Shown piece by piece: positions 1 through 64,000 of a stretch of 64,000 nucleotides of DNA (its first letter is position 1; each line of letters begins with the position of its first letter). Origin of the DNA: Octopus sinensis. Lineage: Eukaryota. A model generated the notes under the pieces. That model did no database searches. It was given only the letters and a program-made list of their open reading frames with translations, and was not told the origin of the DNA. Where the stretch lies: NCBI RefSeq assembly GCF_006345805.1, contig NC_042999.1, forward strand, positions 46,190,001 through 46,254,000. The letters are read 5' to 3'. Made by a program: the position numbers and the translations under genes.

Positions 1-146
1 GCATTTCGTCCGGCGCGCTAACGTTTCTGCCAGCTCGCCGACTTTTTATACCATCAGTGTTATTTGTTTGCAACCATCTGTGAAAACATCTTCAACCATT
101 AAGCTGTTTGTTTTTTAATTTTAATTTTTTTAATTTTTTAATTTTT

Positions 147-540
147 TTATTGCCCACAAGGGGCTAAACATAGAGGGAACTAACAAGGACAGACAAAGGG
201 ATTAAGTCGATTACATCGAACCCAGTGTGTAACTGGTACTTAATTTATCGTGAGGCGGTGAGCTGGCAGAAATGTTAGCGCGCCATGCGAAATGCTTAGC
301 GGTATTTCGTCTGACGCAGCGTTCTGAGTTCAAATTCCGCCGAGGTCGACTTCGCCTTTCATCCTTTCGGGGTCGATAAATTAAGTACCAGTTACGCACT
401 GGGGTCGATGTAATCGACTTAATATGTCTGTCCTTGTTTGTCCCCTCTGTGTTTAGCCCCTTGTGGGCAATAAAGAAATAGGTACTTAATTTATCGACCC
501 CCAAAAGGATGAAAGGCAAAGTCAACCTCGGCAGAATTTA
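147..540 (+). mobile_element. SINE-A (tRNA-like head GGCGAGCTGGCAGAA...GTTCAAATTCC) at 253-480, flanked by two inverted partial copies
   Basis: A/B-box-like head; many copies in the window; 147-250 and 481-540 are reverse-strand fragments. Confidence 0.85.
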
Positions 541-720
541 AAGGATAATGAGAAACATTATCTTATTTCGAAACAAGTGAGGGTTAGTGACAGAAAGTGC
601 ATGGAAAAGTGGATGTTAAAACGATGATGATGATGATGATGATGATGAGTAGGTGATGTACTGAGTGCAGTACACAAAATATTTGTAATTAATTGACATT
701 TCTTTCTTATAATAATAATG

Positions 721-751
<31 letters not shown>

Positions 752-1623
752 AATTATTGTATACAGTGCTCAGGTGCACCACAACTTGTCAAAAGTTCGT
801 ATAAAGCATATGCAGTAATGTAGAAATGTCTGGAAAGTGAACAGTGTATGAGTCAGATACATGCTTGCGTGTGTATGGAGGGGAGAAAATCAGGTGTAGT
901 GTTGGCGAATCTCAGGAAGCATGGAAGTTTTGAAGGGTGCAGTGCTCCGACAACTAGTTGGGGAAAGAAAGAAAAAAAAACTTAACAACAATTATTAGAA
1001 ATTGTCAAATATAAGGGGAGATAATTATGTGACATATGACAGCTATTCTTTGAGCTCTGTGTATTTTTATCATAAGACTCACTTTTGTTATTTGAACATT
1101 AACCAGAACCCTTAACAGCTAATACCACTCCGAGCCTGAGCACACCTGGGGATTTTGGTGATTAGGTGACCAAAGTGTAGCTCCATATACCCAAAAGTTC
1201 CTAAAGTCTTCAGCAGGAGTTTTACCACTGGATGTAGTTCAATGGCTTACCCAAGATCTATAAATTTTTACATTAAAAACAAGAAACAAAATGATACCTT
1301 TTGACAATATAATTTGCTTAATCAAAAAAATATCATAAGCTAAAAGAAATAACTCAATCAGGCCAATATCACAAATTTGGCTAAATAAGTAGACTCTATT
1401 ATGCTGATAAGCTCTTATAGACTGAAATGATTTCATAGTTATTCCCTTGCCTGCAAGCTATGCTCAGACTTTCTCCTAAGCATGTAAATTAATTTCCAAA
1501 GAAAAAAATGTTTAATGTTTTGAAATTATTTCCCCTTTTCTTTAACAACTGGTGGCATTCACTGCTAGGTCTTTGTGTCTTTTCTCCAACTATGAGATAA
1601 ATTTTATTCAGTTAAGAATTTTT

Positions 1624-1787
1624 AGGCGCAGGAGTGGCTGTGTGTTAAGTAGCTTGCTTACAAACCACATGGTTCCGGGCTCAGTCCCTCTGCATGGCAC
1701 CTTGGGTAAGTGTCTTTTACTATAGCCTTGGGCCAAACAAAGCCTTGTGAGTGGATCTGGTAGACGGAAACTGAAAGAAGCCCGTTG

Positions 1788-1820
<33 letters not shown>

Positions 1821-2016
1821 TTGTCTCCCCAACATCGCTTGACAACCGAAGCTGGTGTGTTTACGTCCTTGTAACTTAGCAGTTCGGCAAAAGAGACCGA
1901 TAGAATAAGTACTAGTCTTACAAAGAATAAGTCCTGGGATCGATTTGCTTGACTAAAGGCGGTGCTCCAGCATGACCACAGTCAAATGGCTGAAACATGT
2001 AAAAGAGTTTAAGAGT
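1624..2016 (+). mobile_element. SINE-B (head GGCGCAGGAGTGGCTGTGTGG, internal TA/TG microsatellite, (AAAGAGT)n tail)
   Basis: tRNA-like head and CORE-like ccttgggcaagtgtctt; more than ten copies in the window. Confidence 0.88.
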
Positions 2017-2676
2017 ATGCAACATTTTGTACACCAGCCAGTAACATATTTATTAGCATTACATTTCGGCAGAATTGGTGGTGTGACAGTCGAGTTGCCT
2101 TTCAGTATTATATTTAGTTGCATCAATTTGCATTTTGAGTTTAAATCTTGCTGAGGTTGGCTTTGTTTTTCATCCAACTGGGATCAATAAAATAAATTTC
2201 AACGAAGCATTTGTTTGAAATTGATATAATTTACTAGACATTCCCTCCACTAAAAGCTTTCCATGGAAAACGTTATTGTATTTAGTCTTTTCTAAAATTA
2301 TTATTTTTTCATATTTATTCATTTTAATTTTGATATATCATTGTTGTAATCATCGTTGACATCCTCATCATTGCAGTCATCATCATCATCATCATCATCA
2401 TTGTTTTGACATCTGCTCTTTCATGCTTGCGTGAGTCCTAATTTTCTATGGCTGGAAGCTCTTCTTGTCACTAATCCTTACATGCATGTTTCCATGATTG
2501 GATTGGATATATTTTCATGGAAAATTAGACACAAACGACACCTCTTTTATGACAGTGATGCTCATTTACAACTATGATGCAATGTCATGAAAAGGAAACA
2601 TAGAGACAGGTATGCAAAACACCCTTCCCACACATACAGATAGATACATATACAAACACATAGTTACATATACATG

Positions 2677-3149
2677 TGTAGAACGACCGTCCGAAAAGAG
2701 ATGGTGACGAATGAATGACTCCTTTAACTCCTTTAATACACCACACGGTCGCTTACAATGAAAGCCAAAATGGATAATTGAATATGAGTGCCAGCAAAGA
2801 AAAAGGAAGACGACACAACCGTAGAATGTTAAGAGAAAGGTTTTATTTAGAGGTTAGTAGAGTGTGTGTCTGTGTGTGCGTCATGAGTACACATATAATA
2901 AGAACAATAATAGACAGGCTGTCAAGCATACATAATGTGTATGTGTGTACAAACAAGGGCGTATGTGTGTGAGATAAAACACAGAGCATAGAAAGAGTCT
3001 ATAATAAAACGCTAGAAGAAGTTCAGACACAATGAAGATAAATACCAGTTCGTAGTAAGGTACGCAATAGTAGAAGTTCTGTAACGAATTTGAGGCGTAA
3101 AAAGCAGAGCCGATTGAAAGCTCATGTCATGTAAGCAGTTGTGGCTACA
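2677..3149 (-). mobile_element. Possible solo LTR
   Basis: TGTAG...CTACA termini and AATAAA on the minus strand, but no convincing PBS, PPT or TSD. Confidence 0.3.
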
Positions 3150-4569
3150 ATGCCACTGCTGGGTTACTTGGTGCAGAAGGTTCTTGCAGGTTGAGCTTAC
3201 TGTTAACCATGGTGAAGTATTCACAAACTGAGAAGTTAACCTTGGTGAATGTTGCTGTGTACGTAGAGATGTTGTTGGCATCGATAAGATGAAGGTGACA
3301 ATGGTGGAGGTGACGTTAAGCTTGGAGGTGACATTAAGATGAAGGAGATGGAGGTGGAAGTCCTGAATACTGCTGGTGTTGGTGTCGTCGCTGGAACTGG
3401 CTGTGTCACTGGAAATGGCTCTGTGGTCAGTGGTCTAGACCCAAAGACGCATGACTCGATAAATCACTGTGTTTTATAGCAAATTATAGGCTCAAACAGA
3501 GCTTTAGAAAAACTGTGTCATGGGACCTTATCAGAAGGCTGCGATTGATTGGGTTGCACATTGGCGCGTAATAGAGCAAGAGACAAATTGCGCCAATACC
3601 AACCAATCAGAGTAGTGGACACAACAGGGCCCAAGTGGCTGAAGATTAGCTGTTATATCTATATTTATGTTATATGTATCAGAGAGACAGAGAGAATTTC
3701 ACTTCGCGTATGCTACACCTGTATGACAATCTTCTTTTAGTTTCTTTCACCCAAATCTACTCATAAAGATTTTGTCAGTCTGGGATTATAACAGAAACCA
3801 TTTGCCCAAAGTACGACATGGCTGGGTTGAACCTGAATCCATGTAATTGGGAAGTGGACCTCTAAACCACATAGGAAATTTAGCTTGCATTATTGTACAC
3901 TTAATGTTATTTCTTGAAGTGTAAGACAGCAAGCCGACAGAATCGTTACCACGCCAGACAAAATACTTTAAGGCATTTCTTCTGGCTTTACATTCTGAGT
4001 TCACATGCTGCTGGGATAAATTTTTACATTTCATCCTTTCGGGGTTGGTAAAATATGTACCAGTTGTATACTGGGGTTGATGTAATTGACTAGCCCTTTT
4101 TCATAAAACTACTGGTCTTGTACTTATACCAAAAATTTGAAGCCAGTATTTCTTGAGATAGCAATTTCTCTACAGATATCTGTTTTGTTCCTTTGTATTT
4201 ACTGTAGGAGTTTTCAACATTTCCTCATTCCACTTTTTACCTGCTAGCATCATTTTGAAAGTAAATTTCCCGCTGGTTTACACTGTTTGGTTATAGGAGA
4301 TTATATACTTTAACCACAATAAAACAATCAATTGAGAGGAATTAAAAAAAGGAGAAATAAACAAACTGTTTGAAGTTTAATTAACAATAAAAATCGAATA
4401 GAATGTTATTTCATTTATTTACGAACTAATTAATGATGAAAAGATATCAGAACCAAACACAGTCTTCTAAATTAAAACAATTCCATTAGCAACACAGTTA
4501 CTAAAAACCATACAAAGCAGATTGCTAGATATGAAATGATGGAAAGAAAAAACAGTATGCAAAATAGAT

Positions 4570-5070
<501 letters not shown>

Positions 5071-5227
5071 AAGAATAAAATTAAGTTCTAAGTTTTATAT
5101 ATATATATATAAATTTGTATGTGTTAGGTGTATTATCTACAGATAGTACCAAGACACCAGTGACAAAACTAAAGCTCGCTTGTAAATCAAGCTAAAAGCA
5201 ATGTAACTGTATAGATAATATCATTTA

Positions 5228-5425
5228 CCCTTTCGATACCAATCCAGCTGAAACCGCCTATGGCTCTGTAGTACGAATTAAAATCTTCCACCAAACCTTA
5301 GTCACAATTTTTGTTCCTAACACCAGCTTAATGATAGCTAAGTTATTTTACAAAATTCTTTGTTTTGTTTAAAATTAATTGAAAGAAACACAAAGTATCT
5401 CAAAATAAATACGGTAACGAATGGG
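5228..5425. mobile_element. piggyBac-type MITE
   Basis: Ends CCCTTTCGATACC and GGTAACGAATGGG, with TT(T)A / TTAA flanks. Confidence 0.6.
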
Positions 5426-6065
5426 TTAAACATGTTAGATAAGACATTAAATGCTACAACAAAATTATTTACTTGTTCGTATATTTCCATTCATTGACGA
5501 TCAATCTATCCATTTACCTCAACATACTTAAATGCAACCTGGAGGTTAGTTTCCTTAGATAACGTGTGATAGTGTCACCTCATCTAATATCTCTCAATAA
5601 CGATCATTTGATACGTGACGGTTGCTCATTTTACTCGGTTGCACTTCTATGTATCTTTGTTGCCATGAACATTTCTTTTAAATACTTGATTTAATGATTC
5701 GAGTTGATAGCTATCGTATCATGCTTTTTAAATTATCCTGACTGATCTCCTGCTTTGTTTGTGTTTTGTAACAGTAGTTGGTACCATTGATAATTCAAAT
5801 AGATTGTGTTAGAATGTAAAGAGATGATTAGTTATCACTTAGGAACATGCAATTTCTTCAATTTAACTTAGTGAGATCGTTTTATTGTCCAGCATCAAAT
5901 TTACATTCCATATGATACCTTGTACGTTTTTGTTTTCCCTTTTCTGGGGGTCATCTTCGTCTTTTACACTTCTGGGGTCAATAAAATATGTTCCACCAAG
6001 GTCAGTTTTACCTTTCAACCATCAAGTAATTTATGTGGAAATGAAATGATTTATGACTGATACAA

Positions 6066-6210
6066 CATCATCATCATCATCATCGTTTAACGTCCGTTTT
6101 CTGTGCTAGCACGGGGTCGACGGTTCGACCGGGGTCTGGGAAGTCAGGGGGCTTTACCAGGCTCCAGTCTGATCTGGCAGTGTTTCTACAGCTGGATGCC
6201 CTTCCTAAAC
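6066..6210 (-). mobile_element. SINE-E 3' fragment with (TGA)n tail
   Basis: Homologous to the 45708 copy; contains ggaagggcatccagctgtagaaa. Confidence 0.8.
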
Positions 6211-6308
6211 ATTGTTATTATTGATGTTGATCAAATCCAGGTCACCTCTGGACCTATGGTCAAGTTCATTCTATTCATGACCATCCAGTCTTATTAACAC
6301 ATAGTTTA

Positions 6309-6940
6309 GGATTTTTACCTTTTGATCGACAGATTTAAAAAATAATTTTTTGTAACTAAACACCTTCAAACTTCGGACACTGGTAGAATGTGTCATATAA
6401 AAAATCTTTTACTCTTAGCGTTTTAGAGAAAAGCTTATATTTAAGAAGTTATTTCACATTAAAGTTGTCGTATTTCGGTAATTTCAACCAATCAATGACG
6501 TGTATTCAACTGAATAAAATTACTGCCTTTGTCAATAACAACTATCGGCGGTGTATTTTTCGCTTGTCAGTTATTTATGACATCGTTCGTGCATTTGTAC
6601 TCGTTTTAGCTTTAAGGTTTTATGGTTATGGTTAGAGTGTTAGGGTTTTAGGGTTAGGGTTGTCCTAAATAACAGTGACAAACGATATATACGCCACCGG
6701 AAGTTCTTGTTGACAAGCAACAGCAGTAATTTTATTCAGCTGAATACACGTCATTGATTGGTTGAAATTACCGAAATACGACAACTTGAACTTGAAATAA
6801 CTTCCTAAATATAAGCTTTTCTCAAAAACGCTAAGAGTAAAAGATTTTTTATATGACACATTCTACCAGTGTCCGAAGTTCGAAAGTGTTTAGTTACAAA
6901 AAATTATTTTTAAAATCTGTCGGTCAAAAGGTAAAGCTCT
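6309..6940. mobile_element. Non-autonomous Mutator-like (MULE) element with ~250-bp TIRs and an internal degenerate (TTAGGG)n
   Basis: Inverted arms at about 6309-6556 and 6690-6940; 9-bp direct repeat catagttta at 6300-6308 and 6941-6949. Confidence 0.75.
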
Positions 6941-7552
6941 CATAGTTTATCTTAAACTACATTATCCAGCATGTCCTTTATGTTTTTGATACTTTGTACA
7001 AATCATTTTAATAAGTTGGCCCTGGACGTCCGTGTTCGTTTTCAGACTTTTAGTTAGTCCTACGGCAGCTGTTTATAAATGATTGACTATGTATTGCATC
7101 TGGTCTTGGTTATAGCTACGCTACAATTCTTTGTTTTAACACATTCTGAGGAATGTAAAACATTCCTTTCATAAGTCCCAAATTACGCTGGTGCTTGAAA
7201 GAAAGATGGAAATGTGTCATATATGATGCATGAATGCCAGGCAAATACACTGAACAGGCAAAGAAGCTACAAGATAGATTGTAATTTGAAAACAATTTGG
7301 ATACTAAACTTTTTGCAGGTCGAGGGACCACGTAGATGCTCTTTCATTGGCTCGTGAGCTTGCTGTTTTTTCGGATCTCTGTATAACTAACTGTTGATAG
7401 TTGGTATAAATAGCATTATAAACTTTTGCAGAAGTTGTGACTGTCCTGTCCAATTCTATCACTCAGTAATTTGAGAAAATATCTGTCAATATAACCACGG
7501 GTTAACCAAAGCTCTGAAACGGAAATTTGGTGGGCAGAAACTGTATGGAAAC

Positions 7553-7948
7553 GGCGAACTGGCAGACATGTTAGCATGCCGGGTGAAATGCTTAGCGGTA
7601 TTTCGTCTGCCGCTACGTTCTGAGTTGAAATTCTGCCGAGGCCGACTTTGCCTTTCATCCTTTCGGGGTCGATTAAATAAGTACCAGTTACGCACTGGAG
7701 TCGATATAATCGCTTTAATCTGTTTGTCCTCTGTGTTTAGCCCCTTGTGGGTAGTAAAGAAATAGGTTTTTCGTCTGTCTTTACGTTCTGAGTTCAAATT
7801 CCGCCGAGGTCGACTTTGCTTTTCATCCTTTCGGGGTTGATAAATTAAGTACCAGTTACGTACTAGGGTCGATGTAATTGACTTAATCTTTTTGTCTGTC
7901 CTTGTTTGTCCCCTCTATGTTTAGCCCCTGGTGGGCAATAAAGAAAAA
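7553..7948 (+). mobile_element. SINE-A head-to-tail dimer
   Basis: A full copy plus a 5'-trimmed copy; 17-bp TSD agaaactgtatggaaac at 7536-7552 and 7949-7965. Confidence 0.9.
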
Positions 7949-9357
7949 AGAAACTGTATGGAAACTCGCCGGAGTAACCGTGCCAATTCTTGAGTGGTTG
8001 ACTTCGTCTGCTGTCTGGTTTAACTCCACTATCTGACCCCTCTAATCAATGATTAAATAAGATTGGATTTTGTTTTCGCATGCCATATTTCTCGCCGTAA
8101 CGTCAGTTAATCCAATGCTTACCGTATTAGTCGGGGCTGTGAAGATTGAAAAGGAGCAAATAAATTACCACGGTTAATAAAATTAAGTTGGCTTCCAACA
8201 TTTTTGACTCGTTCAACACCAAAGAAAGAAGTATTATTTGAACGAAAACTCTGTATTTTCTTCTCACTAACGAAGAGAAGATGGGAAAAAAATTTCTCTA
8301 ACATGTTTGTAAGGGAGGCTGTTATTTGTCAGTTTGAGAATCGCTGAGTTAATCCCAAATCCCTCCAGACATTCCTTTAACTGCTATTAAGTTTTATATC
8401 ATGAGAACAAATTTACAGTTTTCTGCTGGAACACGAAGAAGACTTTGCAAGCGAGTGACGACATGGTGCATTATTCGTGCATTTCATTAGGGCGTTTGCA
8501 GCTAAAGTGCTGTAATAAAATTATATCTTAAATCAGTAGAAACTCGGGTTCCTTGCATTTTACTTTATGGTAATTGCTTCCTATTAGAGAAAACGAAAAT
8601 TTGATATATATTTGACATGAAGGAGATCAAACGATGTGGAGATCTAAATCTCCCAGGGCACCAAATAAAGTGGTAGGACCGAACTTAAAAAGCTGTTGAC
8701 ATTCTTCTGTTTACCTTCTTCTCGGAAGTCATTCTATTTTCTTGCTGACCAACTTCCTAGCTAACCCGCAGCGAAGTATAGACTTAAGCCCTATTGTATC
8801 TAAAGAAATAAACCTTTGGTGAATGTATTCTCGTCTCCACCAGTTTGTTTGCGTATAGCTTAACAAAGCTATACTGTGGCCATTTTTAACTTGATTTTCG
8901 AGAATATGCATCTGGGAATATCATAAACGCCACCACATTCTATCATAAGCTTCATTGTGAAAACCGAGCTATTATTCATCGGTAAGAAGAAATCGATTTT
9001 GTAAAGGGAATGAAACACAGAAACACAGATAGCAACACGAATGAGACACAGAGTCTGTGACAAAAGTAAAAGCTGGAGTATATGCGTGTACTTTAAGCTG
9101 ATTTCATGACATAGTTAAATGAAGCATACTATTATTGTAGTTAGTAAGCGTAGTGTTTGTTGCAAACTGAGATCATAGTACTGCAATGAGAAGGGTAGTC
9201 GTTATTATGAGTCACCGCATTAAGAAGTGGATCGAAGACAAAGTGTTACTTTGGTCAGTGCTGCTAAAATTATATCTTTAGTTTTCGATTATACTGGAAA
9301 TTTATACGCCCACGCATGCAAACTCACAGACACTGACACATATGTAGCAGTTTATGC

Positions 9358-9800
9358 GTGTATGTATGTATGTATGTATTTATGTATGTATGTATGTATG
9401 TATGTATGTATGTATGTGTGTGTGTATGTATGTATGTATGTATGTATGTATGTATCCGTGTGTGTATGTATGTATGCATGTATGTATGTATGTATCCGTG
9501 TGTGTGTATGTATGTATGCATGTATGTATGTATGTATGTATGTATCCGTGTGTATGTATGTATGCATGTATGTATGTATGTATGTATGTATGTATCCGTG
9601 TGTGTGTGTATGTATGTATGTATGCATGTATGTATGTATGTATGTATGTATGTATGTATGTATGTATGTATCCGTGTGTGTGTATGTATGTGTGTATGCA
9701 TGTATGTATGTATGTATGTATGTATCCGTGTGTGTGTATGTATGTATGCATGTATGTATGCATATATGTATGTAAATATGAATGCATGCATGTAAGTATG
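9358..9800. repeat. (TATG)n compound microsatellite with recurring TCCGTGTG interruptions
   Basis: Seen directly; source of several spurious ORFs. Confidence 0.95.
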
Positions 9801-10070
9801 TATAGTAATCTTGCACGCATCTATCTACCTATCTGTCTGTTTGTTTGTCAATTAGGGAGTAAGAGTGAGAGAGAGGGGAAGAGCGAGAGAACGATACTAG
9901 TACACACACACACACACACACACTCACACACACACACACACACATATACATACATAGACAGTGCTCCAGCATGGCCGCAGTTAAATGCCTGAAACAAGTG
10001 AAAGAATAAGAATAGACACACACTCACACGCGCGCGCACACATGTACACACACACACACGCACATATATA

Positions 10071-11716
10071 TTGGGTCATCCCATAAATAATGCGGTTTTT
10101 TAATACTTCTTTTATTTTTCAAAATTATGATAAACAAAGTTTTTTTTAATCTAAAATATACTCTCCTTCGTTTTCTACAATGCTCTTCCATCTATCTTGT
10201 TTTGAGAGGCGGTTGGATGGAACCTACACTCGCCTCCTTATGAGAGCTCAAAATCTCTCGTGGAAGCCTCATCCAACCAAAATGCAAATATATGGGAAAC
10301 TACCACCTGTGTCATCTCTTGTGAAAGGTAGGAGAGTCCAGTTTGCTGGACATTGTTGTAGAGCTGAAAACGAGGCAATTTCTACTCTTCTCCTCTGGAA
10401 GCCATCTACTTGCAATACCAGAGGGCGCACACTCTCCTACCCTGATGTAATCTCCAGGGATACAGGCATCCAGCAACAGGACCTCCGTAATGCTATGATG
10501 GACTGTGAAGTCTGGCGTAGCATGGTAAATTCCATTGTCTCAACCACGGTCGAACAATGATGATGATGATCTATCTTGTAGACTTGCAAGGCTCCTCTTC
10601 CAAAATTCACTTGTTCGTGACGGGAAATACTCCTCCAGTACTGTTCAGACCTTGTCTATATTATCCAATTTTCCCCCCGTCCAAATGAGTTTGAAGACTG
10701 CGGAATAAAGGATAATCAGATGGGACAATGTCTAGTGAATAAGGTGGGTGGGGCACCGTTTCCCATTCACATTGCTCCAGCCTTTGGAATATCATCCTCT
10801 TTGAATGTGGCCGAGCATTATTCTAATGGAAGAACAGCTTTCGTCTTAAAACCAAATATTTTCTTCTAACGCTGATTTAAGCCGCTTAAGCTGTTTGCAG
10901 TAGATCTCCTTATCGTTTGGTTTGAGCTTAAAAGTTCAAAGTGGACTAAACCTTTCTTATCCCACCAAACAGATGACAAAACCTTACGTAGGTGAATACT
11001 TTCTTTAGCCTGGGGTGCCGGTGTTTCTCCTTTCTCTACTCACTGTCTTCGGCGCTTGACATTTTTATGGAGAACCCATTTCTCGTTACCAAAAAAGGGC
11101 CAAAAAAGGTTCATTTTTGAGACGTGATACCAAAGAAGAGTACACATTCACCCTCTGCGCATGATTAGACTCGGAAAATTTGTAAGGAAGCCATTGACCC
11201 AATTTGCTGACTTTTCCGATGACACGCAGGTGTCGACGAATGGTTAGATGACCAAATCTAAGCTTCTCTGCTAGTTCCTCAACAGTTACGATAGGATTTT
11301 GTTTCACCAAGATTTGCAGTACGTCGTCGTCGAACTCTATAGATCTTTCAAGACGAGGCATGTCTTCTGGGCTGTTGTCTCCGGTTCACAATTTCTGGAA
11401 CTGCCGTTGACACTGGCTTACGCTTATTGTCTGATCCCCATATACTACATTACTATTCCTCGCACTTTCCGTTGCGTTGCTGCCTTTATTGAACTCATAA
11501 AGCAAAATATGCCGAATATAGTCCTTTGTTACCTCCATTATAGCTCTGAAAAAATAAATGTTAAAAGCGAACTGCACTCTTCAAAACTTGCACTGAGAAT
11601 AAATGTAAAGTAAAATTACTACCTGTTTTTATAGCAAGTTGATGCAGGTAGTTTATACTGCCCCCTCTGACTTTTAGTTTATACAATTGAAAAAACCGGA
11701 ATATTTATAGGATGAC

Positions 11717-11720
<4 letters not shown>
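10071..11720 (-). mobile_element. Decayed mariner DNA transposon carrying an RTE insertion
   Basis: 30-bp TIRs TTGGGTCATCC(C/T)ATAAATA..., 27/30 match; TA flanks; transposase remnants IRHILLYEFNKG, GQWLPY, VWWDKKG, NARPH, PHPPYSLDIVPSD. Confidence 0.9.
10201..10568 (+). mobile_element. 5'-truncated RTE-like LINE nested in the mariner
   Basis: Encodes the RT C-terminus (RRVQFAGHC..); (TGA)n tail; 11-bp TSD atctatcttgt at 10190-10200 and 10569-10579. Confidence 0.88.
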
Positions 11721-11774
<54 letters not shown>

Positions 11775-12269
11775 GACACACACATACACATATATATACA
11801 TATACATACATACATACATAAATACATACATACATACATACATACATACATACATACATTAATATATACATACATACATGCATATATATATATATATGAA
11901 CAGACACATACACAAAAGCAAGGACACACATACGTATTGGAGCAGGAATGGTTAAGTGTTTACATTTGTTCCCCACCACCGCTTGACAGCCAGTGTCGGT
12001 CCCCGTAAAATAGCGGTTCGGCAAAACAGACCGATAAAATGAGTGTCAGGCTCAAAAGTAAATAATGGGGTCGAGTCTTTCGACTAAAAATCCCTTCAAG
12101 GTGGCTCTCCAGCATGGCTGCAGTCCTTTGACTAAAACAAGTAAGAGATACAAGGTATACACACACACACACACACATGCATGCATATCTTTCCAGACAC
12201 GTCTTTTAGTTTTATGACCGTCTAACGGACAAATCTAATCACTACGTCACCTTTAGCATTATTGAAACT

Positions 12270-12770
12270 TGGATCCATCCATAGATCCACTCTCTGGCTC
12301 AATCACAATAGACTGGGTTGTAGAAATTCGCTTTTGTCCTGTAAGTTATAGATTTCACATCCGTCCTTCCTCTTCCTGTTCTTCGACATATGCGTCACGT
12401 AGTACATCTCGAAAACCTTTCAGCTTACATACCTCCCAAATCCAAATTGTCTTGAGTGCTTGGATCCGTTCATCTCTTACTTCGGTATGATTAATCACTA
12501 CTCTTTCTGGAGTGATACCGTCTTCACAACCACCATCTATCCATCTTCTTTCTCGCTGAGTATGAAGTCCATCTAGCTTGCATGCTGACCCAATTGATGT
12601 TAGCAGGTTTCCTGATGTTAGTTTTGCAAATGCTTAGGTTATCTGCGTCACAAAACTTCACGAGGCTTGGTATTTCTTCAGTCTTGATACCTCCAACGAC
12701 ACTAGAACAGCTATTATGGTAAGACTCAACATGACTATTAATGTAGTTCCCAGTCGTTGGTAGTCAGAGA
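12270..12770 (-). mobile_element. Old LINE fragment (AP-endonuclease C-terminal part, RTE-like)
   Basis: Remnants LVKFCDADNLSICKTNIRKP and MDFILSEK; many stops. Confidence 0.5.
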
Positions 12771-13558
12771 ATAATTCACTAAGAGACTCTCATTTAGAAA
12801 ATGGTTTCCTTGTTTATCTGTTAGTTCTAATTGGTGTGCATATAGAGAGAATGAAATTGCTTTTGTATTATTTGATTGGTCAACTGAATTTTTCTGCTTC
12901 ATATTCTGACTATCTCAACTATGTCTACTCCACTCACTGCAATGCTGTAACCTACCAAGACCTACTTTTAACTGTGTTCCTAGCACGTATAATGTCTGAC
13001 CGAAGTTCCTCTCCACCTTACATCTTGCACACAGCACATGTTTACTCGCCTCTAATTTAGAATGTTTATAATCTTGTCAGACTAATCTATCTCGTATCAA
13101 CGATGATGGTAGCAGCCTTAAATCTGTCTATCTGAATGAAAGAATGAGATTTTTTGTGGCAGGTGGGTTTGTTGAGTTGCTTAGTTTCGGGTTTTACATT
13201 TAAAAGGAACAGACTTAGTGCGATCGTTTGATGGTGATCGAGAGTTCTCGTTCAAAGCAACATGTTCCTAAATGACTAAACCACTAACCGTGCGCAACAC
13301 TAACATGGTTAGTGTTACTCCTGTATACGCATTGAGAACATTTCAGTAAATTTATAACTCGTAGCTGCAGTCTAATGTTTGAGACAAGTAAACGATAGCT
13401 GATACAGAAGCACACACATATATACACAAACGAGTATTTTTACTTGTGTGTATCATCTTACCACAATATTTTCAAAGTCAATTACTTTTGGTTTCTAATT
13501 TCAATTTATATAGCCGCAATTCTATGCTTTTTATTTAAGTTATCATCTTATGTTACAG

Positions 13559-13631
13559 CCACAACGAAAGATTCCGAAATATCATCTTCGAAATTTTTTC
13601 CCACGGTCTCAAATGGCTGACAAAGAAAAGA
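13559..13631 (+). CDS. PLEKHM1: Coding exon, RUN domain (..HNERFRNIIFEIFSHGLKWLTKKR)
   Basis: Acceptor atgttacag, donor AGA|gtaagt; 73 nt, phase 2 to 0; contains the RUN hallmark IFxHGL. Confidence 0.8.
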
Positions 13632-13669
13632 GTAAGTATATAATCTATTTTAGAATATACACTCTCTCG

Positions 13670-13945
<276 letters not shown>

Positions 13946-14117
13946 CCTCCCTCTGCCTCTCTCTTTGTCTATATATCCTTCTCCTTGTCTCTGGTTCTTC
14001 TCCATACACTCTCCCTCACTTCCTGCTTCTTTCTATTCCTCATTCTCTCTCCTCTCCATCTCTATCTGTTCTTGTCTCTAACTTCTCTCTAGTTAAATCT
14101 GTAAACTACTACTACTG

Positions 14118-14186
<69 letters not shown>

Positions 14187-14350
14187 ATAATATAACAATC
14201 ACAATAATTATGACGATGATGATGACGAAGATAATTTCTTTTATTAGCCATAAAGGCATAGATGAAGGGGACATCACAAGAACTGTTTGTTAATTCAAGA
14301 ACTTTCGTACACACACCACACACACACTCACGCACATACACACACACGTG

Positions 14351-14385
<35 letters not shown>

Positions 14386-14401
14386 TAAATAATAATAATA
14401 A

Positions 14402-14665
14402 TTAACTGGTACATCAGACGTATTGAGAAGAGCATTAACTGGTACATCACACGTATTGAGAAGAGAAGAGCATTGTCGATGTGAGAACTGTTGCTGCTCA
14501 TGTATTTTAATTTAACTTAAAAAAAAAAAAAATTAAAAAAAATGAACGAACTACTGAGTTTGGTTTAATGGCCTACCAATGTATGCTATAAGTTTCTTTG
14601 CCCTAGGAGTCGGGAAGACACTCAGCAAGAAATGGAAGCAAATTTGAAAGAAGAAAAAAAAAGTA
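14402..14665 (+). mobile_element. More severely truncated copy of the second Dong-like lineage, with a duplicated ~33-bp 5' segment
   Basis: Near-identical to 22845-23053; aactggtacatca(g/c)acgtattgagaagag occurs twice at the 5' junction; flanked by TAA repeats. Confidence 0.85.
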
Positions 14666-14764
14666 GTAATAATAATAATATAAATAATATATAAATATAT
14701 GCAAATATACATACATATATGTACATACCTACACATATATATATATATATGTATATATACATGC

Positions 14765-14947
14765 ATATATGGGTACAGGACATCAAAAAAACATTGAACA
14801 CAATGAGAAATGAAAACATAAAAACAAAAACATAGAAGCGAACTTTTTTTTCGAACAACGAAAAATAACAAACAAACAGAGAAACGAGACATGCAACATA
14901 AAGAATATTCCCCTTCTTCAGTTGTCCCTGTTTCATCTACTCCGCGT
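14765..14947. repeat. Unclassified interspersed repeat, copy 1
   Basis: Homologous to 61237-61400 (atatgggtacaggaca..attccccttcttcag..gtttcatctact). Confidence 0.75.
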
Positions 14948-15539
14948 TAACTTTTACAAGGAAAGGCTTTGATAGTGACACCGATGTTTTGCCAGTCACT
15001 TTGTCAGGCTACCACAGTTTGTCAAAGCCAACAACCGGAAAAAACTTCGATGTCACTATCAATACTTTTCTTGTAAAAATAAATGCTATAATCCACTTAA
15101 TGTAATGACTTTTCCTTTAATTAATGTTCGACTATTTTTATTGATAAAATTATACAAAAAATGTAATTAATACAATCTAAAAGTTTTTTGTGCATTTTGA
15201 TGTTGACATAAGTTCCTTGCTTTTCCTGATGAGAAAGCGGCATAATGTACTCCTCATTCCTTCGCAATTAGGAATATGCAGCCTTCGAAACATATGTCGA
15301 AAATAAAGGAATTTTGTTAATTCGTCGTTCAACTCCATTCTTTCATATATTTATATTTTTAAAATAAACATACAAATTTCCACACGAAAGTACGTAATCT
15401 ATGCCCTAGGCACGTAACTTCAACCGTGTTTTTTCTGATGTGAATTTGCTACCCAGGTATCGGTTAATTCGAATTATCCATAATAAGATAATTCATTCAA
15501 CTACTCAAATATACATACATACATACATGCATACATACA

Positions 15540-15573
<34 letters not shown>

Positions 15574-16497
15574 CATACATACAGCACAAATACAATCTGT
15601 AAGTGGCACAGTAAAAATATGCAAGACCTTTCTCAAGTTAAAAGTGTGAAAATTGTTTTCGTTATTTACATTCTAACGATAGAGTTTTGTATCTTTGTAA
15701 AAGACTAGCACCTTTTTCAGAGGAGAGATAAATACCCGCCACTTCCAGCATCGAGACCACTTGATCACGTGATTTCGACCTTCCTTGGTCTTGTCAATGA
15801 CGGACGCTCGACCGCAAGAGATAGTTGCAATTCATCCTTAGTATAGTTTTTTTTCTAACAGAACATCCACGTTTAAGTGGGGATAAATATTATTTCTCAG
15901 TATTAATGCTGTCTCTGTCACTTGTATGTATGTATGTATGTATGTATATATGTCATTTGAAGACATTCATTTTAGAGTCAATAAGTAGTGCTTGACTCTA
16001 AGTCTGAATCTGAGCGTCAAGACGCGCAACAAGAATTTTGTAAAGTGACTCATAAGGCTAATGATAAATTAAGTACCAGTTGCTGGTACTTAATTTATCG
16101 ACCCCGAAAGGATGAAAGGCAAAGTCGACCTCGGTGGAATTTACAATTACGTATATTATAACTAATAAAATATTTTGATCAAAATTAGTTCAAAATTGTT
16201 TGGTATGTTCCACAGTGCCATTTTTTAAATGTGTTTGTTGCCCTTAACTTTAGAACTTGGATACGCATCTGGCCCTCTGAGATCAAACCCCAACATGGAC
16301 AGCTTTACTTTTTATCTTTATGAGGTTGATATTAAATAGGGCCAATCCAAGGTAATGTATTAGTAAAGCAGTAAGAACATTGGAGTTCAAATCACGCTGT
16401 GGCCTACATAGATGGTGGGTATAATCCAGTGCCCGGTTTAATGCCACCACCTTGCTCTCCAATGTTGCCTTTAACGAAGTCCACTCTATTGCATAGT

Positions 16498-16800
16498 GGA
16501 GGCACATGGCCTAGTGGTTAGAGCAGCAGACTCGCGGTCGAAGGATCGCGAGTTCGAATCTCAGACTGGGCGATGTGTGTGTTTATGAGCGAAACACCTA
16601 TGCTCCACGCGGCTCCGGTAGAAGGTAATGGCGAACTTCTGCTGACTCTTTCGCCACAACTTTCTCTCACTTTTCCTCCTGCATCTAGCAGCTCACCTGC
16701 GACGGATCGGTGTCCCATCCATGTGGAGAACCTATACGCCAAGGAAACCGGGAAACCAGCCCTTATGAGCCAGGCATGGCTCGAGAAGGAACAAACAAAA
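16498..16800 (+). mobile_element. SINE-C (head GGAGGCGCAATGGCCCAGTGG) with V-domain-like tail
   Basis: A box TGGCCTAGTGG, B box GTTCGAATC; homologous to the 25957 copy. Confidence 0.85.
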
Positions 16801-17149
16801 CAACTCTATTGCATGCATTATAACCAGGTCTTCCCAATTCCTCCAAGCAGCAGTCTCTGGTGCCTTGTAAAGGGTCACAGGTACTGATTCTAAAGCAGTC
16901 CATGGGCAAACTTCCACCTGTGGGACTTTCTGAATGCCACACCTTACGAAATGGATTGCCCACGCCTGCTCTAAAGTAAAAAATCAAAACATAAGTTGAT
17001 TCTCTCCCCACTCACCCCTCTCTCTCTCTCTCTCTCTCTCTCCTCTAGAATCGACTACGTTGTCTAGTGACAAGAGTCACTCTTTCTCCAGGTCTAGAGA
17101 AGGGCTGACTGAGAGAGCAAGCAATATTTTCTCGAAGGAAAGCTGAAGT

Positions 17150-17572
17150 TATGCTGTTGAATATCCCCTGGGACGAACAAATGTGTAACAGAACAGAAAT
17201 TAAGAAACTGTAATAAGATGTAAGGGAGATAACTGCTGTCGAAATATGCCTTTTGATCTTAAATATTTAAAAATCAGATACTGGGGTGTATCAGACTGGA
17301 CAGCCTTGATAAAATTCAGCACTAGGGCCCATCAACATTAACAGCATCCAATAAGTGAGAGCAGCGAAGGAGTGCTTGAAGAGTTTCCGATGACCTGGAT
17401 AAAATATTGAAACAATGCAAATCTCAATGAAACACTGTCTTTGAAGAAAACTCCAAGGTTAAGGTGAGAAGATAGCGAGGAAAGCATAGCAGATCTAAAT
17501 GGACTAAGCATCTGCAATGAGAGAAGAGAGAGAAGATGATACAAGGTCAAGAGCTAACACATCACGGTAATA
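17150..17572 (+). mobile_element. Old LINE fragment (AP-endonuclease, RTE-like)
   Basis: Remnants LIKFSTRPINI, LEEF.DDLDKILKQCKSQ and GLSICNEK; heavily decayed. Confidence 0.45.
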
Positions 17573-17582
17573 CCTGTGTAAA

Positions 17583-17975
17583 GGCGGCGAGCTGGCAGAA
17601 ACGTTAGCACGCCGGGCGAAATGCTTAGCGGTATTTCGTCTGCCGTTACGTTGTGAGTTCGAATTCCGCCGAGGTCGACTTTGCCTTTCATCCTTTCGGG
17701 GTCGATAAATTAAGTACCAGTTACGCACTGGGGTCGATGTAATCGACTTAATACCTATGTCTGTCCTTGTTTGTCCCCTCTATGTTTAGCCCGTTGTGGG
17801 TAATAAAGAAATAGGTATTTCGTCTGCCGTTACGTTCTGAGTTCGAATTCCGCCGACGTCGACTTTGCCTTTCATCCTTTCGGGGTCGACAAATTAAGTA
17901 CCAGTTACGCACTGGGGTCGATGTAATCGACTTATTACCTATGTCTGTCCTTGTTTGTCCCCTCTGTGTTTAGCC
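17583..17975 (+). mobile_element. SINE-A head-to-tail dimer
   Basis: Same junction as at 7.76 kb; 10-bp TSD cctgtgtaaa at 17573-17582 and 17976-17985. Confidence 0.9.
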
Positions 17976-18238
17976 CCTGTGTAAACATTTAAAAAAAAAT
18001 TAAATTATGCACTTAAAAATGTACCGCAACTCGATTAACAGCGATAAGAAAAGATTATGTTTTTGTTATAGAACAAAGTTCGATTGATGGAATTGAACTA
18101 ACAATAACTAACTTAACCAGCAAGCCTGTACAAATTCGGTCGACTTGTTACAAATAGTAGCTAAATTTCTCTTAAATCACATTACAAAACCTCGTACAGC
18201 TTACTGTCAATGTAATCGACTAGCTCCCTCCCCAAAAG

Positions 18239-18543
18239 ATGGCTTAGTGATTAAGGGTAATCGACGTACGAATACGTTCGTGAGTTCGATTTCCGGCGGT
18301 GAGTTGTGTCCTTGAGCAAGACACTCCATTTCACGTTGTTCCTGTCCATTCAACTGTCAAAAACGAGTGGTACCTGTAATTCAAAGGGCCGGCCTTGTCA
18401 CATTCTGTATCACGCTGAATCACTGTTACGGGAACGGGAGTATCTGTGGAGTGCCTCAGTCACCTGCATGTTAATTCCACGAGCAGGCTGGTCTGTTGAC
18501 TGGATCAATCGAGACCCTCGTCGGCGTAACTGATGGAGTGCCA
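18239..18543 (+). mobile_element. SINE-D (tccttgagcaagacact core)
   Basis: tRNA-like head (GGCTTAGTG, GTTCGATTTCC); homologous to the 63430 copy. Confidence 0.8.
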
Positions 18544-18560
18544 GTGTATTCTACATCCAT

Positions 18561-18793
18561 TACTCTTTACTCTCTTTTACTTGTTTCAGTCATTTGACTG
18601 CGACCATGCTGGAGCACCGCCTTTTAGTCGAGGAAGTCGACCGTAGGACTTATTCTTTGTAAGCCTAGTACTTATTCTATCGGTCTCTTTTGCCGAACCG
18701 CTATGTTACGGGTACATAAGCACTCCAGCATCGGTTGTTAAGCGATGCTGGGGGGGGGGACAAACACAAACACCCAAACACAAACACACACAC

Positions 18794-18826
<33 letters not shown>

Positions 18827-18990
18827 GACGGGCTTCTTTCAGTTTCTGTCTCCCAAATCCACTCACAGGGCTTTGGTTGGCTCGAAGCTATAGTAGAAAA
18901 CACTTTGCCCAAGGTGCCACGCAGTGGGACTGAACCCGGAACCATGTGGCTAGTAAGCAAGCTACTTACCGCACAGCCACTCCTGCGCCT
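18561..18990 (-). mobile_element. SINE-B, full length
   Basis: Reverse-strand match. Confidence 0.9.
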
Positions 18991-19173
18991 ATAATTTCAT
19001 GTTTCAGTAGCAATGTCATTATATATAAAAGTTACAACTACTGATATAGATACCCAGAGAAGTAAAAAAGAATAATTGCTGAAAAGGCACCCGTTATGAA
19101 AAAATGGTGCTCCGGGGCGCCGGGGATGGGTCACTCTCCTTGCTTTCTTGTTAGCTATGTTACTGCAGAGGGT

Positions 19174-19315
19174 GAGGTCGACTTTGCCTTTCATCCTTTC
19201 GGGATCGATAAATTAAGTACCAGTTACGCACTGGGGTCGATGTAATCGACTTAATCCATTTGTCTGTCCTTGTTTGTCCCTTCTGTGTTTAGCCCCTTGT
19301 GGGTAATAAAGAAAC
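19174..19315 (+). mobile_element. SINE-A, 5'-truncated
   Basis: Body and tail match the family consensus seen in the window. Confidence 0.85.
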
Positions 19316-19347
19316 ACATATGCAGCCAAGTCTGTGATCTGACATTT

Positions 19348-19490
19348 TAACACAGTAATAAGCAAACTGTGGTCCATAGAATTTTCTGAGTGGCACGCGG
19401 GACATTCCGAGAAGCATGCAAGACTTCCTGAGTGACATGCCAGACTTTTTGAGTGACATGCAGGACATTTTGAGGAATATCTGAGCCAGA
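19348..19490 (+). mobile_element. hAT/Charlie-like end with five 21-bp subterminal repeats
   Basis: CAGTAATAAGCAAACTGTGG-like terminus followed by repeats of about gactt..tgagtgacatgc; no partner end found. Confidence 0.4.
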
Positions 19491-20344
19491 TATGGCCAGT
19501 TTAAATACTAAAGGGTTAACATGTGATCGGATCGCTCCAGTGAACTCCCGAGATGGCAAATTTTTGGAACTCTCTTATACTCCTTGGATTTCAACCTACC
19601 ATGGTTTTTTTTTTTTAGAAACGAACTATTTTGATATATTTTTAATTGAGGTGTAAGAATTTTTTTTTAGTCGATTGATATTTTTTTAGTTTTGTAGTCG
19701 CTTGAGAGATTTTATCAATTCATTCTTATTACTTATTTTAGTTAATTTTTATATACCTTTTCTTGACACGCGTTTCTATATATGCATTCCTTTTATATGC
19801 TGAAGAGTGGAGGCGTCACAAACCGTAAACAATAAAAAAATACGAAGTATGAGGACAGAATATGAACATGTTTTACAAGTATCGAAAGAAACAATATATA
19901 TATAACATAAGGGACATCAGCCATCTGAATGTGGCTAGGGACAGGGCAGGGCGGTGGGGGTGTTACTGATGCATTTAGCCCCAGGCGATCATCAACGTCA
20001 CCAGGAGGGCTGACACCATCACGGTGTCCTCTAGCCTGCAAAGGGAGATCATATATATCTTCTATTTAGATTTTAAAAGAACTCCCTAAATTTGTGAACT
20101 TGCAAGTTTTTCATTTAAACTTAATTTAAAGTAATACCATATTGGTAGGGTACTAATAAATGCTTTATTATTATTGCTCTCTTTAGTCTTGGGTCGCAGG
20201 CCTAATTAGCTCTCCGCAGGAGCTAACATGAAAGTCCGCACGGAGTTTGGCTTTTAAGCTAGTATATATGTATATATATATATATAATATATATATATAT
20301 ATAATATATATATATATATTGTTAATGTCTCATTTATACCTGCT

Positions 20345-20408
20345 TTATATGACTAATGGGTTAAATGAGACATACCTGTCTTCACGGCCGAAACAGCTGT
20401 CAGATATG
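20345..20408 (+). ncRNA. Degenerate hammerhead-like remnant
   Basis: CTAATGG ... gagaca/tgtctt hairpin ... cGAAAC-AGCT-GTC with palindromic ACAGCTGT; the core and stem I are damaged. Confidence 0.35.
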
Positions 20409-20580
20409 ATGTAATTGTATTTTCTATTTCTATTTCCATGTCTAGTTATATTTGCAATTTATTATGTATAATGTCATTGCTGTTATGTAATGGTTTAATA
20501 AAGTATTGATTGGGTATTATCTGATGGTTGATGATTGATTTAGGTATGTTTCTCCATTTTCTCATTTTGTATATATATAA

Positions 20581-20691
20581 TATTTACCAGAAGTAACAGA
20601 GTAACTCAAGGTCAAAGAGTTTCGTGCGTTATGTCTTTCCATACGCACAAATCTCTCGGACCTTGAGTCACTTTGATACTTCTGCTAAATA
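20581..20691. mobile_element. MITE-like hairpin (almost wholly palindromic)
   Basis: tattta.cagaagta.ca.agt.actcaaggtc ... gaccttgagt.act.tg.tacttctg.taaata. Confidence 0.6.
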
Positions 20692-20888
20692 TTAATAACA
20701 ATATGCATAAGGGAAAGGAAAATGTTTAAAATACGTTAGAATTACATAGGTATGGTGTTCATAATGTGTAATTGTCCTTAGAGTCATGTCTGTTTTTAAT
20801 AGAGTAAAATAAAAGTATATTTTTTTTTTAAAAACAGAGCAAAAGTATGAAAGACTTTTCTGAAGTTCAAAATAAGAATCTGCTTTTG

Positions 20889-21127
20889 AAGGCGGCGAGC
20901 TGGCAGAAACGTTAGCGCGCCGGGCGAAATGCTTAGCGGTATTTCGTCTGCGTTACGTTGTGAGTTCAAATTCCGCCGAGGTCGACTTTGCCTTTCATCC
21001 TTTCGGGGTCGATAAATTAAGTACCAGTTACGCACTGGGGTCGATGTAATCGACTTAATACCTATGTCTGTCCTTGTTTGTCCCCTCTGTATTTAGCCCC
21101 TTGTGAGTAATAAAGAAATAGGTATTT
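20889..21127 (+). mobile_element. SINE-A, full length
   Basis: Head, body and tail, ending aaagaaataggtattt. Confidence 0.9.
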
Positions 21128-21449
21128 ATATTCCCAAGATGGAACTTTGCAACTCTGTTAGAAACCTTTAATTGTAAGCAAGCGTGATTTAGAAACAAAC
21201 TTTAAATGGTATCAAGGAGATTTAGATCAAAAGAAAGAGAGAGTGAGATGAGAGGAGAGAGGGTAGAGGAGAGGAGGTAGTGGTAGCAATGATCTAAACC
21301 AAAGTCATAGTTAAATATTTCCTCTCCGAAGAAGATAAATATTTGTGAGTGTGTGAGTAAAAATAAACAGTTTGACCTCACATGCATTCCGATATAAAAG
21401 CTCACACAAAGCTATTCACATATTCACAAACCTTCAAAAGCAGACTCAG

Positions 21450-21486
<37 letters not shown>

Positions 21487-21530
21487 GACTACGACGACGA
21501 CGACGACGACAATAATGATAATAATAATAA

Positions 21531-21730
21531 GAGAAGAGCATTATCGCTGTGAAAACAACATCCATTCATGAATTTACGTATTTATTCATTATCATTTTTA
21601 AAATACATATTTTACGTATGAATTTGCGTGTGTATTCTGGGAATGCATACAATGAGCTTCTCTGCTCTAGGTGTACGGAAAACACCCGGCGAGAAATAGA
21701 AGAAAATTTGAAGAAAGAAGAAAAAAAAAA
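21531..21730 (+). mobile_element. Extremely truncated Dong-like element, third lineage (last 7 codons + 3'UTR)
   Basis: RRALSL* directly after (TAA)n; the 3'UTR contains the shared 33-nt hairpin and an aaatttgaag tail like the second lineage. Confidence 0.7.
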
Positions 21731-21984
21731 TAATACACATACTACAAGCAGTAATACAGCAAAAGATTTCACGTCATCACAAGAAAAAAAAGTCTAACAA
21801 TACATTACCCCTGGGTAGTTTGCTTAATCATCAACAAGAGCAAAGAACACGCCACAGCAACACAGAAGTGTTGTAGGCGATGTAGTAGAAATTTGCCTCG
21901 AATTACTAAATGTTGAACAACTATGTAATAATAATAATAGTAATAATAATGATAATAAAAAATTTAAAAAATAATCCTTTCTAC

Positions 21985-22580
21985 TGGAGGCACAAGGCCT
22001 TAAAGTTGGGAGGAGGGGACTAGTCTTTTACATCGACCCCGGTACACAACTAGCACTTAATTTATCGAGCCCGGAACGATGAAAGGCAAAGTCGACCTCA
22101 GCATTTTTCCCGGCCAAAAGAATCAAATGCTTCGCAGTATTTCGTCCTTTCTACTATAGGGAGAGGGCCTGAAATTTCGGGGTAAGGGTTAAGCTGATTT
22201 CACCGACCTCAGTGCTCAACTGGTTCTTATTTTATCGACCTCTAAATGATGAAAGGCAAAAGTCGACCCCGGTGGCATTTGAACTCAGAACGTGAACCAC
22301 AGGTGAAATACTAAGAAGCATTTTGCCCGGTGTGCTAACGATTCTGCCAGCTCATCGCCTTAATAATCCTTTCTACTATAGGCACAAGGCCTGAGATTTT
22401 TGAGGAGGTTGGTAGTCGATTACAACGATCCCAGTGTGTAACTGGTACTTAATTTATCGATCCCGAAAGGATGACAGTCAAAGTTGACCTCGGCGGAATT
22501 TGAACTCAGAACATGGCGATGGGTGAAATACCGCTAAGCATTTTGCCCGGCGTGCTAACGATTCTGCTAGCTTGCCGCAT
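21985..22580 (-). mobile_element. Cluster of three SINE-A copies with the alternative tail (..gtgcctatagtagaaaggattatt)
   Basis: Reverse-strand matches to the head and body. Confidence 0.75.
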
Positions 22581-22640
22581 TAATAATGATAATAATAATA
22601 ATAATAATGATAATAATAATAATAATATTATTGTGATCAT

Positions 22641-23052
22641 AATATCTCAGCGAAAGAGTTTGACAAGCTCAGAAAATATAAAGACCTACTCATTGAAATT
22701 GAGAAAATGTGGCATCTCAAGGCGGTTACAATACCAGTGATCGTAGGAGCACTAGGAATGATCAAGAAGGGAACCGAAAATTATATGAGAATGATCCCTG
22801 GCTTACCATCCCTGCAAGAAGTGCAAAAGATTGTCTTAACTGGTACATCACACGTATTGAGAAGAGCATTGTCGATGTGAGAACTGTTGCTGCTCATGTA
22901 TTTTAATTTAACTTTAAAAAGAAAAAAAAAATGAACGAACTACTGAGTTTGGTTTAATGGCCTACCAATGTATACTATGAGTTTCTTTGCCCTAGGAGTC
23001 GGGAAGACACTCGGCAAGAAATGGAAGCAAATTTGAAAGAAGAAAAAAAAAA

Positions 23053-23053
<1 letters not shown>
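22641..23053 (+). mobile_element. 5'-truncated Dong/R4-like element, second lineage, in (TAA)n
   Basis: Translates NISAKEFDKLRKYKDLLIEIEKMWHLKAVTIPVIVGALGMIKKG...LRRALSM*, homologous to the C-terminus of the 52108 ORF; TAA arrays on both sides. Confidence 0.88.
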
Positions 23054-23089
<36 letters not shown>

Positions 23090-23114
23090 TAATAATAATA
23101 ATAATAATAATAAT

Positions 23115-23320
23115 TTCTACTGAAGGCACAAGGCTTTGTGGGGCAGGGACTAGTCGATTACATCGTCCCCAGCATTTCACTGTTAATTAATATATCGACC
23201 CCGAAGGGATGAAAGTCAAAGTCGACCTCGGCAGAATTTGAACTCAGAACTTAGCACCAAATGAAATACCACTCAGCATTTCGGCTGGTGTGCTAACGAT
23301 TCTGCCAGGTTGCTGCCTTA
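23115..23320 (-). mobile_element. SINE-A, alternative tail
   Basis: Reverse-strand match. Confidence 0.75.
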
Positions 23321-23339
23321 AAAAAACAAAACCGGGCTG

Positions 23340-23600
23340 TGTGTTGTGTTCCTGAGCAAGACACTTTATTTCACGTTGCTCCATTTCACTCAGCTGTAGA
23401 AATGAGATGCGACGTTACTGATGCCAAGCTGTATCAGCCTTTGCCTTTCCCTTGGATAACATCGGTGGCGTGTAGAGGGGAGGCTGACATGCATGGGTGA
23501 ATGCCTGTCTTCCATAAACAACCTTGCCCGCACTTGTACCTCGCAGGGTAACTTTTCCAGTGCAATCTCATGGTCATTCATAAACGAAGGGGCTCTTTTT
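23340..23600 (+). mobile_element. SINE-D core with a different tail
   Basis: Shares cctgagcaagacactttatttcacgttgctcca..cactcagctg, then diverges. Confidence 0.6.
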
Positions 23601-23749
23601 ATTTCCTTTTAATCATGATTTATTTTTGCAATACATACAGGCGAAATCTTCCGTATTCACATTGCATCTCACTTGGAGTTTTAGCTCAGACAAAATTGTT
23701 GAGATTCTAAAAACCAAAGCTCCGCTACAACTGCGCCCGATTCTGACTG

Positions 23750-23783
<34 letters not shown>

Positions 23784-23874
23784 CCTACACATTCACATGA
23801 GAAGAGAGGAAGTAGCTGCCAGAGAAAGAGAGGAGAGGTGGGTGGAAGGAAGTAGGTGTCAGAGGAAGAGAGGA

Positions 23875-24230
23875 GAGGGGAGGAGGGTTAGATGAAGAGG
23901 AGAGTTGAGCCTATGTGGGGTAAAGGAGCGAAGAGAGAAGATTAATCTCTGTTCGCGGCGAAGACGGCCCCTGTGCAAGGACAATCCGAACACAGACAGG
24001 TGTTGCAAAGAGTAGAGCGGAAATGGCGCGAGACCGGGGTGCCATTGCCGAGTCGGATGTCTCGGAGGTGTTCCGCGAACCGGTCTCATTTGCCCGAGAA
24101 GGGTTGAGAGATCAGGAGATGCAGTAGATGACATTGGTAGAAGTGCAGGTGAAGGAGTCGGTGATATGATAGGGTCGATGATGTGTGCCGATGAGGAGGG
24201 TCGTGTTAGAGAGGCAAGGGCAAGTGCGAC
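23875..24230 (-). mobile_element. Penelope-like element fragment, GIY-YIG endonuclease
   Basis: Frameshifted translation FTCTSTNVIYCIS...DRFAEHLRDIRLGNGTPVSRHF...EQRLIFSLRSFTPHRLN. Confidence 0.8.
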
Positions 24231-24231
24231 A

Positions 24232-24275
<44 letters not shown>

Positions 24276-24624
24276 CCTTTTACTTGTTTCAGTCATTAAA
24301 TTGCGGCGATTCTGATACACCGCATTGAAGAATGTTAGTCAAATAATTTGAACAGAGTACTTAGTTTTTAAACCTAAAATTGAGGCAGCCCACCGGCGCG
24401 AACATTTCCATTCATGCACGGGAAGGGTTGCATCACCTCCTACCTAAAGGATTTTGACCATGCAGTAATAGTTTTGGAGGGAAATGCAAAGTCAATAGTT
24501 TTGAGTGGACATCATGTATATATAAGTTCAGTAAAAATTTAGATTCAGTTGAATATGGTACTTAAGTTAAAGGCACCAGAATTTAGTATGGTATTATCCA
24601 TATAACTCAGAATGGGGTGATTAT

Positions 24625-25065
24625 AATCAAAATGAGCAACAAGGATATCCAGAGGTAATGCAGTACGATCGTTTCATGCGACTCCATTTAATTGAACAAT
24701 GCAATCATTTCATTACATCAATTTAAAATGTAGAGCAATCTTCAGCTGCATGCAAATATAGAATTTAGTTAAATTTAAAAGATTCATTTCTTTAGTTATT
24801 CCATTAGCCAAAACCACAAAATAACTACTATGTTTTTGTTGATGAAACTTGTTTCTCTCTCTACCTACTTATCCTATTTTTGATTTTGGTTAATGGAATA
24901 ACTATAAAAAGGAATCTTTTAAATTTAACTAAATTCTATATTTGTATGCAGCTGAAGATTGCTCTACATTTTAAAACTGATGTAATACTCGCATTGTTCA
25001 ATTAAATGGAGTCGCATGAAACGATCGTACTGCATTACCTCTGGATATTCTTGTTGCGTATTTTG

Positions 25066-25068
<3 letters not shown>
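24625..25068. repeat. Foldback element: ~195-bp inverted arms around a ~50-bp spacer
   Basis: 24625-24824 is the reverse complement of 24875-25068, with long perfect stretches. Confidence 0.9.
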
Positions 25069-25121
<53 letters not shown>

Positions 25122-25370
25122 ATATATACATACATACATACATACATACATACATACATACATACCATTGTGTGAGAGAGAGAGAGAGAGTTTAGGGAAT
25201 AAGTTTCCAGGTCGATACAGTTGTAGCTCTCAGCGATGTTCCAGGTTACGGCCAACCGCATCGATTAGTATTTAACATCTATGACTACTAGGAGTTGTCA
25301 CTCACGCTGTAAATTTCCCCGTGTTCACTTCGATGGATGGTAATATATTCTCTATCGTTATAATTATTGA

Positions 25371-25416
<46 letters not shown>

Positions 25417-25760
25417 ATACATACATGCACACATACGTGAATAAGCACAAGTTTATACTAAAGTGTCTATGTACAATTCACCATTACGGTTGTTTGGAGT
25501 CCTGCGATAGTTGTTCCAAATGCCTACAGATGCTCAACCACAGCAGATCCTTAGGGAACACTTTATTTATATGCGCGCGCGCGTGTATGTGTGTGTGTGT
25601 GTCTAAGAGACAGAGAGAGTATGTATGCGTATGTGTGTGTGTATGTGGATTCTTTGTTTCACATCTAATTCTCTAACTATTTCTCTTTGACAATGAATTT
25701 CTCTACAGTTATATAATTGTTTATGCAATTTGTTATTGGTTTTCTTTTCTTTTCATTTAG

Positions 25761-25856
25761 TGCTTTTGGGGTTTAGTCGAAGAGTTGACTCACTCAGAAG
25801 TAGTGAACGACATCAAGAAATACTCTGGTTCCAAAGAGTACAGACAATGGTGTATG
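25761..25856 (+). CDS. PLEKHM1: Coding exon, RUN domain (CFWGLVEELTHSEVVNDIKKYSGSKEYRQWCM)
   Basis: Acceptor ttttcttttcatttag, donor ATG|gtaagt; 96 nt, phase 0 to 0; FWxL..TH motif. Confidence 0.85.
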
Positions 25857-25956
25857 GTAAGTCTTTAAGATTTAACAGTTTATTTTAAATTTATTAAAGC
25901 AAAAAAATGATATTATGCCCCCAATAACATAATATTCATTCTTAATACGTACCATC

Positions 25957-26271
25957 GGAGGCGCAATGGCCCAGTGGTTAGGGTAGCGGACTCGCGGTCG
26001 GAGGATCGCGGTTTCGATTCCCAGAACAAGCGTTGTGTGTGTTTATTGAGCGAAAACACCTAAAATCTCCACGAGGCTCCGGCAGGGGGTTGTGGCAACC
26101 CCTGTTGTACTCTTTCGCCCCAACTTTCTCTTACTCTTTCTTCCTGTTTCTTGAGTAACGCTGCGATGGACTGGCGTCCCGCCCAGCTGGGGAGAACACA
26201 TACGCCACAGAAACCGGGAAACCAGGCCCATGAGCTTGGCTAGGCTTGAAAAGGGCGCATAAATAAATAAA
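25957..26271 (+). mobile_element. SINE-C, full length
   Basis: 13-bp TSD aatacgtaccatc at 25944-25956 and 26272-26284; (AAAT)n tail. Confidence 0.92.
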
Positions 26272-27192
26272 AATACGTACCATCAGATTCGAACGTGAAC
26301 ATGTTCATCGTTTTTGTATTTCGTCATTGAAGAACATCTACTTTCAGGCAAATGTGTGTTCTTAACACACTTCATTGAAGTGTACTTTGGGACATTCAGT
26401 GTTTCGACATCATTGTGTCTCCTCAGCCAAAGCTTCCATCCCCGGACTAATGAATCTAACAAGAGGTCATGGCTCTTCTTTATAAATTCTGAAAGCAAAT
26501 TATTTGCTGTTGCATGTTAAGATACAGACAGGCATCTCGTGAAGGGTATACGTTGTGATCTCGGTCATTTATACTTCAGGGAAACCGGGTAACTGGCCCT
26601 GTGAGCCCTGGGACTGGAGACTAATGTCCATGTCTTTGCTGATATCAGGCAATCAAAAGTACATATTTTATACTTATGTACTGTAAAATATTTCATTAAG
26701 ATGTTTGAGGTACTTTAATTTAATACTTTTCAATTCTGAAATTACGTCATCTAAGAGAACTAGATTATTTGTTCGCCCGTTATACTTTAGTTAGTTAGAG
26801 AGGTGGAGTAAAGGTAAGAGAGAGAGAGAGAGAGAGAGAGAGTGTGTGTGTGTGTGAGTGAGTGAGTGAGTGTGTGTGGGGAGAAATGTAAGAAGAGAAG
26901 AAAGAAGAGAGGAGTATAATAATACACTAAGGCCAAATGCATCAAGTGGTTAGTTGAAGGGAGAGGCGAAGAACGAGAGAGAAAGACAGTGAGAGAAAAG
27001 TGGGAAAGAGAAGCGTTAATGACGCGGTGTAGAGTGGGGAGGGAATGGTAAAGAGAAATAGAGAAATGTTAAAGTCATGAAGATGGGATTAACATGGTTA
27101 AAATGTTTGTTGAAGAGGTAAAGAGAAAGAGAGAAAGATAAGATGCTTAGCAGAGGGAAATTTTAATATTTTGACTGGAAGTGTAATGACTT

Positions 27193-27708
27193 CATCATCA
27201 TCATTGTTCGACTGTGGTCGAGACAGTGGAATTTACCATGCCACGCCAGACTTCACGGTCCATCATGGCATTACGGAGGTCCTGTTGCTGGATGCCTGTA
27301 TCCCTGGAGATTACATCAGGATAGGAGAGTGTGCGCCCTCTGGTATTGCGAGAAGATTGCTTCCAGAGGAGAAGAGTAGAAATTACTTCTTTTTCAGCTC
27401 TACAACAATGTCCAGCAAACTGGACTCTCCTACCTTTCACAAGAGGTGACACAGGTGGTAGTTTCCCATATATTTGCATTTTGGTTGGATGGCGCTTCCA
27501 CGAGAGATTTTGAGCTCTCATAAGGAGACGAGTGTAGGTTCCATCCAACCGCCTCTCAAGCTTCTTTGATAACGTCCAGGTTTCTGAGCCATATAGCAGA
27601 ATTGGTTCGACTGTGGCTTTGAAGATTTCAAGTTTGAAGTCTCTACTTAGATTTGATGACCAGATCTTATGCATGTCATTACAGGCTGACCAGGCCATAC
27701 CCTTTCTA
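27193..27708 (-). mobile_element. 5'-truncated RTE-like LINE, same family
   Basis: 165-aa ORF with EPILLYGSETW and FAGHC motifs; (TGA)n tail; TSD aatgactt at 27185-27192 and 27709-27716. Confidence 0.9.
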
Positions 27709-28448
27709 AATGACTTAATAAAAAAATAAATAAAGATTTTTTAAAAGTAAAAGTAAGAATCATCCTTTCTTTCGTAAATAGCTTCTCTTAACCTTTTACG
27801 TTCTATTGAAATTTTCTCAGGTCCCACAATTAAACAGTTATTGATTTAACCCAATTAAATTATATCTCCATTATCAAATTTTGACAGCAAATATTAACCA
27901 TAAAGATCTGACCTCCACCAATTTTTTCAGCCTTAATGTAAAATTTATTTTTAAAAAGTATGAATGAATAAGCGAATCTATGATATAGAATAAGTACTAG
28001 ACTTACAAAGAATAAGTTCTGGGGTTGATTTGTTCGACTAGAGGCTGTGCTCCAGCACGGCCACAAACAAATGACTGAAACAAATAAAAGAGAAGAAAAG
28101 AAAGAGATATATTAACATTATATATACATATAAGAGAATTGGAAAAGTACTTATGTGAAATTTGCCTCCTCTGGTTCCTTGAAAATAAAACATATATATA
28201 TATATATATATAATATATATATATATAATAATAATAAGGGTAAATAATTTCTATAATGGTTTTTAAAAAAAGACCACAATTATTTACTGGTAGAATTCGG
28301 TATGTAAATATAGCCGATTACCGGCAGGAAATATAGTTAGTTAGTTAATCCAAACAAGAAAACACAGAAAAAAAGAGAAAAGAACACAGCAACGCAGGAC
28401 GTGGAACAGTTAAAGTATTATTGACGCTCAGGAAAGAAGGGAAGGAGG

Positions 28449-28483
28449 GTTTAACGTTTCGAGCGGAGGTCTTCGTCGGAAAC
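28449..28483 (-). ncRNA. Minimal hammerhead-like fold with variant core CCGACGA
   Basis: gttt-CCGACGA-a-gacc(tcc)gctc-GAAAC-GTT-aaac; shares the downstream motif tttcctgagcg..taatac with the 59.8-kb copy. Confidence 0.5.
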
Positions 28484-28519
28484 AAGGAGAAGGAAAGATC
28501 CCAAGATATATATATATAT

Positions 28520-28820
28520 CACGTGATCACGTGACTGACCAGACCATCACATGTTGCTACACATCGCTGGCTACAATGCGTTCGCATTGTTTTAGTCTTC
28601 GAATGACACCATTCTCGCTGGGTAAGCGAGCAGGCGAGCAGGCCAACAGAAGAAAGAGTGGTGAAATAGTACAGCATGGGATCACCACCCCCTGCCGGAG
28701 CCTCGTGGAGCTTTTAGGTGTTTTCGCTCAATAAACACTCACAACGCCCGGTCTGGGAATCGAAACCACGTTCCTACGACCGCGAGTCCGCTGCCCAAAC
28801 CACTGGGCCATTGCACCTCC
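28520..28820 (-). mobile_element. SINE-C head with a different 3' tail
   Basis: The head matches family C; the tail (..gtcacgtgatcacgtg) is unlike that of the 25957 copy. Confidence 0.75.
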
Positions 28821-28827
28821 ACACACA

Positions 28828-28865
<38 letters not shown>

Positions 28866-28878
28866 TATATATATATAT

Positions 28879-28922
<44 letters not shown>

Positions 28923-28997
28923 ATTTCTGAGTACCTTATTTTTTTCTAATATATATATATATATATACACATATAAATATACGTACATACATGTTTT

Positions 28998-29385
28998 GTT
29001 GGCACCCCGTCGATTACGACGACGACGGTTCCATTTGATCCGATCAACGGAACAGCCTGCTCGTGAAATTAACGTGCAAGTGGCTGAGCACTCCACAGAC
29101 ATGTGTAGCCTTAACGTAGTTCTCAGGGGAGATTCAGCGTAACACAGAGTGTGACAAGGCTAGCCCTTTAAAATACAGGTACAACAGAAACAGGAAGATA
29201 GAGTGAGAGAAAGTTCTGGTGAAAGAGTACAGCAGGGTTCACCCCACCCCCCACCCTCTGCCGGAGCCTCGTGGAGCTTTAGGTGTTTTCGCTCAAAAAA
29301 CACTCACAACGCCCGGTCTGGGAATCAAAACTGCGATCGTACGACCGCGAGTCTGCTGCCCTAACCACTGGGCCATTGCGCCTCC
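28998..29385 (-). mobile_element. Chimeric SINE: family C head + family D tail
   Basis: The 5' half matches 25957; the 3' half matches 18370-18543. Confidence 0.8.
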
Positions 29386-29389
29386 ACAC

Positions 29390-29591
29390 GTACATACATA
29401 CATACATACATACTTACATATATATATATATACATATATACGACGGGCTTCTTTCAGTTTCCATCTACCAAATCCACTCACAAGGCTTTGGTCGGCCCGA
29501 GGCTATAGCAGAAGACACTTGCCCAAGATGCCACGCAGTGGGACTGAACCCAGAACCATGTGGTTGGTTAGCAAGATACTTACCACACAGC

Positions 29592-29595
<4 letters not shown>
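29390..29595 (-). mobile_element. SINE-B, 5' half
   Basis: Reverse-strand match. Confidence 0.85.
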
Positions 29596-29641
<46 letters not shown>

Positions 29642-29669
29642 ACTATAAACAGTTTGTGAATAATATATC

Positions 29670-31768
29670 GGATCTTTTCCTTTTGAAAGCCAGATTTTCC
29701 TAGTTAACTAAACAATTTGAAACTTCGTATACTGGTAGAATGTGTCAAAAGAAAACATAATTGTAAACCAAAATGAAAACGGAATTGTAATTTCTAAGTT
29801 TAACGTTGTTTAAAAATTCGAATTTTAACCAATGATATTCTTTCTTTCGGCCTCATATTATTTACTGCTTCTCAAAATATTGTTACTGTGACGTAAACAG
29901 CTATTTTGTGACGTAGTTAACATAGCTAAAATGTAAACATCACCGTCCCATATAACAAAGTCCTAAACAGACAGAATAATAATGAAAATACGGCGGGCTT
30001 TCGAAATAGCTGTCGAGAATAAAATGAAATTTCGATGGTAAATTTTTGGAGGGGTTTCGGTAATTTTCGTCACTCTAAAATACATGTAATTCGCATTAAA
30101 TCTTATTTTTCTGAAAAATCCACGTTTTAAAACATTTTAACTGCCCACCACTTCATCGTGCCTTTGGAGTAGGTGTCACACTTGGGATGGTCAAACCTAG
30201 AATACCTTTCATCATAGGTAATTGCTTGGAGTTCACCTTGAGAGCTAAAACTATATATTTAGTTTCGATATAAAAAATAAAATTGCACAAAATCTTGGCA
30301 CAAGACCAACAATTTGGGAGGAGGGGTTTATCGATTACATTGACTGGTACTTAATTGATCATGAAAGGTAAAGTCGACGACGACGGTAACGTGAGGAGTC
30401 GGAAGAAATGCCACAAGGTATTTTGTCCGACGCACGAACAATTCTGCCAGCTTGCCCCACCCTCTTCCTTAATAATATTTCTTTCCCCAGTAAGTACAAG
30501 GCCTGAAGCTGATGGGAAGAACTAGTCGACTGTATTCAACTGGTACTTATTCTATAAGCGCCGCCCGAAAGAAGGAAAGCTCAGCAATATTCGAACACGG
30601 AACGTAAAGATTCGTAAGAAATGACGCTAGGCATTTTATCCGATGCACTACCGATTCTGCCAGCTTTACATTATATTTTTCGTCGAAGTTTAACTATGTC
30701 ACCTTGATGATATATTTTTACCCGTGGACAAATAATAGAGAGATAATGTGGATCAGATGATATTACATGCTGACAAGGGCTTGGTAAAGGACTGTTAGAA
30801 TGTTTAGGGATACGGTCCTATACGTTCGGGTTTCAACCCTCACCGGAATTCAAAACAAGCCGTCTGTTCTTCCACGGTCGAGAAAATACATCGATCAAGT
30901 ATTGGAGATCGATATAACTGATTATACCCTCCACTCACCCCAAAATATATGCTTTGTGTCTATAATCAATATTACAAATATATTGTTATTGCTATTTAAC
31001 TCAGGTCATTCTGATAAACCCGGTTGAGGATCAAAGGGTTCCAACTATGACCAACCCGTATTTTTGCGCCCCCCCCTTTTTTCAGATATAGCATCTATGA
31101 TTATATTAGCCAATGTACCCTTCCTTTAACCCAGTAGTATATGGTTTTAAGGGGATTTGGGTGTTATTCCAAGCACATCGACGAGCGAAAACGCAGAGGG
31201 GCCCTGATTATGTGCGAGTATTCGTATGGATGGGTACGTGTGTGTATGTCGGTGCATACAAGCCAAATAACCGGTTCAAGGCGTGTGTCAAACTGAAGAA
31301 TCAAAGCGTGTGCACAAGTTTATAGTAAATATATACATTGTATAGAGAAAACACCCGAAGCCTATACAAAAACACTGAATATGTGTTTATTATTCATCCA
31401 AAGTAAACAGTACGTGTGTAGGCACGTTTGTTGTCCACATATATATTTATTAAAGACGAAACGAATAATAATTTTATACAAAACGAATAACTTTCAAATT
31501 CTATAAAGCAATGCAAGTCAAGCTTTCAAATCGAATTTAGCTGTTTACATTAACAACGTCACAAAACAGCTGTTTACGTCACAGTAACAATATGTTTAGA
31601 CGGGGCAAATAATTTCAACTCAATACAGAGAATACGATTGGTTAAAATTCGCAGATTTAAACTACGTTTAAACTTATAAAATACATTTTTGTCAAAAAAA
31701 CTAGTTGAAATTATTGTTTTCTTTTGACACATTCTACCATTATACGAAGTTTCAAAAAGAAAAGATCC
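29670..31768. mobile_element. Older related long-TIR element (~250-bp diverged arms) with nested SINE remnants
   Basis: Arms at about 29670-29940 and 31540-31768 are inverted and share aaacttcg.a.actggtagaatgtgtca with the 6.3-kb element; the TSD is not clean. Confidence 0.55.
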
Positions 31769-31853
31769 AATATGGATCTGCTCCCATTTATTAACAAATG
31801 ACACTCGGATATAGGGGTCATCATTACATCATTTTGCACTTTTCTTTTCATAG

Positions 31854-31927
31854 ATCTGGGTACTTCAAGTCATAGACGAAGGAATGCTGTCTTGTTACTT
31901 GACATCCATGAACGTTAAACTGTTATC
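31854..31927 (+). CDS. PLEKHM1: Coding exon, RUN domain (IWVLQVIDEGMLSCYLTSMNVKLL)
   Basis: Acceptor cttttcttttcatag, donor TC|gtgagt; 74 nt, phase 0 to 2; aligns to the RUN helix W..LAL.DG.ME.YL. Confidence 0.85.
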
Positions 31928-32556
31928 GTGAGTACATAATGCTTATCTCTGTCTTATCACATGTTTCTTTGCACACACGCAAATCTAATCTAATAAATGC
32001 GAAAACTATTTTCTGTGTCAGTGTGTCACACTTAGAACCTCTCTCTCACTATTCAATGACACTCCTACTATTCCCCATGATGGGGTGAGGAGTAATAGTA
32101 AGCATAGAGACGGTGAGGGTGGTGGCGAAGACACAAAGAGAGAGAAAGAGAGACAAAGAAATCTAGGGAGAGTTGACGATGTTGTATTAAAAGTAGTAGT
32201 GTTGATAGTGGTAGTAGGAGTAATAATAAAAGAGAAAGAGTGGGCATGTGAGAGAAAGAGGGAGCTGATGTCCAACTTCGTTAAGCCATGTCTCTTTGAC
32301 AGAAATTGCTGTCGCCAACATACTGAATATAAATGATACATTTTAATGATGACCACACCTCACCCTTTTTTCATTCTATTCCCCATTCTAAAAGAGGTCA
32401 CCATTCTTGAACTCATAGCTTATGCCAGTAGCTATACAATGGTAAAAAAAATAAATAAATAGACGGTAAAAAACATTCCAAATTGAAAAGAAACCCCCCT
32501 CTCTCTCTACCTATCTATCCGTCTGTCCATCCATCCATCCATCCATCCATCCATCC

Positions 32557-32617
<61 letters not shown>

Positions 32618-32909
32618 GTTGTGGTGGTGGTAGCCGGAGCAGTCATGGATGATGGTGATAGTAAATGATGTAAAAGACAGTGGTGATGGGGTGGAGGGGA
32701 CGGCGGCGGAGTCAGAAGTCTGAATGGCGTGCGTATGACAGTTGTGGTGGCGATGGTGGTGGTACTGGTGATAGTGATGGATGAAAGCAATCAACAGAGA
32801 GAGTGAGAGAGAGATTAGATAAAAAAAAACTGTACTGACTCCCGAATAGGAAGACAAAAATGTTGTTTATCATGCAGCTTTGCAATAAGTTCCAAGTCAA
32901 CAAATTATA

Positions 32910-33140
32910 TATTTCTTTATTGCCCACAACGGGCTAAACATAGAGGGGACAAACAAGGACAGATAAACGGATTAAGTCGATTACATCGACACCAGTGCGA
33001 AACTGGCACTTCATTTATCGACCCCGAAAGGATGAAAGGCAAAGTCGACCTCGGCGGAATTTGAACTCAGAACGTAACGGCAGACGAAATACGGCTACGC
33101 ATTTCGCCCGGCGTGCTAACGATTCTGCCAGCTCGCCGCC
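32910..33140 (-). mobile_element. SINE-A, full length
   Basis: Reverse-strand match. Confidence 0.88.
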
Positions 33141-33624
33141 AAGTCGAGAAATTATATCACCTATAATACTAAATGGCAAGTTTGTGTGCTTATGAATTTG
33201 TTACTTTAGCTACCCCGAGACTATCCAACATACCATCATGAAACTTGACAGTGTGGGGGTGGGGGCTTATGCCCATGCGGTCATTTAAGCACTTGGAATT
33301 TTTTAAAAAATCGCTTTTTAATCAGCGTCGATTTTTCAAAATTCGTAAAATTTCGGCATTTTTTGCACTAGCCATCATGACATCGTGACTTTGGATCAGG
33401 CGATGGCAATACTCGAACACGAGTTTGCAGTCATCATGTATGTACGTACGTACATGCACACACACACACACACAGAGAAAAAGGAGAAGGGAAGAGAGAG
33501 AGGAGAGACAGAGAGAGAGGAGAGACAGAAGAGAGAGAGAGAGAGGAGAGAGAGAGAGAAGAGAGAGAGAGAAAGTGAGTTTACATTTAAATATATTCTA
33601 TTAAGGAAACATTTTTTTTCTCAG

Positions 33625-33695
33625 AAAATTTTACCAATCTGATGCACTTCTCAGAGATGACGATTTCTTCTCGAACCTGATGACTGTCACACTAG
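33625..33695 (+). CDS. PLEKHM1: Coding exon, RUN domain (KFYQSDALLRDDDFFSNLMTVTL)
   Basis: Acceptor ttttttttctcag, donor TAG|gtatgt; 71 nt, phase 2 to 1; matches the RUN motif YY..ALLRD. Confidence 0.85.
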
Positions 33696-33747
33696 GTATG
33701 TATAATGGAAATTACAATTTCACACACATACACACATACATCACACA

Positions 33748-33787
<40 letters not shown>

Positions 33788-33847
33788 GAGTGTTGACCCG
33801 CTGGGTAATGTAACATGGATTCCTCATCATGTGTACATTTATTGCAG

Positions 33848-33878
33848 GCCTCGAACCTGGAATTTAAATATGTTCCAG
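33848..33878 (+). CDS. Probable micro-exon at the end of the RUN domain (GL..LEFKYVP); out of frame as assembled
   Basis: Acceptor atttattgcag, donor CAG|gtggca; 31 nt. The phase-1 reading hits TAA (GLEPGI*); a -1 or +2 indel restores GLE(x)LEFKYVP. Confidence 0.5.
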
Positions 33879-33966
33879 GTGGCAACATACAGAAGTCTGT
33901 GTATCGATTTTCCTTGCTTTACTCTCTTGTGCCACCCTTTCTCACCCTCTCTTTGTAAAGCAACAT

Positions 33967-34397
33967 TACTCTTTACCTTTTTACTCTTTTACTTGTGTAA
34001 ATCATTTGACTGTGGCCATGCTGGAGCACCGCTTTTAGTCGAGCAAATCGACCCCAGAACTTATTCTTTGTAAGACTAGTACTTATTCTATTGGTGTCTT
34101 TTGCCGAACCGCTAAGTTATGGGGACGTAAACACACCAGCATCTGTTGTCAAGCGATGTTGGGGGGAGGGGAACAAACACAGACACACAAACGTATACAC
34201 ACACGTATATATCTATCTATATATACATATATACGACGGGCTTCTTTCAGTTTTCGTCTACCAAATCCACTCACAAGGCTTTGGTCAGCCCGAAGCTATA
34301 TTAGAAGATACTTGCCCAAGGTGCCATGCAGTGAGACTGAACCTGGAACCATATGGTTGGTAAGAAAGTTATTTACCACACAGCCACTCCTACGCCT
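33967..34397 (-). mobile_element. SINE-B, full length
   Basis: Reverse-strand match. Confidence 0.9.
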
Positions 34398-34424
34398 ATA
34401 AAAGAAATCGCTCCTGGGCGAGCA

Positions 34425-34455
<31 letters not shown>

Positions 34456-34469
34456 TGCACTAACCGATT

Positions 34470-34715
34470 ATGCAACTTTGTGATGATTCTCATTGCATCG
34501 ATATTGCTTGCTTATCCACCGGACTAACTTTTCAAGGGACTTGCAAACTTCCAGCACATTCCGCTTCAGAACAACTTCAGCATCACATGACAATCAGCTA
34601 TGTCGTTCCAGACCTACCGTTTAATACTAGCATGAATGGAAGTACATCGTACACCGCTCCCTGTAGGAATCGCAATCTGGCTGGCTCTATTTTCCACAAC
34701 ATATTTACGCTAGTT
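34470..34715 (-). mobile_element. Decayed HERO/NeSL-like RLE non-LTR retrotransposon fragment
   Basis: Minus strand reads MLWKIEPARLRFLQGAVYDVLP, the remembered W.MEP.R..FL..AVYDVLP motif; the downstream part is frameshifted. Confidence 0.6.
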
Positions 34716-34763
34716 TCGTATCACGTATGCACACACACACACACGCACACACACACACATACA

Positions 34764-34804
<41 letters not shown>

Positions 34805-35209
34805 GCGTGGTGCGTCCTCGTACATATACACAGAAATCTACTTATTCTTCTTTACTGAAATGTAAAAATTTCAATATTCTCCATGAACCGGCATTGTTTC
34901 ACTTCCAATTTGAAATATATTCACTTCGCCGAGCATATAATCTCATTCAGAAAAGACATGCATATCACAGCACCATCTAGATCACAAAGCTTTGACATAC
35001 TGCTGAAAACAATTACATAATTGATATGTAGTTAATCTAGTGTTAATGTATTTAATGCAAAATGAAGTAATTATGCAGAAAGGAAAACACAGTACAAATA
35101 CTATTTCAATGGTTTTGGCAAGCATGTGAGATAACTCTGTGCACTTTTTGCTTTTAATATGACCTCATCAGTGGAGTATAACGTTATTGATATATCATTG
35201 TCGTTTCAG

Positions 35210-35260
35210 ATTTAGATCGAAACACGCATGAAAAGAAAGAAAAATTTAAGCTTGCTGCTG
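35210..35260 (+). CDS. Coding micro-exon (DLDRNTHEKKEKFKLAA)
   Basis: Acceptor gtcgtttcag, perfect donor CTG|gtaagt; 51 nt; only the phase 1 to 1 frame is open. Confidence 0.7.
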
Positions 35261-35603
35261 GTAAGTATCAGCATTGTGGAATTTGATGTTTCAGGGGTGG
35301 AATTACAATAGGTTCCCCCATTGTTTTGCTTTAGATTAGCTTTGATTAAAAACATACCAATCGCGATCATCCTGTCTTTTTACAGTTTTCTTGCACTACA
35401 TTATCAAATGCTTCATTCCTTCATTTAAGACTCTATGGTGTGATTTTATAAAGACTTAACTGCTACTTCTATCATATCAAACTGCTACGTAGAGTATCCC
35501 TTATCTGGTTAAATGATTAAGTTGATCATAATTGTGCTGGCATCCTTATGGTTTTTTATGTAATAATTTGGTAATTCAATCTCACGAATTTTGTTTCTTT
35601 CAG

Positions 35604-35647
35604 AAATATATTCACTCTAAAAGGAGATGCTTCTTCATTCACGTTTG
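35604..35647 (+). CDS. Candidate micro-exon (NIFTLKGDASSFTF); phase conflict with the preceding exon
   Basis: Strong acceptor ttttgtttctttcag, donor TTG|gtgaat; 44 nt. One extra A at its 5' end would be needed to join exon 35210-35260 in frame. Confidence 0.45.
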
Positions 35648-35930
35648 GTGAATGTTGAATTGACTAGGAAGAATCGATGCCATCAGATGGTATCCAACGG
35701 TCAGTGAGTGATTTGATCCTGAACCGTAACACCTTCCCACTCGTGAGTTGCCAGTGGTGGCCATATAAATGCTCACCAACTCCTTCTGGCTTAACTCCTC
35801 TGTCGTGCTCCATAATCAACAAGAGGATCTTTCTGCTGCCTCTCCCACCATGCGCACAGATATTTTTGTATAAAGAATTTTTGAAATTTTTCGTTGAATT
35901 CAAACTGGCCACAACAAAGTGACAAAGGAT

Positions 35931-35974
<44 letters not shown>

Positions 35975-36224
35975 TGAGAGGGTTGGTGTGTGAAAGCACG
36001 TGGTTGGATGTATAAAAAATAAAAAAGAGTGAAAAAACTACAGAAGGTTTGTGTAGTAAGGTTAAAGAATATATTTAAGTCGTTATGTTAAAAAATGTTA
36101 TAAAATTTTGTGTATAGTAACATAGTTTTTGGAGAAATAACCGGGTTCGTATTTTCTTTTCAAATATTTTAAATTTCTTTACCTACATCGTGAGGTAAAG
36201 GAATTTGAGAAATTTAAAAACCTG

Positions 36225-36467
36225 CATCGGTTGTCAAGCGATGTTGTGGGGACAAACACAGACACAAACACACACACACGCACATATATACATATACATA
36301 TATGCGACGGGCTTCTTTCAGTTTCCGTCTACCATATCCACTCACTAGGCTTTGGTCGGTCCAAGGCTATAGTAGAAGACACTTGCCCAAGGTGCTACGC
36401 AGTGGGACTGAACCCGGAATCATGTGGTTGGCAAGCAAGCTACCTAGCACACAGCCACACCTGCGCC
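36225..36467 (-). mobile_element. SINE-B, 3'-incomplete
   Basis: Reverse-strand match. Confidence 0.85.
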
Positions 36468-36925
36468 TCATGTCCACACATATATATAAAGTTACTGACG
36501 TCAATCTTCCTTATTTTGCTTTATAGGCAGAGCAAAGTCAGTCAACGAAGAAAACGCATCTTTGAACGGTAGGTTTTTTTGTTTGTTTTTTTACCTTGCC
36601 TCGTTCTCATAAATATATTATTGGATATAAGCAGCATATCCATAGGACTTCAAGATTCTACATCGTAATCATAGGATTCTGAGTTCGATTCTACAGTGCA
36701 TCACCATAAGGAAATACTGTGCTGTTGTTGTTATTGTTTTTGTAACTGTTGTTCCAATCGCAGTTGAATGCTGCAATACGGGTTGAAGTCGGAGAATGGC
36801 TTTGATCCGACTTAACGGTAAATTTGAAACTCGCTGTCTTCAGTTCAGTCTTCTTGTCAATTCTCACCTATCGTCAAGAATATTGGATAATGATCGAAAG
36901 AGTACGATTGTGAACACAAATACAT

Positions 36926-36960
<35 letters not shown>

Positions 36961-38894
36961 TGTGTGTGTTTATGGAAATTTATTCTGAAGTGGTGTTCTT
37001 TATTATATTTCAGCTTTTATTAGTAGAAACTTTGGTGAGGAAGAACCAGTCCTTGACTCAAGTAAGTTACCATAAAAATGATACAGTTTAGTCATATTTG
37101 TATTGATATTTTATTGTATTGTTTCAAATATTATTCTGCAGGCTCACTGTTGGCAGATTCGTTGGCACGTCGGAAAAAAAATGTTATGTGGCATTTCTGC
37201 CGGCTTTACATTTTGAGTTCAAATTCTGCCGAGGTTGATTTTATCTTATATCCTTTCAGGGTCGATAAAATTAGTACCAGTTGAGTACTGGTGTCAATCT
37301 AATCGAGTAGCTTCCTCCCCTCAAAAGTTCAGGTCTTCCATCTTTAGTAGAAAGAACCCTTATAAAACACTTCCTTTTTTTTTTTTTTTAATTAAAAGGG
37401 ATATTTTACGTAGAGAAGAAAGGAATTATGTAGAGTATTGGTATTTAAATGTAGAAATAATTAAAGATAAAAACAGCACAGAATTTGATTAGTAAGAACA
37501 AACCAAAGCAAATATACAAAAAACAATGGATAACAAGTAAGAAACACCCTGAATGTACATAAGGTGAAATAGCAAAAGAAATTGCAGTACGATTCGTATT
37601 TAACCCTATTTGAATGCTATGCGCAGAAGGCCCTGTGTGGATGCTACGACAACTCCTAAGAGACGTTTTATAGTAACTCAGCATATGAGTAATATTTAAG
37701 TGGTTCATGAATTATAAAGTTCCACTACAAGTCAGCACAGTCAAAGGAATAATTCAGTCGCGTTCATAAATAGCTGATTGTAAAAGCTATGCAATGAAGT
37801 TGTCAAGACAGGAGAAAATATATACAGTAGATTAATATCGACATATCCAAGTTGGGCAGAAAGTAGTTAAAGCGACTGGCAAGGGAGTATGTGGAGCTGG
37901 ACCGTAGGATACCGCGCACTCAGAAAATTGAAGCTGAAAACAAATCGTTATATAACCTTTGTACCAAAATATTCGAGAAGGATCAAGAAGAATTTATCAT
38001 GAGAAGTCTTGATGCTGACTGGTCAATAACTTGACCTCTTACGCGAACAAAGTTGTGTTATGTCGTGACTTAGACTTCGTAATATGACGATTCGGTTTCG
38101 AGTCCTGCTACAACCCTTTGTTTGTCATGTGTATCACATGTGTCACACTCGACTGTCATACAAAATAGTAAAATACATACGATAATGTAGTTCTGGAACA
38201 CTCTAAAAGACAGAATGGTAAATGTTGTAATATCTTTGTCTCTGGTCTGCTCAATCATAGTTGACTGAAAGTTAAAAAGAACATGTAAGTTATAAGGATT
38301 GAGAGTATATAAAAACAAACATGTCGCGACAAACAACAAATAGTACAAGTCAACATTTTCTTTGATTAACAAACTGCGTTAGAATACCGAAGAACAAATG
38401 CAAATTTCCTTCTTGTTTCCCTAATAAATATGATTCCAGTTCTTTTAAATCTTGATCTATTGATGAATCTTATGGCAGCTCCTCACTAGATTTTCATAAT
38501 GTTCCTTATCCTTTGGTAACTAAGGTGGTTGCTTGAGGCCTTTTTTTATTGTTGGTTGCTGATCACTTCATAGGGAGAGATTATAAAAGTTGTCACATCA
38601 AGAAAATTTGTCTGAAGTTGTTTGTTTGTTGATATCTTTTGACAGCTATGTTGCTTACTCAGAAAGAGAATATTCTCAGATTAATTCATTTGCACGCATC
38701 AAAAAATATCGCATTCAACAGAGTTAATAAAGTGACGGAAATTGTAACAGTACAGAACTACATGTTGTACATCATTTAAATTTCGGGTTCATTATCCATC
38801 AAGATTTGGCATTTTCTCTATTTCATTCAATCAAACAAGCTTCCAGCACAAGCCACTAAATATGCCCCAATGTAGGAAATGAATTTTACTTTAT

Positions 38895-39277
38895 ACTAGC
38901 AGTATCGCCCGGCGTTGCTCGGGTTTGTAAGGGAAATAACTATAAAGCATTTTTAGAGAGTTATAGCCAAAAAATAGCAAAGAAATGGAAAAAAATGATG
39001 GTAAATTTTTTTTGAGAGTTAAAAAGGTCGAGTTGCGTCCCCTAGACAGTCTGTGGTTTGTGTTTCTGATTCTCGACCCCATGTCGAATTTATCGATTTT
39101 TTTCAGAACTGAGGGAACTTCAAAATTTTCGCTGCGTTAGTTTTGAATTATGACATTGGACTATGTGTGTGTCAAGTTTCATCAGAATCGGTTGAAAGCC
39201 GTGGTCAGGGTGAGGGTACAACCTAACAGACACACAGACATGCAGACAGACAAACTGCCGTTTATATATAGAGAGAT
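38895..39277 (+). mobile_element. Non-autonomous Helitron-like (Lep1/HINE-type) element
   Basis: 5' ACTAGC followed by a cccggcgttgctcggg hairpin; internal aagtttcatcagaatcggttg motif; (ACAG)-like run; 3' tatatatagagagat. Confidence 0.65.
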
Positions 39278-39620
39278 GTGAAGATAATAAATAGTGTAGA
39301 AATGTAAGATTCTAGATTAAAATTCTTTATAGTGTTTACCTTCATCCTTTTACGCTGTGAATTAAAACCTTATGTAACTTGGCGTCACTTTTTATCCTTT
39401 TTGAAAGAAGGGAGTAAGTTCTAATAAGATATTAGTGTTGATATTTTCACCATCACTTCTCGTATAAAAAAAATAAGGGCTAAATGACTAATGCATACAA
39501 AAGTAAAAAGCAAAAACAAAATAATGAAAAGGGAAAACTATACCCAGTTTAGTAGTATAACTAGTAGAAAGGTTTTAGTTATTTGTATTTATTTAAATAA
39601 CTTCTGTTTCTTTTATACAG

Positions 39621-41594
39621 GGATCGTTGAAAAATATGAACATTGTGCGAGGAGGCCGGATCAGAGAAATTCTATGAGAAATGGTATAGAACCGGCACCT
39701 AATAATAGACCCCCGCACAATCTTACAAAGAATAAATCTCGAGAAAGTTTAACGAGTAGAAAGTCATCATCTTCGCTAAAAAGCATTGGAAGCGATTCTA
39801 TGCAAAACAAAACTAAAACGAAGACAAAAGGACGGACATCGCCGAGTGTAAAGAGCACGAAAATAAACGACAAACATGTCAGGTGTTCTATATCTCCATC
39901 GTCTTCATGGTATTATGATCCACTAAATGCTGTATGTAACATTCCATCGATAAAACCAGTCCGAAGTTCATCTACTGGAGCGTTAGTCAGTATTAATGAC
40001 AAATTCCAAGCAAAACGAAGTGCAAGCTGTAATAATAATCCACTTGCGAAACGAAATTCTCTTAAAAAGCACAACAGTTCCTTGGATCAGAATCTAAACC
40101 ATTCGATTTCGAACTGTAGTTCAGTTGGCTCGCCTGAAACCGGAAGCAAGTTATCCACGTCGAACTGTGTAAAAATCCGGAAATGTCGTACGCGTTCTCC
40201 TAGTATAAGAAGTGTTAATGATGATCTAATTGGTTCTTCGCCTAAAGAAAACACCAATGAAATGTCTTGCTCTGACACTTCAACCAAAACACTCACCTCA
40301 GAAATGGTGAAGGGTATTCATAAGCAACATCCGTCTACCCAAAGCTCTCCGTCCAGTAAAAGCAGTAAACAAAATATTTCGCCAAAATCAGAAGCGACTC
40401 AAGCCAAAAGGCAGTCTAATGAGCCAAAGGAATATTCGCAAACTGAAAGTCTTGAAGAGATGTTGAAAAATTCTTCAAATTTATCAGCTACAAAAGAGAA
40501 GAGTAAAACGAATCCTAAAATGTATGCTTCTGCATTTTCTTCATCGTCCACTTCATCTTCATCATCCTCTCTGAAGGCCCCAATAGCTGCCGCCGCTGCA
40601 GTTGCGCTTGGTCCACAAGGGGATTGCGAGACGCTGGCTTTTCGAAAGACAAGCAATAGGTCTTCTAGTAAAATTAATCGAAAATCTTGGCCGTTTTACC
40701 AAAATCAGTTGCTTGATGTTTGTCAAGGAGCGCCTGGTGTCCCCAAGCTGAAATCTAGCCCCCTTTCTACTGACCGTTTAACCAGAATTGAAAAGAAGAA
40801 GCAACGCAGTCAATCATTTGATAAGGACGGTGTTGTCAGTTTGACGACACCTTATATTAACACTCCTGCTAACGCTCAACCAAGGGTATCTAATTATTCT
40901 ATCACCTCCTCTGGTTCATTCGTTTCAGCTAGCAGCTACTCTACAGAATCTTATGAGTCTTTATTTACATCAGAAGAATGCAACGAAGCAACGGAAGAAA
41001 CCAGTATGAAACATTGCTCTTCTCACACCGAGTCATCACTTACTCTTCAATATGTCAGTGCAGAAGGTGCATCTGTCGGTGGTAGTACGTCAGCAGAGTC
41101 CTTTGCAACGGTCAATGAGTCGGCCACAGAACACGTTTCCGTCAACGGTAGCACATCAGCTGATTCTTTTGCAACCGTAGATGGTTCTTCTGCAGATTCC
41201 TCTCAGGGCATGCGCAGATTTCCACCTCCACTTCAAGAACAGCCAGCGCCACCAGGTCCGACGTTATTGTTAACAACTTCAACCTCCACCGATTCATCTC
41301 AGTCATCGTTGTCACCTTCTCTCTCTCCTCGTTTTCGATCTTTGCAGGCGTCACCTTTTGTGCCAACTGCTTCACCCATTTCACCCTCTTCATCAACATC
41401 ACTAACACCAAATGCCTCAAACGATCCAAACGTACAATCAGTACATGCATCACCTGCAAAAACTTGTACATCTTCTTCGACACAATGTTCACCGTCAGAC
41501 CTTCCAAACACCGAATTCTTGCCTTCAAATATGTTAGGAACTCTCATCGGTTTCGATGCACTCTCTATAAACTCTATGAACAGATATTCCAAAG
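39621..41594 (+). CDS. PLEKHM1: Large internal exon, ~658-aa Ser/Thr/Pro/Lys-rich, probably disordered linker
   Basis: Lies inside the 726-aa ORF 39491-41671; acceptor ttcttttatacag, donor AAG|gtatgt; 1974 nt, phase 1 to 1, no stops. Confidence 0.85.
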
Positions 41595-43218
41595 GTATGT
41601 TTTCTTCTTTTCTTTACTTCTTTTGCTTTCTTTTGAAATATTTGCATGAAAGAAACCATAAATATATTTAATAAGCATACATAAACCAAATACGTATGTA
41701 CTTACGTAAATATTGAAACTTAAAATAAATTGTGCTTTGAGTAAACATTTTTACTTTGGCCGAGAGGAACGAAATTGAGGCGTTGGTTAAACTATATGCT
41801 TTTCTGTGTATGATCATGAAAAAGGATTTCATTTATTACTGGTTTCCATATTTTTTTTTGCTGGTTCATCAGAGATCATTTGCTCATTTTATTGACCCTC
41901 TCTGTCCCGGGAAAATTGCAGTAAGTAGCTATTTATTGCATACACAAACTCACATAGAATGAAAGTTCTCTGTCGTACGCACATTCCACATTTTTCTCCT
42001 TTTAACGCTAAAATAAGATGTCAGTATTTCGTATTTAAAAATGTAAAAAAAAAAAATAAATAAAAAAGATCCATATTTTTAAAAAATTGAGACATAGGCC
42101 ATTCTTGGAACTACCTATTAGAAATTTAGGGTCGATTCACAGGAGTAGACAGGATGTTTGAATTTCGCAGATTTGATCGCAAGCAATTTTATCACACAAG
42201 TGGTGAGATGTTTAATTTGTGTTAGGGTGAGATTTTGTCAGTGTTAAACAAATAATTGAACGTATTTTTCCCTCTCTCTCGGTATTTCGGTGATTCATTG
42301 TTGAATTTGTCAAGCATTTTTGTGCCCCAAAGACATCGGGACAAAGTAACAGATCTCTTCCCCCTTCCGACAAATATGAGCTTACTTTAACTCACGAATA
42401 TCTGTCTGTTTGTCTTCTCTGCACTATATTGATCGCCCACTCAGTTTTCTTCTTTTTTTCCACGTTGATTTAAAAAAATTTTTTTTTTATGTCGATTATA
42501 TTTTTCTGTCTTGTTTTTCTGATCCTGTTAAAAACTGGGTCGATGAGTTGATAGGTTGTGAAAATCTACCAGTAGAAAATCTACCGGGCTCATAAGGCAG
42601 CGATTATGTATGACAGTTATTGTTATTCATCATCGGAACACCTTAACTCTTTTGACAATGTGTTGTCAGATATACACGATGTATGCGATCAGATATTCAT
42701 GCTCGAATCCACCAGGATATATAAAGAATGTATGTATTATTGTTTGGAATATCACACCATTAAAAAATTATCTGTTTCGCAGAGATCATTACGCGTTTGC
42801 CGATTTTTATAAACAGTAGCTCGTACTTGTATGAGATTCATCGTTCGGGCGCAGTAGCTTTGATTCAGGAGGCACACAATGAGGTCAAAATGGCACGGCA
42901 CTTCAAAGTCCTCTAAGGTAATTTATCTGCATGCTTTAAGGACACACATCGTTTGATAAGAGTCGAGTGCTCTTCAATGACGAAACAAGAAGATCCATCA
43001 AATATTCATGATTGAATATGCCAGACAGAAGTATTAAGCACTTTCTATTACATAAAGATTTACTGAAAGATGTATTGAGAAATATAAGTTTATCTATCTG
43101 TCTCTCTGTCTGACAGTCTGTCAGCTTGCCTGCATCTGTCTGTCTGTATGTATACTTTATTTAAAGCAGCAGAAAATTCAACAAAACCTGTTACTCTGAG
43201 TTTCACGTTGTCTGTATG

Positions 43219-43259
<41 letters not shown>

Positions 43260-43276
43260 TATATATGCATGAATGT

Positions 43277-43449
43277 AGGCGTGGGAGTGGCTGTGTGGTA
43301 AGTAGCTTGCTTACCAACTACATGGTTTCGGGTTCAGTCCCACTGCGTGGCACCTTTGGCAGGTGTCTTCTACTATAGCCTCGGGCCGACCAAAGCCATG
43401 TGAGTGGATTTGGTAGACGGAAACTGAAAGAAGCCCGTCATATCTATGC

Positions 43450-43487
<38 letters not shown>

Positions 43488-43693
43488 ATATGTTTGTGTG
43501 TCTGTGTTTGTCTCCCCATCATCACGTGACAATCGATGCTGGTTTGTTTACGCCCCTGTAACTTAGCGGTTCGGCAAAAGAACCGATAGAATAAGTACTA
43601 GGCTTACAAAGAATAAGTCCTGGGGTCGATTTGCTCGACTAAATGTGGTGCTCCAGCATGGCCACAGTCAAAATGACTGAAACAAGTAAAAGA
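43277..43693 (+). mobile_element. SINE-B, full length
   Basis: Match to family. Confidence 0.9.
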
Positions 43694-43977
43694 GAGAGAG
43701 TGAGTATGTCGAAGACGTGTGGCCTGGTTTTGCACTCAAAATCGAAAGATCTTGGTTTCGATTCTCAGATCGGGTGCTGCGTTGTTTTCTCGATCAAAAC
43801 ACCCCATTTCAAGATGTTCCGTCCATACTGCTGTAAATCTATAATCCTGCGACGCAGGGGTAATTTTAGGATCACCGTCAGTTAATCGCCATGGAATCCG
43901 GATAACCATGCCTATGAGTTCTAGTACTCGAGACAATAATATCCAGTGGACGTACTTAAATTTTTATGTATGAATGC

Positions 43978-44139
43978 AGGCGTGGCTGTGTGGTAACAAG
44001 CTTGCTCCCCAATCACATGGATCTGGGTTCAGTTGCACTGCGTAGCACCTTGGGCAAGTGTCTTCTACTATATCCTCAAGCTGACAAAAACATTGTGAGA
44101 GGATTTGGTAAACGGAAACTCATCATGTGTGTGTGTGTG

Positions 44140-44172
<33 letters not shown>

Positions 44173-44375
44173 TGTGTGTATGTGTGTGTGTGTGTTAGTG
44201 CTTATCCCCCGCCACCGCGTGACAAGCGGTGTTGGTGTGTTTACGTCTCCGTATCTCGGCAAAAGAAACCGATAGAATAAGTATCAAGCTTGAAACAAAA
44301 AATAGGTTTGATTCATTTGAGCACAAACTTTTACAATCTGTGCCCCAGAATGACTACAGAAACAAGTAAAAGATA
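43978..44375 (+). mobile_element. SINE-B, diverged
   Basis: Match to family. Confidence 0.8.
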
Positions 44376-44390
44376 AAGATTATCTATCTG

Positions 44391-44441
<51 letters not shown>

Positions 44442-44496
44442 GTTTATTCATGTATGCCTGTATCTATTATACTGCATTATTTTCTTATTTGTTTAG

Positions 44497-44657
44497 GGGA
44501 AACCTCACCATCACACAGTAACGAAGTTGAATGCGGTTCTTTTCCAATTACCCCGGACGACAGTGTCAGCGATTTGACGACACCCCGTCATTCTTATGCA
44601 GAAAGCATGGTTGACCAGATCAGTTTAAATAGTACCAGTACATCAGATGGTAGCCAG
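44497..44657 (+). CDS. PLEKHM1: Coding exon (GETSPSHSNEVECGSFPITPDD...STSDGSQ)
   Basis: Acceptor ttcttatttgtttag, donor CAG|gtttag; 161 nt, phase 1 to 0; compatible with both neighbours. Confidence 0.75.
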
Positions 44658-44744
44658 GTTTAGTATCTGTTATGTATTCGATTTCACACTTGTTGAACAT
44701 TCAGTGTTTGGCTACTGCTATTTAATGGCCAAATTGTATTTCTT

Positions 44745-44945
44745 ATTTCTTTATTGCCCACAAGGGGCTAAACATAGAGGAAACAAACAAGGACAGACAA
44801 AGGGATCAAGTCGATTACATCGACCCTAATACGTAACTAGTACTTTATTTATCGACCCCGAAAGGATGAAAGGCAAAGTCGACCTCGGCGGAATTTGAAC
44901 TCAGAACGTAAAGGCAGACGAATTACGCTAAGCATTTCGCCCAGG
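44745..44945 (-). mobile_element. SINE-A
   Basis: Reverse-strand match. Confidence 0.85.
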
Positions 44946-45009
44946 CCAGAGTGACAAGGGAGTATCTATGCAAGTCGGATGAAACAAATACTTTACAATA
45001 TAAATATAT

Positions 45010-45303
45010 AGGCATAGGTGTGGTTTTGTGGTAAAAAGCCTGCTTCCCAAACACATTCTTCCGGGTTCAGTCCCACTGCATGGCACTTTAGGCAAGTGTC
45101 TTCTCTTATAGCCTCGGGGCGACCAAAGTTTTGTGAATGGATTCAGTTGGCGGAAACCGAAAGAAGCCAGTCCCTGTAACATAACTGTTCAGCAAAAGTG
45201 ACCGATAGTCTTGGAGTCAATTCGTTCAACTAAAATTCTTCAAGGCAGTGCCCCAGCATGACCGCAGTCTAACGACTGAAACAAGTAACAAGTAAAAGAT
45301 AAA
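45010..45303 (+). mobile_element. SINE-B, internally deleted
   Basis: Match to family; the microsatellite segment is missing. Confidence 0.8.
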
Positions 45304-45344
45304 AATGCTGTTTATATATGCATATTTGTGTCATTTAAAAAAGT

Positions 45345-45555
45345 TAGGTGGCTGAATCGTTAATGCGCTGGGCGAAATGCTTAGCAGTATTTCGTCCGTC
45401 TATTACGTTCTAAGTTCACACTGCGCCGAGGTCGACTTTGCCTTTCATCCTTTCAGAGTCAATAAGATATGTACCAGTTGACACTGGGATCGTTATAATC
45501 GACTAGCCGCCTTCCCTCAAATTTCGGGCCTTGTGCCTATGGTAGAAAGGATTGT
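45345..45555 (+). mobile_element. SINE-A, alternative tail
   Basis: Match to family. Confidence 0.75.
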
Positions 45556-45707
45556 TATTATTATTATTGAGTGAGAGAGCAGTGCATGCTATCAAAGTGA
45601 CACTGGGGTAAAATATACGACGCCTAATATACCCATTAGGACTACCCGACTGATAAGGGTACACCAGGAACATGCATCGCAACCATATCTGCGCGACATG
45701 GTAATCT

Positions 45708-46011
45708 TCATCATCATTATCATCATCATCATCATCATCATCATTATCATCTTCTTTTAAGGTCTGTTTTCCATGCTAGCATGGGTTGGACGGTTCGACG
45801 GGGTCTGGGAAGCCAGGAGGCTTCACCAGGCTCCAGTCTGATCTGGCAGTGTTTCTACAGCTGGATGCCCTTCCTAACGCCAACTATTCCGTGAGTGTTG
45901 TTGGTGCTTTTTACGTGCCACCGGCACAGGGGCCAGAGGAGACTGGCAAACGGCCACGATCGGTTGGTGCTTTTTACGTGTCACCGACACGGACGCCAGT
46001 CAGGCGGCGCT
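45708..46011 (-). mobile_element. SINE-E with (TGA)n tail and an internal ~28-bp duplication
   Basis: Homologous to the 6066 copy; gtg.cggtg.cacgtaaaaagcaccaac occurs twice. Confidence 0.8.
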
Positions 46012-46421
46012 CAAGATAAATAGTATATGACCTTGTGGGTGAGTCCCAGTTAGAATTTTCTTCAGGTCGAGTAGCCCATCCTACTCAAAAGTTCCCTGAA
46101 TAAGGATTGTTTGAAGATGCTGAACGAGACACACAGTTTTGCAGAGGTGAACTATTCAAACCCCAAAGAATTCATCTCAACACATGGCTATGATGCTTCC
46201 CCACTACTTCTGCCCGTGATGAGAGATGCACATATCGTCAGTCACTAAGGGACATGCTCAACTGGTTAAGGTCAAACAACTGACAAGCAAATCTGTGGTA
46301 TTGAACAGAATATTTGCTGTAGCACATCTTTTATACCAATACAAAACAATGTTCATGATAACACTTCCAATCAGTTAAGATCAGAAGCCACGAGAGCCAC
46401 TGCCTGGTACTGCATCAGGGC

Positions 46422-46472
<51 letters not shown>

Positions 46473-46482
46473 CATCATTAGT

Positions 46483-46685
46483 AAGGCGGTGAGTTGGCAG
46501 AATTGTTAGCACACTGGACGAAATGCTTAGCGGTATTTCACCCGTTGTTTACGTTGTGAGTTCAAATTCTGCCGAGGTCGACTTTACCTTTCATCTTTTC
46601 GAGGTCGATAAATTAAGTACCAGTTGAGTACTGGGATCGATGTAATCGACTAGTTCCCTTGTGCCTTCACTAGAATGGGCTATTA
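46483..46685 (+). mobile_element. SINE-A, alternative tail, embedded in (TTA)n
   Basis: Match to family. Confidence 0.8.
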
Positions 46686-46703
46686 TTATTATTATTATTA
46701 TTA

Positions 46704-46759
<56 letters not shown>

Positions 46760-46777
46760 TTTTTTTTTTTATTATTA

Positions 46778-46808
<31 letters not shown>

Positions 46809-47044
46809 GATGATGATGTTAAGATAGTGAGCTGGCGAAATTGCTAGCGAGCCAGGCAAAATGCTGCTTAGCGTATATTGTATGCGAGTAGCAAAGATTT
46901 TAACTGTCATTTCTTTGTGTGTGTGTGTGTGTGTGCATAATGGTTAAAAGCGTAAATTCGAATATGATAATATAATGATATGAGGAACTGATGGTGGATA
47001 CATAACATTGCCTTGCTTGTTTCTATTTTATATTTTATTTTCAG

Positions 47045-47141
47045 CTCGCTGGAGAATGCCCATTTCTGTTCAATTGTAATGTGAGAAGGACTGTGAAACT
47101 CACCTTATCCAGTACATGCCCAACATGCCATAGATCGTTAA
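47045..47141 (+). CDS. PLEKHM1: Coding exon, start of RH domain (LAGECPFLFNCNVRRTVKLTLSSTCPTCHRSL)
   Basis: Acceptor attttattttcag, donor TAA|gtaagt; 97 nt, phase 0 to 1; first CxxC of the RH domain. Confidence 0.8.
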
Positions 47142-47382
47142 GTAAGTACAAAATATTAGAAAAAAAGGCAACACAAACAAGCAAATAGTGGAAAAGAATG
47201 TGTATTTAAAACTGGTGATAAACACAGGTTTTTAAACATAATACGTCTATAAAGGAATCTTTCTCACGATGACCACTGCACTTTTGTTAAGTAGGTCATA
47301 TGAATAAAGTGTGCTGCACATTAATGATTTATTCAAATTAGCAATTGTTTACTTACGTCTCGGCTTCGGTTCGCTGTTTCTA

Positions 47383-48194
47383 TACGAGCTGATATCAAAG
47401 AGTTGCCAGATTTGTTATGTTTAATAAAGAATAACTCAACCTAAGTTTTTAATATGATCTCCTTCGAAATAGTCACTTTTGTGCGGCAATACACAGGTGC
47501 CAATGGATCTCGACAATGGTGTTAAAATGGCGACCTTTGAGCTGCATTTTCATCTTGGGGAAGAGATGAAATTCCGCAGGTACTAAATCTATCGAATAGG
47601 TCGGGTGCGGAAGTGATACCATGTTGTTTTGAGCGAGAAACCCACGAGTGAGGAAAGCTTGGTGACAAGGTGCATTGTAATTGTGAGGCATTATCATTGC
47701 CTACACGGACCCATATGGCAGACCAACGGCATAGCAATGTTGTAGTTTGTCCTTCGAAGATCCCCATGCACAAGCTGATGAATTTTCTCTGCATTTCCAG
47801 GGGTGACGCTCGTGGCAGATCTTCAAGATCTCTCATCGTCTTCCAGGGACGTTCTTCCGGTTTTGAAGCACCCGTACCACTAGAAACATTGCGAACGACC
47901 CATTGCTTCGTCGCCATGAACATGCTTAATATCTCCGTTGCGGACTTCCCAATTTAAATGCAAAATTTCATGTTGGCTCTTTGTTCCAACTTCCTCTCCA
48001 TAACAGAAATCGCAGGCTCCAGCATACATGTGATCACTAAAAGACATATTCCACAACTTGTGAAGTAAACACAGCGATTTCACTCGGCACACTGCCGCAT
48101 GAATGTTACTGCTAGCTCTCACTGTGTACACAACCGTGTGCTGCCATCTGATGGCGCGCTACTAGTCCGGGAAGTTTTGTAATATCACCTCGTA
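47383..48194 (-). mobile_element. Internally deleted mariner-like transposon, second family
   Basis: Imperfect TIRs starting TACGAG with TA flanks; N-terminal HTH remnant (EQRANMKFC, GDEAMGRSQCF) fused to a C-terminal remnant (NAPCH, LPHPTYSIDLVPAEFHLFPKMK). Confidence 0.8.
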
Positions 48195-48492
48195 TACTTT
48201 AGACTGGCCGAGGTACCTTCGTGTCGGAAATGACTTGAGTACTTGGCAGTAACAAGGTTCAGAACAGCGGAATGCGGATAAGTCACTCTCGTGGTCGCTT
48301 TCGAGATGATTTCGTTTCCTCTTGCTCTGAAGTATATTGTGTTTTTAACACACTGCGTCTATAACGCTATATTCCCCCAAACGACCACTTCAGCCTCTGA
48401 CTTTACCACGATATACACACGGAAAGTATATCAGTATATCATATCAAAACTTAATCTATACCATTTCCCATTCAATATCAGAATAATTCCTT

Positions 48493-48712
48493 AAGGCGGC
48501 GAACTGATAGAAAAGTTAGCACAACGGGCAAAATGTTTAGCAGTATTTCGTCTGTCTTTAAGCTCTGAGTTCAAATTCCGCCGAGGTCTACTTTGCCTTT
48601 CATCCTTTCGGGGTCGATAAATAAAGTACCATTTGCATACTGCGGTCGATCTAATCGACTGCTCCCCTCCCCCCAAAATTTCGGGTCTTGTGCCTAGAGT
48701 AGAAAAGAATAT
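48493..48712 (+). mobile_element. SINE-A, left boundary of the tandem duplication
   Basis: Match to family. Confidence 0.85.
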
Positions 48713-49664
48713 CAAAATAATTCCATTCAGTTTGGAATAATTCCATTCATATTACATACTATATAGTATATAATATGCTTTTGGGCATAAATAATAAATA
48801 AACTTAGTGAATAAATTGATTATGAATGGAACGATATAACGCAAAAATCAGTTTATTATTAGTTGTACATAAATGATTAAATCAAAAACACTGTAATTTT
48901 TATTCTCATTTTGAATGGAATCATTCTTGTTTTGGATGGAATTATTCCATTTTGAAAGGAACTATTCCATTTTGAATGAGCTATTCTATTTCGAATGGAA
49001 TTATTCCATATTGAATCAAATTATTCTCATATTGAATGTGGAATGCTATTAGCTTATTGCATAATATATATATATAAATATATATATATAGGATAAGAGG
49101 AGTTTTCGTTTCGAATGCTCAAAAAGGTGTACCACTAAAATTCAAATTTGAACAGCAGTTAAATTTGTGGTAAGTGGCTGGCTTGTTCAAAGTGGCTGGA
49201 AGTAGCTTCCCCTTGAATCAGTAGGTATAGGTTAAAGTAGTGAGGAAAGGCAAACAATTAAGCAAGACATTTAATTTAATTCAATTTAGCTACATAACGA
49301 ATAGTAATTTGTTATTGCATAATTTGGCTTTTATTCAACTTAGCGGCCGCTTTGGTTTTATCATTCGTTGCAATTTTTTTTTTTTTACCATTTTTTACTA
49401 TTCGAAGTAATAAGTAAGCATGAGGTTTGTTGAGCGTCTAATCTAATTTCTTTTCCTGGACGGCACTACTTTCTTTCTTTGACGTCGTTAATGTCCTTGT
49501 AAAAAACAGAAAAGCCTTACGCATAATTTCCTTCACCTGCTCATAATTCTGGGACTTTGAGTATAAAGAAGAAATTAGTCAACTAACTAATCATTTGTTT
49601 AATTAATTATTAAATCGTTTATAAGTGTATAAGCATTGGGACTCTTTAAATTGAATAGTTGCAG

Positions 49665-49793
49665 ATTTTAATCCCCGAATGCCGCGCAAGTGTAGTTACG
49701 ATGGACTGTACTACTGTGATAAACACCATGTGGACGACATTTTCTATATTCCGGCTGAAATGGTTTTTAACTGGAAGTTTGAGATGTTTAAAG
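49665..49793 (+). CDS. PLEKHM1: Coding exon, RH domain (FNPRMPRKCSYDGLYYCDKHHVDDIFYIPAEMVFNWKFEMFK), copy 1
   Basis: Acceptor gttgcag, donor AAG|gtaaga; 129 nt, symmetric phase 1 to 1; C...GLYYC..H...IPA....NW signature of the PLEKHM1/DEF8/Rubicon RH domain. Confidence 0.85.
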
Positions 49794-49867
49794 GTAAGAA
49801 TGAACTCATTATACTGACTGATTTTCTTTATCATCATCATCATCATCATTATTATTATTATTATCAC

Positions 49868-50088
49868 CAAAGTAATGAACCTGCAGAATCATTCGTGTAC
49901 TGGGCAAAATACTTAGCGGCATTTCGTCCGACTTTACGTTCTGAATTCAAATGCTGCCGAGGTCGACGTTGCCTTTCATCTTTTCGGGGTCGATAAAATA
50001 AGTACCATTTGCATACTGCGGTCGATCTAATCGACTGCTCCCCTCCCCCCAAAATTTCGGGTCTTGTGCCTAGAGTAGAAAAGAATAT
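49868..50088 (+). mobile_element. Chimeric SINE-A at the duplication junction
   Basis: The 5' half equals the 51245 copy and the 3' half equals the 48493 copy. Confidence 0.85.
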
Positions 50089-51040
50089 CAAAATAATTCC
50101 ATTCAGTTTGGAATAATTCCATTCATATTACATACTATATAGTATATAATATGCTTTTGGGCATAAATAATAAATAAACTTAGTGAATAAATTGATTATG
50201 AATGGAACGATATAACGCAAAAATCAGTTTATTATTAGTTGTACATAAATGATTAAATCAAAAACACTGTAATTTTTATTCTCATTTTGAATGGAATCAT
50301 TCTTGTTTTGGATGGAATTATTCCATTTTGAAAGGAACTATTCCATTTTGAATGAGCTATTCTATTTTGAATGGAATTATTCCATATTGAATCAAATTAT
50401 TCTCATATTGAATGTGGAATGCTATTAGCTTATTGCATAATATATATATATAAATATATATATATATAGGATAAGAGGAGTTTTCGTTTCGAATGCTCAA
50501 AAAGGTGTACCACTAAAATTCAAATTTGAACAGCAGTTAAATTTGTGGTAAGTGGCTGGCTTGTTCAAAGTGGCTGGAAGTAGCTTCCCCTTGAATCAGT
50601 AGGTATAGGTTAAAGTAGTGAGGAAAGGCAAACAATTAAGCAAGACATTTAATTTAATTCAATTTAGCTACATAACGAATAGTAATTTGTTATTGCATAA
50701 TTTGGCTTTTATTCAACTTAGCGGCCGCTTTGGTTTTATCATTCGTTGCAATTTTTTTTTTTTTACCATTTTTTACTATTCGAAGTAATAAGTAAGCATG
50801 AGGTTTGTTGAGCGTCTAATCTAATTTCTTTTCCTGGACGGCACTACTTTCTTTCTTTGACGTCGTTAATGTCCTTGTAAAAAACAGAAAAGCCTTACGC
50901 ATAATTTCCTTCACCTGCTCATAATTCTGGGACTTTGAGTATAAAAAGAAATTAGTCAACTAACTAATCAGTGTTTAATTAATTATTAAATCGTTTATAA
51001 GTGTATAAGCATTGGGACTCTTTAAATTGAATAGTTGCAG

Positions 51041-51168
51041 ATTTTAATCCCCGAATGCCGCGCAAGTGTAGTTACGATGGACTGTACTACTGTGATAAAC
51101 ACCATGTGGACGACATTTTCTATATTCCGGCTGAAATGGTTTTTAACTGGAAGTTTGAGATGTTAAAG
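51041..51168 (+). pseudogene. Duplicate of RH exon 49665-49793, 1 nt shorter (ATGTTTAAAG to ATGTTAAAG)
   Basis: Otherwise identical, with intact splice sites; 128 nt, so inclusion shifts the frame into a TAA early in exon 58463. Confidence 0.75.
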
Positions 51169-51244
51169 GTAAGAATGAACTCATTATACTGACTGATTTT
51201 CTTTATCATCATCATCATCATCATCATTATATTATTATTATCAC

Positions 51245-51450
51245 CAAAGTAATGAACCTGCAGAATCATTCGCGTACTGGGCAAAATACTTAGCGGCATT
51301 TCGTCCGACTTTACGTTCTGAATTCAAATGCTGCCGAGGTCGACGTTGCCTTTCATCTTTTCGGGGTCGATAAAATAAGTACCAGTTCAATAGTAGGGCC
51401 GATGTAATCGACTTACTTCATCTCCCAAAACTTGTGTGCCAAAATTTGAA
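51245..51450 (+). mobile_element. SINE-A, right boundary of the tandem duplication
   Basis: Match to family. Confidence 0.8.
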
Positions 51451-51495
51451 ACCATTATTATTATTATTATTATTAATTATTATTATTATTATTAT

Positions 51496-51900
51496 TACTC
51501 TTTTACTCTTTACTCTTTTACTTGTTTCAGTCATTTGACTGCGGCCATGCTGGAGCACCGCCTTTAGTCGAGCAAATCGACCCCGGGACTTATTCTTTGT
51601 AAGCCCAGTACTTATTATATCGGTCTCTTTTGCCGAACCGCTAAGTTACGGGGACGTAAACACACCAGCATCGGTTGTCAAGCAATGCTAGGGGGACAAA
51701 CACAAACACACACATATATATACATATACATATATACGATGGGCTTCTTTCAGTTTCTGTCTACCAAATCCACTCACAAGGCATTGGTCGGCCCGGGGCT
51801 ATAGCAGAAGACACTTGCCCAAGATGCCACGCAGTGGGACTGAACCCAGAACCATGTGGTTGGTTAGCAAGCTACTTACCACACAGCCACTCCTGCGCCT
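51496..51900 (-). mobile_element. SINE-B, full length
   Basis: Reverse-strand match. Confidence 0.9.
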
Positions 51901-51955
51901 AATATAATAATAATAATATTATTATTATTGTTGTTGTTGTATTATTATTATTATT

Positions 51956-54900
51956 GTCATTTACTTTTAATCTGCATGTTTGATGCAATCACCTGCCGGG
52001 GCACACCCAGCGCCCTAGGGCAAGTGAAGGTTAAGAGTTGTTGAAATATAGCTGAAAGCTTGGGGAGGGGAAGTAGAGAAATATCTCCATGTAATACAAA
52101 CAAACATTTACATTGATAGGGTTTTTCTAAGGATGTGGGCAGTACTTGTTAGCACAATCTTTTGGATTTCCTTGAGACATGGTTTTCCAGGGATATTGTC
52201 TAGGTGTTTCTGACATCCCTTTTTTATCATACCTAGGGCACCTACAATAACAGGAACAGTTTTTGTTTTAAGATTCCACATCCTCTGTATTTCGATTTCC
52301 AGGTCCTTATATTTACTAAGTTTGTCAAATTCCTTGACAGATACATTTTTATCAGTGGGGACGCTTACTTCTATTAGTCTGCAGGTATTTTCTTCCCTGT
52401 CTTTAACAATTATGTCTGGTCGATTAGCCTTGATCGTTCTGTCAGTGTTGACTGGAAAATCCCAGAGGATGGTGACATCTTTACCTTCAACAACTGGCTG
52501 AGGATGGTGTTCATACCAGTTAGCAGGAGTGTCGGATTTGTAGTGTTTACATATCTTCCAATGTATATACTGTCCTACCCTATCGTGGCGATTTTTGTAT
52601 TCGTTTGGTGTCAGCACAGGACATCCCGAAACGAGATGGTCTATTGTTTCGTCAAATGTGTCACAGAATCTGCATTTAGGGTCAGTACCGTTTCGGAGAA
52701 CGTTAGCCTGGTAATTTCTGGTAAACAAGCTTTGATCTTGTGCTGCCATTATGAAGCCTTCAGTCTCTGCTTTCAATCCAGAACTCTTCAGCCACTGATG
52801 GGTTGTTGCTTGGTCTACATCAGCATTTTGGCTTCGGAGAATGTATTGTCCATGCAGGGGCTTCTGGCTCCACCGCCTCTCAATTTGATTCTGCCCATTC
52901 TTTTTTGCAGTCTGCCTGATTCGCTTTGCTTGCTTGGTAGCAGTGGTTTCTGGCTCTTCACCTGATTCAAGGTTAATGCCTAGTTCCCTTTCGAACTTAT
53001 AAGCTTCCTTGACAATAGAATGCAGCTTTTTGCTGCTTTCGTGTTCACACACAAGTCGCAGCATCCAGTCTTTTGTACTAGATAGGTACCTGTTCATTCC
53101 TACAGTAGAGGTCTTATAGCACAGCTCCAATTGCATCATTCCTCTCCCCCCGCTGCTTCTAGGTAGGTACAAGCGGTCTACATCTGCCTTAGGGTGGTGC
53201 ATGCTCCTGGATGTCAGTAACTTTCTTGTCTTCCTGTCCAAGCGTTGGAGTTCCGTAAGGTTCCAGTTAATGATGTTAAAACTGTACTGGACTACTGGAA
53301 GTGCCAGGGTGTTAATGGCCTCAATGCAATTTTTGGAGTTGAGTTCAGTCTTCAGTACAAGCCTTATTCTCCTATAGTACTCCCTTCTTATTTTTTCCTT
53401 CATAGTAGCATGATGTATACCATCTCCTTCGTTGATTCCTAGGATTTGTAACTTTCTTGTGGGTCAAGTTCCTTGATGGTAGTGTCAATATCTAATTTAA
53501 CAGAAGCTGTTTGCCTGAGCTTGCCTCTTACAAAAGTTGCTTTAGCACACTTATCAAGGCCAAAATCCATTCCGATATCATTGCTAAACTCTTAACAGTT
53601 GTTAGCAGCCCTTCTAGCTCTTGGTCATTCTTGGCAAACAGCTTTAGATCGTCCATATAAAAAAGGTGGTTTATTAACTTGCTAAAAACTTTGTACCCAT
53701 ATCTGGCACTATCCAATTCGTTTGAGAGTGGGATCAGTGCCATGCAAAAAAGTAATGGAGAGAGGGAGTCACCTTGAAAGATGCCTCGTTTGATGTTGAT
53801 GCTGTTGGACTGGCTCATCCCATTACTATGGCTTAGAAAGAGACGTGTGTTCCACATGGTCATGCTATTCTCTAAGAATTTTGAGACGACAGGGGAGATC
53901 TTGTATATCTCAAGGGCCTTGAGTATCCTTTATGTGGGACACTGTCATACGCTTTCCTGTAGTCTATCCATGCCATACTCAGGTTTTTGTTTTTGCTCCG
54001 GCAATCTCTACAATCATTCTGTTTATGAGCAATTGGTCTTTGCACCCATAAGAGTTTCTTTTACAACCTTTTTGAGCTTGTGGAAGGATAGAATTTTGTT
54101 CAAGGAAAGCGTACATTCTCTCCGTTATTATGGATGTGAGGATTTTGTAGGTGGTGTTGAGACATGTATTGGCCGGTAATTCTTGGGTTTTTTGTGTCTT
54201 CGGTTTTAGGTAATAGGTAGGTGGTTCCTTCAGTCAGCCAAGCAGGTATTTGCTCTGGGTTCTGAATGACATCAGACAGAGATGCAGCGAGATGTTCGTG
54301 TACCTCTGTCAAACAATTCAGCCAGAAGTTAGGGATCCGATCCAGTCCTGGGGTTTTCCATTTATGAGCCTTCCTAAGGACACACCTTAGCTCCTCTATT
54401 CCTATTGCTTCCCATTTCTGTTCTTCAAGTTCATCCAGTCTCTCTTTCTCACGTTCTATCCAGTCAGCCTCAGCATTAAACTCTTTTTCGTTGCTCCATA
54501 CCTTCTTCCAGAACTCCTCCACTTCCTCAATCTTAGGTGGATCTTCTATGTGTATTTTATTTTTGCCAATTTCCCTATAAAATTTCTTTGCATCTGTCTT
54601 AAAAAATTATTTTGTCGATAAAATTTGTTTCTTTGTCATACCTTCTAAGCCGTTGAGCTTTCAACTGTATCCGTTGTTTCAACAGTTCCTTAGTGCAGGG
54701 AGGTTATGAGATCTTTGATTTTATATTTTTGCTTGATTTTTCTAGCTTTTCTCGGCTTAATATTCACTCCTCTAGCAAGCTCATCGAGAACTGAAACATC
54801 CGCCGCAGAGATTCAATCTCTTTTTGTATCGCTACTTTCCACTTAGGAGGTTCATTGACATGCCTGGCCTTTTTCTTTGTCATCTTAATACCTAGTTGGG

Positions 54901-55961
54901 TAGTTTACTTTAGCAGTGGAATAAATGAGATTATTTAAGGTTGTCAAATCATTCCCCTTATTTCTTAAGATCTGTCCTAGGGCAACGTTATATGTCATGA
55001 TTGTGTTGTTATTTCTTGTGCCATTTGAAAACTTTGGTAGTGGTTCTCTATTAACCATGTCAGTGAGCTCAATCTTGCCGAGTTCTCTCATAATGTCCAC
55101 TTTTGCTTCCATAATCTTTTCTCTATTATTCACCTCAAATTCTATGTCATATCTATTTTGGTTTTCTTGAGGAAGGTCTACGTTCTCCTCTTTTTTCAAA
55201 TCTCTCGTCTTCGCTATTCTTTGTTTAACTTCCCCATTGGGAAGTTGATTTGCCGCTTGTACACTGGCTTCTGTGCTACTGTTACCTATTCGTCTACATT
55301 GTTGCTGTTTTCTTTTGGTCTACCATGAGCTATTAGTGTCCTAATTTTGTCAATTTCAGCGTCAGTTAGTCTTTTGTTTTAATTATATCTCTGCGTACAT
55401 TACTTAATTTATTGCGTCTATATATCTACGTACGTCATTGCCTACTGAATTTCTCCATGAGATGTATGTTTGTACACTGAGGTTATTGTTTGGGTTTAGT
55501 TGGGCTGTATAAAAAGCTTTCAACACATCTCTATAGTCCTCTCTGGTCCATTTTATACGTTTTGCTTTAGGTGGTGTTTTGGTGGTGTGTCACTACAAGT
55601 CCAGAGTTAGAAGTATTCTGGTTCTGGTCACCTGGTAGATCGTCTTTTTGAGAGTTTGTTCCAGCAGCAAACTTTTCGACCCCAGTTTGGTTCCCTACTG
55701 GGTAACGCGGTCCTTGTTGTCCCGGGCGATGACCGATCCGGCATGATTTTTGGCTTGTTTTCATTAAATGATTGACGGCGACATCAGGGGGGTCCATTTT
55801 TTCAGAGTCAACTTTTTGACAAGACGCCGCTTCTGTGACGGTGACAGGGTCAATTTTTTGACAAAACACCGCTTCTGAATTCTCCGAATTAATATATTGT
55901 TCATATCGAACTCGCATAAGACTTACAGATCGAAATTCGCCTCTATTTCTTTTGGTAGTCA

Positions 55962-55963
<2 letters not shown>
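51956..55963 (-). mobile_element. Near full-length Dong/R4-clade RLE non-LTR retrotransposon inserted in (TAA)n; ORF broken by a stop and several frameshifts
   Basis: N-terminal KRIKWTREDY motif; RT motifs GIFQGDSLSPLLF and HLFYMDDLKL; CRFC..ETIDHLVSGC zinc knuckle; RHD; NRPDI..EVSVP..KLSKY endonuclease; TAA arrays on both sides on the minus strand. Confidence 0.92.
52108..53403 (-). CDS. C-terminal 431-aa piece of the Dong/R4 ORF (post-RT region, CCHC knuckle, PD-(D/E)xK restriction-like endonuclease)
   Basis: Motifs read directly in the supplied translation. Confidence 0.85.
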   Translation of the reverse strand: MKEKIRREYYRRIRLVLKTELNSKNCIEAINTLALPVVQYSFNIINWNLTELQRLDRKTRKLLTSRSMHHPKADVDRLYLPRSSGGRGMMQLELCYKTSTVGMNRYLSSTKDWMLRLVCEHESSKKLHSIVKEAYKFERELGINLESGEEPETTATKQAKRIRQTAKKNGQNQIERRWSQKPLHGQYILRSQNADVDQATTHQWLKSSGLKAETEGFIMAAQDQSLFTRNYQANVLRNGTDPKCRFCDTFDETIDHLVSGCPVLTPNEYKNRHDRVGQYIHWKICKHYKSDTPANWYEHHPQPVVEGKDVTILWDFPVNTDRTIKANRPDIIVKDREENTCRLIEVSVPTDKNVSVKEFDKLSKYKDLEIEIQRMWNLKTKTVPVIVGALGMIKKGCQKHLDNIPGKPCLKEIQKIVLTSTAHILRKTLSM

Positions 55964-56005
<42 letters not shown>

Positions 56006-56624
56006 GTAGTAGTAGTAGTAGTAGTAGTAGTATTTATTCGAAAAAGAAGGGAGGTGGATTAGCGGATTCGAGGAAGCAACGCGTAAAATGCTCTGCATAT
56101 CCGATTTTCATTCTTATAAATCCAATGGAATAGGGTCCAGTAGATTACTGTGACGAACAAATTGACTTAAAATTCCCTCCAAATATGTTGCCTAGTGCAC
56201 AGATATTGTTAATTCGAAAGAATTTTTAAGACTATGGGCTCGATGCAATACAGCTTGAAGGTACCTAGGCTGATAACTATAGAATTTTCCTACTGGGAAC
56301 ATCATTTCAGAAGATTCCATTCTAGGCAATCCTGAGTAAGTTTTTAGAGTGGGATTTACGGAATGAAACAAAGTAATGACGATAAGAGGAAGAGAGACAG
56401 ATGTAGTCGATTTTTGGGTGGAGTAGTTCAAAGTTTGCTTCTGAGAGGTACAGAGGTAACTATCGTAAAAGCAGAAGAAGAGTGAAGAAGCAACAGCGTC
56501 TGTGGCCTATATGTTTCTTGTGGATATACCATAAAAATTGCTTCGTGTGCAATAGCAACACTATCTTACCATAGTAAACGGTTTATTTATAAATTTCTCT
56601 CACAGGTTTGATACCCATCCTTAT

Positions 56625-56880
56625 CATCTCTTGTGAAAAGTAGGAGAGTCCAGTTTGCTGGACATTGTTGTAGAGCTGAAAAAGAGGTAATTTCTACTCT
56701 TCTCCTTTGGAAGCCATCTACTCGCAATACCAGAGGGCGCACACTCTCCTACCCTGATGTAATCTCCAGGGATACAGGCATCCAGCAACAGGACCTCCGT
56801 AATGCCATGATGGACCGTGAAGTCTGGCGTAGCATGGCAAATTCCATTGTCTCGACCACGGTCGAACAATGATGATGATG
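56625..56880 (+). mobile_element. 5'-truncated RTE-like LINE, same family
   Basis: Near-identical to the other two copies; TSD atccttat at 56617-56624 and 56881-56888. Confidence 0.9.
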
Positions 56881-57884
56881 ATCCTTATATTAGTCCCCTC
56901 AAAATACAGCAGTTTCTGAGCTTCTTTTATATAAGTACGAAAGCCCAGTCAGATCACCTGAAAGTCTAGCTTTCTGTATCTGAAATGGAAGATGTTTCAA
57001 CCCGGAGTAATAATTTCTCTCACTTTACACAGTGTAATTACAACCCATGGATGAGTATTACTCCAATTTTAAGAACGGAGCCGCATCTAAATTCACAAAC
57101 ATTCTCAACTGTATCCAAGAAAAAAAAATCAAAGTCAAAAGGAGGCTACAATTACTTATCCATCGATATGCTGTATCATCCCTTTGTCTCTTATTGATAC
57201 AGTAACGTTTCCTGATCAGAGTTTTCTCACTTATTTAGTTGTACTGTTCTCTTCGTACCCCGACCTAAGCCGGATGCTGATAACCCTTTTTGTTTCGGTA
57301 AATCTTAGCTAATTATTTAAGGAAACATCGCCCTTAATAATCGCTATTTCTCATTTTTATTCTCCAAATTTATATTTTACAGCTCATAACAATCTCACAT
57401 TTTCATTATCTACATCAAACTTCAAAAATCTCTCTCAAAATATACCCTACTCGATCAGGGGCTAAACAACAATAGAATTAATTGTTTCTAACTTAAGCAC
57501 AAAGCTCGAAATTTGAGGGTAGGAGATTAGTCGATAAATTTAGACAGTGATAATTTTAGACTATTTTGTCGACCCCAGAGGTGTAAAAGGTAAAATTGAT
57601 CTCGGCAGGATATTAACTTGGAATGGTGTAACAAAATAGAGCAAGCCCAATGCGTTAATGATCCTTCCAACGTACCACGCTAACAACAACGACATCAACA
57701 GCAAAAACATCAACATTAAATGTTAACATCTCAGAGTTTATCCCTTTGATCATAGTCTGCTCAAAATGAACCGGCCTTGTGCTAAAAAATAGCATAAACT
57801 ACTTACAATTTATTTTTCTGATTATAGATCTTATTGATTTAGGTAGGCCCAAAATTAAGCAATGAACAACAGCAACAACAGCGT

Positions 57885-58075
57885 GAAGGCGCAATGGCCC
57901 AGTGGTTAGGGCAGCGGACTCGCGGTCGTAAGAACGCGGTTTCGATTCCCAGACCGGGCATTTTGAGTGTTTATTGAGCAAAAACACCTGAGCTCCACGA
58001 GGATCTGGCGGGGTGGGTGGGGGTGAACCCCGCTGTACTCTTTCACCACAACTTTCTCTTTCTTCCTACTTCTGC
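57885..58075 (+). mobile_element. SINE-C, 3'-truncated
   Basis: Match to the family head. Confidence 0.85.
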
Positions 58076-58462
58076 CACAAAGCAGAAAGTTTACCATTAT
58101 GGTGTGGTAAACTTTCAGATCCTAATCTAGATTGCAAATCCTCTGTACCACAGGATGGTTCAGCTCTCCACCCGTTAAAAGCCACGGTTTACGGAATGAG
58201 GATAACGTAGCGCCCGTGCAACCACCAGTCTATCGTACGTGGTGGGTGGATCGCTAAGTTGCCACACGCATTCTTAGTAGCTTAGAGAAAGCTCGAATTA
58301 GAGATTATTCTTTGTGGCTAATGGCGTCAGTCCTGATTGGAAGAAGACATCAACAGCAGTAGCAATAGTTTACCTTGTTTTTAATTAAAATATATTAAAT
58401 TCATCAGCTTACAAAAAACGTTCGTTTATTTCCATATTTACTGTCTGTTCATTTATTTTCAG

Positions 58463-58575
58463 TTTCACGCCAAAATTACGATTTTCTAAGGTCGTGGTTT
58501 GACCAACCAGTTATTGACCTGAGTGCACTATGTGCACGTCTACATTACTATGTCACACCTTTGAATAACGTCCGG
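58463..58575 (+). CDS. PLEKHM1: Coding exon, RH domain (VSRQNYDFLRSWFDQPVIDLSALCARLHYYVTPLNNVR)
   Basis: Acceptor atttattttcag, donor CGG|gtaaat; 113 nt, phase 1 to 0; aligns without gaps to the remembered RH segment ICRQ..FL....QP+I.L...A.L...V. Confidence 0.85.
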
Positions 58576-58821
58576 GTAAATATCTCGATTCCTTCTTCCT
58601 CTCAAAACGTTATTTCTTTATACTTTGTACATGCACTGGAGTTGTTGTATGTGATAAACTAGCCATGCTATACTGAGATTTGGGTATTGGAGTCTGTATT
58701 TGCGGAGGAGGCTGGAGACAAATGATGCAAGCATGTATGAACTTCAGGAGAAAAAGGAGCTGAGAGATAAAATAGAAATAAGAAGAATCAATTACATACC
58801 TGTCTGTCTCTATTTCTCTCT

Positions 58822-58857
<36 letters not shown>

Positions 58858-58979
58858 ACTCTTGTATGAACTACCATTTATTTTCCTCTAATTCTCCCAC
58901 TCTCCTTATCTTCTTTCTATCTTCACGCGTACATACTCATACTATACTACTCTTCCACTTACACACCAGATCATACATA

Positions 58980-59620
58980 AATGTGTCCACATACATGCAT
59001 ATCCTTCCCCATCCTCTCTCTCCCCCTCCTCTCCTCTCCCCCTCCTCTCTCCCCCATCCCCTGTCCCCCCTCTCTTCTCTTCTCTCCTTCTCTCTCTCCT
59101 CATATACCCACCTTCCCCTCTCCCCATAATCCACCCACCCCTACTCCACCTTCCTACCCTTCCCCCCCCCTTACCCACTCTACCCCACCCACCCCCACAC
59201 CTCTCACCCCTATCCCACACCTCTCCCCACATACCTCACCCCTATCCCATACCCCATCCCCCACATACCTCACCTCTAACCCCACCCTCTACCTACCCAC
59301 AACCCCCACTCTACCACCCACCTCTACCCCGACCCCCAGCCGAACCCACACCCCACTTATGCTTTCCCAACTCTCGCCTCCCTCACCTCCCCCCACCCCA
59401 CCACACCACACTACACTACACCACACATTACATATCACATCACATCACAACACACCACCCACACACCCATCCCCACATCTTTACACCTACACATACATAC
59501 ACATATCACATCACAACACACCACCCACACAGCCATCCCCCATCTCCACACCCACACACGTGTCCAGACCACTAGCCCTCTTTCACACGCACATACATCC
59601 TCTCTTATACACACACGCAC
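58980..59620. repeat. C-rich low-complexity tract
   Basis: Seen directly; explains the Pro/Thr-rich and Gly/Arg-rich pseudo-ORFs. Confidence 0.9.
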
Positions 59621-59775
59621 CTTTGTGTTGGGGCACCTTCGTATTGGAAGTCACTCGACCCTGTTATCTCCCCTACTGTCCCTCTCACGTCTGACCATTG
59701 TCCGAAGTCAGGACGCCATGATAGATCGTTAGCTCCTACACGCATTTTTTTTCTCTCCTTGTTTTTTTCTGTGTA

Positions 59776-59813
59776 TCTTTCTGTCGAAGAGCGTAGGCTC
59801 GAAACGTAAGAGA
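59776..59813 (+). ncRNA. Minimal type I hammerhead-like fold with variant core CUGUCGA, within a Penelope-type repeat
   Basis: tcttt-CTGTCGA-a-gagc(gtag)gctc-GAAAC-GTA-agaga: stems I and II pair, and the loop-less ACGT stem III is palindromic. Activity is unknown. Confidence 0.55.
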
Positions 59814-59907
59814 CTTTTACTTTTCCTGAGCGCTATACTAATACATTTGTTTGTTTGTACTCCACCTGCCTTCATCTTTTATTTATTTTCGTAAACTTTC
59901 CCTTTAT

Positions 59908-59949
<42 letters not shown>

Positions 59950-59965
59950 GATATTTTACACATGA

Positions 59966-60148
59966 ATAACATGGAGAATCGTAGAAAGTCCAGGCCCCTA
60001 CATAAGCGGGACCAAGCATTGTAAACTGTACATAACCGAACGGGCAAGGATGTTAAAGGACTCCATTGACCCAGGGAACTTCCTTAATTTCAGAATGGAA
60101 GTCTTCGGATTCTGTTTGCACTTCGGGAAGTTCCTGCTGGTGTCCTGA
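59966..60148 (+). mobile_element. Penelope-like element C-terminal fragment, different subgroup
   Basis: ITWRIVESPGPYISGTKHCKLYITER...NFLNFRMEVFGFCLHFGKFLL* resembles the PLE C-terminal pattern W.I...Y...K.C.LC..EK...LN.R.E....C.H..KFLL. Confidence 0.6.
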
Positions 60149-60414
60149 GACTCACACGATAACAGAGTCGATGTTTCGAGTTTTTTGACTCTCGTCAATG
60201 GGAAGTACCAAAGAGAGGCAACTCTGAACAAACTTATAAAGCAATAACGCCATGTAAAATTCAGCCAACGACGTTGACTGATTTGCGTTGGTAGATCGCC
60301 CGATCGAGAAAAATAACAAAATGTTAGCGACAAACTGTTGAAATATGTTCCAAACATATTTTAACTAACCTAAATTTTGCTTATACCTATACAATGCTTG
60401 ACGCTAACATTTTT

Positions 60415-60469
<55 letters not shown>

Positions 60470-60559
60470 TCAACAATAGGGTGAAAAAATTGAATATTAA
60501 TTAATAACATCAATTTAAAACACCAAGTGGCCTAGCGTAAAAAAAACTGGGATACAGTA

Positions 60560-60659
60560 NNNNNNNNNNNNNNNNNNNNNNNNNNNNNNNNNNNNNNNNN
60601 NNNNNNNNNNNNNNNNNNNNNNNNNNNNNNNNNNNNNNNNNNNNNNNNNNNNNNNNNNN
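60560..60659. other. Assembly gap (100 N)
   Basis: Run of N. Confidence 1.
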
Positions 60660-60836
60660 GCTGAATGGTTGTATATATATATATATATATATATATTTAC
60701 ATATCACATATTATTTCTTTAAATCACATATATTTAATTACATATTTAAGCGTTTTCAACTACTACTGTAGTTTCATCAGAAATGTCAGTTTGTAGAGTT
60801 TTGTCTGTTTTTTATATTATTGGTGAATGAAGTGGG

Positions 60837-60882
<46 letters not shown>

Positions 60883-61077
60883 TAGGGAAATAGAGGAATG
60901 GAGCAGGTGAAAGAAAGAGAATATGGGTGTGTGTGTTTTAAAAATGTGTTTTTTCTCTCTTTTCCTTTTGGGTCCTTTTGTATTTTTAGATGATCTTTGT
61001 AAGAAATGGAAAGAGAGAAGGAAAAAGAGGGTTTATTTTTTAATAGTAAGAGTGTTGCTATGTACACACATATATCC

Positions 61078-61127
<50 letters not shown>

Positions 61128-61236
61128 ATATACACACACACACAATATATATATATATAATAACAAAATAATAAATAAAACATATGCATATATACATGTA
61201 CGTACCTACATCTATATGTATATATATATATGCTTA

Positions 61237-61520
61237 TATGGGTACAGGACACCAAAAAACGTCGAACACAATGAGAAACGAAAACATAAACACAAAACCA
61301 AGGAAATGAACATTTTTCTTAAACAACGAAAAAAAGAGTACAAGACATACAACACAAGAAACATTCCCCTTCTTCAGCCGCCTCTGTTTCATCTACTCTG
61401 CGTTTCGAAGATAAAGGCGAGACACGACTTTGTTGAAACAGTCCGAATGAGAAAATGTTTTGAACGCTTTGAGGACGGCGAGAGAGACAGGAAAAGCCGT
61501 CCACACTTGAAGGAAGCCAG
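61237..61520. repeat. Unclassified interspersed repeat, copy 2
   Basis: Homologous to 14765-14947 and longer. Confidence 0.75.
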
Positions 61521-61836
61521 GTCAGAAAGACAGTAGTAGCCTTCTCGTCGCGTGTCCGCGATGGGAGGGAGGAGGAGGAGGAGTAAGAGATGGAGGAACT
61601 TATTGTGTGTGTGTGTGTTTTCATAAACATTCATACATACATATTGAAAATGAGACAGAAAGAAAGGGAAAAAAATGAAAGAAAATATAAAATATAAAAA
61701 TAAAGAAAATATTGTGTTCATTTCTTACTTGGCACTCCCTTGAGTTTCTAAAAGAACAGGTGGTTTACCATTCAATGTTTAATATACATATACATACATA
61801 AACACATACCCACATATATACATACACACCACTTAC

Positions 61837-61877
<41 letters not shown>

Positions 61878-63112
61878 ATATATATATATCGCCGATGTAA
61901 AGTTCCTTCTTTTTAGTGTTTCCAAATCCAAATTAAGAAATTTTGAGCTGATGAAAGAAATGCTGATTTTATTTGGCTAATCTTGAAACGTTGACGTACT
62001 CAAACGATCTATGTACTTGTGATATTTTTCTGTATTTACCTCCAAACCTTCGTGAGCTGTCTAGAGTAAACATTATCTGAGAAAAATTTTCTTTAAGTAG
62101 TAGAAATGGCTAAAAAAATTTTTTTAGCTGCTATTTCTACTAAGTTCAGTATGTGGCAAAGTAATTTATTTTACTAAGCCCTAATTATATAATATATATA
62201 TAATATATATGTATACACATACACACATACATATACATATATACATGTATACATGCACACACACATACATACATGTATGTGTGTGTACATTATATACACA
62301 CACACACTCTCTCTCCCCACCTCATTCACTAATACAAGGGTACCCAAAAGTAACTGGAAGCGTTCCCTGTGAGACATGCTCGTGGTAGTTCAGACTTCTA
62401 CCGCTAGAAGTCACTTGATGCAAGCCTCAGGCATCAGTCTGCCGACCGGCGTCGCACTGTTACGTGACGCGTTTTGTTTTGCAGTGTTTCTCCCCTGTTC
62501 GTCGATTTTTGCGGTGGCTGAAACGAAAGAACACTATGCTTCGTGCTGGGGAAATAGCTTACAGTACGCTACCATTAGCAAAACACAAGCTTACGTAATG
62601 CGTGTGTGTGTATGTGTGTGTGCTTGTCTTGGCAATAGGTATTAGCTTGTTTACGTTCCAGTAACATAGCAGTTCGGCAAAAGAACCGATATATTAAGTA
62701 ACAAACTTGAAAAATAAGTTCTGTACATTTGATTAAAACCTTACAAGTCGGTGCTCCAGCATAGCCGCAGTCCAATGACTAGAGCAAGTACAAGGTAAAA
62801 GATTAAAAGTTTATTGCCGATAAAGTAGTTTGAGCGCAATGTACTGAGAGAAATAAAGCAAGGAAAGGTAGGGATGGTATGAGATTTGTGAGAAAATTGG
62901 AACACATTTTCGTTTATATATAATAAATAATAATGTTTTGATATTACTAATGCATGAAGTTAGGTTAAATAAATGAATTAGGCGTCTTAAGAATAATTAC
63001 GTCACATACATTCAAAGAGACATACTTGAAATTAGTTTTTATATATAATAGCATACACGACCTCAATTTATAAACTTATATACGTAAGCACATACAATCC
63101 TATATATATATA

Positions 63113-63162
<50 letters not shown>

Positions 63163-63194
63163 TATATATATATATATATATGTATATATACTTT

Positions 63195-63420
63195 TTTACT
63201 CTTTTACTTGTTGCAGTCATTTGACTGTGCCCATGCTGGAGCACCGCCTTCCAGTCGAGCAAATCGAACCACGGACTTATACTTCGAAAGCCTAGTACTT
63301 ATTCTATCGGGCTCTGTCGCCGAACCGCCAAGTTACGGGGACGTAAACACACCAGCATCGGTTGTCAAACGATGTTGGGGGAACAAACACAGACACACAA
63401 ACATATACACAGATACACAC
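63195..63420 (-). mobile_element. SINE-B, 3' half
   Basis: Reverse-strand match. Confidence 0.85.
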
Positions 63421-63429
63421 ACACACACC

Positions 63430-63630
63430 TTTAACATAGTTCTCGAGTAAATTCAGCGTGACAGAGAATGCGACAAGACTGGCTTATTGAAATACAGGTA
63501 CAACTTATTTTTGCCAGCTGAGTAAAGTGGAGCAACGTGAAATAAAGTGTCTTGCTCAAGGACACAACGCGCCGGGAATCGAACTTCGAACTCACGACCT
63601 ATTGATCGTGAGCCGAGTGCCCTAATCACT
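63430..63630 (-). mobile_element. SINE-D
   Basis: Reverse-strand match. Confidence 0.8.
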
Positions 63631-63791
63631 ATACTATACGATATATATATATATGGCGGTGCCCCAGCATGGCCACGGCTCGTGAGCTGAAACTAGATAA
63701 AATAAAAATAAAAGTAATAAAATACATACATACACGTGTGCGTATATGTGTGTATACATACACACACACATATATGTATATACATACATGC

Positions 63792-64000
63792 CTAGCCAGA
63801 AGAATTTGTACCATTATAGAAGATGCAAATATCAGGAACAAACGCTTAACAGAACTAAGAGAATTTTTGCTCAAACAAAAATACCCATCTCTACTTATAG
63901 AAAATGGCATACAGCGGGCTATAAAAATACCCATACAACAACTTAGGACAACCCAAGGAAGAGGAAAACAAGAACAAGTCATACCATTCATAGTGACACA
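63792..64000 (+). mobile_element. Penelope-like element fragment (RT thumb/linker), runs off the window
   Basis: LARRICTIIEDANIRNKRLTELREFLLKQKYPSLLIENGIQRA...VIPFIVT. Confidence 0.75.

Follow-up and report, generated by a model that had tools for sequence, protein, structure and literature searches.

The window, a 64-kb stretch of DNA analysed as a whole, contains two near-identical units arranged head to tail, each with a copy of the same coding exon of a Rubicon-type gene. Judged from the sequence, they are probably the product of a real tandem duplication (1376 bp) that two SINEs mediated in the germline in recent evolutionary time. The phenomenon itself is well known, being an ordinary, well-understood class of young structural variant, and the best reading of the locus is that of an invertebrate counterpart of Alu/Alu-mediated exon duplications.

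Duplication units and chimeric SINE

Direct-repeat families spaced 1376 and 1377 nt were detected in the window. The locus is laid out as L - unit - hybrid SINE - unit - R, with the following components:

48493..48710, + strand: left SINE (L), an old copy with a candidate target-site duplication (TSD)
49869..50086, + strand: hybrid SINE (M), with a 5' part of R type and a 3' part of L type
51246..51453, + strand: right SINE (R), next to which comes an (ATT)n tract
48624..49999, + strand: duplication unit 1 (1376 bp), running from the 3' part of SINE L through exon copy 1, with intron sequence on both sides, into the 5' part of the hybrid SINE
50000..51376, + strand: duplication unit 2 (1377 bp), delimited by repeat spacing and local alignment
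50000..50007, + strand: stretch of 8 nt, AAGTACCA, common to L, M and R, in which the crossover or template switch falls

The two units displayed 97.7% identity in a local alignment of 1515 columns and formed the sole long near-identical repeat within the 64 kb. A systematic duplication artefact affecting the entire window was ruled out, since no second such repeat occurs in it. Beyond the crossover, the units are distinguished by eight events, namely three transitions, two microsatellite length changes and three small indels; substitution divergence is about 0.2%, to which the indels (five of the eight differences) have to be added. All three substitutions are transitions and two of them lie at CpG sites, which is a biological spectrum. 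The 13-T run is the same in both units and all other homopolymers agree as well. Unit-specific variants near exon copy 2 are located at 50946, 50971 and 51225. The differences bunch near the exon, although only marginally (scan P of about 0.05-0.07), and no argument rests on this clustering.

SINEs L and R share the same orientation and thus constitute direct flanking repeats, with 82% identity across 135 nt and a longest exact match of 16 nt. The spacings L-M (1376) and M-R (1377) equal the unit length, as expected from a duplication. In a three-way alignment, all 33 informative SINE sites of M as far as 49999 agreed with SINE R, and every informative site from 50008 on agreed with SINE L. 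The switch is single and in register, with no bases inserted or lost. A private change of M (CpG to TpG) was recorded at 49896, and overall 51 of the 52 informative sites match the parents with one switch, a fit that rules out chance similarity as the origin of the hybrid. The flanks of the three copies are in line with this picture. SINE L is bordered by the candidate TSD ATCAGAATAATTCC (48477-48490) and ATCAAAATAATTCC (48711-48724), with 13 of 14 positions matching; those of SINE M form no TSD, its 5' flank coming from R and its 3' flank from L; those of SINE R are microsatellite and uninformative in this respect. No junction k-mer of 16 to 31 nt recurs elsewhere in the window.

The first-pass annotation had proposed a SINE-bounded duplication of two near-identical head-to-tail units of about 1376 bp with intact splice sites, a mosaic junction SINE switching from the R to the L haplotype at 50000-50007, and a young age. 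Its account of the structure was borne out: the three SINEs all lie on the + strand, the middle one is chimeric, and the last R-type and first L-type sites are at 49999 and 50008. The event is also young, since the hybrid SINE has kept the parental state at all but one of the 52 informative sites.

A duplicated segment of this kind might also originate during assembly or gap closing, the two units being two haplotypes of a single-copy segment that were misjoined via the SINEs (a false heterotype duplication). Unphased assemblies often contain such errors, by which exons can be doubled (PMC9516828), and the present locus resembles them by its adjacent near-identical copies, its allele-like divergence (three substitutions and five indels over 1376 bp) and its possibly spurious exon. 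Moreover, the assembly is scaffolded and the window includes a 100-N gap at 60560-60659. Yet this gap is the only one in the window; no N occurs in 48.4-51.5 kb and the copies are joined seamlessly, whereas the hallmarks of false duplications include a gap or depth gap separating the copies (PMC9516828). The locus further differs from the published cases by its recombinant, in-register repeat and its unique junction sequence. With 82% identity between L and R over 135 nt, at most 16 exact nt in common and a switch within 8 identical nt, neither a k-mer graph nor long-read overlap could have bridged the two SINEs without real junction reads; k-mer-graph merging of L and R is thus not the origin, and the junction sequence must come from sequenced reads. 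The gap-free run through many microsatellites and SINEs suggests that reads exceeded the 2.9-kb structure, and no further near-identical duplication accompanies the pair in the window. Junction anatomy, as read from the assembled sequence, therefore favours a real duplication over an assembly artefact, which we regard as unlikely. The defining criterion of false heterotype duplication is read depth (PMC9516828): if the locus were an artefact, GATAAAATAAGTACCATTTGCATA would be absent from the reads and each unit would stand at half the flanking depth. It would then be a useful marker of local assembly error.

Exon copies and reading frame

Four exons of the gene are relevant here:

47045..47141, + strand: upstream exon A (97 nt), ending in phase 1 and encoding ...TCPTCHRSL
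49665..49793, + strand: exon copy 1, or B1 (129 nt, phase 1-1, in frame), encoding FNPRMPRKCSYDGLYYCDKHHVDDIFYIPAEMVFNWKFEMFK
51041..51168, + strand: exon copy 2, or B2 (128 nt), with intact splice sites and a shifted frame
58463..58575, + strand: downstream exon C (113 nt), encoding VSRQNYDFLRSWFDQPVIDL... of the Rubicon-homology (RH) stalk

Exon A is bordered by the splice sites ttttcag/CTC and TAA/gtaagt. Both exon copies possess the same 3' splice site (20 nt) and the same 5' splice site (AAG/gtaagaat), and they are separated by an intron of 1247 nt. They differ by a single T, copy 1 reading TTT at 49787-49789 versus TT at 51163-51164 in copy 2. Isoform translation showed that any inclusion of copy 2, alone (A-B2-C) or together with copy 1, leads to a TAA at 58487-58489 in exon C. 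This predicted premature stop lies 25 nt into exon C and 86 nt ahead of its end, upstream of the next junction. Here too the first-pass annotation held, as it had described copy 1 as a symmetric 129-nt exon of phase 1-1 encoding KCSYDGLYYCDKHH...IPAEMVFNW and copy 2 as lacking one T and shifted into the TAA of the exon at 58463.

The missing T could be a residual consensus or polishing error within a real duplication, in which case both exons would be intact. Double inclusion would then lengthen Zn cluster 1 by 43 in-frame residues, with no truncation. The change concerns a single base in a short T run and lies in a region of ambiguous read mapping; polishing with short reads works poorly when a read fits two copies equally well. 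Likewise, indels are over-represented among the differences between units, five of eight being a high share for real mutations. On the other hand, more than 100 nt of context on each side of the T run are identical in both copies, so that a systematic error would be expected in both. The concordance of the 13-T run and remaining homopolymers, together with the biological spectrum of the accompanying substitutions, also speaks against an error, which we hold to be rather improbable.

Host gene and Rubicon-homology domain

The claim that the duplicated exon belongs to a Rubicon-homology domain, a class that binds Rab7-GTP, was supported by the sequence. The spliced peptide matched Pfam profile PF13901 (RH_dom) with an E value of 9.6e-15 (55.4 bits for a cut-off of 28.1) and the Rubicon structure 6WCW with an E value of 4.9e-05, while the spacing of exon copy 1 fitted eight homologues without gaps. 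The PF13901 match spans positions 1-73 of the 206 in the profile, the rest of the domain being outside the window. The spliced exons align to Zn cluster 1 of Rubicon and the beginning of its helical stalk. Exon A provides the first CxxC of the cluster, whose counterpart in the alignments is RCAGCG in Rubicon 6WCW and a CxxC in the homologues, and the duplicated exon codes for half of the cluster.

RH domains bind zinc through nine Cys and one His (PMC7382272). The ligands CxxC, C and C are present in the window but the next conserved Cys is replaced by His: the fourth ligand of Zn cluster 1 is a His here (CDKHH), as opposed to CxxCH in all eight homologues compared. In the human Rubicon structure, Zn cluster 1 forms the FYVE-like portion, on the side away from Rab7 (PMC7382272); the Rab7-contacting C-terminal half (clusters 2-4) of the octopus domain falls outside the window.

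The host gene appears, from this domain match, to be that of a RUN/RH-type (Rubicon / PLEKHM1-like) endolysosomal protein, the paralogue class being left broad. Its best full-length relatives display a RUN + RH architecture and the best protein matches came from Nucella, Haliotis and Helobdella; identity to any library protein was just 37-44%. A search with the 44-aa exon returned 68 matches, all with identities of 59% or less, and close relatives were absent among them; the top two are translated satellites. The 113-aa spliced peptide had no match in a word-indexed protein search, and exact look-up of the 105-aa ORF (from the first Met codon of the exon to the next stop) matched no contig. 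When the six frames of the window were compared with full-length RUN+RH relatives (tblastn and profile), exons A (weakly), B1, B2 and C were the only ones recovered, with neither a RUN exon nor downstream RH exons in the window.

One further feature may belong to the same gene:

39488..41668, + strand: Ser-rich open frame of 727 codons, without Pfam match

Its strand, order and composition indicate that it is probably a large disordered-linker exon of this gene. The other large ORFs of the window had no Pfam match.

Proposed origin and predicted consequences

On this reading, the sequence shows that two old SINEs in the same orientation, about 82% identical, lay on either side of one exon, and that the 5' part of the R SINE was fused to the 3' part of the L SINE within the 8-nt identical block. 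The fusion came about either by unequal crossing-over between the homologous repeats or by template switching during replication. Since the splice signals are identical and the copies lie 1247 nt apart, both exon copies are predicted to be included by default. Transcripts with copy 2 would be truncated inside the RH domain and likely degraded, leaving normal protein to be made only from transcripts that skip copy 2. To our knowledge, rules for EJC-dependent NMD are not established in the molluscan lineage, and NMD of copy 2 transcripts is a prediction. Because transcripts containing copy 2 run into the TAA and only skipping gives normal protein, this haplotype is most likely, on the strength of its predicted isoforms, a loss-of-function or reduced-function allele, and probably a polymorphism, not an evolved regulatory device.

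The first-pass annotation had also raised the possibility of an alternative exon, and of tandem or mutually exclusive inclusion for an intact duplicate, a suggestion that found no support. Symmetric tandem exon duplicates are the raw material of alternative exons, and the original exon indeed shares with known cases its phase (1-1), its duplication within an intron and the integrity of both splice-site pairs. However, known mutually exclusive exons have diverged in function, whereas these copies are near-identical. Their lengths are unequal (129 versus 128 nt) and the frame is kept by one copy only, isoform A-B2-C stopping at 58487. No mechanism of exclusivity is visible either: the intervening intron of 1247 nt is too long for steric exclusion, the splice sites are identical and the flanks nearly so, which leaves no visible copy-specific selector or differential regulator.

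That the frameshifted copy already functions as a regulated poison exon (NMD tuning), or as an alternative-exon partner, is for the same reasons very improbable. Like known poison exons, copy 2 is an extra exon predicted to bring a premature stop well before the last junction. Yet poison exons are regulated and usually conserved, while copy 2 is, in evolutionary terms, a by-product only days old whose splice sites match the constitutive copy's in strength, and conservation can lend no support to a function in so young an event. A poison exon requires regulated inclusion; the plain expectation here is that both copies are spliced in and the transcript is null-like. It is hardly more probable that the duplication is fixed or common and that copy 2 is a newborn poison exon, its splicing frequency setting the level of a Rubicon-family regulator of autophagy and endolysosomes; if so, AS-NMD regulation would have been caught at birth, made in one step of SINE/SINE recombination. 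A milder form of this idea would take the many indels among the differences close to the exon as the scar of error-prone replicative repair (MMBIR), frameshift and duplication then being one event.

Comparison with Alu/Alu-mediated rearrangements

Under the preferred reading of a real SINE/SINE-mediated duplication, the closest parallel is offered by Alu/Alu-mediated rearrangements (AAMR), which generate intragenic exon deletions and duplications in humans, for example in LDLR, and whose hallmarks are a chimeric element and a microhomology mostly below 25 bp (PMC6071635). The octopus locus shares with them an exon with a diverged SINE on either side, both in direct orientation, a junction formed by a chimeric SINE of nearly full length, a breakpoint in a short microhomology (8 nt here) and a kilobase-scale change in coding-exon copy number with a frameshift consequence. 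Several differences are also apparent. The molluscan SINE is about 235 bp long and displays a tRNA-like B-box motif, in contrast to the 7SL-derived Alu; the event was found in a reference assembly and not in patients; it is a duplication, whereas catalogued AAMR events are mostly deletions (PMC6071635); and its second copy has an extra 1-nt deletion. No tRNA or SINE match was obtained for the repeat with Rfam and ARAGORN, nor did fragments of the SINE consensus have a literal match in papers. The family is abundant, with about 23-25 copies in the 64 kb (about one per 2.7 kb), and so provides ample substrate for recombination.

If real, the locus would represent a clean non-mammalian case of repeat-mediated exon duplication with its chimeric junction resolved to the base, and would indicate that the instability of human Alu pairs is also at work in this SINE-dense genome. 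For the gene, the prediction is a naturally occurring allele, null or hypomorphic, of a Rubicon-family protein that regulates late endosome/autophagosome traffic, an allele open to genotyping and to tracking through a population. At the level of annotation, the automatic gene model at this locus may include the exon twice or with its frameshift, or may be labelled a pseudogene.

Duplicated units and SINE junction

The duplication consists of two tandem, near-identical segments (units 1 and 2), each with one exon copy, among three copies of one SINE family (L, M and R, for left, middle and right). Positions are window-relative.

Features of the duplicated region
47045-47141, +, upstream exon A
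48493 (start), +, SINE L
48624-49999, unit 1
49665-49793, +, exon copy 1 (B1), 129 nt
49869 (start), +, SINE M, hybrid
50000-51376, unit 2
51041-51168, +, exon copy 2 (B2), 128 nt
51246 (start), +, SINE R
58463-58575, +, downstream exon C

The duplication is present in the sequence at these coordinates, as the first-pass annotation had placed it, and each detail of that annotation open to checking was confirmed. Inspection of 48000-52000 and a repeat finder showed direct repeats whose starts are 1376 and 1377 nt apart, and local alignment of the two halves displayed 27 differing columns in 1429, 16 of which fell within the initial 100 nt, in which the SINEs compared (left and middle) differ in type. 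Whole-window self-comparison returned this as the sole long near-identical pair (1515 columns, 97.7% identity), the next-best repeats being SINE-sized; the duplication is therefore not part of a window-wide pattern.

SINEs L and R are old, diverged copies (82% identity over 135 nt, longest exact match 16 nt). In a three-way alignment, M agreed with R at 33/33 informative SINE-body positions up to 49999; from 50008 on, all informative positions, a 7-nt indel included, were of L type. The switch thus falls inside AAGTACCA (50000-50007), common to all three copies, which is the crossover octamer initially proposed. M displayed a private CpG>TpG change at 49896. A candidate target-site duplication was found for L (48477-48490 and 48711-48724, 13/14 match) and none for M, since its upstream flank is that of R and its downstream flank that of L. 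This anatomy is what an in-register join between the 5' part of R and the 3' part of L would leave, with the order L-unit-M-unit-R. The single-switch chimeric element without target-site duplication thereby supports the earlier proposal of unequal exchange between flanking SINEs.

Each unit also contains an AT-rich inverted repeat made of GAATGGAATTATTCC-like short repeats (48708-48754/48993-49033 and 50084-50130/50363-50409), whose arms are 41-47 nt long, 83-85% complementary and spaced by about 240 nt. SINE L seems to have landed inside this repeat.

Duplication or assembly artefact

The main rival explanation is that both units represent a false haplotype (heterotype) duplication created during assembly. 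Such duplications are frequent and able to duplicate exons (PMC9516828); the assembly is scaffolded, as indicated by a 100-N gap at 60560-60659, and the units differ by only eight events (three transitions, two microsatellite length changes and three small indels), a magnitude expected of alleles. Yet, a gap or depth gap between copies is among the main features of false duplications (PMC9516828), whereas the present copies are joined seamlessly. Their join is an in-register chimeric repeat with the 8-nt switch block next to 16 nt of identity, and k-mers (16 to 31 nt) across the junction occur only once in the window. Without junction-containing reads, the R-to-L passage would be impossible for a k-mer graph and hardly possible for an overlap step. 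Nor did the window hold a similar duplication elsewhere. Moreover, all three inter-unit substitutions are transitions, two of them at CpG, which is a biological rather than a random-error spectrum. The sequenced animal thus probably carries the duplication, on one haplotype at least.

Copy 2 displays TT at 51163-51164 versus TTT at 49787-49789 in copy 1. The 13-T homopolymer and all other runs are equal in both copies, and therefore a genuine single-T difference is likelier than an error of the consensus; provided that the duplication exists, we consider this loss probably genuine.

The exon and its gene

Both exon copies share the 3' splice site tttaaattgaatagttgcag/ATTTTA and the 5' splice site AAG/gtaagaat. 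Copy 1 spliced with exons A and C gave an open frame (phase 1-1), and the resulting 113-residue peptide matched positions 1-73 of the Pfam Rubicon-homology (RH) domain RH_dom (PF13901; E 9.6e-15, 55.4 bits, gathering score 28.1 bits), in agreement with the first reading. The N-terminal part of RH domains forms Zn cluster 1, a Cys4, FYVE-like module distal to Rab7, which is contacted by clusters 2-4 and the C-terminal helix (PMC7382272). The duplicated exon supplies the second half of Zn cluster 1 together with the conserved IPA..NW segment; the part in contact with Rab7 falls outside the window. Over the length of the exon, alignment with eight homologues was gap-free, which makes 129 nt the ancestral length. 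The conserved CxxCH is CDKHH in both copies (YYCDKHH versus YYCxxCH in 8/8 homologues), the fourth cluster 1 ligand being His (49724-49726 and 51100-51102), which could reflect a lineage-specific Cys3His site or a divergent paralogue. By profile and structure-sequence match, the encoded domain is assigned to the RH domains, with one unusual ligand substitution.

With the 44-residue exon as query, an exhaustive HMMER search retrieved 68 proteins, the full-length ones among them displaying RUN + RH architecture. They include a Haliotis asinina protein annotated as PLEKHM1-like and others from Nucella, Helobdella and Trichuris. Identity was only 37-44%, and the gene was therefore filed as RUN/RH-type (Rubicon/PLEKHM1-like) without choosing a paralogue. 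Protein database searches with the exon and the spliced peptide, and exact look-up of the exon ORF, found no close orthologue or second copy of the locus. A very Ser/Thr-rich 727-codon open frame on the same strand (39488-41668, +) had no Pfam match and weakly matched the linker region of RUN + RH relatives, and it probably belongs to this gene as a large linker exon. No RUN exons or further RH exons were found within the 64-kb window, nor Pfam matches for its other ORFs. The scaffolding gap (exactly 100 N, real size unknown) lies 9 kb downstream of the duplicated units, either in the intron that follows exon C or further on, and may contain or precede the downstream RH exons. Database ORF P0002 (122 aa) has three tandem copies of a DEF8-like form of this RH exon motif, RICDYSGNYYCExCHWNDPMLIPARVLHNWDF; they represent either a homologous exon repeated in another organism or an assembly loop.

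Predicted effect on the message

Four possible isoforms were translated in silico.

A-B1-C: open
A-B2-C: TAA at 58487-58489, 86 nt short of the exon C end
A-B1-B2-C: TAA at the same position
A-C: in frame, without half of Zn cluster 1

The stop codon foreseen in exon C upon copy 2 inclusion was thus recovered. Recognition of both copies is usual in intragenic exon duplications of human disease genes. It would be expected here as well, because the splice signals are identical and the copies are separated by a 1247-nt intron. The allele would then mainly yield a frameshifted message, cut short inside the RH domain and probably degraded. The locus is accordingly more likely a simple young structural variant, probably polymorphic and probably inactivating, than the nascent poison or alternative exon first suggested. 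Like a poison exon, copy 2 is predicted to bring a premature stop upon inclusion; unlike poison exons, nothing about it suggests regulation or retention. The symmetric 129-nt, phase 1-1 exon of the first-pass annotation stood, whereas the copies do not qualify as a mutually exclusive pair, given their unequal lengths, frame maintenance by one copy only, the long intron and the lack of a differential element.

Mechanism and age

At the sequence level, the duplication agrees in every respect with SINE/SINE-mediated intragenic duplications and would represent a further case of this well-known class. Like Alu/Alu-mediated rearrangements, it displays a near-complete chimeric element and junction microhomology (mostly under 25 bp for Alu, 8 nt here; PMC6071635). 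Proposals for the Alu events range over classical NAHR, MMBIR-type template switching and microhomology-mediated repair, since classical NAHR favours longer and less diverged repeats than single Alus (PMC6071635). The same uncertainty applies to the octopus SINE pair, with its 82% identity and 8-nt switch block. All three non-microsatellite indels fall inside a 220-bp stretch, in the exon or immediately upstream (49568-49787 versus 50946-51163). This cluster would fit error-prone replicative repair, but the clustering is marginal (P about 0.05-0.07) and setting polarity would take an outgroup.

M kept the parental state at 51/52 informative sites, against a divergence of 18% between L and R, which points to a duplication far younger than the SINE insertions and supports the very young event proposed at first. 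With neutral rates assumed at 1-5e-9 per site per year, the substitution divergence between units (3 over 1376 bp, 0.22%) would place the event roughly 0.2-1 million years ago; this is an upper bound, since an exchange involving two distinct haplotypes would bring in polymorphisms already present.

SINE family and other repeats

The repeat was called a SINE because of its copy number (about 23-25 in 64 kb, ~1 per 2.7 kb), occurrence in both orientations, consensus of about 235 bp and a GAGTTCAAATTCCGCC motif similar to a tRNA B box; neither Rfam nor ARAGORN assigned it to a family. The youngest pair (17581-17820 and 20889-21127) is 97% identical, and (ATT)n tracts adjoin many copies. A second interspersed repeat occurs in three copies, 95-96% identical (10202-10569, 27192-27559 on the minus strand, and 56624-56883). 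Its open frame (…VQFAGHCCRAE…LSYPDVISRDTG…), without Pfam match, resembles the 3' end of a retrotransposon ORF.
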